DNA from: Candidatus Taylorbacteria bacterium RIFCSPHIGHO2_02_FULL_43_32b
GTDB lineage: Bacteria > Patescibacteriota > Minisyncoccia > Phycocordibacterales > 2-02-FULL-43-11
DNA length: 55,695 bases
NCBI GenBank assembly: GCA_001820955.1
Contig: MHRK01000047.1
Coordinates: forward strand, 1-55,695
Reading direction: 5' to 3'
Part shown: positions 1 through 55,695 of the stretch, piece after piece
Layout of the letters: each line of letters begins with the position of its first letter
Numbering within the stretch: position 1 is the stretch's first letter
The notes under the pieces: generated by a model
Databases searched by the model: none
What the model was told of the DNA's origin: nothing
The model's input: the letters and a program-made list of their open reading frames with translations, nothing else
Program-made: the position numbers and the translations under genes

Positions 1-153
1 GTCATGCGCGGCGACAGAAAGGGGTTTTGCCATATCCCTAGTATAGACGAGACGCGATAATGTGTCCACGGGTTAATTGGGGATAGTATAAAGCACGGCA
101 ATACTCATAAATTGAGCAATAAAATTATGAATATTAATGTTTCTGATATGCTC

Positions 154-177
154 CACGCTTTACGCTAAACGCTTTAC
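154..177. repeat. Word-repeat element, family F6 (acgcttt/acgctaaa words)
   Basis: The sequence is cacgctttacgctaaacgctttac. Related copies lie at 10841-10873 and 22761-22794, with a palindromic version at 46309-46386. Confidence 0.5.
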
Positions 178-273
178 CTGCCCGCCAAAGGGAGAGCCGA
201 TGTTCCGTTGCGGTACAACCTTCGGATAGTAATTTTTTCTCAACAGCCGTCCATAACTTTCCGTCCTTTGGCG

Positions 274-900
274 ATGGCGGGCGGGCACTCCGTATCTTAT
301 AATTGCCCAGTGTATACGATTTACTCTACAGAAGGCATAATTCTTCGGGCCTCCAATTCCGGAGAGGATGACAGGTCGTACTTGATTTTTACAAAAGATT
401 TCGGTTTGCTGAAGGCAGAGGGAAGAAGTGTTCGAAAACTGCAATCAAAACTGAGGTATTCGCTTCAGACCTATTCATTTGTCGATGTTTCTTTGGTGAG
501 AGGAAGGGGCAAATGGAAAATCGCCAGTTGCGTTTTGAAGCGAAATTTTTTTTCGGACATGAATGGTCAAGTTGGAGCCAAAATTATTTTAGCCAGAATT
601 TGCGCGCTTGTGCTTAGGTTGGTACAGGGGGAAGAGCGAAATGAGGCTTTATTCAACAATTTATTAAGCGGTATTTTTTTTCTTGTAGACAAAAAACCCG
701 AGGGAAATTTTCTTCGCAATGTCGAATACTTGCTCGCCTTACGCGTTCTTCATTCTCTTGGTTATTTGGGGGAGGAACCTATTTGGAAAGCTTTTACGGA
801 AACGTCCTTGTTCGAAACGGATTTGTTGATGAAAATCGATCTTGCCAAAAGGGAGGTTTTAAGCACAATTAATAGTTCGTTAAGAGAGACCCACCTCTAG
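274..900 (+). CDS. recO: DNA repair protein RecO
   Basis: ORF 208..900. The N-terminal ...YSTEGIILRASNSGEDDRSYLIFTKDFGLLKAEGRSVRKLQSKLR... resembles the RecO OB-fold region. The start is uncertain (ATG 274 or in-frame GTG 310). Confidence 0.75.
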   Translation: MAGGHSVSYNCPVYTIYSTEGIILRASNSGEDDRSYLIFTKDFGLLKAEGRSVRKLQSKLRYSLQTYSFVDVSLVRGRGKWKIASCVLKRNFFSDMNGQVGAKIILARICALVLRLVQGEERNEALFNNLLSGIFFLVDKKPEGNFLRNVEYLLALRVLHSLGYLGEEPIWKAFTETSLFETDLLMKIDLAKREVLSTINSSLRETHL

Positions 901-1020
901 TTGCATGAGAACAAAAAATCAGAAAAACTGATTGATGCCCTATGGTATAATAACCATGCATTTTGCCCGAAGCCCGGTTGGGTTTGGCAATTTGTCGATT
1001 TTTTAATTTTAATTTGACAC

Positions 1021-2967
1021 ATGCCTCCGGATTATTCTAAAAAGGGCGATGAATCAGAGAAAAGTAAGCAAATGAAAAGCCGTCTTGAAGCTTTGGAAGA
1101 CAGTGTATATTCACCGCGTTTCAAAGAAAATAGACAAAACGACGCACCAATAAGAAGCGTTCCATTTGCGGTTAGGAGAGATTGGAATCAAGAAGAAGAA
1201 AAAAAGGAGTCTGTGCCCGAAACCGTGTCTTCAAGAAATACTTACGCAATTTTAAAACAAATACTGATCGGCTCAGTGGTGCTTTTTTTCGCATCTTTGG
1301 GAGTCGCTGCTTACGTGTTCTGGGGAGGCAGTAATATAATTTCTACCAAGAATATTCTAATCAGTCTGAACACTCCATCTTCCGTAGCTGGGGGTGAAAA
1401 ATTGCCGGTTGAGATTTCAATTATTAACCAGAACAATGTGGCTCTCTTGACCGCGGAGGTTTTGGTTGAATACGGAGATGGCGGTAGGGAACCGGAAGAC
1501 CTTTCGAAAGAGTTAAGGCGTTACAGAGAGGCCATTGGGCCGATAGAAATAAACGGCAATATAAACAAAAAGTACGAAGTGGTCTTCTTTGGCGAAGAGG
1601 GGGAATCCAAGGAAATAAAAGTTACGCTTGAGTATCGAGTGAAAGGTTCAAACGCAATTTTCAAGAAAACTGAGACACAACTTGTTTCTCTTTCGTCTGC
1701 TCCGGTGTCGGTGTCAGTTGAAAGTGCGAAAGAGATTAGTGTGGGTGATGAGGCGGTATTTACTGTTAAGCTTTCTGCAAATACTTCTGAAATATTAAAT
1801 AACCCAATGATTACGGCCGATTTTCCATTCGGGTTTCAGTTTACATCGGCCGATCCGAGGCCTGTTTATGGAAATAATGTTTGGGATCTTGGCGATTTAC
1901 AGCCCGGATCGTCGAGGACTATCACTATACGCGGTAAATTTGGGGGCACGGCCGGAGAGGAAAGGTCAATGCGTTTTATTGTCGGTTCGAAAGATCCAAG
2001 AGATGCGAGAAAGATAGGTGTCATTTTCCTGGCCAAAACATTTACCGTCACACTTTCGAGGCCAAATATCGCATTGGATTTGTCTTTGGCGGGGAAACGG
2101 GACATGGAAGTGTCGGTCAAAGCCGGGAACGACATCAGAACAGATGTAATTTTTACCAACAATCTCGACACAAAAATTTCCAATATTGTTGTGGAAGTAA
2201 GGCCGAGAGGAACTATTTTTGACAGAAACTCCGTTAGCGTGACCGGAGGGTTTTATCGTTCAATTGATGGCACTGTAGTTTGGGACCAGTCGACGGCGAA
2301 GTCTTTGGAGGAATTGGGTCCGGGTGAATCGGGTTCCTTAACATTTTCTTTTAGTACTCTTCGCTCTGCCATTGGAGGGAGAACTCCGACTATGACGGTC
2401 GAAGCGACTATCACGGGAAATAAAATGTCTGAGGGCGAGATTGGCCAAATTCGTTCGACTGTCACAAAAACCGTAAAGATTGCCTCTGAAATGTCGGCAT
2501 CGGCAAAAATTTTGTACAGCACCGGACCGTTTTCGAATACAGGTCCTGTGCCTCCCATTGCGGAACAAGAAACAACTTACACAGTGATGCTTGGAGTTAC
2601 GAACAGTACCAATGATTTGTCCGATGTTCAGGTGGTGACCAGTCTGCCGATTTATGCCACCTGGCTCAACAAAATCAGCCCGGAATTTGAAGTTTTGAAA
2701 TACAATCCGGCTGGCGGCGGAATTGTATGGGACGTTAATGATTTGGGTGCCGGAGAAACAAGAGAAGTTTATTTCCAGGTTTCTTTTCTGCCGAGTATCA
2801 ACCAGATCGGATTTAGTCCGGATCTCATAAAAGAGGTTCGTGCCTCAGGTTACGATAGTTTTACTGGTACGACACTCCAAGTTTCTCCGAGCGAGCGAAA
2901 TTATGACATTAGGCTTGTCGATGACTCGGCATATTCGAGCAAGGGCGGACCGGTGAAGAGAAATTAA
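1021..2967 (+). CDS. Membrane-anchored hypothetical protein with a large beta-rich extracytoplasmic region
   Basis: 648-aa ORF with a charged N-terminus, one hydrophobic helix (ILIGSVVLFFASLGVAAYVFW) and a long S/T/V/G-rich region. No recognisable catalytic motif. Confidence 0.7.
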   Translation: MPPDYSKKGDESEKSKQMKSRLEALEDSVYSPRFKENRQNDAPIRSVPFAVRRDWNQEEEKKESVPETVSSRNTYAILKQILIGSVVLFFASLGVAAYVFWGGSNIISTKNILISLNTPSSVAGGEKLPVEISIINQNNVALLTAEVLVEYGDGGREPEDLSKELRRYREAIGPIEINGNINKKYEVVFFGEEGESKEIKVTLEYRVKGSNAIFKKTETQLVSLSSAPVSVSVESAKEISVGDEAVFTVKLSANTSEILNNPMITADFPFGFQFTSADPRPVYGNNVWDLGDLQPGSSRTITIRGKFGGTAGEERSMRFIVGSKDPRDARKIGVIFLAKTFTVTLSRPNIALDLSLAGKRDMEVSVKAGNDIRTDVIFTNNLDTKISNIVVEVRPRGTIFDRNSVSVTGGFYRSIDGTVVWDQSTAKSLEELGPGESGSLTFSFSTLRSAIGGRTPTMTVEATITGNKMSEGEIGQIRSTVTKTVKIASEMSASAKILYSTGPFSNTGPVPPIAEQETTYTVMLGVTNSTNDLSDVQVVTSLPIYATWLNKISPEFEVLKYNPAGGGIVWDVNDLGAGETREVYFQVSFLPSINQIGFSPDLIKEVRASGYDSFTGTTLQVSPSERNYDIRLVDDSAYSSKGGPVKRN

Positions 2968-3117
2968 AAAAGAGGTGAGTATTGAAGCGAATAATTTTAC
3001 ATTTTGATTTTTTAAGTTTACATTAGCGATATGTCACTACCAGAAGATTGGACCCGTCCCGTTAGAAGTTTGGCGAACAAGGCTCTAAAGTAAATTTGTA
3101 AACTGATTTTAAATATC

Positions 3118-4524
3118 ATGGTTAACAAGCAAGTAAGTGATATTCCTAATGGGATGGAAAAAATAATCTCGCTTTGCAAAAGGCGGGGATTCATTTACCA
3201 GGGTTCGGAAATCTACGGCGGATTGGCAGGAATGTATGATTTTGGTCCTTATGGGGTTGAGTTACTTAACAAAATAAAAGCTTCATGGTGGAAAGAACAC
3301 GTTTATAACAGGGATAATTATGTAGGGTTGGATTCTGCCATATTTAAAGACCCTAGGGTTTGGGAAGCATCCGGACACACGAAGGGTTTTGCTGATCCGT
3401 TGTCGGAATGCAAGAGATGCAACACCCGCATTCGGGTCGACAAAGAACTGGAGGAAATTGGCGTTGTCGCCGATGAGAAGATGAGTGAAGCAAAGCTTAA
3501 CGAACTCTTTAGTGCAAATAAATCTAAAATAAAATGCCCTCAATGCGGCGCTCGTGATTTTACGGAGGTTAGGGCATTTAACTTGCTGGTAAAATCTAAC
3601 CTGGGCGATTTTACAAGTACGGGTGAGCGTCCGGTTTACCTCCCGGGTGAAGCCTGTCAGGGAATTTATCTCAATTACAAAAATATATTGAATTCAACGC
3701 GCGTAAAAGTTCCATTTGGTGTGGCCCAAATCGGTAAAGCTTTCCGAAACGAAATTTCGCCTCGAAATTTCCTATTTCGGACGCGGGAATTTGAACAAGC
3801 TGATACTCAGTTGTTTATTCGCCCTCACGAGAATAAGGAGGCGTATGAGCGGATGAAAAAAGAAAGATGGGATTGGTACCTTAGTCTGGGTATACGGGCA
3901 GAAAATCTGAAATGGAAACAGCACGAAAATTTGGTGTTTTATGCCTCCGATGCTTGGGATATTTTGTACAATTTTCCTACCTACGGATTTGATGAGGTGG
4001 AAGGCATTCACGATCGAACTGATTATGATCTCACTCAACATATGAAGTACTCAGGGGTAGATTTGAGTTATACCGATCCACAAACAAAGGAAAAATTTAT
4101 TCCCTGGATTCTTGAGACATCAATGGGTTTAGGGCGAGTGTTCCTTGCGGTTCTTTCGGACGCCTACACTGAAGATCTGCTAGGGGGGGAGCCGCGTATT
4201 GTACTCAAATTGGCTGGCCATCTTGCTCCGGTAAAAGTAGCGGTTTTCCCTCTTCTTAGAAACAAGCCCGAACTTGTTCAAAAGGCGGAAGAAGTTCATC
4301 GCATGCTGAAAGGAAAAATTGCTGGCCTCGTGGAATTCGACGATAACGGCAACATCGGCAAGCGCTACCGCCGCCAGGACGAGATAGGAACGCCATATTG
4401 CGTGACGATCGATTTCGATTCTTTGGAGAAGGGCGACGTTACGGTACGCGACAGAGATAACGGAAAACAGGATAGGATAAAAATTGATGAGCTCGCCGCT
4501 TTTTTCAAGCAGAAATTCAGTTAG
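3118..4524 (+). CDS. glyQS: Glycine--tRNA ligase (class II, homodimeric GlyQS type)
   Basis: Contains MEKIISLCKRRGFIYQGSEIYGGLAGMYDFGPYGVELLNKIK..., FRNEISPRNFLFRTREFEQ (class II motif 2-like) and an anticodon-binding C-terminus. Confidence 0.93.
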   Translation: MVNKQVSDIPNGMEKIISLCKRRGFIYQGSEIYGGLAGMYDFGPYGVELLNKIKASWWKEHVYNRDNYVGLDSAIFKDPRVWEASGHTKGFADPLSECKRCNTRIRVDKELEEIGVVADEKMSEAKLNELFSANKSKIKCPQCGARDFTEVRAFNLLVKSNLGDFTSTGERPVYLPGEACQGIYLNYKNILNSTRVKVPFGVAQIGKAFRNEISPRNFLFRTREFEQADTQLFIRPHENKEAYERMKKERWDWYLSLGIRAENLKWKQHENLVFYASDAWDILYNFPTYGFDEVEGIHDRTDYDLTQHMKYSGVDLSYTDPQTKEKFIPWILETSMGLGRVFLAVLSDAYTEDLLGGEPRIVLKLAGHLAPVKVAVFPLLRNKPELVQKAEEVHRMLKGKIAGLVEFDDNGNIGKRYRRQDEIGTPYCVTIDFDSLEKGDVTVRDRDNGKQDRIKIDELAAFFKQKFS

Positions 4525-4529
4525 AGCCT

Positions 4530-4700
4530 GTTCACAATCTAATGCCCAGGCCAAACTTTAAAATTTCGAGCGAAAATTTCACAATTCGACGAGGCATATC
4601 GAGATATGTCGAGGAGAAGTGGGTAATTTGCAGCCGAAATTTTAAAGTTTGGGCGGGCAAGCGATGTGTTTCAGCATACTCTTGCGGTTAGATTGTGAGC
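4530..4700. repeat. Large imperfect palindromic element E1 with conserved 26-nt core
   Basis: Outer arms are gttcacaatctaa / ttagattgtgagc and inner arms are ccaaactttaaaatttcg / cgaaattttaaagtttgg. The core cgaggcatatcgagatatgtcgagga (4590-4615) recurs as its reverse complement at 32378-32403. Confidence 0.65.
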
Positions 4701-4752
4701 AGTCTCTCAGATTCCATTTTTAGGTGTTTTGCGCTAGTCTTTGGACTAGCTT

Positions 4753-4980
4753 ATGAACAGCGTTCATTGTTGGGAAATGCGTGGAGATTTTGAATTCAAA
4801 CTGGACCACTCCATTTTCTATTTCAGTGCTGTGCGTGTTCGCAAACCTTTTAGCGCTGAAGTGTTCAGGATATACAAGCAGGGGAACGACGCCACAGAGT
4901 CTAACTTATGCGATATGACTTTCAAAATGGATGATGTCCTTGAGATTAGATACGATGGCAATCGAGTTTGGCCAGTTTAG
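4753..4980 (+). CDS. Hypothetical small protein (75 aa)
   Basis: ORF-track ORF followed by the hairpin accaagg..ccttggtttttt (4982-5008). No recognisable motif. Confidence 0.35.
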   Translation: MNSVHCWEMRGDFEFKLDHSIFYFSAVRVRKPFSAEVFRIYKQGNDATESNLCDMTFKMDDVLEIRYDGNRVWPV

Positions 4981-4981
4981 A

Positions 4982-5008
4982 CGACCAAGGTGATTCCTTG
5001 GTTTTTTG
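4982..5008 (+). terminator. Intrinsic terminator-like hairpin
   Basis: Stem accaagg-tgatt-ccttggt followed by a T-run. Confidence 0.5.
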
Positions 5009-5171
5009 TTGGTGGGAAGTCTTTTAATTGGTGCTAAATGTTTACAGGCATCTGTAATGCCAAATTTTGTTGACAAGTATGGCTAATTATGCTACTCTTG
5101 TTAGAGCAAGATACCCTTGCGACTGATTCGGCAGATTTCCGAAAGCACATTTAGTAAAGAAAGGAAAAACG

Positions 5172-5870
5172 ATGAACACTGTCATCGACGCAGGATCGGC
5201 CAAATTGGCTGGCTTGCAAATCGACACCCTCTCGAAATATCGGGCGGGTCAGCTCACTCTCGATCAATGGGAGCGGTTCAACAACCTCTCTCCGGATGAT
5301 CGGGAAGCACGTTTCGGCGATTGGAAGAAGCCGGAGCCCCGACGCCAAGAGGCGCCTGCGGAACCCACCGAAAAGTTCGCTCTGCTCGTGGACCTCGGCA
5401 TCATTACGGTGCCCGATGATTACGTGCACGACAAGCGGCTCACGAAGTTCGGTAAGCAGAACCGCAAAAAGTTCTATTACTACAGCGACGAGATCACCGA
5501 CAAGAACTTCCCGAATCCGACTCGGGTCCTGAAGCCTGGCGACAAGCTCCGCGTTCGCGCGTTCAAGCAAATCGTCCCCGGCACGACCACCTCGGAAGAG
5601 CGTATGGCGTTCTTGGCAACGGAAAAGGCCATCCACACCGGCGCACAAGGTGCGTCCCTCGTCTTTGATCAGAAGCGCGATCAACTGCCGAAAGGTAAGT
5701 GGTATACTTCCTTCGATGAAAAGGATCGTCTCTGGGCAGATGCCGACGGCTACCACGAGGTGCCGCTCGTGCTCTGCTACTCGGGCGGTGGCTTCCAGTT
5801 TCCCCTTGGCGTCTTCGAGAATGTCTGGGACGACGGCTATGCCTTCCTCTGCTTCTGCGACGTCGAGTAG
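5172..5870 (+). CDS. DGR variable (target) protein with a C-terminal VR
   Basis: 232-aa ORF, visibly GC-richer than its flanks. The last ~41 codons (ADGYHEVPLVLCYSGGGFQFPLGVFENVWDDGYAFLCFCD) align with the TR. An AGGA-type RBS lies upstream. Confidence 0.85.
   Translation: MNTVIDAGSAKLAGLQIDTLSKYRAGQLTLDQWERFNNLSPDDREARFGDWKKPEPRRQEAPAEPTEKFALLVDLGIITVPDDYVHDKRLTKFGKQNRKKFYYYSDEITDKNFPNPTRVLKPGDKLRVRAFKQIVPGTTTSEERMAFLATEKAIHTGAQGASLVFDQKRDQLPKGKWYTSFDEKDRLWADADGYHEVPLVLCYSGGGFQFPLGVFENVWDDGYAFLCFCDVE
5740..5861 (+). repeat. DGR variable region (VR)
   Basis: Ungapped match to 6234-6355. I count 19 mismatches: 18 opposite TR adenines and one C/T (6295 vs 5801). Confidence 0.9.
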
Positions 5871-5920
5871 CCCTTGGAAACTTGGGCACTCAGTTTGTTC
5901 TTCGGGTCCTTAGACCCTTT

Positions 5921-5955
5921 GAGCCCTTGCTTCACCGCGAGGGCTCAATTTTTTT
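5921..5955 (+). terminator. Intrinsic terminator after the DGR target gene
   Basis: Stem gagccct-tgcttcaccgcg-agggctc followed by aattttttt. A smaller hairpin gggtc-ctta-gaccc lies at 5904-5917. Confidence 0.6.
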
Positions 5956-6233
5956 ATATAAATTTTGTATAATATTGTCCGGAACCTAGATAGCGCATGC
6001 GGCCACGGTTTCATGCCATCGAATTCTCGTTTAAGGAATCAGCGAGCGGTCCGTCGGGTAACCCAGTAGGTCATTCTGCTGAATGAGCTTTACGGACGAG
6101 TGCTACCTTTCATGAAAAAATCAAATAAGTCGGTGCGATGTGCCAGCGAGTATAAGACTCGGAATAAAATTCAAAGGGGAGCTGGTGCTCTTCTTGGTGA
6201 GATAGACGGCGCGTCGTACATTGCTGATGAGGT

Positions 6234-6355
6234 ATGCCGACGGCAACCACAAGGTGCCGAACGTGAACTGCAACTCGGACGGTGACTTCAAGTTCAACCT
6301 TGGCAACTTCGAGAATGTCTGGAACGACGACAATGCCTTCCTCTGCTTCTGCAAC
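6234..6355 (+). repeat. DGR template repeat (TR)
   Basis: In the VR-equivalent frame it has 8 AAC codons, and all 8 are altered in the VR. It is non-coding in context (the ORF-track ORF 6221..6466 just reads through it). Confidence 0.9.
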
Positions 6356-6366
6356 TCAAATGATTT

Positions 6367-6389
6367 CTCCCACTACTTGTTAGTGGGAG
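6367..6389. terminator. 9-bp hairpin straddling the Avd stop codon, 12 nt after the TR
   Basis: Stem ctcccacta-cttgt-tagtgggag followed by ttttg on the + strand. Possibly a bidirectional terminator or a structured part of the TR RNA 3' region. Confidence 0.45.
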
Positions 6390-6714
6390 TTTTGTCTCCA
6401 AGGTTTTTCTTCCATCCACCAAGCATGCGCCCGACCTCATCCAATAGTAAAATGAGAGCACCGTAACTTTTATGGTCAATGACTTTATGTTCCCAGCTTA
6501 ACTGTAGAAAGAATTTGAGAAGATCAGCTTTTGCGATAGCCTGGGATACCAGGGATAGTTTCTCGAATTTGTCATAGGCAAAACAACCTCTGAATATCAG
6601 TTCGAGAAGTGAGAGGAAAATATCATCAACTTTTGCACCGATCGTATAGCGATCGACACGTTTTAAATTTGCGATTGAGCTATGCCACGCTTGATAAGCT
6701 TCTTTCGCACGCAC
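6373..6714 (-). CDS. avd: Avd-like accessory protein (four-helix-bundle / '23S rRNA intervening sequence protein' family)
   Basis: 113 aa, all-helical. ...IANLKRVDRYTIGAKVDDIFLSLLELIFRG...ALILLLDEVGRMLGGWKKNL resembles this family, which includes the Bordetella phage Avd. Confidence 0.75.
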   Translation of the reverse strand: MRAKEAYQAWHSSIANLKRVDRYTIGAKVDDIFLSLLELIFRGCFAYDKFEKLSLVSQAIAKADLLKFFLQLSWEHKVIDHKSYGALILLLDEVGRMLGGWKKNLGDKTPTNK

Positions 6715-6735
6715 AAGAACAAGCGGGATTGTTGC

Positions 6736-6746
6736 GGGGGGGGGGG
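6736..6746. repeat. G11 homopolymer tract between the divergent Avd-like and RT genes
   Basis: The run gttgc-ggggggggggg-tgac was counted directly from the sequence. Confidence 0.9.
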
Positions 6747-6772
6747 TGACTTACTGGTTTATTCTGCTCGTC

Positions 6773-7759
6773 ATGTTTACTCATACATACAATTCTATCA
6801 TTACGATTGAAAATTTACTCCTGACGTGGGAAAGGTTTTTGCGCGGCAAAAAGCACAAAAAGGATGTAATTAAATTTCAGGCCGAGCTGGCAACAAATAT
6901 AGCCAGCCTTTATGCAGACCTCAAAAACAAAACCTACATTCACGGTCCATATTCAGCGTTCAATATTTCTGATCCAAAGCCTCGCAACATCCACAAAGCA
7001 ACAGTGCGCGATAGAGTGTTGCATCATTTGATTTACAAAGAATTATATTGGCATTTTCATACTAGGTTTATTTATGATTCTTACTCATGCCGAAAGCATA
7101 AGGGAACGCACAAAGCCCTCGATCGTTTCAAGGACTTTGCTCGCAAGGTATCAAAGAATCATACGCGCACATGTTTTGTACTCAAGTGCGATATTAAAAA
7201 GTTTTTTGCGAGTGTTGACCATGCGGTTCTTATAAAAATCCTTGAACGCCATATTGCTGATCCCGATATCCATTGGCTCATAAATCAGGTTATCTCCAGT
7301 TTTCACACAACAGCTCCGGGTGTCGGATTACCGCTTGGTAATCTCACGTCTCAACTTCTCGTGAACGTATACATGCATGAATTTGACATGTACATCAAAC
7401 AGGAATTAAGAGTGAAATATTATTTACGATACGTAGATGATTTTGTGATTATGCATTATGACAAAAAAGTGATCATGGAAGCGTTGCCGAAAGTCCGCGA
7501 TTTTTTGGAAAATCGTCTCAAATTGTCGTTGCATCCGGATAAGGTTTTCATTAAGACGGCGTCTTCGGGCGTCGATTTTCTGGGATGGATTCACTATCCA
7601 AAACATCGAGTTTTGAGAACGGCGACGAAAAAGAGAATGTTGAGAAAGATCACCGCTACTTCTAAGCCAGAGACCGTCGCCTCGTACCTCGGACTTTTAT
7701 CGCACGGTAATTGCTTCAAATTGAGTCAGACGATATCACGTGGTAGACTTGCAAAATGA
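6773..7759 (+). CDS. DGR-type reverse transcriptase
   Basis: PRNIHKATVRDRVLHHLIY, LPLGNLTSQLLVNVYM (the [LIV]GxxxSQ signature of DGR RTs), YLRYVDDFVIM (YxDD) and GVDFLGW. The start is taken at ATG 6773; the ORF track begins at GTG 6746 inside the G-run. Confidence 0.9.
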   Translation: MFTHTYNSIITIENLLLTWERFLRGKKHKKDVIKFQAELATNIASLYADLKNKTYIHGPYSAFNISDPKPRNIHKATVRDRVLHHLIYKELYWHFHTRFIYDSYSCRKHKGTHKALDRFKDFARKVSKNHTRTCFVLKCDIKKFFASVDHAVLIKILERHIADPDIHWLINQVISSFHTTAPGVGLPLGNLTSQLLVNVYMHEFDMYIKQELRVKYYLRYVDDFVIMHYDKKVIMEALPKVRDFLENRLKLSLHPDKVFIKTASSGVDFLGWIHYPKHRVLRTATKKRMLRKITATSKPETVASYLGLLSHGNCFKLSQTISRGRLAK

Positions 7760-9030
7760 ATTTTTCAAAGAAAACTTTGCCAAATGGTCTCCGAATTATC
7801 ACGGTGCCTATGAAAGATAACCCCACTGTCACGGTTTTGGTTTTGGTGGCGGTTGGCTCCAAATATGAGACAAAAGAGATAAACGGTCTTTCTCATTTTT
7901 TGGAACACATGTGTTTTAAAGGTACCAAAAAACGGCCGACAGCACTTCATATTTCGCATGAATTAGACTCTGTCGGGGCTCAATACAATGCTTTTACAGG
8001 GCAGGAATATACGGGTTATTACGCGAAAGCCGCGGCCAAACACGCGCCGCTTCTTGTGGATGTGGTTTCTGATATTTACTTAAACTCAACCCTGCCGGAA
8101 GCCGAAATGGAAAAAGAGAAAGGGGTCATTATCGAGGAAATCAATATGTACAACGACCTTCCTCAGCGAAAAGTTCAGGACATTTTTATGTCCTTGCTTT
8201 ACGGCAATCAGCCGGCGGGGTGGGATATTGCCGGCACAAAAGAGAATGTGTCCAAAATGAAGCGTTCCGATTTTATCGACTACCGCTCAAAATTTTACAC
8301 GGCGCCAGAAACCCTTGTCGTTGTCTCTGGCTCGATAGACGAAAAAGAAATTTTAAAGTTAGTGGAAAAACAATTCCAGTCTTCTTCTCCGAAGAAAGGA
8401 GGAGGGAAGTTGCCCGTAAGCGAAAAACAAGACATGCCCGCTATTTCGAACCAAAAGAAAGAGACCGATCAGACCCATTTTGTTTTGGGGGTCAGGACAT
8501 TCGATGCTTATGCCAAAAAGAATGCGGAATTAAAAGTTTTAACCGGAGTTTTAAGTGGCGGAATGAGTTCTCGTTTGTTTGAGAAGATGCGCAACAAGCT
8601 CGGGATTTGTTACTACGTCAATGCTTCGGAGGATTCGTTTACCGATCACGGATTTTTTTCCGTGTCTGCAGGCGTCAAAAACGAAAGGTTAGTCGAAGCA
8701 ATAAAAGAAATTTTGAAAGAGCTGGCTTCTCTTCGGGACACTTTGGTGCCGGAGAAGGAACTTGCCAAGGTTAAGGATTATCTTGTGGGCGGTATGTATC
8801 TTGGACTCGAGTCGTCGGACTCATTGGCTGAATTTTACGGCTCGCAGGAAATTATCAAAAAACCGCTCAAAAAGCCCGAAGAATTGGCTAAGGAAATCAC
8901 TGAAGTGACGAGCTTACGTATTCGGAATTTGGCTAAAGAGATATTTGTAGACAACAATCTTAACCTGTCATGGATTGGTCCTGAAATGAAGAAGGAGGAC
9001 ATGATCAAAATTCTTTCGTTCGGCAAGTAG
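7756..9030 (+). CDS. M16 (pitrilysin/insulinase) family zinc peptidase
   Basis: HFLEHMCFKGT (HxxEH zinc motif). The ATGA overlap with the RT stop suggests co-transcription. Confidence 0.9.
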   Translation: MNFSKKTLPNGLRIITVPMKDNPTVTVLVLVAVGSKYETKEINGLSHFLEHMCFKGTKKRPTALHISHELDSVGAQYNAFTGQEYTGYYAKAAAKHAPLLVDVVSDIYLNSTLPEAEMEKEKGVIIEEINMYNDLPQRKVQDIFMSLLYGNQPAGWDIAGTKENVSKMKRSDFIDYRSKFYTAPETLVVVSGSIDEKEILKLVEKQFQSSSPKKGGGKLPVSEKQDMPAISNQKKETDQTHFVLGVRTFDAYAKKNAELKVLTGVLSGGMSSRLFEKMRNKLGICYYVNASEDSFTDHGFFSVSAGVKNERLVEAIKEILKELASLRDTLVPEKELAKVKDYLVGGMYLGLESSDSLAEFYGSQEIIKKPLKKPEELAKEITEVTSLRIRNLAKEIFVDNNLNLSWIGPEMKKEDMIKILSFGK

Positions 9031-9088
9031 ACTTTAAGAATAGGCTTCAAGCTTCACAAGCCTCTCTATCCGCGATAGCATATAGGTT

Positions 9089-10186
9089 ATGGCGGAAATG
9101 CATGATCGAGATCTCCATATTACCATTAGCTCCGGCACGATTTTTAAGGCCGTGGTTATTGTCCTTTGCGTTTGGCTTCTTTTTGCGGTTAAGGATGTTG
9201 TTCTTGTTGTTTTGACTTCTATCGTCCTCGCATCTGCCATAGAACCCGTAATAGTTTCCATGAGAAAGTGGCGGATTAAACGCGTGGCCGCTGTCATCAT
9301 CACCTATTTGGTTTTAGCGATAGTTGCTTCAACTGTTGTGTTTTTTTTCATACCGTCTCTTGTTCAAGATACCGCCAGTTTTTTGGGGCAGGTGCCGAAA
9401 TATATCGACACTATTTCTTTGTGGAATCCTCTCCAGGAAGATTTTACGGCTGAAAAGAATACCGCCAAGGTGCTCTCTGAGGGTATTACCGAGGGAACAA
9501 GGGTGGTTGGAACTGGATTTTCACTGACCGGTTTTATGGATAATTTGTCGCAGATTTTCTCAAACGCTTCGGAAGGAGCTCTTAGAGTAGTAAGTCTATT
9601 TTTCGGCGGAATTCTTAGTTTCGTTCTGATTATTGTTTTGTCTTTTTATCTTGCTGTGCAAGAAAATGGGGTTGGGAATTTCTTGGCTGTTATTGTCCCA
9701 AATAAATACGAAAATTATGTGCTCGGTCTTTGGAAGAGAGTGGAAACAAAAATTGGTTATTGGTTCCAGGGTCAGCTTCTCCTTGGTGTGCTTGTTGGGG
9801 TTTTGGTCTACCTCTTTCTGATAGTTTTTGGGGTGCAAAATGCCATAGTCTTGGCTGTGATAGCCGCGTGTTTCGAAATAATTCCGCTCTTCGGCCCCAT
9901 TTTGGCTGCCATACCGGCCATTGCTGTCGGGTACGCGCAGGAGGGTGTGACTCTCGCATTAATTGTTGCCGGCGTTTATTTGATTATCCACCAGTTTGAA
10001 AATCATCTCATATATCCATTGGTTGTAAAAAAGATTGTTGGCGTTCCTCCACTTATCGTAATTGTCGCTTTAATTGTCGGAGGACAGCTCGCCGGATTTT
10101 TAGGCATTTTCCTTTCCGTTCCGATTGCAACTCTTCTTATGGAATGGTTTAACGATTTGGAGAAGAGTAAGCTTAGTAAAGCTTAG
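9089..10186 (+). CDS. AI-2E family transporter (PerM/UPF0118-like permease)
   Basis: 365 aa, multi-TM, with ...FEIIPLFGPILAAIPAI... and ...LSVPIATLLMEW... typical of the family. Confidence 0.8.
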   Translation: MAEMHDRDLHITISSGTIFKAVVIVLCVWLLFAVKDVVLVVLTSIVLASAIEPVIVSMRKWRIKRVAAVIITYLVLAIVASTVVFFFIPSLVQDTASFLGQVPKYIDTISLWNPLQEDFTAEKNTAKVLSEGITEGTRVVGTGFSLTGFMDNLSQIFSNASEGALRVVSLFFGGILSFVLIIVLSFYLAVQENGVGNFLAVIVPNKYENYVLGLWKRVETKIGYWFQGQLLLGVLVGVLVYLFLIVFGVQNAIVLAVIAACFEIIPLFGPILAAIPAIAVGYAQEGVTLALIVAGVYLIIHQFENHLIYPLVVKKIVGVPPLIVIVALIVGGQLAGFLGIFLSVPIATLLMEWFNDLEKSKLSKA

Positions 10187-10198
10187 CAAGTGCTAATC

Positions 10199-10238
10199 AA
10201 CGAATGATACGAATATTAACGAATGAATTACGAATAAG
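10199..10238. repeat. Word-repeat element, family F4 (acgaat/attcgt words)
   Basis: The sequence is aacgaatgatacgaatattaacgaatgaattacgaataag. Related palindromic copies lie at 35173-35275, 44578-44624 and 52603-52708. Confidence 0.55.
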
Positions 10239-10314
10239 ATGGAACCTTTGAAAATCAAATTGTGGCCGTATTGGGTGAAAGGAAATTGAAAATGTAAAAA
10301 TCAAAATGGAAAAT

Positions 10315-10428
10315 GACCCGCCTGCTTTGAAGTGACGAGGCGCGATGAAAGTAATAGTTATCGAGTAATGTATAAATGTTATGTTAAGCATTGAGACCAG
10401 AGCCAAAGCATTTCGGGCAGGCAATGTA
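10315..10428 (+). repeat. 114-bp conserved 5' module (promoter-like region plus first 16 codons), copy 1
   Basis: 113/114 identical to the reverse complement of 24186-24299. Contains tataaat just upstream of ATG 10381. Confidence 0.85.
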
Positions 10429-10746
10429 GAATTAAAAATTTCGAAGTGGAGTACTTGGCCATATTGGTTGAGGGGAGGAATGTTGTTTGCTATCGTATTC
10501 ATTCTCTGGCTATGTCTCGGGTCTTATGTTGATAAAATGATCTGTATACCAACGCTAATTGTGGCCTGTCATCAATTTGCTTCTCTTCCTCTAACAAACC
10601 AAATAATTAATCCGCTGATCTGGATGCTCTTCGGTAGTTCTGATTTGATAATATATATTGCGAGTGGAACCGTTTACTTCCTTTGCGGGGCAATTCTCGG
10701 CTGGCTCTATGGCAAAATCAAACCACATAAAATTTTGTATTCTTAA
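10381..10746 (+). CDS. Small multi-TM membrane protein, WPYWLxGG...GWLYGKIK paralog family (P1)
   Basis: MLSIETRAKAFRAGNV..WPYWLRGG..GAILGWLYGKIKPHKILYS. Paralogs are at 22367..22741 and 23922..24233. Confidence 0.6.
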   Translation: MLSIETRAKAFRAGNVELKISKWSTWPYWLRGGMLFAIVFILWLCLGSYVDKMICIPTLIVACHQFASLPLTNQIINPLIWMLFGSSDLIIYIASGTVYFLCGAILGWLYGKIKPHKILYS

Positions 10747-10877
10747 ATTTTTACATTTAACACTGTCATTTTACATTTTGATATTTAAATTTTGCATTTT
10801 AATGCTCTATGGCAAAATTAAAAATCGCAAATTGTCTCAACTAAACGCTTCACGCTAAACGCTTTACGCTTTATCTC

Positions 10878-12314
10878 ATGTCTAACCCTTTTTATATAAC
10901 CACCACTCTCCCTTACGTTAATGCGGAACCGCATATCGGTTTTGCCATGGAAATCATTCGTGCAGATATTATTGCTCGCTGGAAAAAATCACAGGGATTT
11001 GACGTTTTTTTCAACACCGGCACGGATGAGCACGGGGCAAAAATATGGCAAAAGGCGAGCGGAGAGGGCATCCCCGTACAGGAATATGTAAACCAGTGCG
11101 CCGCAAAATTTCGGGATTTGAAACAGTTGCTTAACCTTTCGGATGGCATCAATTTTATCCGTACCACGGATCCAAACCACATCAAGGCGACCGAGGAGTT
11201 TTGGAGGAAGTGTGATTTGAGGGGGTACATTTATAAAAAAAATTATAAAATAAAATATTGCGTCGGTTGTGAACTTGAGAAGACCGAATCCGAACTTGTG
11301 GACGGAAAATGTCCAATTCATCCGAATCAGGAAATTCAGCTTATCGAAGAAGAAAATTATTTTTTCAAATTTTCTGAATTTCAGAAACCGCTTTTGGAAC
11401 TTTACAAAAAACAGCCCCGTTTGGTCGTGCCCGATTTCCGTTTCAATGAGATAAAGGCTTTCGTGGAAAGGGGGCTTCAGGATTTCAGTATTTCGCGCCT
11501 CAAAACAAAAATGCCCTGGGGTGTTCCGGTGCCCGGCGACGACGAGCATGTCATGTATGTATGGTTTGACGCTCTCGTAAATTACATTTCCGCGATAGGC
11601 TGGCCCGAGGACGAGGCTAAATTTAAGAAATGGTGGCAGGAAACGGGCGGGGTAGTGCAGTATTGCGGGAAAGATAATTTGAGACAGCAGTCCGCCATGT
11701 GGCAGGCCATGCTTATGGCAGCGGACTTGCCACCATCAAAAACCATAGTTATTGACGGCTTTATTACGAAGAATGGTCAAAAAATTTCGAAGTCTTTGGG
11801 TAATACTGTGGACCCTGTCGGCATTGTTTCGGAGTATGGGGTTGATGCACTTCGATACTATGTTGCAAGAGAGCTCCATCCATTTGAAGACAGCGATTAC
11901 ACTGAGGAAGGGTTCAAGAAAGCTTACAATGGAAATTTGGCTAACGGTATCGGTAACCTTGCAAGCAGGATTACTCAAATGATGATTGCCAATCAAGTAT
12001 CAGTTGAAATCAGCGAGGAAAAAGTGGAGAACCAAATTTACATCAACGCTATGGAAAATTTTGATATAAAAGCGGCCTGTGATGAAATTTGGAAAATAAT
12101 ACAGAAAACGGACCAGAGAATTCAAGAGATTCAACCTTTTCGGTTGGTAAAAACCGATCTTCAAAAAGGCAAAGAGGAAATTGCTTATCTCGGTAGGGAA
12201 CTCAACAAGGTCGCTGTTTTACTTTCCCCGATTATGCCTCATACATCTCGTAAAATTAAGGAAGCCATTGCGGAAAATAAAAAAACTGATACGCTATTTC
12301 CACGAAAGGAATAA
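10878..12314 (+). CDS. metG: Methionine--tRNA ligase
   Basis: PYVNAEPHIGF (HIGH-like) and KISKSLGN (KMSKS-like), with CxxC...CP zinc-knuckle residues. Confidence 0.95.
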   Translation: MSNPFYITTTLPYVNAEPHIGFAMEIIRADIIARWKKSQGFDVFFNTGTDEHGAKIWQKASGEGIPVQEYVNQCAAKFRDLKQLLNLSDGINFIRTTDPNHIKATEEFWRKCDLRGYIYKKNYKIKYCVGCELEKTESELVDGKCPIHPNQEIQLIEEENYFFKFSEFQKPLLELYKKQPRLVVPDFRFNEIKAFVERGLQDFSISRLKTKMPWGVPVPGDDEHVMYVWFDALVNYISAIGWPEDEAKFKKWWQETGGVVQYCGKDNLRQQSAMWQAMLMAADLPPSKTIVIDGFITKNGQKISKSLGNTVDPVGIVSEYGVDALRYYVARELHPFEDSDYTEEGFKKAYNGNLANGIGNLASRITQMMIANQVSVEISEEKVENQIYINAMENFDIKAACDEIWKIIQKTDQRIQEIQPFRLVKTDLQKGKEEIAYLGRELNKVAVLLSPIMPHTSRKIKEAIAENKKTDTLFPRKE

Positions 12315-12421
12315 TTTCACCGCCATGATTCATAATAATAAAAAAGTTAGCTGGTCTAGTTTTGTTTAAGTGTAATGTCTGCAGTTTATTCGCTGCACAT
12401 TACAATTTTAAACAAAATTAA

Positions 12422-13075
12422 ATGATTCAACTTAACGATTCCTCCCTTAGAAAGATCATTTTGGCGCTCGCCATCTATTTGACTTCGCTATTCGCCGCAA
12501 ATACTTTGGGGCTTAAAATTATGCCTTTTATTTTCGGTTCCCATTTATCAGTGGCTGTATTTTCATTTCCGTTTGTTTTCTTAACCACAGACGTTATCGG
12601 TGAAGTTTATGGAAAACGAATCGCTAAACTTTTTGTCTTAGCCGGTTTTTTTAGCACGGCCTTGTTTATTGCCTATTCTTTTTTGTCTATCTATTTGCCA
12701 TGGTCGAGCGAGGGACTGTGGGCAAGGGAAGGCTACAATCAGATGTTTGGCGTTTCGATCCGCATAGCCGTGGCATCACTTTTAGCTTTTGTTATTGCAG
12801 AGTATCAAGATGTTTTGTCTTTTTTCTTTTGGAAGAAAAAGTTTGGAGAGAAATATTTTTGGTTGCGCTCAAATTTATCGAATCTCTGGTCGCAGTTTTT
12901 GGACACAGTCATATTTATGGTCGTGGCTTTCGCGGGTATTTATGAGACAAAAACGCTTATAAGTATTATCCTCTCATGGCGGCTCTACAAAGTGGCGATG
13001 GGATTTCTATACACCCCACTTTCTTATGCCGGAGTCAGGATTCTTCGCGGGAAGGAAGTTTCGGAAAATAAATAA
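12422..13075 (+). CDS. yhhQ: Queuosine-precursor transporter family protein (YhhQ/DUF165)
   Basis: 217 aa, ~6 TM, with FPFVFLTTDVIGEVYGKR... and ...FLDTVIFMVVAF... typical of the family. Confidence 0.75.
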   Translation: MIQLNDSSLRKIILALAIYLTSLFAANTLGLKIMPFIFGSHLSVAVFSFPFVFLTTDVIGEVYGKRIAKLFVLAGFFSTALFIAYSFLSIYLPWSSEGLWAREGYNQMFGVSIRIAVASLLAFVIAEYQDVLSFFFWKKKFGEKYFWLRSNLSNLWSQFLDTVIFMVVAFAGIYETKTLISIILSWRLYKVAMGFLYTPLSYAGVRILRGKEVSENK

Positions 13076-13773
13076 TGATAGTTCGGCCTTTAAAAACTAG
13101 AATATTTTGGGAGGGAGAAGACATTATTTCTTTCCTCTTTGAGTATGCGGGTAAATTGAAAGAAAGGTCGGTCGTTGTAGTTACCTCAAAAATTATTGCT
13201 CTATCGGAGGGGAGGACAGTATTCCCAAATAGTGCTGAAGCCAAGGAGAAAATCATTAAAGAAGAGAGCGATTTTTACATGAAGACTAAACATGTCTGGC
13301 TTACCATCAAAGACGGTATGGTGATGGCAAATGCAGGGGTGGACGAGTCAAATGCTAAGGGCAAGCTCATTCTTCTGCCCAAAGACAGTTTCCGGTCTGC
13401 GGAGCGCATCCGATCAGAGCTTCTGCAGAAGTTCGGTTTAAAGCGTTTAGGAGTATTGATTACGGACAGCAAAACGGTGCCGCTTCGTGCCGGAGTGACG
13501 GGGGTTGCGCTTGGTTATGCCGGTTTCTGTGGTGTGAGAGATTATCGGGGAAAGTCTGATATATTTGGCAGGAAGTTTGTGTATTCGAGATCCAACATTT
13601 CTGACGGATTGGCTACTGCTGCGGTTTTAACAATGGGGGAAGGACGTGAAAAATACCCAATTGCCATTATTGAGAATGCTCCGGTTCAATTTTGTCAAAA
13701 AGTGCGAAAAGCCGAATTAAAGATAAAATTGGAGGACGATATGTACAGGCCTCTTTTTTCAGGGAAAAAATGA
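13075..13773 (+). CDS. CofE/FbiB-like (F420-0:gamma-glutamyl ligase family) protein
   Basis: VVVVTSKIIALSEGR, ANAGVDESNA, LGVLITDS, PLRAGVTGVALGYAGF. The start overlaps the yhhQ stop by 1 nt (TAATG). Confidence 0.7.
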   Translation: MIVRPLKTRIFWEGEDIISFLFEYAGKLKERSVVVVTSKIIALSEGRTVFPNSAEAKEKIIKEESDFYMKTKHVWLTIKDGMVMANAGVDESNAKGKLILLPKDSFRSAERIRSELLQKFGLKRLGVLITDSKTVPLRAGVTGVALGYAGFCGVRDYRGKSDIFGRKFVYSRSNISDGLATAAVLTMGEGREKYPIAIIENAPVQFCQKVRKAELKIKLEDDMYRPLFSGKK

Positions 13774-14612
13774 TTCACCAAACAACAAATACTCGCTGTT
13801 TAATCAAGGCGGCTCGGAATCTTGGCTTGCGGGTCGAGATATTCGACAAGAATGGCAATTTTGTGATGGTTAGAGAGGGCGAAAAAAAATTATTTTTCGC
13901 CAACTACGCCACTCCTTTTAATAGTGCCTCTGTAGAAAAAATTTGCAAAGACAAGGAGTTCACCCATTTACTGTTGGAGAGCGTTGTTCGAATGCCGAGA
14001 GCAAAAGGTTTTTTCGATCCGCTTTATAATGAGGGGGGCGAGATCAAAAACGGCCGAGACACTTTGGCCTCTTTGACGCAAAAAATAATGGAGAGTTTTA
14101 CTTTACCTCTAATTTTAAAGCCAAATTCGAGAGCCAGGGGTTTAAACGTCGCTCTTTGCATCGAAAGCCGCCACGTCTACGATGCCTTGGAGAGAATATT
14201 TGATCATAGATCCGAGTATTATGATTACGTAGCTTTGGCCGAGGAATACGTAAAAATCGATAAAGAGTATCGGGTTGTAGTATACGATAAAAAAATAGCA
14301 CTTTTATATGAAAAAGATATTTCAGGCGCCGAATTCAACGGCAATTTAAGCCCACTTCATTGGGACGGAGCCAAGGCTGTGATTATAGAAGACGAGAATT
14401 TAAAGAAAAAACTTGCTGAATTTATATCACCAATATTCGATCAATTTGAACTAAATTTCGCGGGGCTTGATATTATTATTGGCAAGGATAGCAAAATATA
14501 TCTTTTGGAGGTAAATACCCAGATAGGATTTGCAAATTTCGTGAAAGACAACGGCGAAAAACCGCTTATTGAATTTTACGAAAAAATATTTAAACCCACT
14601 TTATATGAATAA
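13770..14612 (+). CDS. ATP-grasp (RimK/CofF-like) ligase
   Basis: LILKPNSRARGLNVAL...EYRVVVYDKKIALLYEK...AGLDIIIGKDSKIYLLEVNTQIGF. ATGA overlap with the preceding gene. The ORF track starts earlier, at 13692. Confidence 0.7.
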   Translation: MIHQTTNTRCLIKAARNLGLRVEIFDKNGNFVMVREGEKKLFFANYATPFNSASVEKICKDKEFTHLLLESVVRMPRAKGFFDPLYNEGGEIKNGRDTLASLTQKIMESFTLPLILKPNSRARGLNVALCIESRHVYDALERIFDHRSEYYDYVALAEEYVKIDKEYRVVVYDKKIALLYEKDISGAEFNGNLSPLHWDGAKAVIIEDENLKKKLAEFISPIFDQFELNFAGLDIIIGKDSKIYLLEVNTQIGFANFVKDNGEKPLIEFYEKIFKPTLYE

Positions 14613-14791
14613 TACGTATACCTACCTGCTTGGTTTAGTGGTTTTTTGTTTTGTCTTTTTGTCCGTAGTGGTTTGGCGGCATTTGAGCCACAGGCGGTTT
14701 CTTAATCGCATACAGAAAGTTTTTTGACGTCTGACTTTTTTGCCGGACGTTTTTTGTTGAACCATTATTCATAATTCGTTATTCTTAATTC

Positions 14792-15679
14792 ATGATTCTC
14801 AAGTATATGGACGCACACGGGCATGTGAATTTCGTGGCCTATAAAGACGATAGGGGGGAGACGATAAAACGCTCGCTTGATGAGGGTGTCTGGATGGCTG
14901 TTGTCGGCACTCAAAAAGACACTTCGAAATCGGCAGTAGAATTGGCGGAGAAATATAAAGAAGGAGTTTACGCCATTGTTGGTCTTCATCCTATACATAC
15001 GGATAAATCATTTCACGATAAGGAAGAGCTGGGTGTTGGGGGAGCGGAGTTCACATCTCGAGGCGAACAATTTGACTATGATGCATATAGAAAAATGATA
15101 GAAAATTCAAAAGTTGTGGCCATTGGAGAGTGCGGGCTCGATTATTACCGTGTCGATTCGGACGGGACAAATTTGAAGAAACAGGAGGACATTTTTCGTC
15201 AGCATATCGAACTTTCTATCGAGTCGAAAAAACCGCTCATGCTTCACATCCGAAATGGTTCGGGCAGGTCGGCATATATCGATGCTGTTAAAATTTTGAG
15301 TAGCTACAAATCACGGTTAACAAATATTGGTGATGTCCACTGCTATACAGGCAGTTATGAAGAGGCCAAAGGTTTTCTGGATTTAGGATTTAGCATTTCT
15401 TTTACGGGGCTTGTCACTTTTCCTCTTCGAAAATCCGAGGCTAAAGGAAGAGAAGCTGGTGCGCGAAGTTACGATGAAATTGTCAGAGCGATACCGATTG
15501 AGCGAATTTTGGCAGAAACCGATTGCCCATACCTTGCTCCACAGCCGTATCGGGGCAAGCGTAACGAGCCCTTATATGTAAGCGAGGTGGTCAAAAGTAT
15601 AGCCGAAATAAAAAAGCTGGAGTTGGAAAATACAAGAGAGCAGATTCTCGAAAATACGCTTAAATTTTTTGGATTGTAG
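14792..15679 (+). CDS. tatD: TatD family metal-dependent hydrolase/DNase
   Basis: MDAHGHVNF (HxH), ECGLDYY, LMLHIRN, DVHCYTGS, ETDCPYLAP. The start may be ATG 14807. Confidence 0.85.
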   Translation: MILKYMDAHGHVNFVAYKDDRGETIKRSLDEGVWMAVVGTQKDTSKSAVELAEKYKEGVYAIVGLHPIHTDKSFHDKEELGVGGAEFTSRGEQFDYDAYRKMIENSKVVAIGECGLDYYRVDSDGTNLKKQEDIFRQHIELSIESKKPLMLHIRNGSGRSAYIDAVKILSSYKSRLTNIGDVHCYTGSYEEAKGFLDLGFSISFTGLVTFPLRKSEAKGREAGARSYDEIVRAIPIERILAETDCPYLAPQPYRGKRNEPLYVSEVVKSIAEIKKLELENTREQILENTLKFFGL

Positions 15680-15699
15680 GGTTTGGTGCGGTCAAAGAG

Positions 15700-15722
15700 A
15701 AAGCCGTCGAGAACGACGGCTT
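15700..15722. terminator. Bidirectional hairpin terminator
   Basis: Stem aagccgtcg-agaa-cgacggctt, just after the tatD stop. It also overlaps the stop of a 39-codon minus-strand ORF. Confidence 0.55.
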
Positions 15723-15898
15723 AAGAATGTAAGATGGGGAGAAAAAAGCCCCACCGCCCTACAATGAAAAAAAGAGCGATGGGGCTTCCACTCCGACCAG
15801 TCAACATGACCCCGCAGAGGCAAATTACTACTTTCAGCATACTCCAATAAAAAATTTGGTCAAGTACTTTTCGCTTGCGACTTTCCAATAGGGAAATT

Positions 15899-15928
15899 TT
15901 GACTTCTGTATCATTATTGTGCTAATCT
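15899..15928 (+). promoter_or_regulatory. Sigma70-like promoter candidate for rpsF-ssb-rpsR
   Basis: TTGACT, 18-nt spacer, TAATCT, with TG one base upstream of the -10. Confidence 0.35.
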
Positions 15929-15961
15929 CACTCCTACAAATTAGTAGTTATAAAGTAAATA

Positions 15962-16480
15962 ATGGAAGAAACAAATAAGGTCACCGAAGCCACCGTGGAT
16001 ACGGCAGAAGAAAAAGCCGAAGGAAAAATCTACGAAATTGGCTACCACATAGTCCCATCGGTGCCTGAGGACAAATTGGGAGCCGAGGTATCCTCTATAA
16101 AGGATATTCTCGAGAAGCAGAAGGCCGTTGTCGTGAGCGAAGAGTCGCCAAAGTTGCGCCAGTTAACCTACGAAATGCGCAAAGAGTTTGCCGGAAAGTA
16201 TCAAAAATACAATTCCGCCTATTTCGGCTGGGTAAAATTTGAGGCTGAACCTACAGATGCGCTCAAAATCGAAGCCGCCTTTAAGAAAAATCCTCAGATT
16301 TTGAGGTATCTTCTTATAAAAACTGTGCGAGAAAATACTATGACGGCACCAAGAATTCCTTCATACAGAAAGAGCGAGGTGCCGAAGTTTGAGGAGAAAA
16401 AAGAAGCCGATCAGACTCCTAAGAAAGAGGTTTCTGAAACAGAGCTTGATAAGGCCATTGATGCGGCCATAGCGGAGTAG
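15962..16480 (+). CDS. rpsF: 30S ribosomal protein S6 (with N- and C-terminal extensions)
   Basis: KIYEIGYHIVPS...LRQLTYEMRKEFAGKYQKYNSAYFGWVKFEAEP...ILRYLLIKT. Confidence 0.88.
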   Translation: MEETNKVTEATVDTAEEKAEGKIYEIGYHIVPSVPEDKLGAEVSSIKDILEKQKAVVVSEESPKLRQLTYEMRKEFAGKYQKYNSAYFGWVKFEAEPTDALKIEAAFKKNPQILRYLLIKTVRENTMTAPRIPSYRKSEVPKFEEKKEADQTPKKEVSETELDKAIDAAIAE

Positions 16481-16688
16481 CTGAAAAATAAAGAGCGTGG
16501 CGATTATATTTTTCGCTACCCCGTTAAGTTCTTTCAAATACAGCCTCCACGCATTTACCGTTTTCTCAATCCGTGGTACTATTGGCAGGGAGTGTTGTCT
16601 ATTACAAACAATTTGAAAGAATCTGCCCAGGGCGGATACTTAACGGGGTGATGATTTTTATACTCACTTCGTTCGTTAAAAATCTATC

Positions 16689-17150
16689 ATGTACATAAAC
16701 AAAGCAATTCTTTACGGAAATCTGACGAGAGATCCGGAAATTCGGGCACTGCCCTCGGGTATTCAGGTGGCATCTTTTGGTATCGCCACAAACCGCGTTT
16801 ACAAAGACAAAAACGGGGCCAAGCAGGAATCGACAGACTTTCACAACATAGTGGTTTTTGGAAGACAGGCTGAGACGGCCGCACAGTACCTTAAAAAGGG
16901 GCAGGGAGTCTTCATAGAAGGAAGAATCCAAACGAGGAGTTGGGATGACAAAGACGGCCAGAAAAAATATCGCACGGAAATAGTGGCAGACAGAGTGCAG
17001 TTTGGACCAAAAACGACTCCGGGAGGGAATTATAGCGGGGGTCAAAGTGCGACAGAAAAACCTGCTCCAGTCTCAAAACCCAAGGATAAAGAAGAGGGGG
17101 CGATCGAGTATCCTCAAGAAGAAATTAATCCGGAAGACATTCCTTTTTAA
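16689..17150 (+). CDS. ssb: Single-stranded DNA-binding protein
   Basis: NKAILYGNLTRDPEIRALPSG..VASFGIATNR...TDFHNIVVFGRQAE, with the acidic tail ending DIPF. Confidence 0.95.
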   Translation: MYINKAILYGNLTRDPEIRALPSGIQVASFGIATNRVYKDKNGAKQESTDFHNIVVFGRQAETAAQYLKKGQGVFIEGRIQTRSWDDKDGQKKYRTEIVADRVQFGPKTTPGGNYSGGQSATEKPAPVSKPKDKEEGAIEYPQEEINPEDIPF

Positions 17151-17170
17151 ACCGAAGGTTTAAAAAGGAA

Positions 17171-17299
17171 TTAAAAATGTAAAGATCAAAATTCAAAGTG
17201 ACAATGCAAAATTATAAAATGGAATACGTTAAATAGTTTTTCTCCAATTTTTGCATTTTAAACTGTCATTTTACATTTTGATATTTGAATTTTACATTA
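17171..17299. repeat. Family F1 palindromic element (empty, no passenger) between ssb and rpsR
   Basis: Arms are aaaatgtaaagatcaaaattcaaagtgacaatgcaaaatt and aatttttgcattttaaactgtcattttacattttgatatttgaattttacatt. Confidence 0.7.
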
Positions 17300-17350
17300 C
17301 GCTTGCTACAACACATAATTTACAAAATTTTAGAAACTTAAATACAAAAC

Positions 17351-17563
17351 ATGGCTTTTGCTAAAAAACAGTGCTATTTCACTCAAAACAATATCAAACA
17401 CGTTGACTACAAGGACTTGGAACTTTTGAAGAAGTTTCTGGGTCCTCAAGGCAACATTATGGCCAGGAAGCGCTCAGGTGTTTCTTCAAAATACCAAAGA
17501 AAGCTTGCTGAGGCGGTAAAACGTGCCAGATACATGGGGCTTTTGCCATACATCGCTCGATAA
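17351..17563 (+). CDS. rpsR: 30S ribosomal protein S18
   Basis: CYFTQNNIKHVDYKDLELLKKFLGPQGNIMARKRSGVSSKYQRKLAEAVKRARYMGLLPY. Confidence 0.9.
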   Translation: MAFAKKQCYFTQNNIKHVDYKDLELLKKFLGPQGNIMARKRSGVSSKYQRKLAEAVKRARYMGLLPYIAR

Positions 17564-17695
17564 ATATAAGTGGTTCACACAGCAATTCTGCGGGTCTCTT
17601 GTGCCGTGGCCGTTTTTGCTGTTATCCACATCAACGAACAGATTTTGTTTTAAGTTTGTATAATATAGCCATAGCAAAGTAAATTTTTCATAATT

Positions 17696-20600
17696 ATGGC
17701 AAAACTTCACGAGCGTCTCCTTTCGAAATTTCTGTTTTATGCCAAATGGCACAAAAATCCCTTGCATGCCCCCTTCCATTTTGGCGTATTTTTTGGATTA
17801 AGTTTGGTTCTGACCGCAACACTTATTTATGCCGTTACCAATTGGCCTAACGTGTATGCATCGGCCGCGGCTGTAGCCGCTTTTGACAAATCTGCCGTCA
17901 AAAATGAACAAGCGTCTCAAAAGATGGAATCTTTGAAAATTGCGGATAACTATATTGTTGTTCTGAATAGGGGAGAGAGAGGAGCGGAGGTTCAGAAGTC
18001 GTTTGGTCTTAAGGCCAAACAAGAGTACCGACACGCGATAAATGGTTTTTCGGCTTATATTCCGAAGGGTCGGCTTGAAGCACTCAAAAAAGACAAAAGA
18101 GTTTCTTATGTGGAAGAGGATGTTACAGTTTACGCTCTGGCTCAGGCTGTTCCGAGTGGTGTAAGAAGAATCAAGGCAAACCAGTCTAATGTGGCATTGA
18201 TCGATGGCGTGGATAACAGAGTCAATGCGGATGTCGCTATCATCGATACAGGTGTGGATTTTACTCATCCTGATCTCAATGTTTATCAGCATGTTTCTTT
18301 TGCGGTTGATTCAACGGACGGGATGGATGGACACGGTCATGGTACTCATGTGGCCGGAACGGTGGCCGCGCTCGACAACAATATTGGTGTGGTCGGAGTT
18401 GCTCCGGGCGCAAGGATTTGGGCTGTTAAGGCGCTCGATAATTCTGGAGCCGGAGCACTTTCCATTATTATAAAGGCTGTCGATTATGTTACGGAACACG
18501 CGGATGAGATTGAAGTAGCCAACATGAGTCTTGGTGGTCAGGGTAGTTCTGGATCCCTTCGACAAGCAATTGCGACAAGTGTTGGCAAGGGGGTTGTCTA
18601 TGTGGTCGCCGCTGGAAATTCTTTTTTCGAAGTCTATGGTGGTGACAGTCAATTGGGCACCTCGGACGATTTTTTTCCGGCCGCTTATCCTGAAGTCATG
18701 ACCGTAAGCGCTATTGTTGATACGGATGGCCAAAGTGGGGGCGCGGGGGTGTCAACGAGTTATGGGGAGGATGATACCCTTGCCAAGTATTCCAATTGGA
18801 GCAATGTTGTCGACGTGTCAAACCCTGTTGTGTCTCCGGGAGCATCAATTGATATCGCCGCTCCTGGAACTATAATTTACTCAACATATAAAAATGGTGC
18901 TTATGCAACTATGTCTGGGACGTCTATGGCCAGTCCCCATGTTGCTGGAGCCGTTGCTCTCTATATTTCTGAAAACGGAAGGGCTAGCGATGCCACAGGT
19001 GTTTATCGCATTCGACAATCTATAATCGATTTAGCCGAACCACAGAGTGCGTGGGGAGTTAATAAAACAACCCCTCTCTCAAACGATCAGAAGCCGGAAG
19101 GCCTTATTGATGCCGGCAATCTAACAACTGGAGGATCTAATTTGCGACCAACCATCTCAATTTCAAGACCAGTTTCGCAGGCAGTGTTTAATGAAGGTCA
19201 AATGATCGCTTTTTTGGGGAATGCTGCTGACGCGGAAGACGGTGATCTCACGGCAAAAATTGAATGGACTTCGAGTATCGATGGCGTTTTGGGTAAAGGA
19301 GGATCATTTTCAAGAAATTTGAGTTCCGGAGATCACGTTATTTCTGCCAAAGTGAGCGACTCTCTGGGTTATTCGGCTATTGCTACTGTAAGAATTTCCG
19401 TGGTTAGCTCAATCAATAGTGTGCCATCAGTATCTATTCTTTCGCCATTGAACGGGGCAGTGCTTACGACTGGAACATTGGTCGGATTTACAGGTTCGGC
19501 GATTGACCAAGAAGACGGTGATATTAGTTCCCGAATTTCATGGACATTTAATGGATCGGTGCTCGGCACTGGTTCAGATGTCAATGTCACTTTTGGTAAA
19601 GGAGTTTTTAGAATTCTGGCCTCAGTCACCGATTCTGGTTTGAAGACGGCAACTACATCTGTCGAAATTTCAGTTGTTGATAATCCGGAAAATACTGCGC
19701 CGAGCGTTTCCATTATTACTCCGGCCGAAACCTCAAGTGTGATAAAAGGCACGGAAGTGCGTTTTTCTGCTTCCGCGTCCGATAACGAAGAGGGAAATAT
19801 TACTAATCGTATCAAGTGGGCGTCGAGTATTGATGGAAATTTTGGAACAGGCGGCGATCTTCTTTATAGCTTGTTTTCTTCGGGAGTTCACACCATTTAC
19901 GCCAACATAACAGATTCGAACGGGCTTACGTCTTCGGATGCGGTTTCTCTTACAGTTGAGGAAAAACAAGCCGATACTGTGCCCCCTTTGGTTTCAGTGA
20001 CTTATCCTTCTGCTAACTCTGTTGTTTCCGGAGTTGTAACGATGTCTGCTTCGGCTTCAGATAATGATGGAATTGATCGGGTACAATTTATGGTGGACGG
20101 GGCTGATATTGGCGTTTCCGATAGCGTCGCGCCTTATACGATTGCGTGGAATACTGATGACTATACAAGTGGAAGTCACGTAATAAGTGCGGTCGCTTAT
20201 GACACGACTGGCAACAAAACGATTTCTTCGCTCGTTTCGGTAGTGGTTGATCGAGTGCCAACCGTAACAATTACGTCTCCAACGGAAAACACTTTTTTGC
20301 CGGGTCAAGCCGTCACCTTTAGGGCGTCGGCCATGGATAAGGAAGACGGTGATTTGTCGATCAAAATAAAATGGTCTTCCAATCTGGATGGGATACTCGG
20401 CTTGGGTAGTTCTCTTTCAAAATCTCTTTCGGTCGGAACGCACATCATAACTGCCGAAGTTTTTGATTCGAGAGGACAAACAGCCTCGGCCTCACTTATC
20501 GTTACGGTTGCTAATAAACTAGGACTATCAGCATCAACTGATAAGTCGATTTACAATAATAAGGACACGGTCAAAATTACTGCCTTAGTCTCATCAAATT

Positions 20601-20824
20601 CAGTGCCGGTTTCCGGAGCTTTTGTTTCTGCTACAGTCGTCAGTCCTACGGGAAGGCAAACGGCATATTTATCCGGCACTTCCGATAGTTTCGGTAAGGT
20701 TGTATTGACCTATCAGATTAATACTAAATCTGGAGGGGCCGGTTCATACGGAGTTAATCTTACTGCCAGCAAGACCGGATTCGCGAACGGAACTTTGTCG
20801 ATCACTTTCAAGGGCAATAAGTAA
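17696..20824 (+). CDS. Membrane-anchored subtilisin-like (S8) serine protease with tandem Ig-like repeats
   Basis: N-terminal TM and an I9-like propeptide. The catalytic residues sit in AIIDTGVD (Asp), HGHGTHVAGT (His) and SGTSMASPHVAG (Ser). These are followed by ~5 repeats of about 95 aa containing ..A.D.EDGDL...I.W.S..DG.LG.G.. Confidence 0.9.
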   Translation: MAKLHERLLSKFLFYAKWHKNPLHAPFHFGVFFGLSLVLTATLIYAVTNWPNVYASAAAVAAFDKSAVKNEQASQKMESLKIADNYIVVLNRGERGAEVQKSFGLKAKQEYRHAINGFSAYIPKGRLEALKKDKRVSYVEEDVTVYALAQAVPSGVRRIKANQSNVALIDGVDNRVNADVAIIDTGVDFTHPDLNVYQHVSFAVDSTDGMDGHGHGTHVAGTVAALDNNIGVVGVAPGARIWAVKALDNSGAGALSIIIKAVDYVTEHADEIEVANMSLGGQGSSGSLRQAIATSVGKGVVYVVAAGNSFFEVYGGDSQLGTSDDFFPAAYPEVMTVSAIVDTDGQSGGAGVSTSYGEDDTLAKYSNWSNVVDVSNPVVSPGASIDIAAPGTIIYSTYKNGAYATMSGTSMASPHVAGAVALYISENGRASDATGVYRIRQSIIDLAEPQSAWGVNKTTPLSNDQKPEGLIDAGNLTTGGSNLRPTISISRPVSQAVFNEGQMIAFLGNAADAEDGDLTAKIEWTSSIDGVLGKGGSFSRNLSSGDHVISAKVSDSLGYSAIATVRISVVSSINSVPSVSILSPLNGAVLTTGTLVGFTGSAIDQEDGDISSRISWTFNGSVLGTGSDVNVTFGKGVFRILASVTDSGLKTATTSVEISVVDNPENTAPSVSIITPAETSSVIKGTEVRFSASASDNEEGNITNRIKWASSIDGNFGTGGDLLYSLFSSGVHTIYANITDSNGLTSSDAVSLTVEEKQADTVPPLVSVTYPSANSVVSGVVTMSASASDNDGIDRVQFMVDGADIGVSDSVAPYTIAWNTDDYTSGSHVISAVAYDTTGNKTISSLVSVVVDRVPTVTITSPTENTFLPGQAVTFRASAMDKEDGDLSIKIKWSSNLDGILGLGSSLSKSLSVGTHIITAEVFDSRGQTASASLIVTVANKLGLSASTDKSIYNNKDTVKITALVSSNSVPVSGAFVSATVVSPTGRQTAYLSGTSDSFGKVVLTYQINTKSGGAGSYGVNLTASKTGFANGTLSITFKGNK

Positions 20825-20880
20825 GGAGTTATTGGCGAAGCGAAAAGCGCGAAAATTCGAACGACCGAGTATTTTCGGTG

Positions 20881-21040
20881 TTGACAGGGTAAATTTTGGA
20901 GAAACTAATAAAATTTGTCTCGTCCTCTGCCTGTGTGTACGCGCAGGCAGGCATCCTCGCCCTAAAGGGACGGGGAATTCCCCCCCCAATAAGCGAACAA
21001 CAAATAACAAAGTGGCCAACGGCCACTTTGTTATTTGTTG
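20881..21040 (+). ncRNA. Candidate orphan small RNA unit (promoter + three hairpins + terminator)
   Basis: TTGACA (20881-20886) with an A/T-rich -10 region (actaataaaat). Hairpins are ctgcctg..caggcag and ggggaattcccc, plus a long terminator hairpin at 20997-21040. No convincing ORF. Confidence 0.25.
20997..21040. terminator. Long bidirectional terminator hairpin (also downstream of efp)
   Basis: Stem aacaaataacaaagtggcc-aac-ggccactttgttatttgtt. Confidence 0.7.
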
Positions 21041-21058
21041 TAAAAAATTCTATTTGAT

Positions 21059-21628
21059 TTAGTTTACTCTTTCTACGTATTCTCCAGTCGTCGTGTTTAC
21101 TCGGATCATTTCGCCCTCGTTGATGAAGAGTGGGGCGTTAATCATAGCGCCTGTTTCGAGTTTAATTTGCTTTGAGCCTCCTTTTGCGGTGTCGCCTTTG
21201 ACCGCAGGAGGCGCTTCAACCACTTTTAATTCCACTTTGATGGGAAGGCGAAGGCCGACCTGCTTTTCTTTCCAGGTTTGGAGGCCAATCAGAGTATTTC
21301 CTTTGAGGAATTGACCACCTTGGCCGACCTCTTCGGCTGTCATTTTGAAGCGCTTAGACGGGTCTTTGACTTCGCAGAACCAGAATTCGCCTTTGTTATT
21401 GTACAGATACTTAATTTCACGTTCGTCGATTTCGGCTTCTGGCACTTTGTCGGATTGGTGAAAGGTAACTTCAGCAACTCTGCCACTCATTAAACTCTTA
21501 AGTTTTGTTTGATTTACCGGTTTTCTCTGTTGCATTCGAAAGACGCGGGAGTCGAGTACTTCCCAGGGTTCACCTTCGTGCTCAATATATTTGTGGACAG
21601 TTATTTCGTTGTAGTTGATCAGTGACAT
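21059..21628 (-). CDS. efp: Elongation factor P
   Basis: 189 aa, with ...EGEPWEVLDSRVFRMQQRKPVNQTKLKSLMSGR... and ...VVEAPPAVKGDTAKGGSKQIKLETGAMINAPLFINEG.... Confidence 0.95.
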   Translation of the reverse strand: MSLINYNEITVHKYIEHEGEPWEVLDSRVFRMQQRKPVNQTKLKSLMSGRVAEVTFHQSDKVPEAEIDEREIKYLYNNKGEFWFCEVKDPSKRFKMTAEEVGQGGQFLKGNTLIGLQTWKEKQVGLRLPIKVELKVVEAPPAVKGDTAKGGSKQIKLETGAMINAPLFINEGEMIRVNTTTGEYVERVN

Positions 21629-21632
21629 AAGG

Positions 21633-21665
21633 ATAGGCGCCAGGCTTTAGGCACTAGGCGCTAGG
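21633..21665. repeat. Word-repeat element, family F5 (ctaggc/cctag words)
   Basis: The sequence is ataggcgccaggctttaggcactaggcgctagg. Related copies lie at 34543-34672, 39146-39227 and 46131-46213. Confidence 0.5.
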
Positions 21666-21750
21666 AAACTAATAAGATAGGGGAGAGTTTAGCTGAGGTT
21701 GCATTTTTTGGCAACTATCGCATTATGTGTGAAGTTTGCCGTAAATAGTT

Positions 21751-21927
21751 ATGAGCGAAAAAAAATGTCATCTGTGTGGGGCTTCTCTATCTGCAGAAGA
21801 AGAGCAGCGGATTGACGGAAAACCTGTTTGTGATGATTGTTACTATGAGCAGATGGGGAAAGAAATCGATTGCAATCCTATAATAAATCCAGATCTGGTA
21901 TTAGAGCGCCAGCAACATAAAGACTAG
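21751..21927 (+). CDS. 58-aa zinc-ribbon-like small protein (below the ORF-track cutoff)
   Basis: Hand translation: MSEKKCHLCGASLSAEEEQRIDGKPVCDDCYYEQMGKEIDCNPIINPDLVLERQQHKD. It has a CxxC...CxxC arrangement. Confidence 0.4.
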   Translation: MSEKKCHLCGASLSAEEEQRIDGKPVCDDCYYEQMGKEIDCNPIINPDLVLERQQHKD

Positions 21928-21988
21928 CATTCCTTGAAGGGGGTGCTTTTTCTTACCTAGTGTTTAAAAAGGATTTGTATTTTATACT

Positions 21989-22083
21989 TCTTTCAGTTTT
22001 TCTCTAATCAGCTTCAAAATCTCGTTCTCTATCTTGGAGTTTTCCTTAAGGAATTGTCTGGTGGCGTCATAACCGCGGCCAAT
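21989..22083 (-). pseudogene. Detached duplicate of the recA 3' end (last ~31 codons)
   Basis: 94/95 identical to 22808-22902. It would encode ..[32 protein letters not shown], in frame behind the TGA stop of ORF 22087..22341. Confidence 0.85.
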
Positions 22084-22086
22084 TGA

Positions 22087-22341
22087 TCAGAATTTGAGCT
22101 TAACGCCAGTCTTCTTAGCAATTTCTTTAATCCATTCTTCGTGACGGCTGAGCTGCATTTTAATAGCGCTGTATTCAATTCGAAGGTCATCGATAACTTT
22201 TGCAAGTCCATCCACGGCCGTGGTTAACCCTTGCACGACTTCTTTGAGTGAAGAAACATCCTCCACTAGCTCTTTCAGGTCGTTTTTAGTTGCCAGAACG
22301 GAAGTTAATTTATCGATGTCTTTGTCTGTAAGCATGTTCAA
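22087..22341 (-). CDS. 84-aa coiled-coil hypothetical protein; the last codons are derived from recA sequence
   Basis: MNMLTDKDIDKLTSVLATKNDLKELVEDV... The C-terminal GVKL codons (gttaagct) match recA ..AVKLG.., followed by a 15-nt insert carrying the stop. Confidence 0.55.
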   Translation of the reverse strand: MNMLTDKDIDKLTSVLATKNDLKELVEDVSSLKEVVQGLTTAVDGLAKVIDDLRIEYSAIKMQLSRHEEWIKEIAKKTGVKLKF

Positions 22342-22366
22342 AGTTTAATTTGGTCAAAGCGAGCTG

Positions 22367-22741
22367 TCAATTTTGTGAAGTCGCGGAGCTTTTGCGAGTT
22401 TTTATTTTGCCGTAAAGCCAGCCGAATAGTGCACCTGCAATAAACGTAAAAACAATATTTAGCAGAACACCAGAAGGAGTCGGTAGCGCCCCTAGTTCAG
22501 TTTGTCTGAACATTCCTTCGTCTGTAATTATTATACTTGGAATGAAAGAAATTAATCCATTACCGATTAGGGTTAATGGTCCCATAATTTTCAAAAGTGA
22601 ATGCAAAAGACCTCCTTCTTGCTGCGGTACAATTGAATTATCTATTAAAATTGGAATGCTGATTATTATTACAACAGCCGATATCATAACACCGCCTTTA
22701 AACCAATACGGCCAATTTTCCCAAGTTTTCATGTTTGGCAA
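22367..22741 (-). CDS. Small multi-TM membrane protein, WPYW...GWLYGKIK family (P2)
   Basis: MPNMKTWENWPYWFKGGVMIS...AGALFGWLYGKIKTRKSSATSQN. Confidence 0.65.
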   Translation of the reverse strand: MPNMKTWENWPYWFKGGVMISAVVIIISIPILIDNSIVPQQEGGLLHSLLKIMGPLTLIGNGLISFIPSIIITDEGMFRQTELGALPTPSGVLLNIVFTFIAGALFGWLYGKIKTRKSSATSQN

Positions 22742-22801
22742 TTATTTGTAACTTTTGTTTCCCGCTTTCGCTGGAACGTTTTACGCTTCACGTTCTGGGT
22801 T

Positions 22802-23848
22802 CTACGATTCCTTCAGTTTTTCTCTAATCAGCTTCAAAATCTCGTTCTCTATCTTGGAGTTTTCCTTAAGGAATTGTCTGGTGGCGTCATAACCGCGGCC
22901 AAGCTTAACGGCTTCGCCTTTGCCGTCCGGGGCGGGGAATTCATATGACTGACCAGCTTTTTTTATCAATCCAAATTTCTCGCCGAGAGCAATAACTTCA
23001 CCTTCGCGCGAAATTCCTTCGTTATACATAAGATCGAATTCGGTCTGTTTAAAGGGAGCAGCCACTTTGTTTTTGACTACCTTTACTCTCACTCTTCCGC
23101 CGACAACTTCTTCGCCTTTTTTGATTTGAGCAATGCGGCGGATATCCAATCTAACCGAAGTGTAGAATTTGAGTGCTTTGCCTCCTGGGGTAGTCTCTGG
23201 GTTGCCAAACATTACGCCGATTTGCATGCGGATCTGGTTGATGAAAATGACGATGGTCTTTGAGCGGGCCACAATGGCGGTCAATTTGCGAAGAGCTTGT
23301 GACATTAGTCTAGCCTGTTTGCCGACGTGCATGGCGCCCATGTCTCCCTCGATTTCGTCTTTAGGTGTTAGTGCCGCGACAGAGTCGACGACCACTACAT
23401 CAATTTTCCCCGAACGTACCAAACTTTCGCAGATCTCAAGAGCTTGCTCGCCGGTGTCCGGTTGGGAAATGAGAAGATCATCAATTTTTACTCCGATTCT
23501 TTTTGAATATTCGGGGTCCATGGCGTGCTCGGCATCTATAAAAGCGCAGATGCCGCCCTTTTTTTGGGCTTCGGCGATTACGTGAAGTGACAGTGTTGTT
23601 TTTCCGCTTGACTCGGGGCCGAATATTTCGATGATGCGTCCGCGAGGAAGTCCTCCGACTCCAAGAGCCGCATCAAGTCCGATAGAACCTGTCGGGATGG
23701 CGTCAATGCCGACTTTAGGCTTTTCGCCGAGCTTCATAATGGCTTCTTCGCCGAACTTGGTTTTGATTGCGTCTATCGTATTTTGGATATCAACTTGACC
23801 TACAGTCTTTGCTTCTTTCGGGGCTTTATCTTTTGTTTTGAATCCCAT
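22802..23848 (-). CDS. recA: Recombinase RecA
   Basis: [17 protein letters not shown] (Walker A), [38 protein letters not shown]. Confidence 0.97.
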
Positions 23849-23921
23849 GATAGTTTAGATTACTAAATAATTTAAAATTTAAAGATCAAAATGCAAAATG
23901 ACAATTAAAAATTGAAAAATT

Positions 23922-24233
23922 TCAAGTCGACGAATGCCGGGTCTTGATTTTTTTGATGGACCAACCGATAAAAAGTGCTACCAAGGAAACTGAAAAAAGT
24001 ATGCTCAGGTATACCACATAGTCATTTTTCAAATTAGTGAGGATGATGCCGAATCCTTTCGGACATGGACTATACCCATTTTCTGCCAAGCCTACGCAGG
24101 ATGGCTGAGCCATTAACCATAAATCCAAAATTATACTAATGGTTACCCCTAATATTATCCCTCGCAACCAATATTTTTGTGACTTTACATTGCCTGCCCG
24201 AAATGCTTTGGCTCTGGTCTCAATGCTTAACAT
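23922..24233 (-). CDS. Small membrane protein (P3) sharing its first 16 codons with P1
   Basis: MLSIETRAKAFRAGNV then a divergent body ..YWLRGIILG...LFIGWSIKKIKTRHSST. Confidence 0.55.
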   Translation of the reverse strand: MLSIETRAKAFRAGNVKSQKYWLRGIILGVTISIILDLWLMAQPSCVGLAENGYSPCPKGFGIILTNLKNDYVVYLSILFSVSLVALFIGWSIKKIKTRHSST

Positions 24234-24299
24234 AACATTTATACATTACTCGATAACTATTACTTTCATCGCGCCTCGTCACTTCGAAGCAGGCGGGTC
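24186..24299 (-). repeat. 114-bp conserved 5' module, copy 2 (inverted relative to 10315-10428)
   Basis: Direct comparison shows one mismatch (t/c within gctttgaag vs gcttcgaag). Confidence 0.85.
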
Positions 24300-24323
24300 A
24301 TTTTTCATTTTGATTTTTGCATT

Positions 24324-24689
24324 TTACATTTCTTTTGGTGTACTCATGACCATAAACTCAAGTAGTTTTTCGGTTTCTTTGCCGAAACGATCTTTAGCTT
24401 CAAATTTGATTATATTATAGCCACTCTGGAGTATCAATTTTTCGGAAAACGCCCCAGTTTCGTCAATAAAAATGGGGGAGTCGTTCAATGTTATGGAGTT
24501 GACCCTAAAGGCTTTTCCTCTTACTTCCACTTGAGGTCCGAAGATCTCTGTTTTATCTTGCGGGTAGATGATTTGTATTTCCGGACCAGAGAGATAATCA
24601 CGGCTTTCGTAATATATGTACCAGATCAAAAAACTTCCTGCTACGATCGAGAGGATAATCGAAAATATCATTTTTGCTCCTTTTCTCAT
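24324..24689 (-). CDS. Membrane-anchored hypothetical protein (single N-terminal TM plus a beta-rich domain)
   Basis: 121 aa. ATGA-type 4-nt overlap with the ftsK stop. Confidence 0.6.
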   Translation of the reverse strand: MRKGAKMIFSIILSIVAGSFLIWYIYYESRDYLSGPEIQIIYPQDKTEIFGPQVEVRGKAFRVNSITLNDSPIFIDETGAFSEKLILQSGYNIIKFEAKDRFGKETEKLLEFMVMSTPKEM

Positions 24690-26887
24690 TGAGGTTGATT
24701 ATCTGCAGGTTCCGGGGAATTATTGTCAGAGGGTCTATTCAAAACCTCTCTTGGTTTGGATCCGTCGGAGGGCCCGATTACGCCCCGTTCTTCAAGAATA
24801 TCCATGAGCCTGGCGGCTCTCGAGTAGCCAACTCTCAATTTTCTTTGAATGTATGAAGTTGAGGCTTTGCCCGCCCGTGTTACTTCTTCTTTTGCGGCTT
24901 CGTAAAGATCGTCATCAATTTCTTCATTATCAACCGAATCAAAGACGTTTACACCGCCACTTTCACTTTGATTTTCCGTAAGGGTTATTTCGCTCGGTAT
25001 TTCATTTGCGTAAGCTTCACGCAGATGTTTGGTGACTTTTTTTACCTCGGTTTCACTGACATAAGCCGATTGTATTCTAAGCGGTTTGGCCATGTCTCCG
25101 CCTAAATAGAGCATATCTCCAGCCCCCAAAAGTTTTTCTGCTCCGCCTGTGTCCAATATTGTTCGTGAATCAATTTGAGAAGATACCTGGAGAGCGATTC
25201 TTGCGGGGACGTTGGCTTTGATGAGACCTGTAATTACGTTAACTGATGGGCGCTGGGTGGAAAGGATGAGGTGAATACCGACAGCCCTACTCATTTGTGC
25301 CAAACGCACTACCGCCGCTTCCAGCTCTCGGGGATAACTGGTCATAATGTCCGCCAATTCATCAATGACAATAATCACATAGGGCATCATATCGGGAAGG
25401 TTACTGGTGCTTTCCTCAGGGTTGTCCGCTTTCTCTGCCCCTTTAAGGGCTGGTGCAAGAACATTTTTATGGTACGACTCGATGTCTCTAACTGTATTCG
25501 TTTCCAAAATTTCATATCTGCGATCCATTTCTTTGGCCGCCCATCTCAAAGCGAGAATTGCCTTCTTGGCATCTGTAATGACAGGAGTCAAAAGGTGGGG
25601 AATTTTATTGTAAAGAGTTAGCTCGACACGTTTGGGATCAATCATTATGAACTTGAGGTTGTCGGGCGAGTTTCGGAATATCAAAGAGTTGATAATGGTG
25701 TGAATGGTAACCGATTTTCCCGAACCCGTTGCTCCCGCAATCAAAAGGTGGGGCATTTTCGCCAAATTGCCAAAATGTGATTTTCCAGAGATTGCCTTAC
25801 CAAGAGAAATGAGGAGCGGTTTGTCTGACTGTTGGTATTCGTCGCTCCCAAGCATGGTGGCGAGCCCCACAGTCGATTTACTGCTGTTTGGGACTTCAAT
25901 TCCAACGAGTGATTTGCCCGGAATCGGGGCTTCGATTCTTATGGGGTGAGCGGCAAGGGCATATGCCAAATTGTCCTGGAGAGCGGCAATTTTTGACAGT
26001 TTGACCCCTTCTGCCGGTTTGATAGCGTAACGTGTGACCGATGGTCCGATAGAAACTTCGTCCATTTCAATAGATATGCCGAAATTTTGCAAAGTTCTTT
26101 TGATAATATTGGCGTTGGCTTTGATATCTCCCGCGATTGGTTTGCCGCTGTCCCGTTCGAGAAGAGAAATGGGGGGAGGGGTATATTGTTTTCCAAAAGA
26201 TTTGAAACCCTCCCAAACTTTGTCGGTGCCCTCTTCATCAAAATCGTCAGACAGTATCCCTTTACTTACAGTCGGCTCATCATCTTCCACCTCTTCTTCC
26301 TCGGGGGGCTCACTTTCTGGAGGTTCTTCAGGCTCATCCTCTTTTTTATAAGCATCATCCTCGTCTACCTCGATCGTTTTCTTTATTTTAGGGGTAGGGG
26401 TAAAAAGTTGACGGAGGTCTTGAAAGAGGCGAATAAAAGGTTGCATAGAGAGGCGGACTTCAAATATTACCAATATGGATGCAATTACCAGAGCGGAAAA
26501 AATTACGATGCTTGCTCCGACATCAAACAACCTAATAAATGGAATGGCAAAATACTTTCCAATAATACCCCCGTTTTCAAATAATATGTTAATAAGTCCG
26601 AGACCCGCTAAAAGAAAAAAAAGTGATCCCAGTATTTTAGGGACAGGCAACCTGCGATTATCGAACGATGTCAAAAAAGAAATACCAAGCATAAAAGTGG
26701 CAACGGGGAGAAGGAAGAAACCAATGCCAAGTAATTTTTCAAGAATCGCAAAGGTGTAGTTACCAGCAGGACCGGCTTTTCCGACGGCCGACATTGTAAG
26801 CAAAATTGCCGCCACAAAAAGAATTACCGCAACTACAGCGTCTCTTGTTTCTTTGCGCAAACCATCAGATTGGATTTTTTTTACCAT
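24686..26887 (-). CDS. ftsK: DNA translocase FtsK/SpoIIIE
   Basis: N-terminal TM helices, an acidic linker, HLLIAGATGSGKS (Walker A), YVIIVIDELADIM (Walker B) and a winged-helix gamma domain ..ASTSYIQRKLRVGYSRAARLMDILEERG. The start is taken at ATG 26887; the ORF track extends to 26971. Confidence 0.95.
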   Translation of the reverse strand: MVKKIQSDGLRKETRDAVVAVILFVAAILLTMSAVGKAGPAGNYTFAILEKLLGIGFFLLPVATFMLGISFLTSFDNRRLPVPKILGSLFFLLAGLGLINILFENGGIIGKYFAIPFIRLFDVGASIVIFSALVIASILVIFEVRLSMQPFIRLFQDLRQLFTPTPKIKKTIEVDEDDAYKKEDEPEEPPESEPPEEEEVEDDEPTVSKGILSDDFDEEGTDKVWEGFKSFGKQYTPPPISLLERDSGKPIAGDIKANANIIKRTLQNFGISIEMDEVSIGPSVTRYAIKPAEGVKLSKIAALQDNLAYALAAHPIRIEAPIPGKSLVGIEVPNSSKSTVGLATMLGSDEYQQSDKPLLISLGKAISGKSHFGNLAKMPHLLIAGATGSGKSVTIHTIINSLIFRNSPDNLKFIMIDPKRVELTLYNKIPHLLTPVITDAKKAILALRWAAKEMDRRYEILETNTVRDIESYHKNVLAPALKGAEKADNPEESTSNLPDMMPYVIIVIDELADIMTSYPRELEAAVVRLAQMSRAVGIHLILSTQRPSVNVITGLIKANVPARIALQVSSQIDSRTILDTGGAEKLLGAGDMLYLGGDMAKPLRIQSAYVSETEVKKVTKHLREAYANEIPSEITLTENQSESGGVNVFDSVDNEEIDDDLYEAAKEEVTRAGKASTSYIQRKLRVGYSRAARLMDILEERGVIGPSDGSKPREVLNRPSDNNSPEPADNQPQ

Positions 26888-27141
26888 GCAACAATAATAG
26901 CAAAAAAAATATGAGCTGTATAAACAAAACAAAAAACGCAAAAAAATAAGCACGAAAACATAAAGCTCCAAGCGTCATGGCCTCCGCTTTTTCTAAAAGA
27001 CAAAATCAGAACACACGGTCCTCGTCTACGGAATGTTGCTCCGTGAGAGAAGACACCTATAATGGACACATTCATTCACGTAGAGATTGGACAAGAGATA
27101 AACATAGCAAAACAGATTAGATCACTTTTAAGGACACACTC

Positions 27142-27969
27142 ATGAAATCAAAGGGACATATAAGGACAGTTATTGAATCTTCACCAATCCAACAACGGAC
27201 ACTGGAGGCGCATTTTGGGGGGCTCTTTGGCCAATATGTGTATGGTAAATCAAAAAGAATTGCGGAAGCCGTATTTCTACTTACCGCACATTTATCGGAA
27301 AATGATCCCCTGAAACAGACACTTAGAATCAAATCAATTGAAAATGTCACAGTGTCCGTAATGATTAAGAATGATAGTTCAGGTAAAGAATCCGATGTCC
27401 AATTCAATAAAATAATAGATAACATTATCTCCATCGTTTCCTTGCTTGAAATTGCCGCCGTATCGGAAACAATTAGCCCATCGAATTATTTCATCGTGAC
27501 TCGTGAATTGGAAATTGTTTTAAACACTATTCAAGATAAAAATAAGGACAAGAAGACATTAGGAGCAACAATTACAGCGGACTTCTTTAACGTTGCTATA
27601 AAGGACAAACTCTATACGGACAAGGATCGTCAAAAGGACAGTTTCGTTAAGGACAACATGGCTGTATCTATTGCCGATCAAAGTTCTGGGGCAGCTGCAG
27701 GTGTGTCTTCTGGGCGGATTTCGGATCATATGGAAGTCTCGTCCGTTAATAACGTATTGCGTACTGACGAGAGATTAAAAAAGGAAAGATTGGTGATGTC
27801 CTTTTTCGCTTCGGGACGAAAACTGACCGTTAACGAGTTGCATCGTTTAGTGCCTCAGTATGGTGAGAAGACTGTCCAAAGAGAGCTTATACGTCTCGTT
27901 AATGTTGGTCGTCTGACGAAGGAGGGCAAGAAAAGATGGACGAGGTATTTTTATGTCGTTGACAAGTGA
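27142..27969 (+). CDS. Hypothetical protein with a C-terminal winged-helix-like segment
   Basis: 275 aa. The C-terminus is ...GRKLTVNELHRLVPQYGEKTVQRELIRLVNVGRLTKEGKKRWTRY. Confidence 0.55.
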   Translation: MKSKGHIRTVIESSPIQQRTLEAHFGGLFGQYVYGKSKRIAEAVFLLTAHLSENDPLKQTLRIKSIENVTVSVMIKNDSSGKESDVQFNKIIDNIISIVSLLEIAAVSETISPSNYFIVTRELEIVLNTIQDKNKDKKTLGATITADFFNVAIKDKLYTDKDRQKDSFVKDNMAVSIADQSSGAAAGVSSGRISDHMEVSSVNNVLRTDERLKKERLVMSFFASGRKLTVNELHRLVPQYGEKTVQRELIRLVNVGRLTKEGKKRWTRYFYVVDK

Positions 27970-28641
27970 CATAATATGTTGCGAATGCTGAGTTTTTTCG
28001 GTGTTTAATATTTTGGTGATGAGTCGGGCTTTCGGCCGTTTTTCGGGGTTTAGGGGGTGTGCGCTTGACATTGACTCAGCGGGCGTACTGTGCAATAATG
28101 GCGCAAGGGATGAGATATAGGATTGTAAACAAAAATGAATGACGAAAAATGACGGGTTTTAGCCCGTTGTTTTGTAGTTATCCACAACGTCATTTTGCAG
28201 GTAAGCTGGTCCGGACATATAATAGTCATACACGGTAAAGTTTTGTCCGCGACATGATTGTGCGGTTTACAGTTTTAATGAACTTTGACATATAAAATAG
28301 AGAGAGCAATTTACTGAAATTCTTTCTTCATTAATGGAAAGATTATTGTTGTTTTTCCGTCTTATTTTTTGTCACTAACTTCGATAGCTTTTAGTCGTCC
28401 GGACTTGTAAAACAGGTACGGAGAAAGTGGTCGAATTAGTTTGGAAAAGTCGTTGATTCCCCGATTCGCCGGTTGGTGAGTGTTGGGGGATTCTGAATTT
28501 AGTATTAATGTCGCGAATTGGTTTTTGTCGAAACTAAGTTTCTCTAATATTTTTTTGGAGAAGTCGCGGCGGTAACGATTGTCCGCATTGTTTAATATAT
28601 AGAACGGGCAAGTAGTTATCATTATAAAGTTTATAAAGACA

Positions 28642-31600
28642 ATGAGTAAATCTACGAAACTTTTTGCGGGTTTTGTGGGGATAGTTCTCACTCTCGCTAT
28701 TATTGGCGGCGTGGGAATTAACACAGCAAGTGCTGCCGCTTTGACTCAGGCTCAAGTTGACTCAATCATTTCAATGATTCGAGCATTCGGAGCCGATCAG
28801 AGTACGATAAATAACGTAATGGCATCACTTACTGGCGGAACCCCAACTACACCTACAACCCCTTCAATGGGTTACACTTTTTCGCGTAACCTAAAGCAGG
28901 GTGACACAGGAGAAGATGTAATGAACCTTCAGAAAGTCCTTAACATGGATGTCGCGACTCAAGTTGCGGCAAGCGGAGTTGGTTCTTCGGGAAATGAGAC
29001 TTCATACTTCGGTCCTGCGACCAGAGCGGCAGTCATCAAATTCCAGAACAAATACGCTTCTGAAGTTCTGACACCGATTGGTTTGACGTCAGGTACAGGT
29101 ATTGTTGGAGCTATGACACGTGCGAAGTTGCAGGCCATTTCTGGCGTTGCAACTCCGACCACTCCAACCACTCCGACGACCCCAACCACTCCGACAACTC
29201 CGACAACCCCGGCTGGCACAGGAATCACAGTTGGCGACCCAGGTCAGCCTGGCGTCTCTTTGGCTCCGGCTAGCGCTTCAAGAATTCCTTTCACTAAGAT
29301 ACTCCTCACAGCTGGTTCTGACGGTGATGTAACTGTTAACTCGATCACGGTCGAGAGAACAGGTCTCGCTGTCGACACCAACTTTGCCGGCGTCGTTCTT
29401 CTTGATGAGAATGGCATGCAGATCGGTGATGCAAAGACCTTCAACTCAAATCACCAGGCCACGATCGGAACTCCGTTCGTAGTCAAGGCTGGTACGTCGA
29501 AGATCATTACCATCGCTGGTAACATGGCAAACTCCTCAACAGTTTCAGCCGGTCATGTTGCTTCACTCACAGTTGTGAGCGTCAACACGAACGGTGCTGT
29601 TGTTTCTGGAACCCTTCCAATCACAGGAGCTGCCCACACAATCAATGCAACGCTTTCACTCGGTTCGGCTACTCTCATAGCTTCAAGCTTTGATCCGAAC
29701 ACAGCTGCTACCAAGGAAATCGGAACAGCATCGTACAGGTTCTCAGGCGTTCGCTTGACAGCCGGTTCAACTGAAAAGGTTAGACTCTGGAGCGTTCGCT
29801 GGTACCAGTCCGGTTCAGCCGCTTCAGGAGACCTTTCAAACACGAAGACTTACGTTGACGGTGCCGCTTACGAAACAACAATTTCTTCAGATGGCAAATA
29901 TTACACCACGCTCTTCCCGGGTGGCATCTTGATTGATAAGGGTGCTTCTAAGGATATGTGGATTGTCGCTGATATAGTTGGTGCTTCATCTGCAAACCGC
30001 ACGATACAGTTCGACTTGTACAAGACGACTGATATCTACATGACGGGAGAAACCTACGGCTATGGTATTACGCCTTCAGCCAACGGTAACTGTGCGACAA
30101 CTGCGACAACTGGTACAGAATTTATGTACAGTACTGCGGCTTGTGCCGGCACAGCCTCAACCCCATGGTTTGACGGTTCAAAGGTAACCATTAGCGCCGG
30201 TTCAGCCACTTCAATCACCAAATCAACTTCAGTTGCGGCTCAAAACATCGCAGCTGGCGTTCCGAATCAGGTCTTGGGTGGTTTCGAAACCAACATCAAG
30301 GGTGAGCCGATTTCAGTTCAGAACATGACATTCACAGTATCAACCTCGTCAGGTACAGGTACAGGCATTTTGACCAGCGTCACTATCGTTGACCAGAACG
30401 GTGCGGTAGTCGCCGGTCCGATTGATGCCGATACTGCCGGTACTTCACTTGCGTTTACTGACACAATCACATTCCCGATCGGAAAGCAGATCTACACCTT
30501 GAAGGGTAAGATCTCAACTTCAATCGGAAATAACACACAGTACTCGATTGCTTCAACCCCGTCCTCGCAATGGACGAACGTAACAGGTTTGGTTTCTGGT
30601 AACACAGTATCGCTTACATCGAATGGAATCTTCACGATGAACACGATGACTGTTAAGTCAGGAAGCCTCGCTGTTACTGTCGGTTCAACACCGGCAGCGC
30701 AAACAATCGTTGCTGGTGGAAACGCTCGAACCTTCGCTAACTTCCAGCTTGATGCTACACAGTCTGGTGAAGACGTTCGCTTGTCTTCAATGAAGGGTAG
30801 TCTGACTTTTGGCTCTGCTAACACAGCAGATAATCTAAGCGGCTGTCAGCTCTATGAGGGCGAAACTTCGTTGACTTCAGGAAACGTTGTAAATCCGGCC
30901 AATGCTGATACAACTGGTGATGAATACGTATTCACATTCGACACAGCTTTGGTTGTCCCGAAAGGCACAGTCAAGACTTTGGCTTTGAAGTGTAACGTTT
31001 CAACCGCGGCTGCTTCCCCTGAGACATTTGCTTGGGGTATTGAGGACACTGCGGCTAACATTGTTCCGACCGGCGTAACTTCCGGTACAACAATCGGTGA
31101 GACCGTAACAGCTTCAACTGGTCAGACAATGTCAATTGGTTCAGGCGCTCTTGCCGTCTCAACAGACGCTTCAAGCCCGTCCTACACCATTGTCGCCGCT
31201 GGCACAGCGGATCAGGTTATCGGTGTCTACAAGCTTGATGCGACCAACGAGAATATCAACTTGGCTAAACTTGGTTTGTCTTTGACAAACACAGCTTCTA
31301 GCTCGGCGAAGGATATTGTTCAGGTTACGGTTTGGGACGGTTCAACCAAGGTTGGTACCGCCACATTCACAGGCTTGAGCACAACGGCAACTTCAACCTT
31401 TACTTCACCTGTCTTGGTTGCGAAGAACACTTCCAAGCTTTTGACTATCAAGGCTGACTTGTCCAATATCGGAGTTGACGAATCTGCTACTTCATCCGGC
31501 CACATGCTTGCGGTTGATTACCAGAGCGGTCAGGGTACTGGAGTTGAGAGTGGAGCAACGAAAGAAGCTTCAGGTTCAACAGCAGTCACAGGAGTACGCA

Positions 31601-32241
31601 TTATGAAGTCCTACCCGGTATTTGCTCAGGACACATTGTCATCAACTGGTGTTGCTGATGGTAAGCTCCTTCGCTTCAAGGTTACGGCGAACTCAAAGGG
31701 TCCGATCGGAATCACGAAGTTTGAATTGAGTCTTTCCACCACAACCGCTTCGGTTAGTCAGCTCAACATGTTTGCCTACACAGATTCAGCTTACTCACAG
31801 GCAGTCAGTGGGTTGTCATCAGGCGGTCAGTTGCAGGCTTCTAACGCATGTTCCGCAGGTTCAGGCGTCCTAAGTTGCAACACAACTCCGACAATCGCTC
31901 TCTACTCTCAGACTTCAGCTGGTGCTACGACGACTGTTCAGATTCCGGCCGGTACGACTTACTACTTCGAAGTTCGCGCCACTGTAAGCGGCTCAGCCTC
32001 GGGCGCTTCAGTCATCACGACTTTGAAGGGTGACTCGGCCTATCCGTCAATCCCGCAGGGTGGAGAACTCCGCTGGATGGCGTCCACAACCAGAATCGAT
32101 ATGGTAGAAGCTCAGAACTCGTTGATTTGGTCACCCAACTCAACCAGTACAACTGACAATGCCAACGATAATGACTGGACAAACGGATACGGTATCTACG
32201 GTTTGCCTTCAAGCGGTATCATTCAGAACCGCAGCAACTAA
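28642..32241 (+). CDS. Giant secreted/cell-surface protein with a peptidoglycan-binding domain
   Basis: Signal/anchor sequence, then a PG_binding_1-like segment (LKQGDTGEDVMNLQKVLN...FGPATRAAVIKFQ), a (TPT)n linker and ~1000 aa of T/S/A/G-rich beta-type sequence. GC is visibly above its surroundings. Confidence 0.85.
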   Translation: MSKSTKLFAGFVGIVLTLAIIGGVGINTASAAALTQAQVDSIISMIRAFGADQSTINNVMASLTGGTPTTPTTPSMGYTFSRNLKQGDTGEDVMNLQKVLNMDVATQVAASGVGSSGNETSYFGPATRAAVIKFQNKYASEVLTPIGLTSGTGIVGAMTRAKLQAISGVATPTTPTTPTTPTTPTTPTTPAGTGITVGDPGQPGVSLAPASASRIPFTKILLTAGSDGDVTVNSITVERTGLAVDTNFAGVVLLDENGMQIGDAKTFNSNHQATIGTPFVVKAGTSKIITIAGNMANSSTVSAGHVASLTVVSVNTNGAVVSGTLPITGAAHTINATLSLGSATLIASSFDPNTAATKEIGTASYRFSGVRLTAGSTEKVRLWSVRWYQSGSAASGDLSNTKTYVDGAAYETTISSDGKYYTTLFPGGILIDKGASKDMWIVADIVGASSANRTIQFDLYKTTDIYMTGETYGYGITPSANGNCATTATTGTEFMYSTAACAGTASTPWFDGSKVTISAGSATSITKSTSVAAQNIAAGVPNQVLGGFETNIKGEPISVQNMTFTVSTSSGTGTGILTSVTIVDQNGAVVAGPIDADTAGTSLAFTDTITFPIGKQIYTLKGKISTSIGNNTQYSIASTPSSQWTNVTGLVSGNTVSLTSNGIFTMNTMTVKSGSLAVTVGSTPAAQTIVAGGNARTFANFQLDATQSGEDVRLSSMKGSLTFGSANTADNLSGCQLYEGETSLTSGNVVNPANADTTGDEYVFTFDTALVVPKGTVKTLALKCNVSTAAASPETFAWGIEDTAANIVPTGVTSGTTIGETVTASTGQTMSIGSGALAVSTDASSPSYTIVAAGTADQVIGVYKLDATNENINLAKLGLSLTNTASSSAKDIVQVTVWDGSTKVGTATFTGLSTTATSTFTSPVLVAKNTSKLLTIKADLSNIGVDESATSSGHMLAVDYQSGQGTGVESGATKEASGSTAVTGVRIMKSYPVFAQDTLSSTGVADGKLLRFKVTANSKGPIGITKFELSLSTTTASVSQLNMFAYTDSAYSQAVSGLSSGGQLQASNACSAGSGVLSCNTTPTIALYSQTSAGATTTVQIPAGTTYYFEVRATVSGSASGASVITTLKGDSAYPSIPQGGELRWMASTTRIDMVEAQNSLIWSPNSTSTTDNANDNDWTNGYGIYGLPSSGIIQNRSN

Positions 32242-32277
32242 CATTAGCTACTTGTGCTCGCCCCTTCGGCGAGAGCT

Positions 32278-32313
32278 AAACAAAACCCCCCGCTTCGCGG
32301 GGGGTTTTGTTTT
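32278..32313 (+). terminator. Strong intrinsic terminator
   Basis: Stem aaacaaaacccccc-gcttcgc-ggggggttttgttt, preceded by a second hairpin gctcgcc..ggcgagagc. Confidence 0.75.
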
Positions 32314-32324
32314 ACCATCCCCAA

Positions 32325-32466
32325 TTAATCTATGAACACCAAGCCCCGGAAATTTTTGGCTACTGCTACCCGAAAATTCCTCGACATATCTCGATATGCC
32401 TCGTAATTTTCTGTTCGCCTCGCCTAAAAATGTCCGGACTTATGCCCAGATCTTAATTGTCGATGG
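32325..32466. repeat. Large imperfect palindromic element E2 (same core as E1, opposite orientation)
   Basis: Outer arms are ccatccccaattaatc / gatcttaattgtcgatgg. The core tcctcgacatatctcgatatgcctcg (32378-32403) is the reverse complement of 4590-4615. Confidence 0.65.
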
Positions 32467-32497
32467 TATTACGCCAATATTATGCTAATATTTTCTC

Positions 32498-33169
32498 ATG
32501 CAAGATAAAATGAAGTGGATATTTGGTGGATTTGCACTACTCGTCGTTACGGGGGTTGTTTTGTTTTCTGGTATTTTCAAATTGGGCGAAGAAGGGGAAA
32601 ATAGTCCTGTCGCTTCATCTACAACATCAGGCTTTGTTTCTAAAGATGGGATAACAGCAACCGGCGACTTTACAGTTGAACCTGTAGAAGAAACTATAGA
32701 AATTCCGAATTTGAATCGTCCAGTTGTTTTTCCTTCCGATATGCCAAATGAGGCTAGGGAAGTGTTAAAAGAAAGACTGGATGAAGCAGTTGTCACGATT
32801 CGTGGCGACCAGAGCTCGTACGAGGGCTGGTTTAAGCTTGGGGTTAATCGCAAGGCCATAGAGGATTATGTCGGGGCAAAGGAGGCGTGGGAATTTGCCT
32901 CATATCTTTACTCAAAAGATGCTGTTTTGTACTCAAATTTGGGTAATTTGTACGGCTACTACTTAAAGAATACCGCGCTGGCAGAAACAAATTATCTGAA
33001 GGCCGTTGATCTCGAACCTTACATAGCTAATTGGTATCTACGCACGGCAGATTTTTACCGAGAAGTTGTGGGTGATTCGGTTAAGGCCAAGGCAATTTTG
33101 GCTAAAGGTTTAAGTATGATTCCAGGTGACACGTTGATCACAACCGCGTTAAATTCAACCGGCCAATAA
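32498..33169 (+). CDS. Membrane-anchored TPR-repeat protein
   Basis: N-terminal TM. TPR-like repeats such as ...YSNLGNLYGYYLKNTALAETNYLKAVDLEPYIANWYLRTADFY.... Confidence 0.7.
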   Translation: MQDKMKWIFGGFALLVVTGVVLFSGIFKLGEEGENSPVASSTTSGFVSKDGITATGDFTVEPVEETIEIPNLNRPVVFPSDMPNEAREVLKERLDEAVVTIRGDQSSYEGWFKLGVNRKAIEDYVGAKEAWEFASYLYSKDAVLYSNLGNLYGYYLKNTALAETNYLKAVDLEPYIANWYLRTADFYREVVGDSVKAKAILAKGLSMIPGDTLITTALNSTGQ

Positions 33170-33171
33170 AA

Positions 33172-33321
33172 ATGAGACTTTTGAATAAAGATTTCTTTAG
33201 GTTTTTGTCGGGATTTATGGGACTTGTTTCTATTAGTCTCGTTTTGATATTTGCCGTCGGTTTTTACGAATCTCAGATAATGGAAAAGGGTAGAGAGGCT
33301 AATACTATTGGCCGAGAATAG
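33172..33321 (+). CDS. 49-aa single-TM small protein (below the ORF-track cutoff)
   Basis: Hand translation: MRLLNKDFFRFLSGFMGLVSISLVLIFAVGFYESQIMEKGREANTIGRE. It starts 3 nt after the upstream stop. Confidence 0.35.
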   Translation: MRLLNKDFFRFLSGFMGLVSISLVLIFAVGFYESQIMEKGREANTIGRE

Positions 33322-33431
33322 AGAAGCATGTTTTCATAGAAGATATGTGTTTTTTGGTTTGCTGGGGCGTCAGAGTAAATTTCCAATTAGCGGATGTCAT
33401 CAATTGTTATGTGGACATTGTTACGATTACT

Positions 33432-33469
33432 ACTCATTATAACGTAGCTATAGCTATGTTATAATGAGT
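33432..33469. promoter_or_regulatory. 38-bp near-perfect palindrome overlapping a TATAAT box (putative operator/promoter of the PaaX-like gene)
   Basis: actcattataacg-tagctatagcta-tgttataatgagt, with TATAAT at 33460-33465, 41 nt upstream of ATG 33507. Confidence 0.5.
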
Positions 33470-33506
33470 GGAAGAAATTTAACAATTTTTTCAAAAAAGT
33501 AAAAAA

Positions 33507-34070
33507 ATGGGACAACTGGAAACCGAATCGAAAATAAGGACTAGAAATTCAAAAATAAAGAGTGCGATTCTAACCACGCTCGCTGTTTCGATTGCAGGAT
33601 CGCTTAATGCTGGTGCTTTGGTACGAGGGGTTTTGCAGGAACTGAAGAAACCAAAGGAAAAACGCGTTCTTGCCCAAAATGCCATATACAACGCGAGAAA
33701 AAGACTGTCACAGCTTGGGCTCATCTCTTATGAAAATGGATTGTGGTATATAACTGAAGAAGGAAGAAAAGTGCTTTCAACTTCAGTTTTCGGCCAGTTT
33801 GAACGGCCTAAAAAGTGGGATAAAAAATGGCGAATATTGATTTTTGACATAGGTGAGGATAGACGCACACTAAGAGAGAAAGTGAGGAGAACTTTGGTTT
33901 CTGTGGGGTTTAGGAGACTGCAGGATAGCGTTTGGGCGTATCCATATGATCGCGAGGACTTGATCGCGCTTATTAAAACCGATTTCAAAATTGGCAAGGA
34001 CATGCTTTATATTATTGCAGACCAAATCGAGAATGATATTGAATTGAGGCGCGAGTTCGGTTTAATGTAG
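33507..34070 (+). CDS. PaaX-like transcriptional regulator (wHTH plus Cas2-like fold domain)
   Basis: ...KKWDKKWRILIFDIGEDRRTLREKVRRTLVSVGFRRLQDSVWAYPYD... resembles the PaaX-family central domain. Confidence 0.65.
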   Translation: MGQLETESKIRTRNSKIKSAILTTLAVSIAGSLNAGALVRGVLQELKKPKEKRVLAQNAIYNARKRLSQLGLISYENGLWYITEEGRKVLSTSVFGQFERPKKWDKKWRILIFDIGEDRRTLREKVRRTLVSVGFRRLQDSVWAYPYDREDLIALIKTDFKIGKDMLYIIADQIENDIELRREFGLM

Positions 34071-34131
34071 CTTGTGTTATTCTATTTACAAACTGCACGA
34101 TACTTACACTAGAAAATTTTCACGGTTCGCT

Positions 34132-34169
34132 ACTCATTATAAGAAAGCTATAGCTATGTTAAAATGAGT
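34132..34169. promoter_or_regulatory. Second, degenerate copy of the palindromic operator, facing the rplJ leader
   Basis: actcattataagaaagctatagctatgttaaaatgagt. It shares about 50 bp, including upstream flank, with 33421-33472. Confidence 0.45.
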
Positions 34170-34680
34170 AAAAAGGTTATTGATTTGTAGCGGATTTAAG
34201 TGAGCAGGTAGTTCAAAGACGGGTACTTTCTTATGAGCGCGTGTTTGTAATACCAAAAAAGACAGAGAATCTTTCCAAAGGGATGTGCGGGTTAAGTTTG
34301 AGGAGGGGCTTAATGTAACGCAAAATTAAGGAGGGGTTGCGCATAATCCATTTCTTTGTTACTGTTGTCTTTACAGGGCTTCAGAGACTGAAGGTGCCAA
34401 TTTTCAAGGAGCGTTAGCGACTATGAAGATTGAGCATCCCGAACCGCTTTTGTTAAAAAGAGGTGAGGGACAGCTAATGCTTAATTTCCTTCACAGAGGT
34501 CGATTCTCTTAAATTGAGATCGAAGCCTATTATATTATTAGAGTTAGGCGCTAGGCGTTAGGGAGAAGTTTAATTCTAACGTCAGTGACCGTGCCTGCAT
34601 TTAAATGGCGCTAAGATTTAGGGTTGAGGTTTTAGGATTTCCTAGAGCCTAACGCCTAAAACCTAGAGCCTGTTTCTATC

Positions 34681-35169
34681 GTGGCAATCTCCAAAGAAAA
34701 GAAAAAAGGAATTATCGAAAAGCTCGAGAAAATTTTCTCGGATGCCAAGGCTGTAACCTTCGTAAATTTTAGCGGTTTGACCGTGGCGGGGGCGACGGAA
34801 CTCCGCCGAGTTTTGAAAGCGGGTGAAGTCGGGTATTTTGTGGCAAAAAAAACGTTAATCAGGAAAGTATTGGGCGCAAAGAAATTGGAAGGTGAAATGC
34901 CGGAACTTCCGGGTGAAATAGGTATTGCTTACAGTGCCGAACCAACGGCGCCCGCAAGAGAAGCTCACACCTTCGCAAAGAAGATAGAGAAGGGTCTCAA
35001 ACTAGTTGGCGGTATTTTCGAGGGTAAATTTTTGAACCAAGAAGCCATGCTTCAAATAGCATTGATTCCGTCTAAGAATACTCTTCGTGCCCAGTTTGTG
35101 AACGTTATAAATTCGCCGATCCAGAGGTTGGCGGTTGTGCTTAGTGAAATCGCAAAGAAAAAAGTATAG
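34681..35169 (+). CDS. rplJ: 50S ribosomal protein L10
   Basis: GTG start, with ...AVTFVNFSGLTVAGATELRRVLKAGEVGYFVAKKTL.... Confidence 0.9.
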   Translation: MAISKEKKKGIIEKLEKIFSDAKAVTFVNFSGLTVAGATELRRVLKAGEVGYFVAKKTLIRKVLGAKKLEGEMPELPGEIGIAYSAEPTAPAREAHTFAKKIEKGLKLVGGIFEGKFLNQEAMLQIALIPSKNTLRAQFVNVINSPIQRLAVVLSEIAKKKV

Positions 35170-35172
35170 TTT

Positions 35173-35275
35173 GACCAATATACGAATAATGCGAATCTTG
35201 ACGAATGACTACTAATTCTCAGGTTCGGAGTTATTCGTATACATTAGTTAAGATTAGCATCATTAGTATATTTGT
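35173..35275. repeat. Family F4 palindromic element between rplJ and rplL
   Basis: ccaatatacgaataatgcgaatcttgacgaatgac...attcgtatacattagttaagattagcatcattagtatatttg. Confidence 0.6.
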
Positions 35276-35284
35276 AATCATTTT

Positions 35285-35683
35285 ATGGAAGAAACAAAAA
35301 AGGATGTTCAGATTCCGGACAAGTTCAAGTCTATTGTTGAAACGATTGAAAAGATGTCCGTGCTTGATCTAAACGAGTTGGTAAAAGTGTTTGAAGCCAA
35401 GTTTGGCGTGTCTGCTGCGGCGGTTGCCGTGGCCGCCCCGGGTGCCGGAGCCGCTCCTCAAGGCGAAGAGAAGACCACTTTCAATGTTGAATTGAAAGAC
35501 GGAGGCGCTCAGAAAATCGCCGTAATCAAGATTGTAAAGGAAGTTTTGGGTCTTGGTTTGAAAGAGGCCAAGGATGTTGTCGACGGTGCTCCGAAGATGC
35601 TTAAAGAAGGAATGAAGAAATCAGAAGCGGAGGATCTTAAGAAGAGAATTGAGGAAGCCGGAGGGAAAGTTGAGTTAAAGTAA
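35285..35683 (+). CDS. rplL: 50S ribosomal protein L7/L12
   Basis: ...[23 protein letters not shown]...[55 protein letters not shown]. Confidence 0.95.
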
Positions 35684-35930
35684 ACTTTAACTCAACTTTA
35701 CCGGAGGTCCTGACGAATTTTAATAAATTCGGAAGGGCAGGGAGGTTTCCGGAGGTGCCTGATTTTTCGCATCACGAAAAATTAGGCCAAGGAGGTAAAG
35801 TTGAATTGAAATAAAAACTTTACTACAAAAAACCGCTCGTACAGCAAATGCTTCGGGTGGTTTTTTGTTGTCTGGACGTTTTTTAAGAATTGCTACATCC
35901 TGGTGGAAGTAAAGAAATAACATTGAGAAT

Positions 35931-36128
35931 ATGATTAGACGAGATGAACCTCCGGGTGGTCATTTACCCACTGAAGTGGTGGAAGTCGACGATCGCAGGC
36001 GACCCACGAGACAGGGAGTATCCTATGGTTGTTTCGAATCCGAAAGACATACCACATGGATCCCCAAAAATAAAATTTACGCCGTAGTTAAGTGGCTCCG
36101 CGATAAGTTCTTGTCGCCGTATTTATAA
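35931..36128 (+). CDS. Hypothetical small protein (65 aa)
   Basis: ORF track only, with no motif. Weak call. Confidence 0.25.
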   Translation: MIRRDEPPGGHLPTEVVEVDDRRRPTRQGVSYGCFESERHTTWIPKNKIYAVVKWLRDKFLSPYL

Positions 36129-36462
36129 AAAGCCTTCCCTTTTTTGGGGCGGGCGCTTTGTTTTTTGGGATTTGAAGACTGTGTCGCCAAAGAAGCTCAA
36201 TCCTAATTCCTAATGGGCACCATTAGGAATTTCAATAAGTTCGTAAATAGTTTAGTGCTCGTGATTTTCTGACGGATAATAATTGGAGCGCTTGTGTGCA
36301 TTTGTTTAGCAGTATATAACAATGAAAAAACCGACCCGGGTCAACTCTCGCATTTTTGATGAGGTAAGCATAGAATACACAAACGTTTTCAGGTCTGGTC
36401 TGTTTTCTGATTCGTTAAGTTGATTTGTTTAAATTCGTATTTATTCGTTGATTTGCACTTGC

Positions 36463-37077
36463 ATGGATATATTGGAAAAATTGTTCGGCAGCGGGGATAG
36501 GGTCAGGATAATGAGGGTTTTTCTTTTTAGCCCCGACGTGGTTTTTACCGTGGAGGAGATAGCAAAAAGAAGTAATCTTTTTCGTCGGGTAGTGGACAAA
36601 GAATTATTTTTGTTACAGAAGGCGACATTTATAAGGCGCAAGCCCTTTCCCCGCGTATCTAAAAATGGCAATGGTTCGCGGAAAAAGGGAAACGGTTGGG
36701 CGTTGAGCAAAAATTTTCAGTATCTTAAGCCAATGGAGAGCTTGCTCATTCAGCAGGTACTAATTACCGAATCCGATTTAATTAAGAGGCTCGAGAAAGT
36801 GGGGAAGCTCAAGTTACTACTTATTTCGGGATTATTTGTTCAGGATAGTGAGGGCAGGGTTGATCTTCTTATTGTTTGCGAACATATGAAAAGGAAGACT
36901 CTTGAACAGGTGATAAAGTCTATGGAGGCTGAAATAGGCAAGGAACTTCGTTACGCGGCGTTTGAGGCGCCGGAATTTGAATACCGAGTAAAAATGTACG
37001 ATAAGCTGATCAGAGACATATTCGATTTCCCTCATAAAACCATATTAAACAAACTCGGTTTGGTGGAGGATAGATAA
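36463..37077 (+). CDS. Hypothetical protein with an N-terminal winged-helix (ArsR-like) segment
   Basis: MDILEKLFGSGDRVRIMRVFLFSPDVVFTVEEIAKRSNL... The start is taken at ATG 36463; the ORF track begins at TTG 36448. Confidence 0.6.
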   Translation: MDILEKLFGSGDRVRIMRVFLFSPDVVFTVEEIAKRSNLFRRVVDKELFLLQKATFIRRKPFPRVSKNGNGSRKKGNGWALSKNFQYLKPMESLLIQQVLITESDLIKRLEKVGKLKLLLISGLFVQDSEGRVDLLIVCEHMKRKTLEQVIKSMEAEIGKELRYAAFEAPEFEYRVKMYDKLIRDIFDFPHKTILNKLGLVEDR

Positions 37078-37250
37078 CCAATTTTTTAAGGCTCCTTGTT
37101 TTTTGGGCAATTTCGGTATCAACACTTGTCAGCTTGAAAACTGGTCAATATGTTATAATTTGTGAGGAAATCAAGAGGCTGGGTATTGGAATGAGCTGGT
37201 CTCTCCGTTCCAATTTTCGTTGGCCTTTTTATAAATAAAAAAAGTTTATT

Positions 37251-37946
37251 ATGTTAGAAACATGGAGTGAAGCCTTGCAAACAGCTTTTGAGGATTTATG
37301 GCTCGGTGTTCTCAATTTTGTTCCCCGATTGGTTATGGCCCTGATCATTTTTTTGGTGGGTTGGGCGATAGGGGCGCTTTTGGATAAGGTAGTTGCCCAA
37401 GTTGTCAGCTCTTTGAAGATTGACGCAGCTCTTCGCCGCGCGAAATTGGATGAACTGCTTCAGAAAGCCGGTTACAATCTCAATTCCGGTATGTTTTTGG
37501 GCGGACTCGTAAAATGGTTTGTCATAGTCGCCTTTCTTATCGCTTCCGTTGATGTCCTTGGTCTTCAGGGGGTCAATGATTTTCTTGTCCGGGTTGTTGA
37601 GTATTTACCGAATGTCATAGTTGCCGCCCTTATAATATTAGTTGCCGCGATTATTGCTGAGATTGTACAGAAAGTTGTGGTTGGGGCGGCCCAAGCCGCC
37701 GCAATCGGCAATGCCAGTTTCGCCGGCTTGGTTGCCAAGTGGTCAATCTGGGTTTTTGCCATCATGGCCGCTTTGCTTCAGCTTCAGATTGTCGCTCCGT
37801 TTATTCAGACATTGTTTACCGGAATTGTTGTGGCTATCGCGCTTGGACTCGGACTATCATTCGGTCTTGGTGGTCAGGAAGCTGCCGCAAGAGCTATTGA
37901 AAAGGTGACGACAGAGATTTCAAACAGGAGGCACCATCAGGGGTAA
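37251..37946 (+). CDS. Conserved-TM-helix-repeat membrane protein (mechanosensitive-channel-related family)
   Basis: ...LNFVPRLVMALIIFLVGWAIGALLDKVV...GGLVKWFVIVAFLIASVDVLGL... is a repeated TM-helix unit. Confidence 0.7.
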   Translation: MLETWSEALQTAFEDLWLGVLNFVPRLVMALIIFLVGWAIGALLDKVVAQVVSSLKIDAALRRAKLDELLQKAGYNLNSGMFLGGLVKWFVIVAFLIASVDVLGLQGVNDFLVRVVEYLPNVIVAALIILVAAIIAEIVQKVVVGAAQAAAIGNASFAGLVAKWSIWVFAIMAALLQLQIVAPFIQTLFTGIVVAIALGLGLSFGLGGQEAAARAIEKVTTEISNRRHHQG

Positions 37947-38260
37947 GAATTATGAATTAGGAATAATGAATTAAGGTAAAGACCAGATTCAAGATTCAGA
38001 ATAAAAGAAAAAGCCGCCGTGTCCGAAAGGTCACGGCGGTTTTCGTTGAACGGGGCGTGCACTTTTCGGTTTCGTCTATCGAGGCGCCCCTTGAAGAACA
38101 TTATACCTGTGGCCGTTGATAGACCACTTAAAATAATTCCGAAAAGTAGACCAAATATAATTGATCGGGAAGTGACGGGTTCCCAGAAATCCCTGGTTAA
38201 GTGGGCGACAGGCAGCCAAATGATAAAACCGATCAGGAAGCAGATAGTTCCAAAGAGCAT
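37937..38260 (-). CDS. Possible 2-TM small membrane protein whose C-terminal tail is encoded by repeat sequence
   Basis: MLFGTICFLIGFIIWL...IIFGLLFGIILSGLSTATGIMFF... The 3' third runs through a terminator hairpin (38011-38044) and the F2 repeat. Weak call. Confidence 0.3.
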   Translation of the reverse strand: MLFGTICFLIGFIIWLPVAHLTRDFWEPVTSRSIIFGLLFGIILSGLSTATGIMFFKGRLDRRNRKVHAPFNENRRDLSDTAAFSFILNLESGLYLNSLFLIHNSYP

Positions 38261-38385
38261 AATTTATAGGGTTGAGACGCAAACTTCTTTTAGGGTGGCA
38301 GGTTATTAAATTAGTGTCAAGAAAAATAAAACGGTTATTTGTCAACGATTTTGGCATAATTCCTTATTCCTAATTCATAATTCAC
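37946..38385. mobile_element. Family F2 inverted repeats bracketing a 107-codon minus-strand ORF
   Basis: gaattatgaattaggaataatgaattaagg (37946-37975) matches the inverse of ccttattcctaattcataattc (38360-38381). Confidence 0.4.
38011..38044 (+). terminator. Intrinsic terminator after 37251..37946
   Basis: Stem gccgccgtg-tccgaaaggt-cacggcggt followed by tttt. Confidence 0.6.
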
Positions 38386-38549
38386 CTTTTTTTCTTGCCA
38401 ACAAAGTGAGGCTTTGCTAGCCAAAAAGCCTTGCGCAGGCCGACGGGCCGAGCAGAGAAATTTGCCAGCAGGCAAATATTCGTGTTTTTGGGGAGCAAAG
38501 TCGAACGATATCCACACCCTATCCACGTCCATTTTCGGCCAAAAGATTT

Positions 38550-38680
38550 CCCCGTAGTGAAATTTGGCCTCGTGACTTTGGCGTTTAGTCTAAAATATCG
38601 TTGGTAAATAAGCATTCTACCGGTCTATTGCTATAAAGGGCTTGCTGTGTCACAAAGCAAGGCCAAATTCTACTACGGGG
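38550..38680. repeat. 131-bp imperfect palindrome immediately upstream of the rRNA promoter -35 box
   Basis: Arms are ccccgtagtgaaatttggcc ... ggccaaattctactacgggg, with an inner hairpin cttgct..agcaag. Confidence 0.55.
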
Positions 38681-38681
38681 T

Positions 38682-38709
38682 TTGACAGTTTTTGGCCTAT
38701 CTGTATAAT
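38682..38709 (+). promoter_or_regulatory. Consensus sigma70-type promoter, probable rRNA promoter
   Basis: TTGACA (38682-38687), 16-nt spacer, TATAAT (38704-38709), about 590 nt upstream of the 23S 5' end. Confidence 0.5.
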
Positions 38710-38881
38710 GGCTCCTATTCAGAATATGTTAATAAAAATCCAAACTTTAAAGCGGCAGAGATGATAGCGCCATTTAGGTGTTGACACTCTGGAGCCCGCT
38801 AAAAAGCGGGATTTTTAGTCCCGAAAGGGTACTCAGCAGGGCTTGTTGATTGACAAAGAATGACGTTTTGCTAAGCAAAAC

Positions 38882-38988
38882 GCAGAGTTATGAATCAAAG
38901 AATAATGAATCACGGCCGAAAATTGCGAAGCAATTTTCGGAAAACCATAATTCATAATTCATCCTTCATTATTCTGCGCCTAGTGTAG
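38882..38988. repeat. Family F2 palindromic element in the 23S leader
   Basis: gcagagttatgaatcaaagaataatgaatcacggccgaaaattgcgaagcaattttcggaaaaccataattcataattcatccttcattattctgc. Confidence 0.65.
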
Positions 38989-39145
38989 CCAGGCGCATTT
39001 ATCCTGTCGCGACGATCAAGATATCAGGTCTTTTCAATGTCGCAGACAGTTGGTTCTTCGCCTTAGTTGGCGGAGACCATAAACCATTCTGCCTAAGAAA
39101 CAGAATGGGTTAATCAGGTAAAGAAGAAGACGTTGTTGGAGCAAG

Positions 39146-39227
39146 AGGCTCTAGGCTTTAGGCTCTAGGCTTTAGGATGGAAGAGAATTCTTTCCTAGTG
39201 CCTAGTGCCTATCTACCTAGTGCCTAA
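39146..39227. repeat. Family F5 palindromic element flanking the 23S 5' side
   Basis: aggctctaggctttaggctctaggctttagg...cctagtgcctagtgcctatctacctagtgcctaa. A counterpart lies at 46131-46213. Confidence 0.65.
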
Positions 39228-39238
39228 TTTGATTTCAT

Positions 39239-39251
39239 ACAACGGGACAAA
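39239..39251 (+). promoter_or_regulatory. 5' half of the 23S processing stem
   Basis: acaacgggacaaa is the perfect complement of tttgtcccgttgt at 46214-46226 (RNase III-type processing stem, inferred). Confidence 0.6.
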
Positions 39252-39452
39252 ACGTTCGAACTGCGAGTGGTCGCGGTGCGAACGGTGGTTAAAATATTTC
39301 CTAACAGGAAATAAGAGCATATGGTGGATGCCTTGGCTCGAGAGAGGCGATGAAGGACGTAGCGTGGCTGCGATAAGCTTCGGGGAGGTGCCTAGCAACC
39401 TTTGATCCGGAGATGTCCGAATGGGGAAACCCTGCGGCGTAAAACGCCGTAA

Positions 39453-39644
39453 CCGAAGCATCACATGGAATGTGATGAAAAATGCAAAATGTAAATATCA
39501 AAATTAAAAATGACAGTTAAAAATGTAAAAATGAAAGAAATTGGAAAATGTTTTTGTTTTCAATTTTAAAAATTTGCATTGTCATTTTACACTTTGATTT
39601 TTTAATTTTAAATTTAAAGCATCGCGTTTCGCGCGATGCTTCGG
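39453..39644 (+). other. 23S intervening sequence 1 (helix 9 region), containing a family F1 palindrome
   Basis: Closing stem ccgaagcatc...gatgcttcgg. Modules are catcacatggaatgtgatg, an F1 palindrome, then gcatcgcgtttcgcgcgatgc. Confidence 0.7.
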
Positions 39645-39745
39645 AGCGTACCCTGGGAAGTAAAACATTTCAGTACCAGGAGGAGTAGAAACTAATCAGC
39701 ATTCCGTAAGTAGCGGCGAGCGAAAGCGGAGAAGCCCAAACCCGG

Positions 39746-39906
39746 CCGCATCTCATTGCATTCGATGCGGAATTCTTAATTTTTAAATTTTGTAATTTTT
39801 TAAATAATTTTCTAATTTCTGAATGTTTACACATTTGGTCATTGGGATTTGTTTAGAAATTAAAAATTAGAAATTAGAAATTCCACTCGAGCGTAGCGAG
39901 ATGTGG
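39746..39906 (+). other. 23S intervening sequence 2 (domain I), containing a family F3 element
   Basis: Closing stem ccgcatctc...gagatgtgg. The interior, ~120 nt (aatttttaaat...ttagaaattaaaaattagaaattagaaattcc), is closely similar to 44332-44442. Confidence 0.65.
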
Positions 39907-40221
39907 CAGGGGGTTGTAAGGTAACGGCGTCGGTTTTATATCGAGAAGAGTTACAAAATTGTTTGTTAATTGAATCTGCTGGAAAGCGGAGCCCAAGAAG
40001 GTGATAGCCCTGTAAGTGAAAATAAACAATCTCTTTTGCCGTTATTCTTGAGTACTTCGAGACACGAATAGCTCGGAGGAATCTGCCGGAACTAACCGGT
40101 AAGGCTAAATACTCATCGAGACCGATAGTGAACTAGTACCGCGAGGGAAAGGTGAAAAGCAGTCCGTTGAGGACGATGAAATAGACCTGAAACCATATTG
40201 CTTACAAAGAGTTGTAGCGGG

Positions 40222-40368
40222 CGCATCACATGGGATGTGATGCGGATATGAATTATGAATAAGGAATTATGAATTATGCCGGGAAAATTGCGTAGCAATT
40301 TTCCCCAACCATTATTCATAATTCATACTTCTTAATTCATGCTTGAGCATCGCGTTTCGCGTGATGCG
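40222..40368 (+). other. 23S intervening sequence 3 (helix 25 region), containing a family F2 palindrome
   Basis: gcatcacatgggatgtgatgc, then an F2 palindrome (gaattatgaataaggaattatgaattatg...), then gcatcgcgtttcgcgtgatgc. Confidence 0.7.
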
Positions 40369-40994
40369 TCCGTGGCAGCGTGCCTATTGAAGAATGAGCC
40401 AACGAGTTGATGCATTCGGCGAGGCGAACTCCCGTTAAAGGAGGAAGCCGTAGGGAAACCGAGTGTTAATAGCGCGAATAGTCTAATGCATCAGACCCGA
40501 AGCCAAGTGAGCTTGCCTTGAGCAGGATGAACCCTCGAGAAATCGAGGGGAAGGTCCGAACGCTAGAGCTGTGCAATACTCTGCGATGACTTGAGGTAAG
40601 AAGTGATAAGCTAATCGAACTTGGTAATAGCTGGTTCTCTCCGAAATAGCTTTTGGGCTAGCGTCGAGTGATCCTTTAAGGGGTAGAGCACTGGATGGTC
40701 TGGACAGGTCGAAAGACCGCTAGACCAATCAAACTCCGAATACTTAGAGTTATAACTCGGCAGTTACACCGTGGGGGCGAAGCTTCACTGGTGAAAAGGG
40801 AAACAGCCCGGATCTCCAAATAAGGTCCCTAAATTTATGCTAAGTGCATCACAAGGTGGTGAAATTTCTCAAACAATGAGGATGTCGGCTTAGAAGCAGC
40901 CATCATTCAAAGAAAGCGTAACAGCTCACTCATCGAGAGATTTTGCGCCGAAGATAATCGGGGCTAAGCATAGTACCGAATTTGAGGGCACAGG

Positions 40995-41131
40995 AAGCAT
41001 CACATTGCATGTGATGCGAATTATGCAGTATGAATTATGAATTAAGGTTTTCGGAAAATCGCTTTGCGATTTTCCTCCATAATACATAATTCATTATTCA
41101 TAATTCGGCATCGTGCGTAGCGCGATGCTTC
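40995..41131 (+). other. 23S intervening sequence 4 (helix 45 region), containing a family F2 palindrome
   Basis: Closing stem gaagcatc...gatgcttc. Modules are catcacattgcatgtgatg, an F2 palindrome, then gcatcgtgcgtagcgcgatgc. Confidence 0.7.
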
Positions 41132-41673
41132 TCGTGCGGTAGGAGAGTTTTCGCATCTGCTGTGAAGGTGAAGGGGTGACCCACACTGGAGCGTTGCGAA
41201 GTAAGAATGTTGGCACAAGTAACCACATTAGGGGTGAGAAACCCCTACGCCGAAATACCAAGGTTTCCTTGGCAATGATTGTCAGCCAAGGGTTAGTCGG
41301 TCCTAAGGGAATGGCGAAAGCCGCACCCGATGGATATACGGTTAATATTCCGTAACTTTCGTGCGAAACGATGAGATGACGAAGTGTAGTATGCTCTGCG
41401 CATTATTGGATTTGACGTTTGACGCGTCAGGACGGCTTTTAGGTAAGTCCGGGAGCCTGCCTTTAATGGCGATTCCAAACGCGGCAAGAATCCCAAGGGC
41501 AACCGAGGGAAATAGGGCAAAGCACGCTTCCGAGAAAAGTCTCTAAGTTTATTCGCATGAAATCCGTACCGCAAACCGACACAGGTGGTAACGTCGAGAA
41601 GACGAAGGCGAACGAGTGAAGGTTCTCCAAGGAACTCGGCAAAAAATCAGCCGTAACTTCGGAATAAGGCTTT

Positions 41674-41985
41674 CCAGCACCACTTTTTGGTTTTAAAATA
41701 TAGTTGTGTATTACGTCTATTTACAAAAACACACTGTAACCAAAGAGATTTATATTGGTAAAACAAATAATCTCAAGCGACGTTTGAGCGAACATAATAA
41801 CGGTGAACAAAAATCTACACATCGGAAAGATGGCGAATGGAAATTTGTTTATCTGGAGGTATATCGCTCAAAAAAAGATGCAGATGATCGTGAGATGAAG
41901 CTTAAGCATCACGGTCGTGCGAAACAAGAGCTATATAAAAGAATCAGCTCGTCGCTTGAAGATTAAAACCAAAAAGTGGTGCTGG
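41674..41985 (+). other. Stem-bounded 23S insertion (helix 63 region) carrying a GIY-YIG ORF
   Basis: A perfect 22-bp closing stem ccagcaccactttttggtttta / taaaaccaaaaagtggtgctgg encloses ORF 41706..41966. Confidence 0.7.
41706..41966 (+). CDS. GIY-YIG domain nuclease (small YhbQ/UPF0213-like)
   Basis: GTG start. YYVYLQKHTVTKEIYIGKTNNLKRRLSEHNNG...WKFVYLEVYRSKKDADDREMKLK. Confidence 0.75.
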   Translation: MYYVYLQKHTVTKEIYIGKTNNLKRRLSEHNNGEQKSTHRKDGEWKFVYLEVYRSKKDADDREMKLKHHGRAKQELYKRISSSLED

Positions 41986-42103
41986 ATGCAACGAAAGACT
42001 GCTTGGCAACTGTTTATCAAAAACACAGCTCCCTGCGAACTCGTAAGAGGATGTATAGGGGGTGACACTTGACCAATGCCAGAAGGTCAAACGACGGCGT
42101 TGC

Positions 42104-42250
42104 GTGCATCACATGGAATGTGATGCGGGATGAATTATGAATAAAGAATTATGAATTATGGAGGAAAATCGCAAAGCGATTTTCCGAAAACCCTAATTAC
42201 TAATTCATACTACATAATTTAATTCTCACATCGCGCTTCGCGTGATGCAC
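42104..42250 (+). other. 23S intervening sequence 5 (domain IV), containing a family F2 palindrome
   Basis: Closing stem gtgcatc...gatgcac. Modules are catcacatggaatgtgatg, an F2 palindrome, then catcgcgcttcgcgtgatg. Confidence 0.65.
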
Positions 42251-42319
42251 GTGGTGACTGTCGTAAGCCCTGGTGAATGTCGGCCTTAACTATAAGGGTC
42301 CTAAGGTAGCGCAATTCCT

Positions 42320-43381
42320 AAAAGACTGGGACCATCCAAAAGGGATGGAAAACTTGGCTGTATGCGGGAAACTCCGGTAGTATCTCGAGACTACTTTGTC
42401 GGGTATAATATGCCGATGAGTAAAAATGTTTCGAGTGGCTCCGATTTATGTCGGAGGCCGGACAATCCGCAGGAAACGTATGAAGTTAGTAATTTCTATT
42501 ATTCAGGATTCTTTGCAGCAGAAATGTCCTGTTCGATCATTAAAGCAACAAATCATCATCCAAAAGGCTATTACTATGCCGTTGATATAACGGTGTCGAA
42601 TGCGGATGTAAAGTTGCTGAAGAAGGTGAATCGGGCAGTCATGAAAGGCTCCGGGATTATAAGCCCCGTAAAAGGAGCTTTCAATCTTTCGGCGCGCGGA
42701 AAAGAAAAGGTTCGTATTGTCCTGGATTTTCTTCAGAAGTATCCGATTATTGTTGGCGATCTTGCTAAAAATCGGATAGCGATCTTAAGGAAGGCGCTTG
42801 CGTATCTTGATAATCATCAAGGGCACGTAACGCATGAAGAAAAAACAAAAATCATGGATACAATGCGGCGTAATCTCCGAATGCTAAAAGAAAAAGGAGT
42901 AATTGAAAAATCATTTGACGTCGAACCGGTGAATACTGATGCTGTTGGCTATTTCCTTTCAGGAGTAGCGGATGGTGAGGGTTCATTTGGGTCTAAAATG
43001 TCCGGTGATCGTAAGGAACCGTATTTTTTTGTCGCGATGAAAGATCAGAAAATTATTGATCTGTTCCGAAAATTTATAAATTACGGAAATGTTCGGGGGC
43101 GAAAAGATAAAGTGTTCCATTGCGAAATAAATAAACGGGATAAGCTAAAAGAAATTTGTACCTTATTTCTTTTGCGATATCCTTTGCATAACGCGCGACA
43201 AAAGGCGCGGTTGCGAGAACTTCAGCGGATCCTCAACGACTATACGCCAAGCCCCGCAATGGCGGGGATGATATAGTCTGAACTGCATGGCGACATGCAG
43301 AGTTCGGCTCGCGTCGAACCGCTTCGATTAATTTTAATCGGAGTCAAAATCTTGCACCCGCAAGGTTTCAGTAACAGAGTG
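42320..43381 (+). mobile_element. Group I intron with a LAGLIDADG ORF, inserted in ..GCGAAAUUCCU|UGUCGGGUAAG.. (about E. coli 1943)
   Basis: The 5' exon ends in U (42319) and the intron ends in G (43381). An S-element-like gatatagtc lies at 43269-43277, and the exon sequence is restored on removal. Confidence 0.8.
42362..43276 (+). CDS. Double-motif LAGLIDADG homing endonuclease
   Basis: Motifs YYSGFFAAEMSCSI and VGYFLSGVADGEGSFG. The start is uncertain (the internal ATG 42410 is possible). Confidence 0.85.
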   Translation: MRETPVVSRDYFVGYNMPMSKNVSSGSDLCRRPDNPQETYEVSNFYYSGFFAAEMSCSIIKATNHHPKGYYYAVDITVSNADVKLLKKVNRAVMKGSGIISPVKGAFNLSARGKEKVRIVLDFLQKYPIIVGDLAKNRIAILRKALAYLDNHQGHVTHEEKTKIMDTMRRNLRMLKEKGVIEKSFDVEPVNTDAVGYFLSGVADGEGSFGSKMSGDRKEPYFFVAMKDQKIIDLFRKFINYGNVRGRKDKVFHCEINKRDKLKEICTLFLLRYPLHNARQKARLRELQRILNDYTPSPAMAGMI

Positions 43382-43698
43382 TGTCGGGTAAGTTCCGACG
43401 CGTTGAATAGTGTCATGTCTGAGCAACTGTCTCGGAGAACAGCTCGGTGAAAATACAGTACCGGTGAAGATGCCGGTTACCTGCAGCTAGACGAAAAGAC
43501 CCTGGAAGCTTTACTACAACTTGGTATTGAGTATATGTTTTTTATGCGTAGCGTAGACGTTAGGCTTTGAAGTGTCCCTTTCGGGGGGCATGGAGCCGCC
43601 AATGAAACAGCGTTCTTAAAAAATATATATTCTAACCTGTGCGGCAAAAACGTACGGGAACAGTATCTGGCGGGTAGTTTTGGTGGGGCGCTATCCTT

Positions 43699-44657
43699 GA
43701 GAACGTGAATTTTTTCGTGTTCTCAAACTATGGCGCCTCCGGCAAGGTTAATCTCTTGCGAAAAAAATAAAGTTAGAGGGCGTCATAAATTCAAAATGCA
43801 AAAATCAAAATGAAAAATGACCCCAGTAGCAGAGCAAATCTCGCTACGGGGCAGGCAATTGCAAAATGAAAAAATGACGGGTAAATCAGCGATATGCTGG
43901 GAAATCTGGTGTATCCGCAGCTACTTGGTGTACAATAGGAATGTTATAAATATCTAAATTTTTAATAACATGTCCGAAGAAATGCCAAGTGAAAATGCTA
44001 GCGGTGCAGAAAACCAGCAGGAATCTACTAACGAGCTTATTGAACGGTTTAGAAACCAACCAATTGAACAATATAAAATCGAGTTAATCAGAAAAGCCGA
44101 TGTAATTGAAAATAGGATTAGACATGTTAAAGACCTAATTCAAGAGTACGACGGAACTCATGGCGATATGAGTAGTATTTTTACGGGTCGATTGGGTGCA
44201 ATAGGAAGAAAACTTGATGAAATGGAGGAAGCCTTGGACTTTAATTTGAAGTCAGTAGCATTCATGAAAAGTCAGGAAAAGTAGTGGATATTCCTCAGAG
44301 ACCACCAGCTGATGCCTGTGAATACAGGAATGATTAATTTTTGAATTTTTCAATTTTTAAATAATGTTTCAATTTCTTAATGTTTAAGACATTGGGTTAT
44401 TGGGGTTTATTTAGAAATTAAAAATTAGAAATTAAGAATTCCGATGTACTCATCGGTTAATGTATGGTCCGAACTCTACCCTTCGATAAGGAGGGCTTGC
44501 CCGACTCAGGGCAAGTAGCGATATAGAGAGACAGGCAGAAATGTCCTGTCTGTAAACAAGATTTGTGCTTTCGTTTGCGCATGTATTCGTAGTCATTCGT
44601 TATGATTCGTATACATTCGTAGATTGGCACTTAATTTTGTTGTACACAACAAAATTG
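43699..44657 (+). mobile_element. 0.96-kb composite insertion in the 23S helix 81 loop region (class unresolved)
   Basis: Flanked by ..ggggcgctatcctt| and |tctaaaaagtaacgaaggag. Contains F1 (43786-43880), F3 (44332-44442) and F4 (44578-44624) repeats and a 104-codon ORF. U at -1 and a terminal G are possible. Confidence 0.6.
43970..44284 (+). CDS. Hypothetical helical/acidic 104-aa protein encoded inside the 23S insertion
   Basis: ORF track only. No nuclease, maturase or RT motif recognised. Confidence 0.35.
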   Translation: MSEEMPSENASGAENQQESTNELIERFRNQPIEQYKIELIRKADVIENRIRHVKDLIQEYDGTHGDMSSIFTGRLGAIGRKLDEMEEALDFNLKSVAFMKSQEK

Positions 44658-44899
44658 TCTAAAAAGTAACGAAGGAGTCTATTAAGGTTCCCTAGGCGCG
44701 AATGGAAACCGTGCCGATAGTGCAATGGCAAAAGGGAGCTTGACTGCGAGGGGGACATCCCAAGCAGGTGCGAAAGCAGAGCATAGTGAACCGATGGCCC
44801 GCGTTAGACGCGGCCAGAGATTATCGGACAAAAGCTACTCCAGGGATAACAGGCTAGTTCCGCCTAAGAGTTCATATCGACGGCGGAGTTCGGCACCTC

Positions 44900-45287
44900 A
44901 AATCGGGGCGCCATACCAGAAATGGTATTAGCTACTTCGACATAACACACAGGAGTGAACCCTGTTATGTTGTTGAAAAATATTGGCTTATAACGGTGGA
45001 ATCCTACGAATAAATTTTTTGCAAAATTTAGGCGAGGACAATCCCGTGGGAACCCAGCACCATTTATCGTAAGACGGTGAATGAAGTGGTGTTGGCGGCA
45101 GTGCTATTTATGTGACTATTTCCAGAAAGTAAATAAATGGTGCTGGACCCGTAGAGACTTTCTCGATGACCCAAATCGAGACTAGTCCGGAATAAATTTC
45201 CGGGCTAACACGCCAACTCCTCATCCTCCAAAAGAGGGAAGGAAGAAGATATAGTCCATACAATTGGAAACAATTGCTAAAAGATAC
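44900..45287 (+). mobile_element. ORF-less group-I-like intron in ..GGCACCUC|GAUGUCGG.. (about E. coli 2500, peptidyl-transferase centre)
   Basis: aagatatagtcc (S-element-like) at 45247-45258, followed by a caattg-gaaa-caattg hairpin. It shares ggct(t)ataacggtggaatc with the next intron. The canonical U(-1)/terminal-G junction cannot be placed. Confidence 0.65.
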
Positions 45288-45319
45288 GATGTCGGCTTAT
45301 CACATCCCGGGGCTGTAGA

Positions 45320-45353
<34 letters not shown>

Positions 45354-45442
45354 TGCTACATGAGCTGGGTTCAGACCGTCGCGAGACAGGTTGGTCTCCT
45401 ATCTGCTGCAGGCGTTGATTCTTGAGGAGATTCGTTTCTAGT

Positions 45443-45890
45443 AAGTAATTGCTACTTTATGGAGTAATCCATAATGACAATTTGGCTAATAACGGTGGAA
45501 TCTTAAGGTTTTTGGTCTGTTGATAACCATATCGAACACGGTCCGGTGATTATGGTACAATTTACTTGAGGACCAGAAATATTTAAGACAATACCGTGGG
45601 AAGCATTAGGAAATTAAAAATGCAAATATCAAAATCAAAAAATACTGATTAAATTTTGCGAAAGCAAAATTTACAATCTGAATAGAATTTGTCCGCCTTC
45701 GGCGGACGCTTCAATTTTACATTTTGATTTTTAAACTTTACATTTTCTTTTGCCCCGTAACGACTGGAGTCCGCCTTATCGGCGGACGAAGATAGTGGTG
45801 GCGAACGATTTCGCGCCATTATAATATGCCAACGACCAATTAGATTGGTCGAAGATATAGTCTACACACGTAGTGATACGTGAATATGTG
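45443..45890 (+). mobile_element. ORF-less group-I-like intron splitting the sarcin-ricin loop (..CUAGU|ACGAGAGGACC..)
   Basis: The 5' exon ends in U (45442) and the intron ends in G (45890). It has aagatatagtc at 45852-45862 and carries a family F1 palindrome (45611-45746) in a peripheral region. Confidence 0.7.
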
Positions 45891-46130
45891 ACGAGAGGAC
45901 CGAAACGAACTGACCTCTGGTGTACCTGCTGTCGTGCCAACGGCACCGCAGGGCAGCTATGTCGGGAACGGATAACCGCTGAAAGCATCTAAGTGGGAAA
46001 CCGCCTCCAAGATTAGGAATCGTTTAGACCCGTGGAAGACTACCACGTTGATAGGCTTTAGGTGTACGCACAGTAATGTGTTGAGCCGTGAAGTACTAAT
46101 CCGTCGATCTTGTTAGGAAATATTGGAGCC

Positions 46131-46213
46131 ACAGGCTCTAGGTAGTAGAGCTCTAGGCTCTAGGTTGGAAGAAATTCTTTCCTAGCGTCTAGTGCCTAAA
46201 GTCTAGTGCCTAA
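46131..46213. repeat. Family F5 palindromic element flanking the 23S 3' side
   Basis: acaggctctaggtagtagagctctaggctctagg...cctagcgtctagtgcctaaagtctagtgcctaa. Confidence 0.65.
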
Positions 46214-46308
46214 TTTGTCCCGTTGTGTGGAATTGATAGATGTCAGTTCCATTTGTACCTTGATTAAAATGTCCGCCAAAGGCGGATCAGCCGAGGAGGC
46301 TGAAAAAG

Positions 46309-46386
46309 CAGCGTAAAGCGTATAGCGTTTAGTTTGGAAGATTTTCCGGACTTAACGCTGTACGCTATTCGCTAAACGCTTTAAAG
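46309..46386. repeat. Family F6 palindromic element
   Basis: gcagcgtaaagcgtatagcgtttag...cttaacgctgtacgctattcgctaaacgctttaaag. Confidence 0.6.
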
Positions 46387-46395
46387 ATTTTGGAC

Positions 46396-46470
46396 GCGCA
46401 TGTAACTCAGCGGTAGAGTATGGCTTTCGTAAGGCCAGAGTCATTGGTTCAAATCCAATCATGCGCTCCA
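46396..46470 (+). tRNA. tRNA-Thr (anticodon CGU), CCA encoded
   Basis: Manual cloverleaf: gcgcatg/catgcgc acceptor, actc/gagt D stem, tggct-ttCGTaa-ggcca anticodon arm, attgg-ttcaaat-ccaat T arm, discriminator t, cca. Confidence 0.9.
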
Positions 46471-46476
46471 AGCTTT

Positions 46477-46567
46477 CGGAGGGGTGGTGTAATGGGCTCT
46501 GGGCACATTAGTTGTTTCACTTGATGGGTGAGAATTTGTCCAAGTTCAAAACTTGCCCCTCCGCCCA
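46477..46567 (+). ncRNA. 91-nt tRNA-like element (long variable region; anticodon not assignable)
   Basis: Perfect 7-bp acceptor cggaggg/ccctccg, T arm ccaag-ttcaaaa-cttgc and a 3' c-cca. However, position 8 is G, no clean D stem is found, and the best anticodon stem encloses a 9-nt loop (ttgtttcac). Confidence 0.3.
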
Positions 46568-46823
46568 ATTTTCGGGCTCCGTCCCTTCCGCGGGTGCGGA
46601 AACTGAGTGCCCGTAACTAACTGGGGCGCAACTAAGAATTAGAGGACAATCTTTCGTTCTCTTCTAGCTTAGTTGTCGCCCCGGTTAGAATTATGCTAAT
46701 CTCTTTGCATTAAAGGTTTTGTTCCCCAGTACAACAGCAAAGCTGTGTACGGGGCAGGCGGGTGATTTATTTCAGGGACTAAATCACGCAAAATTTTGAC
46801 AATATAATATTTGAACTCAAAGT

Positions 46824-46936
46824 CTCTGGTGCTTTGGCGAGAGGGAAACACCTCTTCCTCCGCCTCCGTAAAGCTTTGGCGGATTGCGATTTGTATCCAA
46901 TCGCTTCGCTTTTGGACAAATCGGGAACATTCCGAC
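46824..46936 (+). pseudogene. 5S-like 5' half carrying a ~70-nt insertion
   Basis: ctctggtgctttggcgagagggaaacacctcttcc [insert] acattccgac, compared with canonical gtctggtgacttgacgcggtggaaacacctcttcccattccgaac. Confidence 0.55.
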
Positions 46937-46985
46937 TTGCCCCGTCAGAAAAATTGAGTATATTGATAATTAGTTCACTTTTTTA

Positions 46986-47094
46986 GTCTGGTGACTTGAC
47001 GCGGTGGAAACACCTCTTCCCATTCCGAACAGAGCAGTTAAGCACCGTAGTACCGATGATACCCTTTGGTGGGAAAAGTAGGTAGTCGCCAGGC
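46986..47094 (+). rRNA. rrf: 5S rRNA (canonical copy)
   Basis: gtctggtgac...ggaaacacctcttcccattccgaacagagcagttaagc...ccgatgat..ggtgggaaaagtaggtagtcgccaggc. Helix I is complementary. Confidence 0.88.
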
Positions 47095-47126
47095 TAAAGT
47101 AGTGAACTCAATTTTTCTTTCCGGGG

Positions 47127-47279
47127 ACAGAGCAGTTAAGCCTCTTAGCGCCGATGAGTCACGCATAATTTTCTGCTGAAAATTTGCGCGACCCCGCCTC
47201 GGGCCGCCGCCCTCCGGCTTTGAATCCTCCAGGTGTTCGGATTCAACCCTTTGGTGGGAAAAGTAGGTAAGTGCCAGGG
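47127..47279 (+). pseudogene. 5S-like 3' half carrying a ~85-nt insertion
   Basis: acagagcagttaagcctcttagcgccgatgagtc [insert] accctttggtgggaaaagtaggtaagtgccaggg. Its 3' end can pair (with G-U pairs) with 46824-46832. Confidence 0.55.
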
Positions 47280-47310
47280 ACTTTGTGTTTAAGTCAAAAT
47301 TTAGGCGGGC

Positions 47311-47350
47311 GAACAGAGCAGTCAAGCTCTGTAGAGACGATGAGTCGTGG
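47311..47350 (+). pseudogene. Third partial 5S-derived fragment
   Basis: gaacagagcagtcaagctctgtagagacgatgagtcgtgg. Confidence 0.45.
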
Positions 47351-47401
47351 CTTTCTTGACATAAGTTTGTGCAAAAGTATTCTTAATGAGTAAAGGAACA
47401 A

Positions 47402-47605
47402 ATGAAAACCGTCCGCGCTAGCCGGTTAATTTTAGGGCTTTCTTTCGTAGGTATAATAAATACCCTGTGCCTCATCCTCGTTGCGAATCAACTTATATCG
47501 CAATGGTGGGTGATAATGGCTTTGTTGTTTTTGACGGCGTATGTCCTTTGGATTGTGATTTTAGTTGATAAAGCTCGAAATGGGCAAATCCTGATTAAGA
47601 AGTAA
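47402..47605 (+). CDS. Small 2-TM membrane protein (67 aa)
   Basis: Two hydrophobic helices (LILGLSFVGIINTLCLILVA and WWVIMALLFLTAYVLWIVILV). Confidence 0.45.
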   Translation: MKTVRASRLILGLSFVGIINTLCLILVANQLISQWWVIMALLFLTAYVLWIVILVDKARNGQILIKK

Positions 47606-47693
47606 TCCTCGTTGCGGGGGCTCTTTTTTTGTTTATCATAAACACTTTTGCGGACTCATTGTTTGTTGCTGGTTGTTTGTTTATACTTTAGGG

Positions 47694-48461
47694 ATGTTTT
47701 CTTGGGGACGAGGACGAAAATTACTTTATCTATCAACAGCATTGTTTTTCAGTGTTTTTGCAATGATTCTTATTGCTGTAGTTACTTGGTACGAACGGCC
47801 TAACTGTTTTGATAACATGAAGAATCAGGACGAATTCGGTGTCGATTGCGGGGGAAGTTGCGCCAAGGTTTGTACCAATGAAATTGCGCAAATAAGTCCG
47901 GATTGGGTCAGGTTTTTTGAAGTGAAATACGGAGTTTACAGTGTGGCGGTGCGGGCTCAAAATCCGAATAATCTCGTGGCATTTTCTGTTCCTTATCGCA
48001 TTAAACTTTACGGAAGTACTGGCCTACTGCTTGGCGAGAGAGATGGGGAAGTTTACATTCCGCCCAATCAGGCGTTCGGCATTTTTGAAGGCGCGATTAG
48101 TGTGCCGAACGACAAGCCTGCTCGAGTTACATTTGAATGGCGAGATAAAACTAATTGGGTGAAAAATTCAGCTGTTAACAAGCCTATGGTTATCAAAGAT
48201 GTGATAAGGAGTTTTAATGGCCCCGGTTTCCCAAGAGTGACCGCCCTAATGGAAAATACCAGTCTTCAAACTGTACGTAATGTAAGGGGTGTTGCCATTG
48301 TTTATGACTTGAACGGGAACGCAATAGCGGCATCAAAAACAATAATCGACAAGGTAGCTGGAGGGGGAAAAGCGGAGATGGTTTTTTCTTGGCCTGTTTA
48401 TTTCGGGCAGGAGGCTAGAGTTGAAATTCTTCATTGGCTTTTGCCCATGGGTGAACAATAG
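47694..48461 (+). CDS. Membrane-anchored hypothetical protein upstream of the SEDS gene
   Basis: N-terminal TM (LLYLSTALFFSVFAMILIAVVTW), a cysteine cluster (CFD..CGGSCAKVC) and a beta-rich domain. The ORF track starts at TTG 47673. Confidence 0.6.
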   Translation: MFSWGRGRKLLYLSTALFFSVFAMILIAVVTWYERPNCFDNMKNQDEFGVDCGGSCAKVCTNEIAQISPDWVRFFEVKYGVYSVAVRAQNPNNLVAFSVPYRIKLYGSTGLLLGERDGEVYIPPNQAFGIFEGAISVPNDKPARVTFEWRDKTNWVKNSAVNKPMVIKDVIRSFNGPGFPRVTALMENTSLQTVRNVRGVAIVYDLNGNAIAASKTIIDKVAGGGKAEMVFSWPVYFGQEARVEILHWLLPMGEQ

Positions 48462-48481
48462 GATTTGTTTAAAATTAAAAT

Positions 48482-49609
48482 ATGTCCGGTAAAAAAATTC
48501 CCTTTATTCATATCGATTGGCTGTTGCTAACGGCAGTTTTGCTTATTTCCGCCGCCAGTCTTACTGTCATGAATTCCTTTGTTGGAGAAAGCGCGTTATT
48601 CGAACGCCAGTTTGTTTGGCAGGCGGTTGCTGTCGGTGTCATGCTTTTTGTCAGTTTAATTGATTGGCATTTTTTAAGGCGCACAGATATTTTGGTCTAC
48701 TGTTTTGGACTGACAATTCTTGTTCTTGTCGCGGTGCTTTTTTTTGGAATTGACGTAAACGGATCTCATAGCTGGTTTCGTTTTGGCGGGGTTTCTTTCC
48801 AACCATCTGATTTGGCAAAGATTGTGATTTTGCTGATACTTTCAAAGTATTTCTCAAGAAGACATATTGAGATAGCCGATATACGCCACATTATCGTCTC
48901 AGGTTTATACGCATTCGCCATTTTCATACTGATTTTTCTTCAGCCGGATTTTGGGTCGGCTATAGTAATTTTTCTAATTTGGCTTGGCATGGTTTTGGTT
49001 TCGGGAATATCCAAAAAACACCTTCTCTTGGTTTTTGGGGTCGGATTCTGCGTTTTTGCCGCTCTCTGGTTTTTTGTATTCGCCGATTATCAAAAGCAGA
49101 GAATAGTTACATTTATTAACCCTTTAAGTGACATCAGGGGCGCGGGTTATAATGCCGACCAGTCGGTTATAGCTGTCGGTTCGGGGGGGTTTTGGGGTAA
49201 AGGGCTCGGCTATGGCACTCAATCTCGCCTCAATTTTTTACCCGAGTACGAAACTGATTTTATTTTCGCTGCGTTTGCTGAAGAGTGGGGTTTTGTCGGT
49301 GTGGTAATGCTTCTCATTTTGTATTTGGGAATTATTTGGCGCATTGTTAAAATAGCGATGAGAGGTGCTACAAATTTCGAAGTGCTATTCGGTTTGGGTG
49401 TGGCGGTTTATTTTTTGTGCCATATCGTAATCAATATCGGTATGAATCTGGCACTTTTGCCAGTAACCGGAATCACGCTACCTTTTATGAGCTATGGCGG
49501 ATCTCACTTGGTGGCTGAGTTTTTGGCAGTAGGAATACTTTTTGGAATGAATCGGTACGGTCGTTCCACCGACAGGGAAGCGGTGAAGAATGAGGTGGTG
49601 GGGGTGTAG
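48482..49609 (+). CDS. SEDS-family peptidoglycan glycosyltransferase (RodA/FtsW)
   Basis: ...FQPSDLAKIVILLILSKYF..., LQPDFGSA, YGTQSRLNFLPEYETDFIFAAFAEEWGF, LPFMSYGGSH. Confidence 0.9.
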   Translation: MSGKKIPFIHIDWLLLTAVLLISAASLTVMNSFVGESALFERQFVWQAVAVGVMLFVSLIDWHFLRRTDILVYCFGLTILVLVAVLFFGIDVNGSHSWFRFGGVSFQPSDLAKIVILLILSKYFSRRHIEIADIRHIIVSGLYAFAIFILIFLQPDFGSAIVIFLIWLGMVLVSGISKKHLLLVFGVGFCVFAALWFFVFADYQKQRIVTFINPLSDIRGAGYNADQSVIAVGSGGFWGKGLGYGTQSRLNFLPEYETDFIFAAFAEEWGFVGVVMLLILYLGIIWRIVKIAMRGATNFEVLFGLGVAVYFLCHIVINIGMNLALLPVTGITLPFMSYGGSHLVAEFLAVGILFGMNRYGRSTDREAVKNEVVGV

Positions 49610-49611
49610 GG

Positions 49612-49690
49612 GGGAATGAATTATGAATTAGGGTGAATGCAAAATGCAAAAATCAAAATGGAAAATGACAATGCAAAATGCAAAAATTTT
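49612..49690. repeat. Adjacent single arms of families F2 and F1 after the SEDS gene
   Basis: gaatgaattatgaattagggtgaatgcaaaatgcaaaaatcaaaatggaaaatgacaatgcaaaatgcaaaaatttt. Confidence 0.55.
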
Positions 49691-49789
49691 GTGAAATAGC
49701 AATATACTGGCAATTCTGGGAATGGTAAGATATTTGTATTACAAGTAGAAATGTTCGGCTATCTGCTGGACAGGTAGCAAACTAACTTT

Positions 49790-50026
49790 ATGGAACTATC
49801 ATCAGAAAAATTTGATAATGATCTGGAGGAGAAAGTTGAATATGATGAGGGCATTAGGCATTTAATACAAGTGTGTGAGATGGCCGCCCCATTTTTTGAA
49901 AAGGCCAAGGATCCGGAATATCTTAAGAGAATTCCATCAGCATGGTTTATAAAAACAGCCGAAGCTTTGACTATGTTAGGGGTAATAGATCAGATCGTGG
50001 AAAAAGAAAACGAAAAAGAGAAATAG
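49790..50026 (+). CDS. Hypothetical acidic small protein (78 aa)
   Basis: ORF track only. Confidence 0.35.
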   Translation: MELSSEKFDNDLEEKVEYDEGIRHLIQVCEMAAPFFEKAKDPEYLKRIPSAWFIKTAEALTMLGVIDQIVEKENEKEK

Positions 50027-50100
50027 TTTTTTTGTAAGTGTCTCCGGCCATGGGGCACTGCTTGTATTTCTTGAGGGCTTCCTTTCGCTTGAACATACAG

Positions 50101-50126
50101 AAAAAAACCGGGACGTTATGTTCCGG
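50101..50126 (-). terminator. Intrinsic terminator enclosing the stop codon of 50116..50799
   Basis: On the minus strand: ccggaac-ataac-gtcccgg followed by ttttttt. Confidence 0.55.
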
Positions 50127-50799
50127 TTAATTCATGTATGCGTTCGACTACGGCGCTTATTTGGGGTGAATAGGCGATATCACCACGCTTACCGTATGTT
50201 TCAATGCGGAGAAATTCGCCCCAAATGAGCTCGGTGTACCTCTTGTCTTTGTGCCAAAAATCAGGGTTTAATGTTCCGGGCGTCTCAGACGATGTCCATA
50301 CGTAGCCGCGTTGCTTTAAGTCCGCATTTTCGAGGTATTTCTGGAGGGTCAAGCGACAACGTCCGCAATGCCCCCATGCCGCGATGAAAACAATTTTTTT
50401 AAATCGATCAAGACCAAGTCTCAAGGCATAGACGACATTTTCGAGAGTATTTTTCGAAACTTTGTCACAGTAGAAAAAAATGTTTTCCGGCAAAGTTTTT
50501 TTGGCCAGAGCAAATATTTTTTCTGATTCGCGTTTGCCGTCCCCGGTGTCTTTTCCTCCGGTTATGAATACGTTTTTAACGCTGGTCAGATTGATGATGT
50601 CGGAGAGATGTTCAATAGCCAGGAAGTGTTTTTCTTCATGAGGAGTGCCAAAAACTAAGACAGCGTCAGTTTCTTTGTCGGCATTCTCGTTTTTACCAAA
50701 GCAAAGCTCTGTTAGAAGTTCGACTGCTTCCTCTCCCAGTTTTGGGGGTGTTGGATTCTTGGGTATTTGATTTTGCATAAGAACCTTATACTTACGCAA
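50116..50799 (-). CDS. DUF218/YdcF-like protein
   Basis: ...AVLVFGTPHEE..NVFITGGKD...SKNTLENVVYAL...KIVFIAAWGHCGRCRLTLQ fits the family pattern from memory. Confidence 0.55.
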   Translation of the reverse strand: MRKYKVLMQNQIPKNPTPPKLGEEAVELLTELCFGKNENADKETDAVLVFGTPHEEKHFLAIEHLSDIINLTSVKNVFITGGKDTGDGKRESEKIFALAKKTLPENIFFYCDKVSKNTLENVVYALRLGLDRFKKIVFIAAWGHCGRCRLTLQKYLENADLKQRGYVWTSSETPGTLNPDFWHKDKRYTELIWGEFLRIETYGKRGDIAYSPQISAVVERIHELTGT

Positions 50800-50888
50800 A
50801 ATTACAGTAATTGTTGGTTGGAGTCAAAATTTCGCCCTTGATTACAAGGGCTCAATATCGCGACAGAAGACCTCCATCTGCATTCTCA

Positions 50889-51395
50889 TTATGTTATTTC
50901 AGTTTTAATGGTTTCAAGCGCCTCGCAAATGCGGTCTGACATTTCAATAAAGTTTGGAGTAGGTTCAAAGTCCCAATCTTTTTCTTGCTGCTTCTGTTCG
51001 TAGAGTTTTCCCCAACTATCGTATTCCTGCAGTATCTTTTCTATTTTGAGCACTACCTCAGGCATGAATTCTTTTGCCTCGCCAAGTAAAATACTTTTGC
51101 TGACGGAGTCCGCCAAGGTTTTTTCTTTAGTTGTTTCGCCGGTAATTTTTCTTAAATCACCTTCGAAGGCTCTCTCTGAAGGGGTTTGAAATTGGTTTGA
51201 TCCATATAACCCATTACCGGATATTAAAAACCCTGTACCTTTTAAAGTTCTTTTTCCGTCTTCAAGCCGGCCGTTTTGAGCAAAATCCGCATTGCGTTTC
51301 GCGTAATTTATAAATTCATCTATTGCGGAAAGCAACAAAATCTTAGTCTTTTTTACTTTCTCATTTTCGTCTAAAAAATCTTTTTTTTCGAACAT
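50889..51395 (-). CDS. Hypothetical protein (168 aa)
   Basis: ORF track only, no motif. Lies 8 nt downstream of the GT gene on the same strand. Confidence 0.5.
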   Translation of the reverse strand: MFEKKDFLDENEKVKKTKILLLSAIDEFINYAKRNADFAQNGRLEDGKRTLKGTGFLISGNGLYGSNQFQTPSERAFEGDLRKITGETTKEKTLADSVSKSILLGEAKEFMPEVVLKIEKILQEYDSWGKLYEQKQQEKDWDFEPTPNFIEMSDRICEALETIKTEIT

Positions 51396-51403
51396 GTTTA
51401 AAA

Positions 51404-52597
51404 TTATTGCTTATAAATTTCTTGTGTCCGCTCAAGCATCTTTTTAAGAGAAAATTCTTCCGAAATTCTGCGTTTTAGTTTACCTCCGAATTCAAGAATT
51501 TTATCGGGATTCTGTTCGAAAAAACGAAGAGCATATGAAATTTCTTTAATTGCCGCCGGTCGGATTAATATACCCGTTTCCATATCTACGATGACATCTT
51601 TAGCTCCGCCTACGTTTGTAGCCACCACAGGAAGTCCAACTGAGCCGGCTTCGAGAATAGTGTAAGGGAGACCTTCCTTAAGTGATGGCAACAAAAAAAT
51701 GTCGAATGCCGAAAGCAATTCGCCTGCATTATTTTTATAACCCGTAAAAAAAACGAAGTTTTGTAAGGCAAGTTTCTTCACTTCATTTTCCAGCTTTTGT
51801 CTTTGTTCGCCTTCGCCGATAATGCCGAAGATGATGGGGTGATCGTTGTCAGCCTTTTGTTTTTTTATTTCGGCGATGGCTTCTAGCGCGTATCTGAGTC
51901 CTTTATTTGGATGAAGTTCTGCAATTGTGCCGATGGCAAGATTTCGCTCTGAAATGATGGCCTCGCCGAATATGATTTTTCGGGCATCGTCTCTGTCCCG
52001 ATACGTTATTGGAGAGATGCCATTATGGATTAAGATAAGTCTGTTTGAAGTTAAAAATTTGGGTGCACGCACTAAGTCGTCTTCCGAAACGACTATTGTC
52101 TTATGCGATAGATATACCGTGAACCAAGAAAGAAAGTAAATAATTAATCTTTGGTAGTTTTTTCTTGATTCTTTGAATGCCCATCCGTGAGCAGTAAAAA
52201 TTATTTTAGGCTCTAAGCGATCGGTTCTAGCTCCTAGGAAAGAAAAAAGAGTAACCAGACGACACGCGAGAGCGCCGACTCCGCCGGCTTTGGAGCTGTT
52301 CAGGTGAACCACATCGGGTTTTTCTCTTTTTATTATTTTATATAATTCAAAAAAAACGAGCGGTTCTTTAAAAAAAGAGATATCTCGCATGAAATTTTTT
52401 ACCAAAATTGTCCTGATGCCGGATTCTTCGAGTTTGTTATAAAGCAACCCCGGTTTGGCTTTAGATTCTCCGGAGCCCCCAAGCGCAACGATAGGTTCAA
52501 ATTCGTTTTCAGGCAGGGAAGTGGCCAGATCAAAGACATATCGTTGGGCGCCACCAAAGTTAGACTTGGTGATTATGTAGAGAATCTTTTTTTTCAT
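51404..52597 (-). CDS. Glycosyltransferase, GT4 family (GT-B fold)
   Basis: ...SNFGGAQRYVFDLA... and PSLKEGLPYTILEAGSVGLPVVATNVGGAKDVI (E-x7-E region). Confidence 0.88.
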   Translation of the reverse strand: MKKKILYIITKSNFGGAQRYVFDLATSLPENEFEPIVALGGSGESKAKPGLLYNKLEESGIRTILVKNFMRDISFFKEPLVFFELYKIIKREKPDVVHLNSSKAGGVGALACRLVTLFSFLGARTDRLEPKIIFTAHGWAFKESRKNYQRLIIYFLSWFTVYLSHKTIVVSEDDLVRAPKFLTSNRLILIHNGISPITYRDRDDARKIIFGEAIISERNLAIGTIAELHPNKGLRYALEAIAEIKKQKADNDHPIIFGIIGEGEQRQKLENEVKKLALQNFVFFTGYKNNAGELLSAFDIFLLPSLKEGLPYTILEAGSVGLPVVATNVGGAKDVIVDMETGILIRPAAIKEISYALRFFEQNPDKILEFGGKLKRRISEEFSLKKMLERTQEIYKQ

Positions 52598-52602
52598 ATC
52601 GT

Positions 52603-52708
52603 TAATACAAATATACGAATGTTACTAATCTTTCTAATGTCAACGAATTCTCAAAATTCGGGTTCTATTCGTATACATTCGTTATGATTAGTGTCATTAG
52701 TATATTGG
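52603..52708. repeat. Family F4 palindromic element in a divergent intergenic region
   Basis: caaatatacgaatgttactaatc...attcgtatacattcgttatgattagtgtcattagtatattgg. Same architecture as 35173-35275. Confidence 0.6.
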
Positions 52709-52797
52709 TCAAGTTATTATAAAAACTATACCATGCCAACGTGTTTTTTCCACGGAGCTAGATTTAACAGGATTTTTGTTGTACCATACTTCCGTCT

Positions 52798-54147
52798 ATG
52801 ACAGGCCTAAACAAACAAGAACCGCTCATACTTTTTTTGGGTGATGTTGTTATTTTTGCCATAACGTTGTGGCTGGCCCTTTTTTTGCGTTACGGGTCGG
52901 TACCTCCAATTGACCGTATACAGAGCCATTTTTTGGCTTTTTTGCCTCTCGTAGCAATATGGCTTGTTGTTTTTTTTATCGCCGGTCTATATGAAAGGCA
53001 TACTTTGATTTTAAGGAGCCGTTTGCCAAATATTGTCATAGGGGCACAAATAGCCAACGGAATTGTTGCCGTGGCTTTTTTCTACTTCGCCACATATCTT
53101 ACAATCGCTCCGAAAACTGTGCTGTTTATTTATGTCGCGTTGGCGGCCGTCGCCGCAATTTTGTGGAGGCTTTATGGATATCCCATAATCGGAAGCCGCA
53201 GTAAGCAAAGAGCCTTCTTGATTGGCCAAGGCGAAGAGATTCGTGAATTGGAGACTGAAGTTAACCAAAACGATTTTTATGCCATGAAATTCGTTTCGTC
53301 TATTGATGTGGATAAAATTGCTGGCTTGGATATCAGAAAAGACCTTATTGAGGAAGTTTACGCTGATGAAGTTTCGATTATTGCTCTCGACACAAGAAAC
53401 CCAAAAATAAATCCGCTTCAGCCTCATTTATACAACCTTGTTTTTTCTAACGTGAAGTTTATCAGCCTGCACAGGCTTTACGAAGAAATATTCAAGAGGG
53501 TGCCGCTTTCCCTTGTCGGTTATGAATGGTTCTTGGAAAATGTTTCCAATCGTTCCAAGCCTGTTTACGACGCTTTGAAAAGAATAATTGACGTTGCGAT
53601 TTCATTGCCTCTTCTAGTTGTGCCTCTCCTTTCATTTCCTTTTGTGTACATCGCGGTAAAAATTGAAGATGGCGGACCGGTTTTTATTTTTCAAACCAGG
53701 GTAGGCGAAAATAACCGGCTGGTCAAATTTGTGAAGTTCAGAACAATGCTATTTAGTGAGGACGGTGAATGGCAGGGAAGAGGAAAGGAAAATAAGGTGA
53801 CAGCAGTCGGCGCATTTCTCCGAAAAACTCGTCTTGATGAATTTCCTCAGTTGTGGAACGTTCTCATCGGGGACGCGTCTCTTGTTGGCCCGCGTCCGGA
53901 GTTTCCGGAGCCCGTTCGGCGTTATTCAGAAGAACTGCCATATTACAATGTTCGACATATGATAAAGCCTGGCTTGTCAGGTTGGGCACAGATATACGGA
54001 GAGCATCCTCACCACGGGGTGGATGTAACGAAGACTGCCAATAAATTGGCGTATGATTTGTACTACATCAATAACAGAAGTCTGTTCTTGGATTTGGAGA
54101 TCGCACTGAAGACAGTTAGGATTTTGCTGACGTTTAAGGGAAAATAA
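52798..54147 (+). CDS. Polyprenyl-phosphate sugar-1-phosphate transferase (WbaP/bacterial sugar transferase family)
   Basis: N-terminal TM helices. C-terminal LRKTRLDEFPQLWNVLIGDASLVGPRPE...IKPGLSGWAQI. Confidence 0.9.
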   Translation: MTGLNKQEPLILFLGDVVIFAITLWLALFLRYGSVPPIDRIQSHFLAFLPLVAIWLVVFFIAGLYERHTLILRSRLPNIVIGAQIANGIVAVAFFYFATYLTIAPKTVLFIYVALAAVAAILWRLYGYPIIGSRSKQRAFLIGQGEEIRELETEVNQNDFYAMKFVSSIDVDKIAGLDIRKDLIEEVYADEVSIIALDTRNPKINPLQPHLYNLVFSNVKFISLHRLYEEIFKRVPLSLVGYEWFLENVSNRSKPVYDALKRIIDVAISLPLLVVPLLSFPFVYIAVKIEDGGPVFIFQTRVGENNRLVKFVKFRTMLFSEDGEWQGRGKENKVTAVGAFLRKTRLDEFPQLWNVLIGDASLVGPRPEFPEPVRRYSEELPYYNVRHMIKPGLSGWAQIYGEHPHHGVDVTKTANKLAYDLYYINNRSLFLDLEIALKTVRILLTFKGK

Positions 54148-54150
54148 GAT

Positions 54151-54252
54151 TAATGTAAAATGTAAATATCAAAATTCAAAATGACAATGCTAAATTATTA
54201 AATTTTACATTTTTAATTGTAATTTTGCATTTTGATTTTTTAATTTTGAATT
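54151..54252. repeat. Family F1 palindromic element (empty)
   Basis: taatgtaaaatgtaaatatcaaaattcaaaatgacaatgc...attttacatttttaattgtaattttgcattttgattttttaattttgaatt. Confidence 0.7.
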
Positions 54253-54274
54253 AGCTTAACCGACGTAATTGAGA

Positions 54275-55210
54275 ATGAAAAACAAAAATTCGGATAGTGA
54301 TAAAAGCAAGGGGGTGAAAATTGTAGTGACTGGCGGAGCCGGATTTATCGGCAGTCATATTGTCGACGCCCTGGTTGCTTCAAATAAATACGAAGTCCAT
54401 GTTATCGATAATCTGTCGAACGGAAAGCTGGAAAATGTAAACAAGAAAGCAGTATTTCATAAAGCCGATATTAGAAAATTGGCTGAAATCTCACCCATAC
54501 TAAAAGGTGCCAAATACGTTTTTCACGAAGCGGCCTTGCCCCGCGTTCAATTTTCTATTGAACATCCGGATGAAACAAACGAAGTCAACGTGACGGGCAC
54601 CCTAAATGTTCTTATCGCCGCGAGAGATGCCGGTGTAAAAAGATTAGTCTACGCGGCTTCAAGTTCGGCCTACGGTGATCAGCCAAGTTTACCTTTAATT
54701 GAAAATATGGAGGCCATGCCAAAAAGTCCTTATGGCCTTCAGAAATACATTGGCGAACTTTATCTTAAACTTTTTACCGAAGTTTACGGTATGGAAACCG
54801 TGTCTCTTCGGTATTTCAATGTCTATGGTCGACGTAATTCAAGTGAGGGTGCTTATGCGCTTGTGATCGCTAAGTTTTTCAAATTGCTTAAGGAAGGCAA
54901 AGCTCTGACCATAACCGGAGATGGCACTCATACCCGCGACTTTACATCAGTTCACGATGTTTCGCGCGCCAACCTTTTGGCAATGACAAGTAAAAAAGTG
55001 GGAAAGGGGGAAGTCATAAATATCGGCGCGGGCCACAATTATTCTGTTAATGAGGTGGCCAAAATGATCGGCGGGAAAGCTGTACACATTGCTCCGCGAT
55101 TGGAGCCGCATGACACCCTGGCTGATAATTCTTTGGCCAAAAAATTGCTTGGCTGGACGCCGGAGTGGACACTGGAGGATGGCATCAAGGAACTCAAAAA
55201 ATTGAATTAG
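54275..55210 (+). CDS. NAD-dependent sugar-nucleotide epimerase/dehydratase (SDR family)
   Basis: VTGGAGFIGSHIVDAL (GxxGxxG), ASSSAYG and YGLQKYIGE (YxxxK). The start is taken at ATG 54275; the ORF track starts at TTG 54269. Confidence 0.9.
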   Translation: MKNKNSDSDKSKGVKIVVTGGAGFIGSHIVDALVASNKYEVHVIDNLSNGKLENVNKKAVFHKADIRKLAEISPILKGAKYVFHEAALPRVQFSIEHPDETNEVNVTGTLNVLIAARDAGVKRLVYAASSSAYGDQPSLPLIENMEAMPKSPYGLQKYIGELYLKLFTEVYGMETVSLRYFNVYGRRNSSEGAYALVIAKFFKLLKEGKALTITGDGTHTRDFTSVHDVSRANLLAMTSKKVGKGEVINIGAGHNYSVNEVAKMIGGKAVHIAPRLEPHDTLADNSLAKKLLGWTPEWTLEDGIKELKKLN

Positions 55211-55270
55211 TCAGTGAATTAGCTCGTCCTCTGACGAGACATGGAATTTTGGCAATGAAAAACCGCGGGC

Positions 55271-55549
55271 TTAAAGCCGCGGCGATTTGCTAGTTTTTTT
55301 CGCATTGTTTAGAACGACTTCGCTCGAATCGAAGAGTCTGTGCGTGCGAGCGTTAACGCGGGCATGTATAACCCGGTTCGGGTGTTCGATGACTGTTGTG
55401 TTGTGACACCACCAGATTTGATCTTTCTCCGGCGTAAAACCGTGGTCTGTTAGCCACTGTTCGGCTTCATTACTTTCAAGCGGACCAACACATAAGTCCG
55501 CTGACGTTGCAAACGGGGCCCTAAGTTCAATTACGGTATTTTTATTCAT
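55271..55549 (-). CDS. Hypothetical protein (92 aa)
   Basis: ORF track only. Somewhat GC-richer than its neighbours. A hairpin ccgcgg..ccgcgg lies at its stop. Confidence 0.4.
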   Translation of the reverse strand: MNKNTVIELRAPFATSADLCVGPLESNEAEQWLTDHGFTPEKDQIWWCHNTTVIEHPNRVIHARVNARTHRLFDSSEVVLNNAKKTSKSPRL

Positions 55550-55695
55550 ATTCTCCTCTCTTTATAGGATAGTAAAACTAAAAAGGCATTTCGTCAATAT
55601 TTTGTATCATTGCTGTCCCACTAAACTCCCGCAAGTTGTAATTGGAGCATTTTGTCAGGTTTGAATTTGTGCAGATTCTTTGGGGACAAAGATAA

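Follow-up and report, generated by a model that had tools for sequence, protein, structure and literature searches.

In transformable bacteria, Campbell-type insertion-duplication, in which a circle recombines with the 3′ end of a gene through a single crossover, is a standard event. For rhs genes, a process termed 'C-terminal displacement' yields dissociated tips (Jackson et al., 2009; PMC2935791), and is proposed to arise when a circular intermediate bearing part of the gene plus new downstream genes recombines homologously (PMC2935791). In Vibrio cholerae, displacement of T6SS effector-immunity modules proceeds by homology-facilitated illegitimate recombination (HFIR) (Kirchberger et al., 2017; PMC5361080; for HFIR, see also PMC3240628). 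The recA gene is itself the target of the recA mobile element (RME) of V. cholerae, which spans 32.8 kb, encodes a phage integrase and XerS, is bordered by 9-bp inverted repeats, and interrupts recA while bringing a complete second recA (Rapa et al., 2014/2015; PMC4405046).

We analyzed a 55.7-kb stretch of DNA (hereafter, the window) from a groundwater Taylorbacteria genome, in which a 95-nt direct repeat of the 3′ end of recA flanks two small genes (Table 1). Most likely, this arrangement is the scar of a recombination within a highly variable spacer and not the footprint of a self-mobile element. The two copies are identical at 94 of 95 positions (blastn E = 3e-43), as a first-pass annotation of the window had reported, although its coordinates for the first copy were off by one base and the start-to-start spacing is 820 bp, not 819 bp. 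The first 91 nt are without any difference, and the sole mismatch, AAA versus AAG (Lys), lies 4 nt from the stop-proximal edge. The copies do correspond, as described there, to the last ∼31 codons of recA. The proximal copy (T) covers codons 317 through 347 plus 2 nt and completes the intact gene (…REKLKES-stop). The distal copy (T′), stranded downstream, is a startless fragment in the same orientation as its intact neighbor; it ends in …REKLKEV-TAA (GTA-TAA at 21982-21987) and is in frame with the coiled-coil gene ORF82, whose TGA precedes it. The repeat begins at an arbitrary recA codon and stops one codon short of the stop codon, and both flanks then diverge completely, which is the picture expected if the homology between two haplotypes stops there. 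The copies also differ in their termini, with T continuing into S-TAG and the ORF121 flank and T′ into V-TAA and the ORF58 flank. Because each copy has its own last codon and stop, both were presumably once real recA termini.

Table 1. Features of the recA-efp region of the window.
Feature	Position	Strand	Remarks
recA, intact, 348 aa, ends …REKLKES, stop TAG	22802..23848	-	Pfam RecA 4e-136, RecA_C; exact protein in 23 contigs read
Proximal copy T (recA codons 317-347); next come TCG (Ser), an unusual last codon, and TAG	22808..22902	-	
69-nt spacer from recA stop to ORF121 start	22733..22801	-	No homology to sister species
ORF121, 121-aa small membrane protein, 'WPYW' family	22367..22732	-	
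Promoter-like TTGACA-17-TAAACT just upstream of ORF82, overlapping the ORF121 stop	22342..22370	-	10/12 matches, best in region
ORF82, coiled-coil, 82 aa from ATG (84 aa from TTG), ends GVKLKF + TGA	22087..22335	-	
Junction 'tcaa' between ORF82 3′ flank and recA stub	22083..22086	-	Novel joint
Displaced recA 3′ stub T′ (95-nt copy 21988-22082, then GTA-TAA, …KEV-stop)	21982..22082	-	No start codon
Terminator-like hairpin followed by T-run, after ORF58, between ORF58 and stub	21926..21947	+	
ORF58, small Cys-rich (zinc-ribbon-like) protein	21751..21927	+	Convergent with recA
efp	21059..21628	-	Conserved distal anchor of the variable recA-efp spacer

That the duplication was produced by assembly, from a linearized strain bubble or a misjoined repeat, a possibility that the first-pass annotation had itself raised, is hardly credible. 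Several contigs do end at or inside the repeat (in an ENA SPAdes contig, the distal copy is present and the contig breaks inside the proximal one), but such breaks are expected of a true repeat. The arrangement recurs in no fewer than 20 contigs, drawn from several samples and built by three or more assemblers, and more than 15 independently assembled contigs (NCBI MAGs, JGI, and ENA megahit), from different samples and from Banfield-lab, JGI, and megahit (k141) assemblies, carry both copies with all four flanks on a single contig; the megahit k of 141 exceeds the length of the repeat. The stub T′ is invariant across all contigs, and the duplicated arrangement is fixed in the sampled population.

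The genes between the copies were correctly recognized at the outset as a small membrane protein gene and a coiled-coil ORF. Comparison with related sequences indicates that the latter, ORF82, is not the foreign cargo of an element for which it had been taken. In a sister species (RecA 95% at the amino acid level) the order is recA-ORF82-efp, with ORF82 directly after recA, the ORF82 promoter region conserved, and neither stub nor repeats. Thus, an ORF82-after-recA arrangement existed in the lineage. The letters gttaagct at the end of ORF82 had been interpreted as continuing the recA homology, interrupted by a 15-nt insert that supplies the stop. These letters and the 15 nt after them are present, but the ORF82 family ends in …IAKKxGVKLxx-stop in 27 of 27 members and the same gttaagct occurs in the ORF82 of the sister species, where no recA stub follows, so that the stretch from gttaagct to tga is the C-terminus of the family rather than recA homology plus an insert. 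ORF82 is predicted to form a single long helix spanning residues 17-76 (AlphaFold pLDDT of 89.8). Paralogues of ORF121 lie elsewhere in the window, at 10381-10746 (+) and 23922-24233 (-), and its family comprises 136 very divergent representatives. It is absent from the recA-efp spacer of the sister species, where a search for its remnant between recA and ORF82 found only the last ∼15-20 nt alike, just upstream of the -35 box, a resemblance that fits a gain of ORF121 as well as a loss. ORF58 is specific to this species and comes after the stub in all contigs; no instance of ORF58 directly beside recA was found in the contigs examined. Searches against Pfam, PADLOC, and PHROGs with ORF82, ORF121, ORF58, ORF103, and the 174-aa ORF of locus L096 (see below) returned weak coiled-coil noise only, with no match in any of the three for ORF121. 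One contig (L124) carries a small membrane protein gene, 'Z', upstream of ORF121.

The spacer between recA and efp is hypervariable, ranging from <10 nt to >2 kb across 69 species-level loci of related species, and the 70 ORFs within these spacers fall into 51 unrelated clusters. It is a hotspot at which events of this kind recur. In a distant relative (L096), a 36-nt perfect repeat of the last codons and stop of recA flanks the 174-aa ORF located right after recA, and constitutes an independent second case; the insert there starts with ATGAAAGA, which matches the first 8 nt of its repeat. An 87-nt repeat at L077, considered as a further gene-end duplication, proved to be an intergenic hairpin element flanking rpsR.

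We consider it reasonably probable that a recombination in the manner of the 'C-terminal displacement' of rhs merged two alternative arrangements downstream of recA and left the 95-nt copy, a displaced recA 3′ stub, as its scar. We infer two parental arrangements within one Taylorbacteria species, namely recA(…KES-stop)-ORF121-ORF82 and recA(…KEV-stop)-ORF58(reverse)-efp. In the direction we infer for the event, a segment starting inside the last 95 nt of recA would have been joined beside the 3′ flank of ORF82. This could have occurred by a single homologous crossover of a circularized [recA-end + ORF121 + ORF82] within the 95-nt homology, that is, by Campbell-type insertion-duplication, or by homology-facilitated illegitimate recombination of a linear fragment. 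Either route would leave recA intact and one recA terminus 820 bp downstream, startless and functionless, and neither would call for a dedicated mobility enzyme; the recombination system of the host would act. The copies, at 91-95 nt, would then stay substrates for unequal homologous exchange, giving a second 820-bp unit or a loop-out circle. The identity of T and T′ (94/95, versus 80% for the homologous segment of the sister species) suggests either that the partner DNA was conspecific or that gene conversion keeps the copies alike. Against the displacement model, neither parental arrangement was found in the species, no RecA ending in KEV occurs in a collection of 15 billion proteins, and the novel joint has only 2 nt of microhomology at most (the initial 'tt' of the stub). 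Contigs L017 and L018, whose 'TTA variant' was considered as a pre-insertion haplotype, were rejected: their tail is the stub, in which 8 of 9 G's are miscalled, the change from TGA to TTA is likewise G to T, and the sequence is an error-laden contig end. The tail of L018 had no match in viral contigs, and, these two aside, no contig has ORF82 followed by anything but the stub.

Products that join the repeats, which had been proposed as a check, are represented by two contigs (L110 and L111) from different samples (SRR2177952 and SRR1658344), both assembled at k = 127, longer than the repeat. At 596/596 positions, L110 matches the 820-nt unit, permuted as it would be in a circle or a tandem array. 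The same joint, from ORF82 to T (AAG, TCG-TAG) to ORF121, is found in L111, the last 76 nt of which switch to a different ORF82 allele. This joint fits a tandem duplication and an excised circle equally well, and suggests that the two contigs are candidates for ongoing unequal exchange (a tandem copy or an 820-bp circle). They are compatible with a natural 820-bp circle and do not prove one; as short metagenome contigs, they may be library chimeras formed at the 91-nt repeat.

The repeats had originally been taken for attL/attR-like marks of an element that integrated with a replacement gene end. Parts of that description stand: the duplication does flank inserted DNA and rebuilds the 3′ end of recA, which stays intact, the stranded KEV-stop resembles an original end (KE[V/I/M/L]-stop is the common RecA terminus in relatives), L110 and L111 hold the joints expected of an excised circle, and L096 offers a second recA-end duplication around an insert. 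The element itself, a non-autonomous 820-bp cassette with an attP-like replacement recA end that would depend on an integrase or Xer acting in trans, is nevertheless distinctly unlikely. As already noted in the first-pass annotation, no integrase is present: neither an integrase nor a transposase was found among the cassette proteins (domain search) or the 33 long ORFs of the window, a scope that leaves room for a trans-acting enzyme encoded outside these 55.7 kb. The site has no tRNA or ncRNA, and no inverted repeat with arms ≥8 nt lies in or around the repeat; the locus thus has neither the attC-type inverted repeat (arms ≥8 nt) nor the integrase of an integron cassette system. With regard to an Xer-dependent dif module (IMEX), which would be flanked by 28-bp dif-like sites with two ∼11-nt arms around a 6-nt spacer, inspection by eye found only the 12-nt palindrome TTCCTTAAGGAA in the repeat. 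The repeats of the window and of L096 cover different parts of recA, overlapping by ∼9 nt without a common core, and ORF82 is syntenic in the sister species without any repeats. Typical att cores are much shorter than 91 nt, and the perfect identity of the copies over that length far exceeds them. No empty recA site was found in related genomes, and the joint of recA, T′, and KEV-stop that a reciprocal deletion or empty site would have is absent from ∼45 strain-level loci. Nor was the cassette found at a second location. ORF82 has no relatives in viral contigs, and tblastn searches of ORF82 and ORF121 against a phage collection and of ORF82 against a plasmid collection gave no match. It is also quite improbable that the recA 3′ end serves in Paceibacteria as a recurrent landing pad for integrase-less cassettes (0.5-0.8 kb, 1-2 small genes), each with a fragment of the recA terminus as a 'homology att site'. 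Such a cassette would loop out as a circle when RecA recombines the repeats, and DNA uptake would then return it to genomes of the same or related species. If this were true, it would amount to a homologous-recombination cassette system that exploits the recombinase gene itself.

A history without any KES-stop haplotype can be imagined as well, in which a 725-nt foreign piece entered recA(KEV-stop)-ORF58-efp in one step and repair made a long target-site duplication, whether by template switching, microhomology-mediated break-induced replication, or fill-in of a long staggered break. The structure can indeed be written as T + insert + T, no haplotype with KES-stop only has been found, and L096 repeats the pattern with its 36-nt duplication, where the ATGAAAGA match hints at microhomology. 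We regard this history as unlikely, since the insert would have to bring an in-frame Ser-stop at once and would have to equal ORF82 with its promoter, which already follows recA in the sister species. The coincidence regarding ORF82 finds a simpler explanation in an ORF82-after-recA haplotype that took part as a recombination partner. Finally, the stub might be functional, with readthrough of the ORF82 TGA adding a RecA tail to the coiled-coil protein, or with a stub RNA regulating recA. The old recA tail does lie in frame behind this TGA, as first described, it does not vary among contigs, and some code-4 gene callers produced such a fusion (P0039, P0040). However, an in-frame arrangement arises by chance in 1 of 3 cases, invariance over 95 nt is expected at the observed strain divergence of ∼0.1-0.3%, no member of the ORF82 family has such an extension, and the terminator-like hairpin that separates ORF58 from the stub speaks against an antisense transcript. 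TGA is used as a stop, ending 5 of the 29 long ORFs in the window, and a sense reading of this codon was rejected for that reason. A function for the stub is accordingly highly improbable.

The displacement model would mean that Patescibacteria with small, streamlined genomes and without classical mobile-element machinery can still gain genes beside an essential gene that stays undamaged, through recombination that duplicates the end of that gene, and that the copy number of the added genes is unstable owing to the repeats. Provided that the junction contigs are real, unequal recombination is ongoing at this locus, which then offers a simple case, testable by PCR, from an uncultivated lineage. 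Annotators are cautioned against labeling such stubs as pseudogenes of a second recA or as att sites. Neither a new kind of element nor a new function is revealed here.

Among the described systems, the RME shares with this locus the choice of recA as the target and the preservation of recA function, and it excises as a circle. It differs in its 32.8-kb size, integrase, XerS, 9-bp inverted repeats, and second recA, none of which is present here. The locus resembles the T6SS modules of Vibrio in pairing an illegitimate join with homology on one side only, anchored in a conserved gene, in the absence of an integrase, and in the addition of an incoming module that pushes resident 3′ material downstream. 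In Vibrio, however, the old effector gives way to a new one and immunity genes build up, whereas the present locus shows no loss and a duplication of 95 nt. As in rhs and the orphan modules of CdiA-Rhs, the intact gene has downstream of it a startless 3′ fragment in the same orientation, near-identical in its proximal part and differing at its end, and the repeats allow later recombination. In contrast to rhs, the gene is the housekeeping recA and not a polymorphic toxin, the differing tip consists of one codon plus the stop so that no functional tip is swapped, and the stub is single, not part of an array, without the logic of immunity genes. Campbell-type insertion-duplication predicts exactly this order of an intact gene, an insert, and a duplicated 3′ fragment, with a repeat as long as the cloned homology and with excision or amplification reversible through the repeats.

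The recA gene of this contig lies on the minus strand in the order ftsK, a Glucodextran_B-like gene, ORF103, recA, ORF121 (a small membrane protein), ORF82 (a coiled-coil protein) and a copy of the recA end, followed by ORF58 (a small Cys-rich protein) and efp. The two copies of the recA end, T within the intact gene and T' downstream, are identical at 94 of 95 positions and lie 820 bp apart (blastn E = 3e-43), as the first-pass annotation had described save for a one-base shift in coordinates. T comprises recA codons 317-347 and continues into TCG-TAG (…KES, stop), whereas T' continues into GTA-TAA (…KEV, stop), has no start codon and stands in frame behind the TGA of ORF82. Lacking a start codon, T' is a nearly identical 3' piece of the neighbouring intact recA on the same strand; it begins at an arbitrary codon and stops where the gene stops, and both copies have a last codon, a stop codon and a flank of their own. 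Most likely this stub is inert, since TGA serves as a stop in this genome, no member of the ORF82 family carries a RecA-tail extension, and a terminator-like hairpin of ORF58 lies between ORF58 and the stub.

Features of the recA-efp interval and its borders
Feature	Coordinates	Strand	Remark
recA	22802-23848	-	intact gene carrying T
ORF121	22367-22732	-	
ORF82	22087-22335	-	
T'	21988-22082	-	95-nt copy of recA end
ORF58	21751-21927	opposite to recA	
efp	21059-21628	-	

The duplication is genuine and well replicated. Identical RecA, ORF82 and ORF121 proteins recur in dozens of contigs (NCBI MAGs, JGI, ENA megahit k141, SPAdes and Logan), and more than 15 contigs across NCBI, JGI and ENA assemblies hold the full duplicated arrangement, in which both repeat copies, their four flanks and the one mismatch are preserved; this led us to reject an assembly artefact. 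A SPAdes contig, one original-assembly scaffold and short-k contigs from Logan end within the 95-nt repeat, which is the behaviour of a true repeat. An apparent stub-less variant in contigs L017 and L018 was discarded because it coincides with a contig end at which almost all G's are miscalled (8 of 9 at the L017 end and at L018 4590-4632, mimicking a sequence variant); the ends of low-coverage metagenome contigs call for caution.

The gene next to the stub, ORF82, is not cargo from elsewhere. The ORF82 family (~82-83 aa, 27 clusters in Paceibacteria) shares the C-terminus …QLSRH(E/D)xWIxxIAxKxGVxLxx before its stop, and gttaagct, previously taken for continued recA homology, therefore represents the GVKL codons native to this family; the supposed 15-nt insert consists of the last two codons and stop of ORF82 plus the first nucleotides of the 3' flank. 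Two contigs of a sister species (L023 and L024; RecA 95% identical in amino acids, recA 79.5% in nucleotides) have the order recA-ORF82-efp; they share gttaagct and the TTGACA-17-TAAACT promoter region with the window, and ORF121, ORF58 and the stub are all absent from their recA-efp interval. In more distant lineages, ORF82 family members never adjoin recA. The protein is modelled as one long helix (AlphaFold, pLDDT 89.8). Around its promoter, which ends 6 nt ahead of the ATG, ~45 nt are identical between 22336-22395 and L023 1411-1470 in a background of ~20% coding divergence between the species, which suggests strong constraint on the promoter and a leader that is short or absent.

ORF121, a small membrane protein, evolves fast. 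A word-indexed search returned no close homologue outside the species, and an exhaustive search recovered 136 very divergent representatives. Two paralogues occur in the window, one directly upstream of recA, such that family members sit on both sides of recA. A 151-nt inverted repeat (10278-10428 and 24186-24336, 96% identical) spans the first 16 codons of the paralogues at 10381-10746 (+) and 23922-24233 (-) together with the sequence upstream of them, and points to recent gene conversion between them.

Among 80 species-level relatives the gene order ftsK, Glucodextran_B-like gene, recA, […], efp is retained. The recA-efp spacer ranges from <10 nt to >2 kb (≤100 nt in 22 of 69 loci, >300 nt in 35), and its 70 ORFs fall into 51 unrelated clusters; it is therefore a hotspot of small-gene gain and loss. 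Relatives' RecA termini are mostly …KLKE[V/I/M/L/E], so the KEV end of T' is the form common among them, and a KES end was seen in no relative compared. A distant relative, L096 (RecA 77%), carries the final 36 nt of recA, stop codon included, a second time without mismatch 556 nt downstream; the two copies flank a 174-aa ORF whose ATG overlaps the recA stop. This duplication arose independently, and since its overlap with the stretch of recA covered by T is only ~9 nt, there is no core common to the two cases. In this Paceibacterota MAG (JAOAUE010000005.1, L096 4521-5112), the 174-aa ORF terminates within the second repeat copy. A perfect 87-nt direct repeat with a hairpin around the ribosomal protein S18 gene of a Kaiserbacteria MAG (L077, 7307-7393 and 7711-7797) is intergenic and was rejected as a gene-end duplication. 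Palindromic direct repeats of ~80-110 nt that bracket recA in two relatives (L035, 3341-3452 and 4547-4657; L049, 3349-3426 and 4567-4643) may be a repeated intergenic element.

Elsewhere in the window, a diversity-generating retroelement (5172-7759) comprises a reverse transcriptase gene (RVT_1, 6746-7759), a template repeat (6234-6355) and a variable repeat (5740-5861) at the 3' end of ORF 5172-5870; the template base is A at 18 of 19 mismatches. The 23S rRNA gene (39301-46107) is matched in two parts (39301-42404 and 43456-46107) with a LAGLIDADG endonuclease ORF (42362-43276) between them, and so appears to hold an rRNA intron or insertion.

The first-pass annotation read the duplication as an attL/attR-like integration footprint, an interpretation that is only partly right. 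The duplication itself stands, and the noted lack of an integrase holds in that neither integrase nor transposase occurs among the 33 long ORFs of the window. The cassette proteins match no mobile-element, defence or phage family, and none of their relatives was found in viral contigs, phages or plasmids; ORF82 is not foreign to the locus. There is no tRNA at the site (the sole one in the window is 24 kb off), and inverted repeats with arms of at least 8 nt are lacking from the 95-nt repeat. No empty site was found in conspecific contigs or relatives: in the contigs examined, ORF58 never directly adjoins recA and a deletion joint of recA, T' and the KEV end is not present, and no RecA of this species ending in …KEV or …KE was found among 15 billion proteins. 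A joint between the repeats is present in L110 and L111, short contigs from different samples assembled at k = 127, which exceeds the repeat length. In both, the order is ORF82-end / tcaa / T(AAG) / TCG-TAG / spacer / ORF121, a joint that T'-T unequal crossing-over, giving a second unit in tandem, or excision of an 820-bp circle would produce; library chimeras at the 91-nt identity are also possible, and we rate the chance of real biology as about even. L110 matches the 820-nt unit, permuted as in a circle or a tandem array, at 596/596 positions. L111 (ERZ978281 k127_1863202) has one SNP in 671 nt and an ORF121 near-identical to that of the window; its final 76 nt (672-747), the first 76 nt of ORF82, switch abruptly to a sister-species-like allele at the conserved promoter and start codon, making it either a mosaic allele or a chimera. 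In L124 (ERZ27254749 k141_634161), ORF121 has the variant start MTWENW and follows the 3' end of a gene for an unrelated 64-aa membrane protein (88-91% identical to proteins P0041 and P0042); nucleotides 1-115 are unrelated to the window and the remainder is the same as far as efp, as in either a structural variant with an alternative upstream haplotype or a chimera.

The best-supported reading, which we consider probable, is that the structure is a scar left by recombination, through C-terminal displacement or insertion-duplication, within a hypervariable spacer adjoining recA. Such a scar would stem from the merger, within one species, of two alternative recA-downstream arrangements, …KES-ORF121-ORF82 and …KEV-ORF58, with a circle or linear fragment as intermediate and either arrangement as recipient. 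Microhomology at the novel joint amounts to 2 nt at most. Between T and T', 94 of 95 positions agree, as against 80% for the corresponding segment of the sister species; hence either the partner DNA came from the same species or gene conversion homogenises the copies. Unequal exchange may still be going on at the scar. A homology-based mini-cassette system that recurs and uses recA's own end as landing pad would be clearly more interesting if true, and we regard it as improbable. The stub shares the same four anatomical features with the C-terminal displacement of rhs loci, attributed to homologous recombination with circular intermediates (PMC2935791); in anatomy it likewise agrees with the displacement of effectors in Vibrio T6SS clusters, which is ascribed to homology-facilitated illegitimate recombination (PMC5361080). 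The structure is of a known kind, here in a new example involving an unusual gene and phylum.

What the first reader, a model, noticed from the sequence alone, without database searches (positions are those of the whole stretch)
46824..47350. Nested and fragmented 5S rRNA-derived array around one canonical 5S
A canonical 109-nt 5S sits at 46986-47094. Upstream lies a 5S-like 5' half (46824-46936) carrying a ~70-nt insert. Downstream lies a 5S-like 3' half (47127-47279) carrying a ~85-nt insert. The outer ends of these two halves (ctctggtgc / gtgccaggg) can still form helix I using G-U pairs. The sequences flanking the canonical copy are inverted repeats (ccccgtcagaaaaattgag / ctcaatttttctttccgggg). 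So the layout reads as a second 5S-like gene that carries three insertions, one of which is a hairpin containing a complete 5S. A further fragment follows at 47311-47350. The alternatives are serial partial duplications, a decaying paralogue, or a functional insertion-bearing 5S.
Basis: seen in the sequence. Interest (0 to 1): 0.65.

Follow-up and report, generated by a model that had tools for sequence, protein, structure and literature searches.

The report
5S rRNA genes nested like dolls
In this groundwater Parcubacteria genome a complete 5S ribosomal RNA gene sits inside the split remains of the previous 5S gene, which itself sits inside a still older one, and the same gene-within-gene layout recurs in about a fifth of related species, where published surveys reported no insertions in 5S genes.

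Summary
Eight independent assemblies give the 721-nt region identically.

With three inserts of 69, 191 and 87 nt removed, the flanking 5S-like halves form a collinear 108-nt 5S. It is 97% identical to the single uninterrupted 5S of the closest relative, which scores 75.3 bits on Rfam. It keeps 31 of 32 consensus pairs.

So the outer copy is the ancestral resident gene. The canonical inner gene (76.3 bits) lies at the tip of a 28-bp stem, inserted without target duplication into loop C (CCGA|ACAG). The "further fragment" is the 3' remnant of a third, older layer that is still intact in relative L268.

The layout recurs widely:
- 14 of 68 synteny-sampled Paceibacteria loci carry it.
- About 16 more species carry the same junction.
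- One closed Campbellbacteria genome has it.

Inner genes are always intact. Outer ones range from perfect to wrecked.

Best reading: serial replacement. A cassette made of a 5S plus its processing stem lands in the resident gene and takes over its job, and the old gene decays while collecting small structured ORF-less modules. How the cassette inserts is unknown. Residual function of the outer copy is not excluded.

The Rfam model sees only the inner gene, which explains why surveys missed this. Interest is high.

The parts
46757..46779 (+). Probable 5' remnant of the oldest (third-layer) 5S gene: GGCGGGTGATTTATTTCAGGGAC.
   Evidence: It lies where L268 and L257 have the 5' half of an outermost 5S, and L009 has a similar remnant. 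Its CAGGG and UU can pair with CUCUG and GA of 47310-47343 as helix II (read from the sequence). It is weak on its own: nhmmer does not report it.
46780..46800 (+). Remnant start of an ins3-family module (TCACGCAAAATTTT), plus the left arm of the stem that encloses the second-layer gene (ACGCAAAATTTTGAC).
   Evidence: Direct repeat D7 with 47159-47172, 93%. It is complementary to 47293-47307. It is homologous to the cacccgccaaaattttgaac arm in L268, L257 and L009.
46811..46834 (+). Left arm of the extended helix I of the outer (second-layer) gene.
   Evidence: Inverted repeat I2 with 47269-47292, 24 nt, 79% complementary. The pairing is present in the MFE fold.
46825..46858 (+). Outer 5S exon 1: helix I 5' strand, loop A, helix II 5' strand, loop B and helix III 5' strand.
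   Evidence: 82% identical to 46987-47020. Identical to L009:1291-1324.
46859..46927 (+). Insert 1 (69 nt, site 34|35 on the 5' side of loop C): a two-hairpin, ORF-less module.
   Evidence: Absent from L009, L257 and L268. It is 86% identical overall to the insert at the same site in L100 (91% over a 58-nt local match) and 78% overall to that in L044 (85% over 54 nt). The predicted structure has 23 pairs, 9 with compensatory changes.
46928..46935 (+). Outer 5S exon 2: CATTCCGA (loop C).
   Evidence: Collinear with inner positions 35-42.
46936..47126 (+). Insert 2 (191 nt, site 42|43, CCGA|ACAG): the cassette, made of left stem arm, complete 5S and right stem arm. There is no target-site duplication.
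   Evidence: Absent from L009, L257 and L268. The arms form a 28-bp duplex, dG -28.8 kcal/mol, z -6.9. The same junction CATTCCGACNTGYCCCGT occurs in about 16 Patescibacteria species.
46987..47094 (+). Inner, canonical 5S rRNA gene. This is the presumed working gene.
   Evidence: RF00001 76.3 bits against a gathering score of 38. It forms 32/32 consensus pairs.
47127..47157 (+). Outer 5S exon 3: helix III 3' strand, loop B, helix II 3' strand and the start of helix IV.
   Evidence: 79% identical to the inner gene. Identical to L009. Helix II pairs with exon 1 through compensatory changes relative to the inner gene.
47158..47244 (+). Insert 3 (87 nt, site 73|74 in the helix IV / loop E region): a three-hairpin module of a widespread Paceibacteria family.
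   Evidence: Absent from L009, L257 and L268 at this site. The family has 26 predicted pairs, 12 with compensatory changes and no G-U pair. Its motif occurs in at least 120 genome stretches, mostly just 3' of tRNA genes.
47245..47279 (+). Outer 5S exon 4: helix IV/V, loop D and helix I 3' strand.
   Evidence: 82% identical to the inner gene. Helix I pairs with exon 1. In total the outer copy forms 31/32 pairs.
47269..47292 (+). Right arm of the extended helix I of the outer gene.
   Evidence: Inverted repeat I2.
47293..47309 (+). Right arm (GTCAAAATTTAGGCGGG) of the stem that encloses the second-layer gene.
   Evidence: Complementary to 46786-46800. Conserved in L268, L257 and L009.
47310..47350 (+). 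3' remnant of the oldest (third-layer) 5S. It covers positions 40-73, then GTCGTGGC, which resembles the start of ins3.
   Evidence: nhmmer E 5e-4 as 5S positions 40-73. 82% identical to the inner gene. It aligns position for position with the intact outermost 3' exon of L268.

Best explanation
The locus is a three-layer nest of 5S rRNA genes at the end of the single 23S - tRNA-Thr - 5S operon of a Rifle-aquifer Parcubacteria (Paceibacteria) genome.

Shown:
- The outer copy (46825-47279) is the ancestral resident 5S. It is orthologous to the only 5S of the nearest relatives and is now split by three insertions.
- The 191-nt insertion in loop C is a self-contained unit: a complete canonical 5S enclosed by a roughly 28-bp stem that continues into its helix I. 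It was inserted between the two A's of CCGA|ACAG with no target duplication.
- The resident gene itself sits in a similar stem inside the remains of a still older 5S.

Inferred:
- The innermost gene is the one that works. It is cut out of the operon transcript at its long stem, like single 5S genes in relatives, which have the same kind of stem.
- Each nesting event is a gene replacement. A cassette (5S plus processing stem) lands in the loop-C coding site of the only 5S gene. The cell survives because the cassette supplies a working 5S. The superseded gene then decays by point changes, by deletions (including recombination between repeated halves) and by collecting small ORF-less structured modules such as ins1 and ins3. 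These modules belong to families that sit in or beside stable-RNA genes across Paceibacteria.
- The inner gene was acquired horizontally or from a long-diverged copy, not by recent local duplication.

The insertion mechanism is unknown. The candidates are homing-like recombination after a break, hairpin-guided single-strand DNA transposition, and an RNA-mediated route.
For: Orthology of the outer copy:
- L009's single 5S equals the outer copy minus its inserts (105/108, same flanks) and scores 75.3 bits on RF00001.
- L257 and L268 also carry the uninterrupted form.

Newcomer status of the inner gene:
- Inner and outer are 87% identical, whereas the outer is 94-97% identical to its orthologues.

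Third layer:
- In L268 the outer-type gene is itself nested in an intact older 5S.
- The window and L009 keep only remnants of that older gene at the same positions. In L009 the enclosing layer is clearly dead, so there the inner gene must be the working one.

Recurrence:
- 14 of 68 FtsW-anchored loci have nests or relics.
- About 16 further Patescibacteria species share the junction motif.
- The closed genome CP011215 has a nest whose outer gene carries four inserts.

Intact inner genes, graded outer decay:
- Inner genes form 31-32 of 32 pairs in 15 of the 16 inner genes scored; the 16th, L111, is not reliably aligned to the reference structure.
- Outer genes range from 32/32 through 23/32 to truncated.
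- L159 has lost the right half, as expected from recombination between identical repeats.

Stems:
- All 15 loop-C cassettes have 17-32-bp stems with z from -5.5 to -11 and differing sequences.
- The whole array folds at -194.9 kcal/mol, z -8.6.

Mobility of the modules:
- ins1 and ins3 are more conserved between genomes than the working 5S of the same genomes.
- They occur at different sites and in both orientations.
Against: - Several outer genes keep perfect 5S pairing despite 2-5 insertions (L040, L044, L115 and L268 at 32/32). L081's exons are 103/107 identical to its inner gene. That is unexpected for neutral decay unless the events are recent or gene conversion refreshes the exons.
- The window's outer exons are as conserved as functional orthologues are with each other.
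- No donor for the inner gene was found. The best matches are all near 85%.
- No enzyme or mechanism for insertion was identified. The cassette has no ORF, and no transposase or integrase was seen among the 30 window ORFs that were scanned.
- Recurrence could partly reflect ancient shared ancestry followed by loss, rather than repeated insertion.
- No RNA data were available.
Confidence: 0.6

Rival explanations
1. The outer gene is still functional. Its three inserts are either removed from the transcript, as with the intervening sequences and introns that riddle the 23S of the same operon, or tolerated as expansion segments. The locus would then yield two kinds of 5S rRNA.
For: - The outer copy forms 31/32 consensus pairs, and its helices I and II differ from the inner gene by compensatory changes.
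- Its exons are 97% identical to a functional orthologue.
- Outer genes with 4-5 inserts in other species still have intact exons (L081, L115).
- Insertions avoid helix I and cluster at loop C, which Stepanov & Fox (PMC7812874) rate as the least obstructed site.
- L011's only 5S carries a ~102-nt insert.
- The 23S of this window works despite many insertions.
Against: - In many species the outer copy is truncated or has broken helices, so it is dispensable.
- Cutting at the stems would leave an 8-nt loop-C piece.
- Insert 3 sits in the helix IV / loop E region and insert 2 at 42|43. Stepanov & Fox list a site numbered 42-43, in their own numbering (not aligned to the window's here), as blocked by uL5.
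- No match to any group I or II intron or ribozyme in Rfam.
- The compensatory differences can date from before the split, when both genes were functional in separate lineages.
Confidence: 0.2
2. The outer halves are no longer a 5S. They are retained because they have been recruited as part of a long composite processing helix or scaffold for maturation of the inner 5S, for example by binding 5S-binding proteins or RNase III.
For: - The whole array folds into one long rod with the inner 5S at the tip.
- Two heavily decayed relics (L100, L013) still keep both strands of helix I.
- Single 5S genes in relatives such as L009 use stems that derive from an older nest.
Against: - Other relics have lost one helix I strand (L065, L155, L047), so retention is not consistent.
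- Most relatives manage with a simple stem.
- No covariation test specific to this idea was possible.
Confidence: 0.1
3. The array arose by local partial duplications and rearrangements of one 5S gene, with no insertion of a separate cassette.
For: Some species have identical inner and outer sequences (L040, L111). This could suggest in-place duplication.
Against: - The outer pieces are exactly collinear and non-overlapping, and together make one complete 5S. Tandem or partial duplication cannot give a whole gene inside a loop of another.
- In the window the inner gene is 13% diverged from the outer, while the outer is 3% from its orthologue.
- Relatives have the empty site.
Confidence: 0.05
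4. Assembly artefact: a chimera of strain variants.
For: None found. The genome is a metagenome-assembled genome.
Against: - Eight independent assemblies are identical over 721 nt.
- The internal repeats are at most 44 nt and 82% identical.
- The same architecture occurs in dozens of other genomes, including a closed one.
Confidence: 0.01

Closest known systems
Expansion segments and insertion-bearing 5S remnants in prokaryotic 5S rRNA genes (Stepanov & Fox 2021, PMC7812874; includes the Halococcus 108-nt insert)
   Same: Insertions of tens to about 100 nt in an otherwise recognisable 5S. [quoted passage not shown] Normal and insertion-bearing copies, or pseudogene remnants, coexist. Horizontal spread is suspected. 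Annotation and databases miss them.
   Different: That work reports them only in Clostridia orders, Pseudoalteromonas and Halobacteriales, not in CPR. No case there has a complete 5S gene inside the insert, and none is multi-layered. Here the organism has a single operon, so the clean copy is physically inside the interrupted one.
[quoted passage not shown] 2015, from my own knowledge; Tsurumaki et al. 2022 and 2024, PMC9297842 and PMC11270868)
   Same: The organisms are the same, and the same operon is riddled with insertions. The 23S here has large inserts and LAGLIDADG and GIY-YIG ORFs. Many CPR inserts are short, ORF-less and uncharacterised, and sit at the tips or bases of stem-loops.
   Different: The 2024 survey states that no insertion of >=100 bp was found in any of 645 CPR 5S genes. 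It extracted genes with the Rfam model, which here detects only the inner gene. An insert that carries a replacement copy of the interrupted gene has not been described there.
Integrative elements that target tRNA/tmRNA genes and carry a replacement gene segment (Williams 2002, from my own knowledge); CIME-like miniature derivatives
   Same: The logic is the same: insertion into an essential stable-RNA gene is survivable because the incoming DNA restores a working copy and displaces part of the old gene. The ins3 family found here usually lies just 3' of tRNA genes. In about a fifth of cases it is flanked by a 12-24-nt repeat of the tRNA 3' end, starting in the T loop.
   Different: No integrase was found. 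The cassette is only 191 nt. It brings a whole gene rather than a 3' segment. No direct repeat (att-like core) flanks the 5S cassette.
Nested mobile elements (twintrons; nested transposon insertions)
   Same: An element inside an element, with successive layers of different age.
   Different: Here each layer is the same housekeeping RNA gene. No intron or ribozyme signature was found in Rfam. No transposase, terminal-repeat-plus-target-duplication signature was found either.

Membership tests
Bacterial 5S rRNA (Rfam RF00001): inner copy | Covariance-model score above the gathering threshold over the full model, with helices I-V. | tested here: met
   76.3 bits against a gathering score of 38, model positions 1-120. 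32/32 consensus pairs.
Bacterial 5S rRNA (Rfam RF00001): outer copy as it stands in the DNA | Covariance-model hit on the genomic sequence. | tested here: not met
   No RF00001 hit for the halves at E<=10, either in context or searched alone.
Bacterial 5S rRNA (Rfam RF00001): outer copy with the three inserts removed | Full-length 5S sequence and structure. | tested here: met
   105/108 identical to L009's 5S, which scores 75.3 bits. 31/32 pairs. The spliced sequence itself could not be handed to cmscan, so the score is by proxy.
5S rRNA expansion segment (Stepanov & Fox) | Insert in an otherwise intact 5S core that folds on itself without pairing to the core. | tested here: met
   ins1, ins2 and ins3 each fold into their own hairpins. 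The core exons are intact.
5S rRNA expansion segment (Stepanov & Fox) | The expanded RNA is retained in the mature, ribosome-bound 5S. | not testable with these tools
   No RNA or ribosome data. Comparative decay of outer copies in other species argues against it.
CPR rRNA-gene insertion sequence (Tsurumaki 2024 definition) | Insert of >=100 bp in an rRNA gene of a CPR bacterium relative to the reference rRNA. | tested here: met
   ins2 is 191 nt. ins1 (69 nt) and ins3 (87 nt) fall below their length cut-off.
RNase III-type intervening sequence (IVS) | Long stem at the insert base that is cleaved without religation. | tested here: inconclusive
   A 28-bp stem is present. Cleavage is not testable here.
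Group I / group II intron or known self-cleaving ribozyme | Match to the catalytic-core covariance models. | tested here: not met
   No such Rfam hit in 46300-47700 at E<=10. Group I introns are detected in the 23S of relatives by the same tool.
MITE / classical IS | Terminal inverted repeats plus a target-site duplication; a transposase for the autonomous form. | tested here: not met
   Inverted ends are present. There is no duplication at any of the three inserts, because the exons are exactly collinear. There is no ORF in the array, and no transposase among the 30 window ORFs scanned.
IS200/IS605-type hairpin elements (PATE-like) | Subterminal hairpins, no target duplication, insertion next to a short specific sequence, and a Y1 HUH transposase in the genome. 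| tested here: inconclusive
   Hairpins, absence of duplication and two hot spots (34|35 and 42|43) fit. ins3 has only Watson-Crick pairs and occurs in both orientations. No HUH transposase was seen in the window. The rest of the genome was not examined.
Integrase-mediated insertion into a stable-RNA gene | Direct repeat (att core) of part of the target gene flanking the element, and a tyrosine or serine recombinase. | tested here: not met
   No direct repeat flanks the 5S cassette, and there is no recombinase in the window. Such repeats do flank about 20 of 95 tRNA-associated ins3 copies elsewhere.

The most novel reading that the evidence does not exclude
In Paceibacteria the 5S rRNA gene with its processing stem behaves as a tiny protein-less selfish cassette. 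It repeatedly homes into the loop-C coding site of the resident, single-copy 5S gene. It is tolerated only because it brings its own working 5S. The result is gene-by-gene turnover of an essential rRNA that leaves 'Russian-doll' fossils. A set of equally small structured modules (ins1, ins3, the CCCCGT...ACGGGG hairpin) exploits stable-RNA genes (5S, tRNA, 23S) in the same way.
Probability: 0.35. Interest if true: 0.85.

Novelty: new variant of a known kind. Interest (0 to 1): 0.75.

Why it matters
- It qualifies a published statement. The survey reported that CPR 5S genes carry no insertions of >=100 bp. These insertions exist but are invisible to model-based extraction, because the clean gene sits inside the interrupted one.
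- It shows an essential single-copy rRNA gene being replaced in place, more than once, in one lineage. This gives a datable fossil record of 5S turnover and of horizontal transfer of a ribosomal RNA.
- It points to families of very small, ORF-less, structured modules that target stable-RNA genes in streamlined genomes. Their mobility mechanism is unknown and now testable, because target hot spots, empty sites and filled sites are all in hand.
- It matters for annotation. 5S copy number, rRNA operon boundaries and 'intergenic' sequence in Patescibacteria genomes are being misread.

Tried and rejected
- **Rfam on the halves alone.** No 5S hit, only chance-level matches (CRISPR-DR45, snoRNA, miRNA models). 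A CM cannot be used to validate the outer copy directly, so I used the uninterrupted orthologue instead.
- **First genome scan with a 21-nt inner/outer 3' motif.** Zero hits. The window's own genome seems to be absent or masked in that collection.
- **Scan for the outer-specific helix II motif.** It mostly returned unrelated Actinobacteria-type 5S genes. Only L174 (= L009), L257, L268 and L264 were relevant.
- **Donor search for the inner gene.** No close donor was found. The resemblance of its extended helix I flanks to L011's 5S flanks is only about 15 nt on each side.
- **Idea that insertions occur only at unpaired positions.** Five of 16 distinct sites fall within short helices or helix ends, against 42% expected. 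The difference is not significant, so the claim was dropped. Only 'two hot spots at loop C, none in helix I' stands.
- **Idea that ins1 and ins3 are 5S-specific.** Rejected. ins3 is mostly next to tRNA genes, and an ins1-like module lies in a 23S insertion of a sister strain.
- **Promoter inside the cassette.** One sigma-70-like match at 46937-46964 is not conserved in other cassettes, and the count is near expectation.
- **Coding potential.** Only short spurious ORFs lie in the array.
- **Phage vector.** The ins3 motif is absent from viral contigs.
Full report
**Context.** The window is a bacterial contig, MHRC01000056.1 of GCA_001822505.1, a groundwater Parcubacteria genome assembled from a metagenome. 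It has a 23S rRNA gene full of large insertions (39301-46107, two Rfam segments, inserts of 154-973 nt, a LAGLIDADG ORF). This is followed by tRNA-Thr(CGT) at 46396-46470 and then the 5S region. There is no 16S in the window. Downstream lie a small membrane ORF, an unknown ORF and ftsW.

**Checking the observation.**
- Rfam finds one 5S, at 46987-47094 (76.3 bits).
- It also recovers three inverted-repeat pairs, which enclose first the inner gene and then the whole array.
- Read in order, the outer pieces are exactly collinear and non-overlapping with the inner gene: exon 1 46825-46858, a 69-nt insert, CATTCCGA 46928-46935, a 191-nt insert, exon 3 47127-47157, an 87-nt insert, exon 4 47245-47279.
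- A spliced alignment of the flanks against the inner gene scores 123. Shuffles give 45.7 +/- 5.8 (max 61), and other parts of the window reach at most 56.
- Eight independent assemblies contain the 721-nt region at 100% identity, so it is not an assembly artefact.
- The Rfam model does not report the halves even when they are searched alone.

**What the outer copy is.** ftsW synteny gave 80 related loci, and about 70 have a 5S upstream of ftsW.
- The closest (L009, FtsW 81% identical) has a single, uninterrupted 5S. It is the window's outer copy with the three inserts removed: 105/108 identical, the same unusual helix I and II sequences, and the same immediate flanks. That gene scores 75.3 bits on RF00001.
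- Two metagenome contigs (L257, L268) carry the same uninterrupted gene.
- On the 5S consensus structure the window's spliced outer copy forms 31 of 32 pairs. Its helices I and II differ from the inner gene by compensatory changes.
- So the outer copy is the ancestral resident gene, and the empty sites for all three inserts exist in relatives.
- The inner gene is only 87% identical to the outer, while the outer is 94-97% identical to its orthologues. The inner gene is therefore not a recent local duplicate.

**A third layer.** In L268 the outer-type gene, with its flanking stem (cacccgccaaaattttgaac ... caaaatttaggcggg), is itself inserted in loop C of an older 5S whose exons are intact (32/32 pairs). 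L257 has the same older gene with more inserts. L009 and the window keep only remnants. In the window these are:
- 46757-46779, the 5' remnant;
- the stem arms 46786-46800 and 47293-47309;

In L009 the enclosing layer is plainly dead, so there the enclosed gene must be the working 5S.

**Recurrence.** The same architecture is outer 5' part, insert at 34|35, CATTCCGA, a hairpin starting CNTGCCCCGT that holds a complete 5S, then the outer 3' part.
- It occurs in L040, L044, L065, L013 and others of the synteny sample.
- In L017 and L070 the complete gene sits at 34|35 instead, and L017 additionally carries a cargo-less hairpin at 42|43.
- Counting relics, 14 of 68 loci with a full 5S are affected. 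L011 has a ~102-nt insert in its only 5S.
- A scan of species-representative genomes for the junction CATTCCGACNTGYCCCGT found about 16 further Patescibacteria genomes (Yonath-, Lipton-, Nomura-, Sungbacteria, Minisyncoccia and others) among chance hits elsewhere.
- The closed Campbellbacteria genome CP011215 has a nest whose outer gene carries four inserts.
- All 15 loop-C cassettes examined have a 17-32-bp stem around the inner gene, with z from -5.5 to -11, different sequences and 1-3 G-U pairs.
- The whole window array folds at -194.9 kcal/mol (z -8.6), with the nested stems predicted.

**Working gene and relic.**
- Inner genes form 31-32 of 32 pairs in 15 of the 16 inner genes scored; the 16th, L111, is not reliably aligned to the reference structure.
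- Outer genes form a continuum: 32/32 (L040, L044, L115, L268 outermost), 31/32 (window, L133, L070), 28-29 (L081, L017), 21-23 (L065, L109), and truncated (L047, L155, L100, L013).
- L159 looks like L040 after deletion between the identical inner and outer 3' halves.
- This pattern is what a superseded gene should show, and it proves the outer copy is dispensable.
- It does not prove that every intact outer copy is inactive. The intactness of some heavily interrupted outer genes remains unexplained (note).

**The small inserts.**
- ins1 and ins3 are structured. ins3 has 26 predicted pairs, 12 with compensatory changes and no G-U pair. ins1 has 23 predicted pairs, 9 with compensatory changes.
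- They are more conserved between genomes than the working 5S of the same genomes. For ins1, window against L100 is 86% versus 68%. For ins3, L083 against L268 is 87% (97% over the first 60 nt) versus 69%.
- ins3 occupies at least three different 5S sites and both orientations.
- A final genome scan showed that ins3 is not 5S-specific. Its motif occurs in at least 120 stretches, nearly all Patescibacteria. Of 122 instances, 71 lie within 250 nt 3' of a tRNA gene on the opposite strand. Twenty of 95 are flanked by a 12-24-nt repeat of the tRNA 3' end that starts in the T loop.
- The motif was not found in viral contigs.
- An ins1-like module lies in a 23S insertion of a sister strain.
- These inserts are therefore members of wider families of tiny ORF-less modules associated with stable-RNA genes. 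That fits the 'uncharacterised short insertion sequences' of CPR rRNA genes.

**Insertion sites.** Thirteen outer genes give 36 insertions at 16 positions. There are two hot spots, 34|35 (8 genes) and 42|43 (9 genes), which flank loop C. None lies in helix I. No insert has a target duplication. The array has no credible ORF. One promoter-like match in the cassette arm is not conserved. The 30 window ORFs that were scanned include no transposase or integrase. The only reverse transcriptase belongs to a diversity-generating retroelement.

**Literature.**
- Tsurumaki et al. 2024 report no insertion of >=100 bp in 645 CPR 5S genes that were extracted with the Rfam model.
- Stepanov & Fox 2021 describe 5S expansion segments and insertion-bearing 5S remnants in Clostridia, Pseudoalteromonas and Halobacteriales only. 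None of them encloses a complete 5S.
- Six full-text searches found no description of nested 5S genes.

**Verdict.** The most likely account is serial replacement of the single 5S gene by an incoming cassette of 5S plus stem, with the old gene left as a decaying shell that collects small mobile modules (confidence about 0.6). Continued function of the outer copy (0.2) or its reuse as a processing scaffold (0.1) cannot be excluded without RNA data. The insertion mechanism is unknown.

Noticed in passing
window 5172-7759: A diversity-generating retroelement. It comprises a target ORF at 5172-5870 with a variable repeat at 5740-5861, a template repeat at 6234-6355 (122 nt, 84% identical), an Avd-like ORF at 6373-6714 and a reverse transcriptase at 6746-7759.
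   Followed up: partly
Loci L269-L388 (genome contigs); window 47158-47244: The ins3 motif AAWTTNCGCGACCCCNNCTCG occurs in at least 120 stretches, nearly all Patescibacteria. Of 122 copies, 71 lie within 250 nt 3' of a tRNA gene (27 isoacceptors) on the opposite strand. Twenty of 95 are flanked by a 12-24-nt direct repeat of the tRNA 3' end that starts in the T loop (..GAATCG|GTCAC). This looks like a miniature element family that targets tRNA genes.
   Followed up: partly
window 39301-46107; L264:2676-3417: The 23S gene carries many large insertions, including a LAGLIDADG ORF (42362-43276) and a GIY-YIG ORF (about 41706-41966). Sister-strain contig L264 is 99.9% identical up to window ~44518 and then diverges. 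The divergent part holds an ins1-like hairpin module, so 23S insert content differs between strains.
   Followed up: partly
L011:6905-7108 (MHSK01000028.1, Taylorbacteria): The only 5S at this locus carries a ~102-nt insert at the helix IV/V tip, and there is no clean copy nearby. It is a candidate genuine expanded 5S in a CPR bacterium. Its extended helix I flanks match those of the window's inner gene.
   Followed up: no
L081:8464-9110 (CP011215.1, Campbellbacteria, closed genome): A nested 5S whose outer gene has four inserts, one of about 250 nt. Its exons are still 103/107 identical to the inner gene.
   Followed up: partly
window 46620-46685 and 46530-46570; L009:905-1044: A hairpin between tRNA-Thr and the 5S array (ggggcgcaactaagaattagagg...cctcttctagcttagttgtcgcccc) is conserved in L009. 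L009 also has a second tRNA call of 140 nt, that is, one with a long insert. The window keeps only a degenerate 3' remnant of that tRNA.
   Followed up: no
L034:2500-2900: ins3-like hairpins occur as part of a ~185-nt tandem repeat about 2 kb upstream of the 23S gene, on the opposite strand.
   Followed up: no
window 33507-34070: An ORF with Cas2 / PaaX-middle-domain and Mrr_N matches. No CRISPR array was noticed nearby.
   Followed up: no
L083:1118-1180 (= L270): A run of N (a masked stretch in the collection) starts inside the insertion-bearing second 5S copy of this genome, so that copy could not be read to its end.
   Followed up: no
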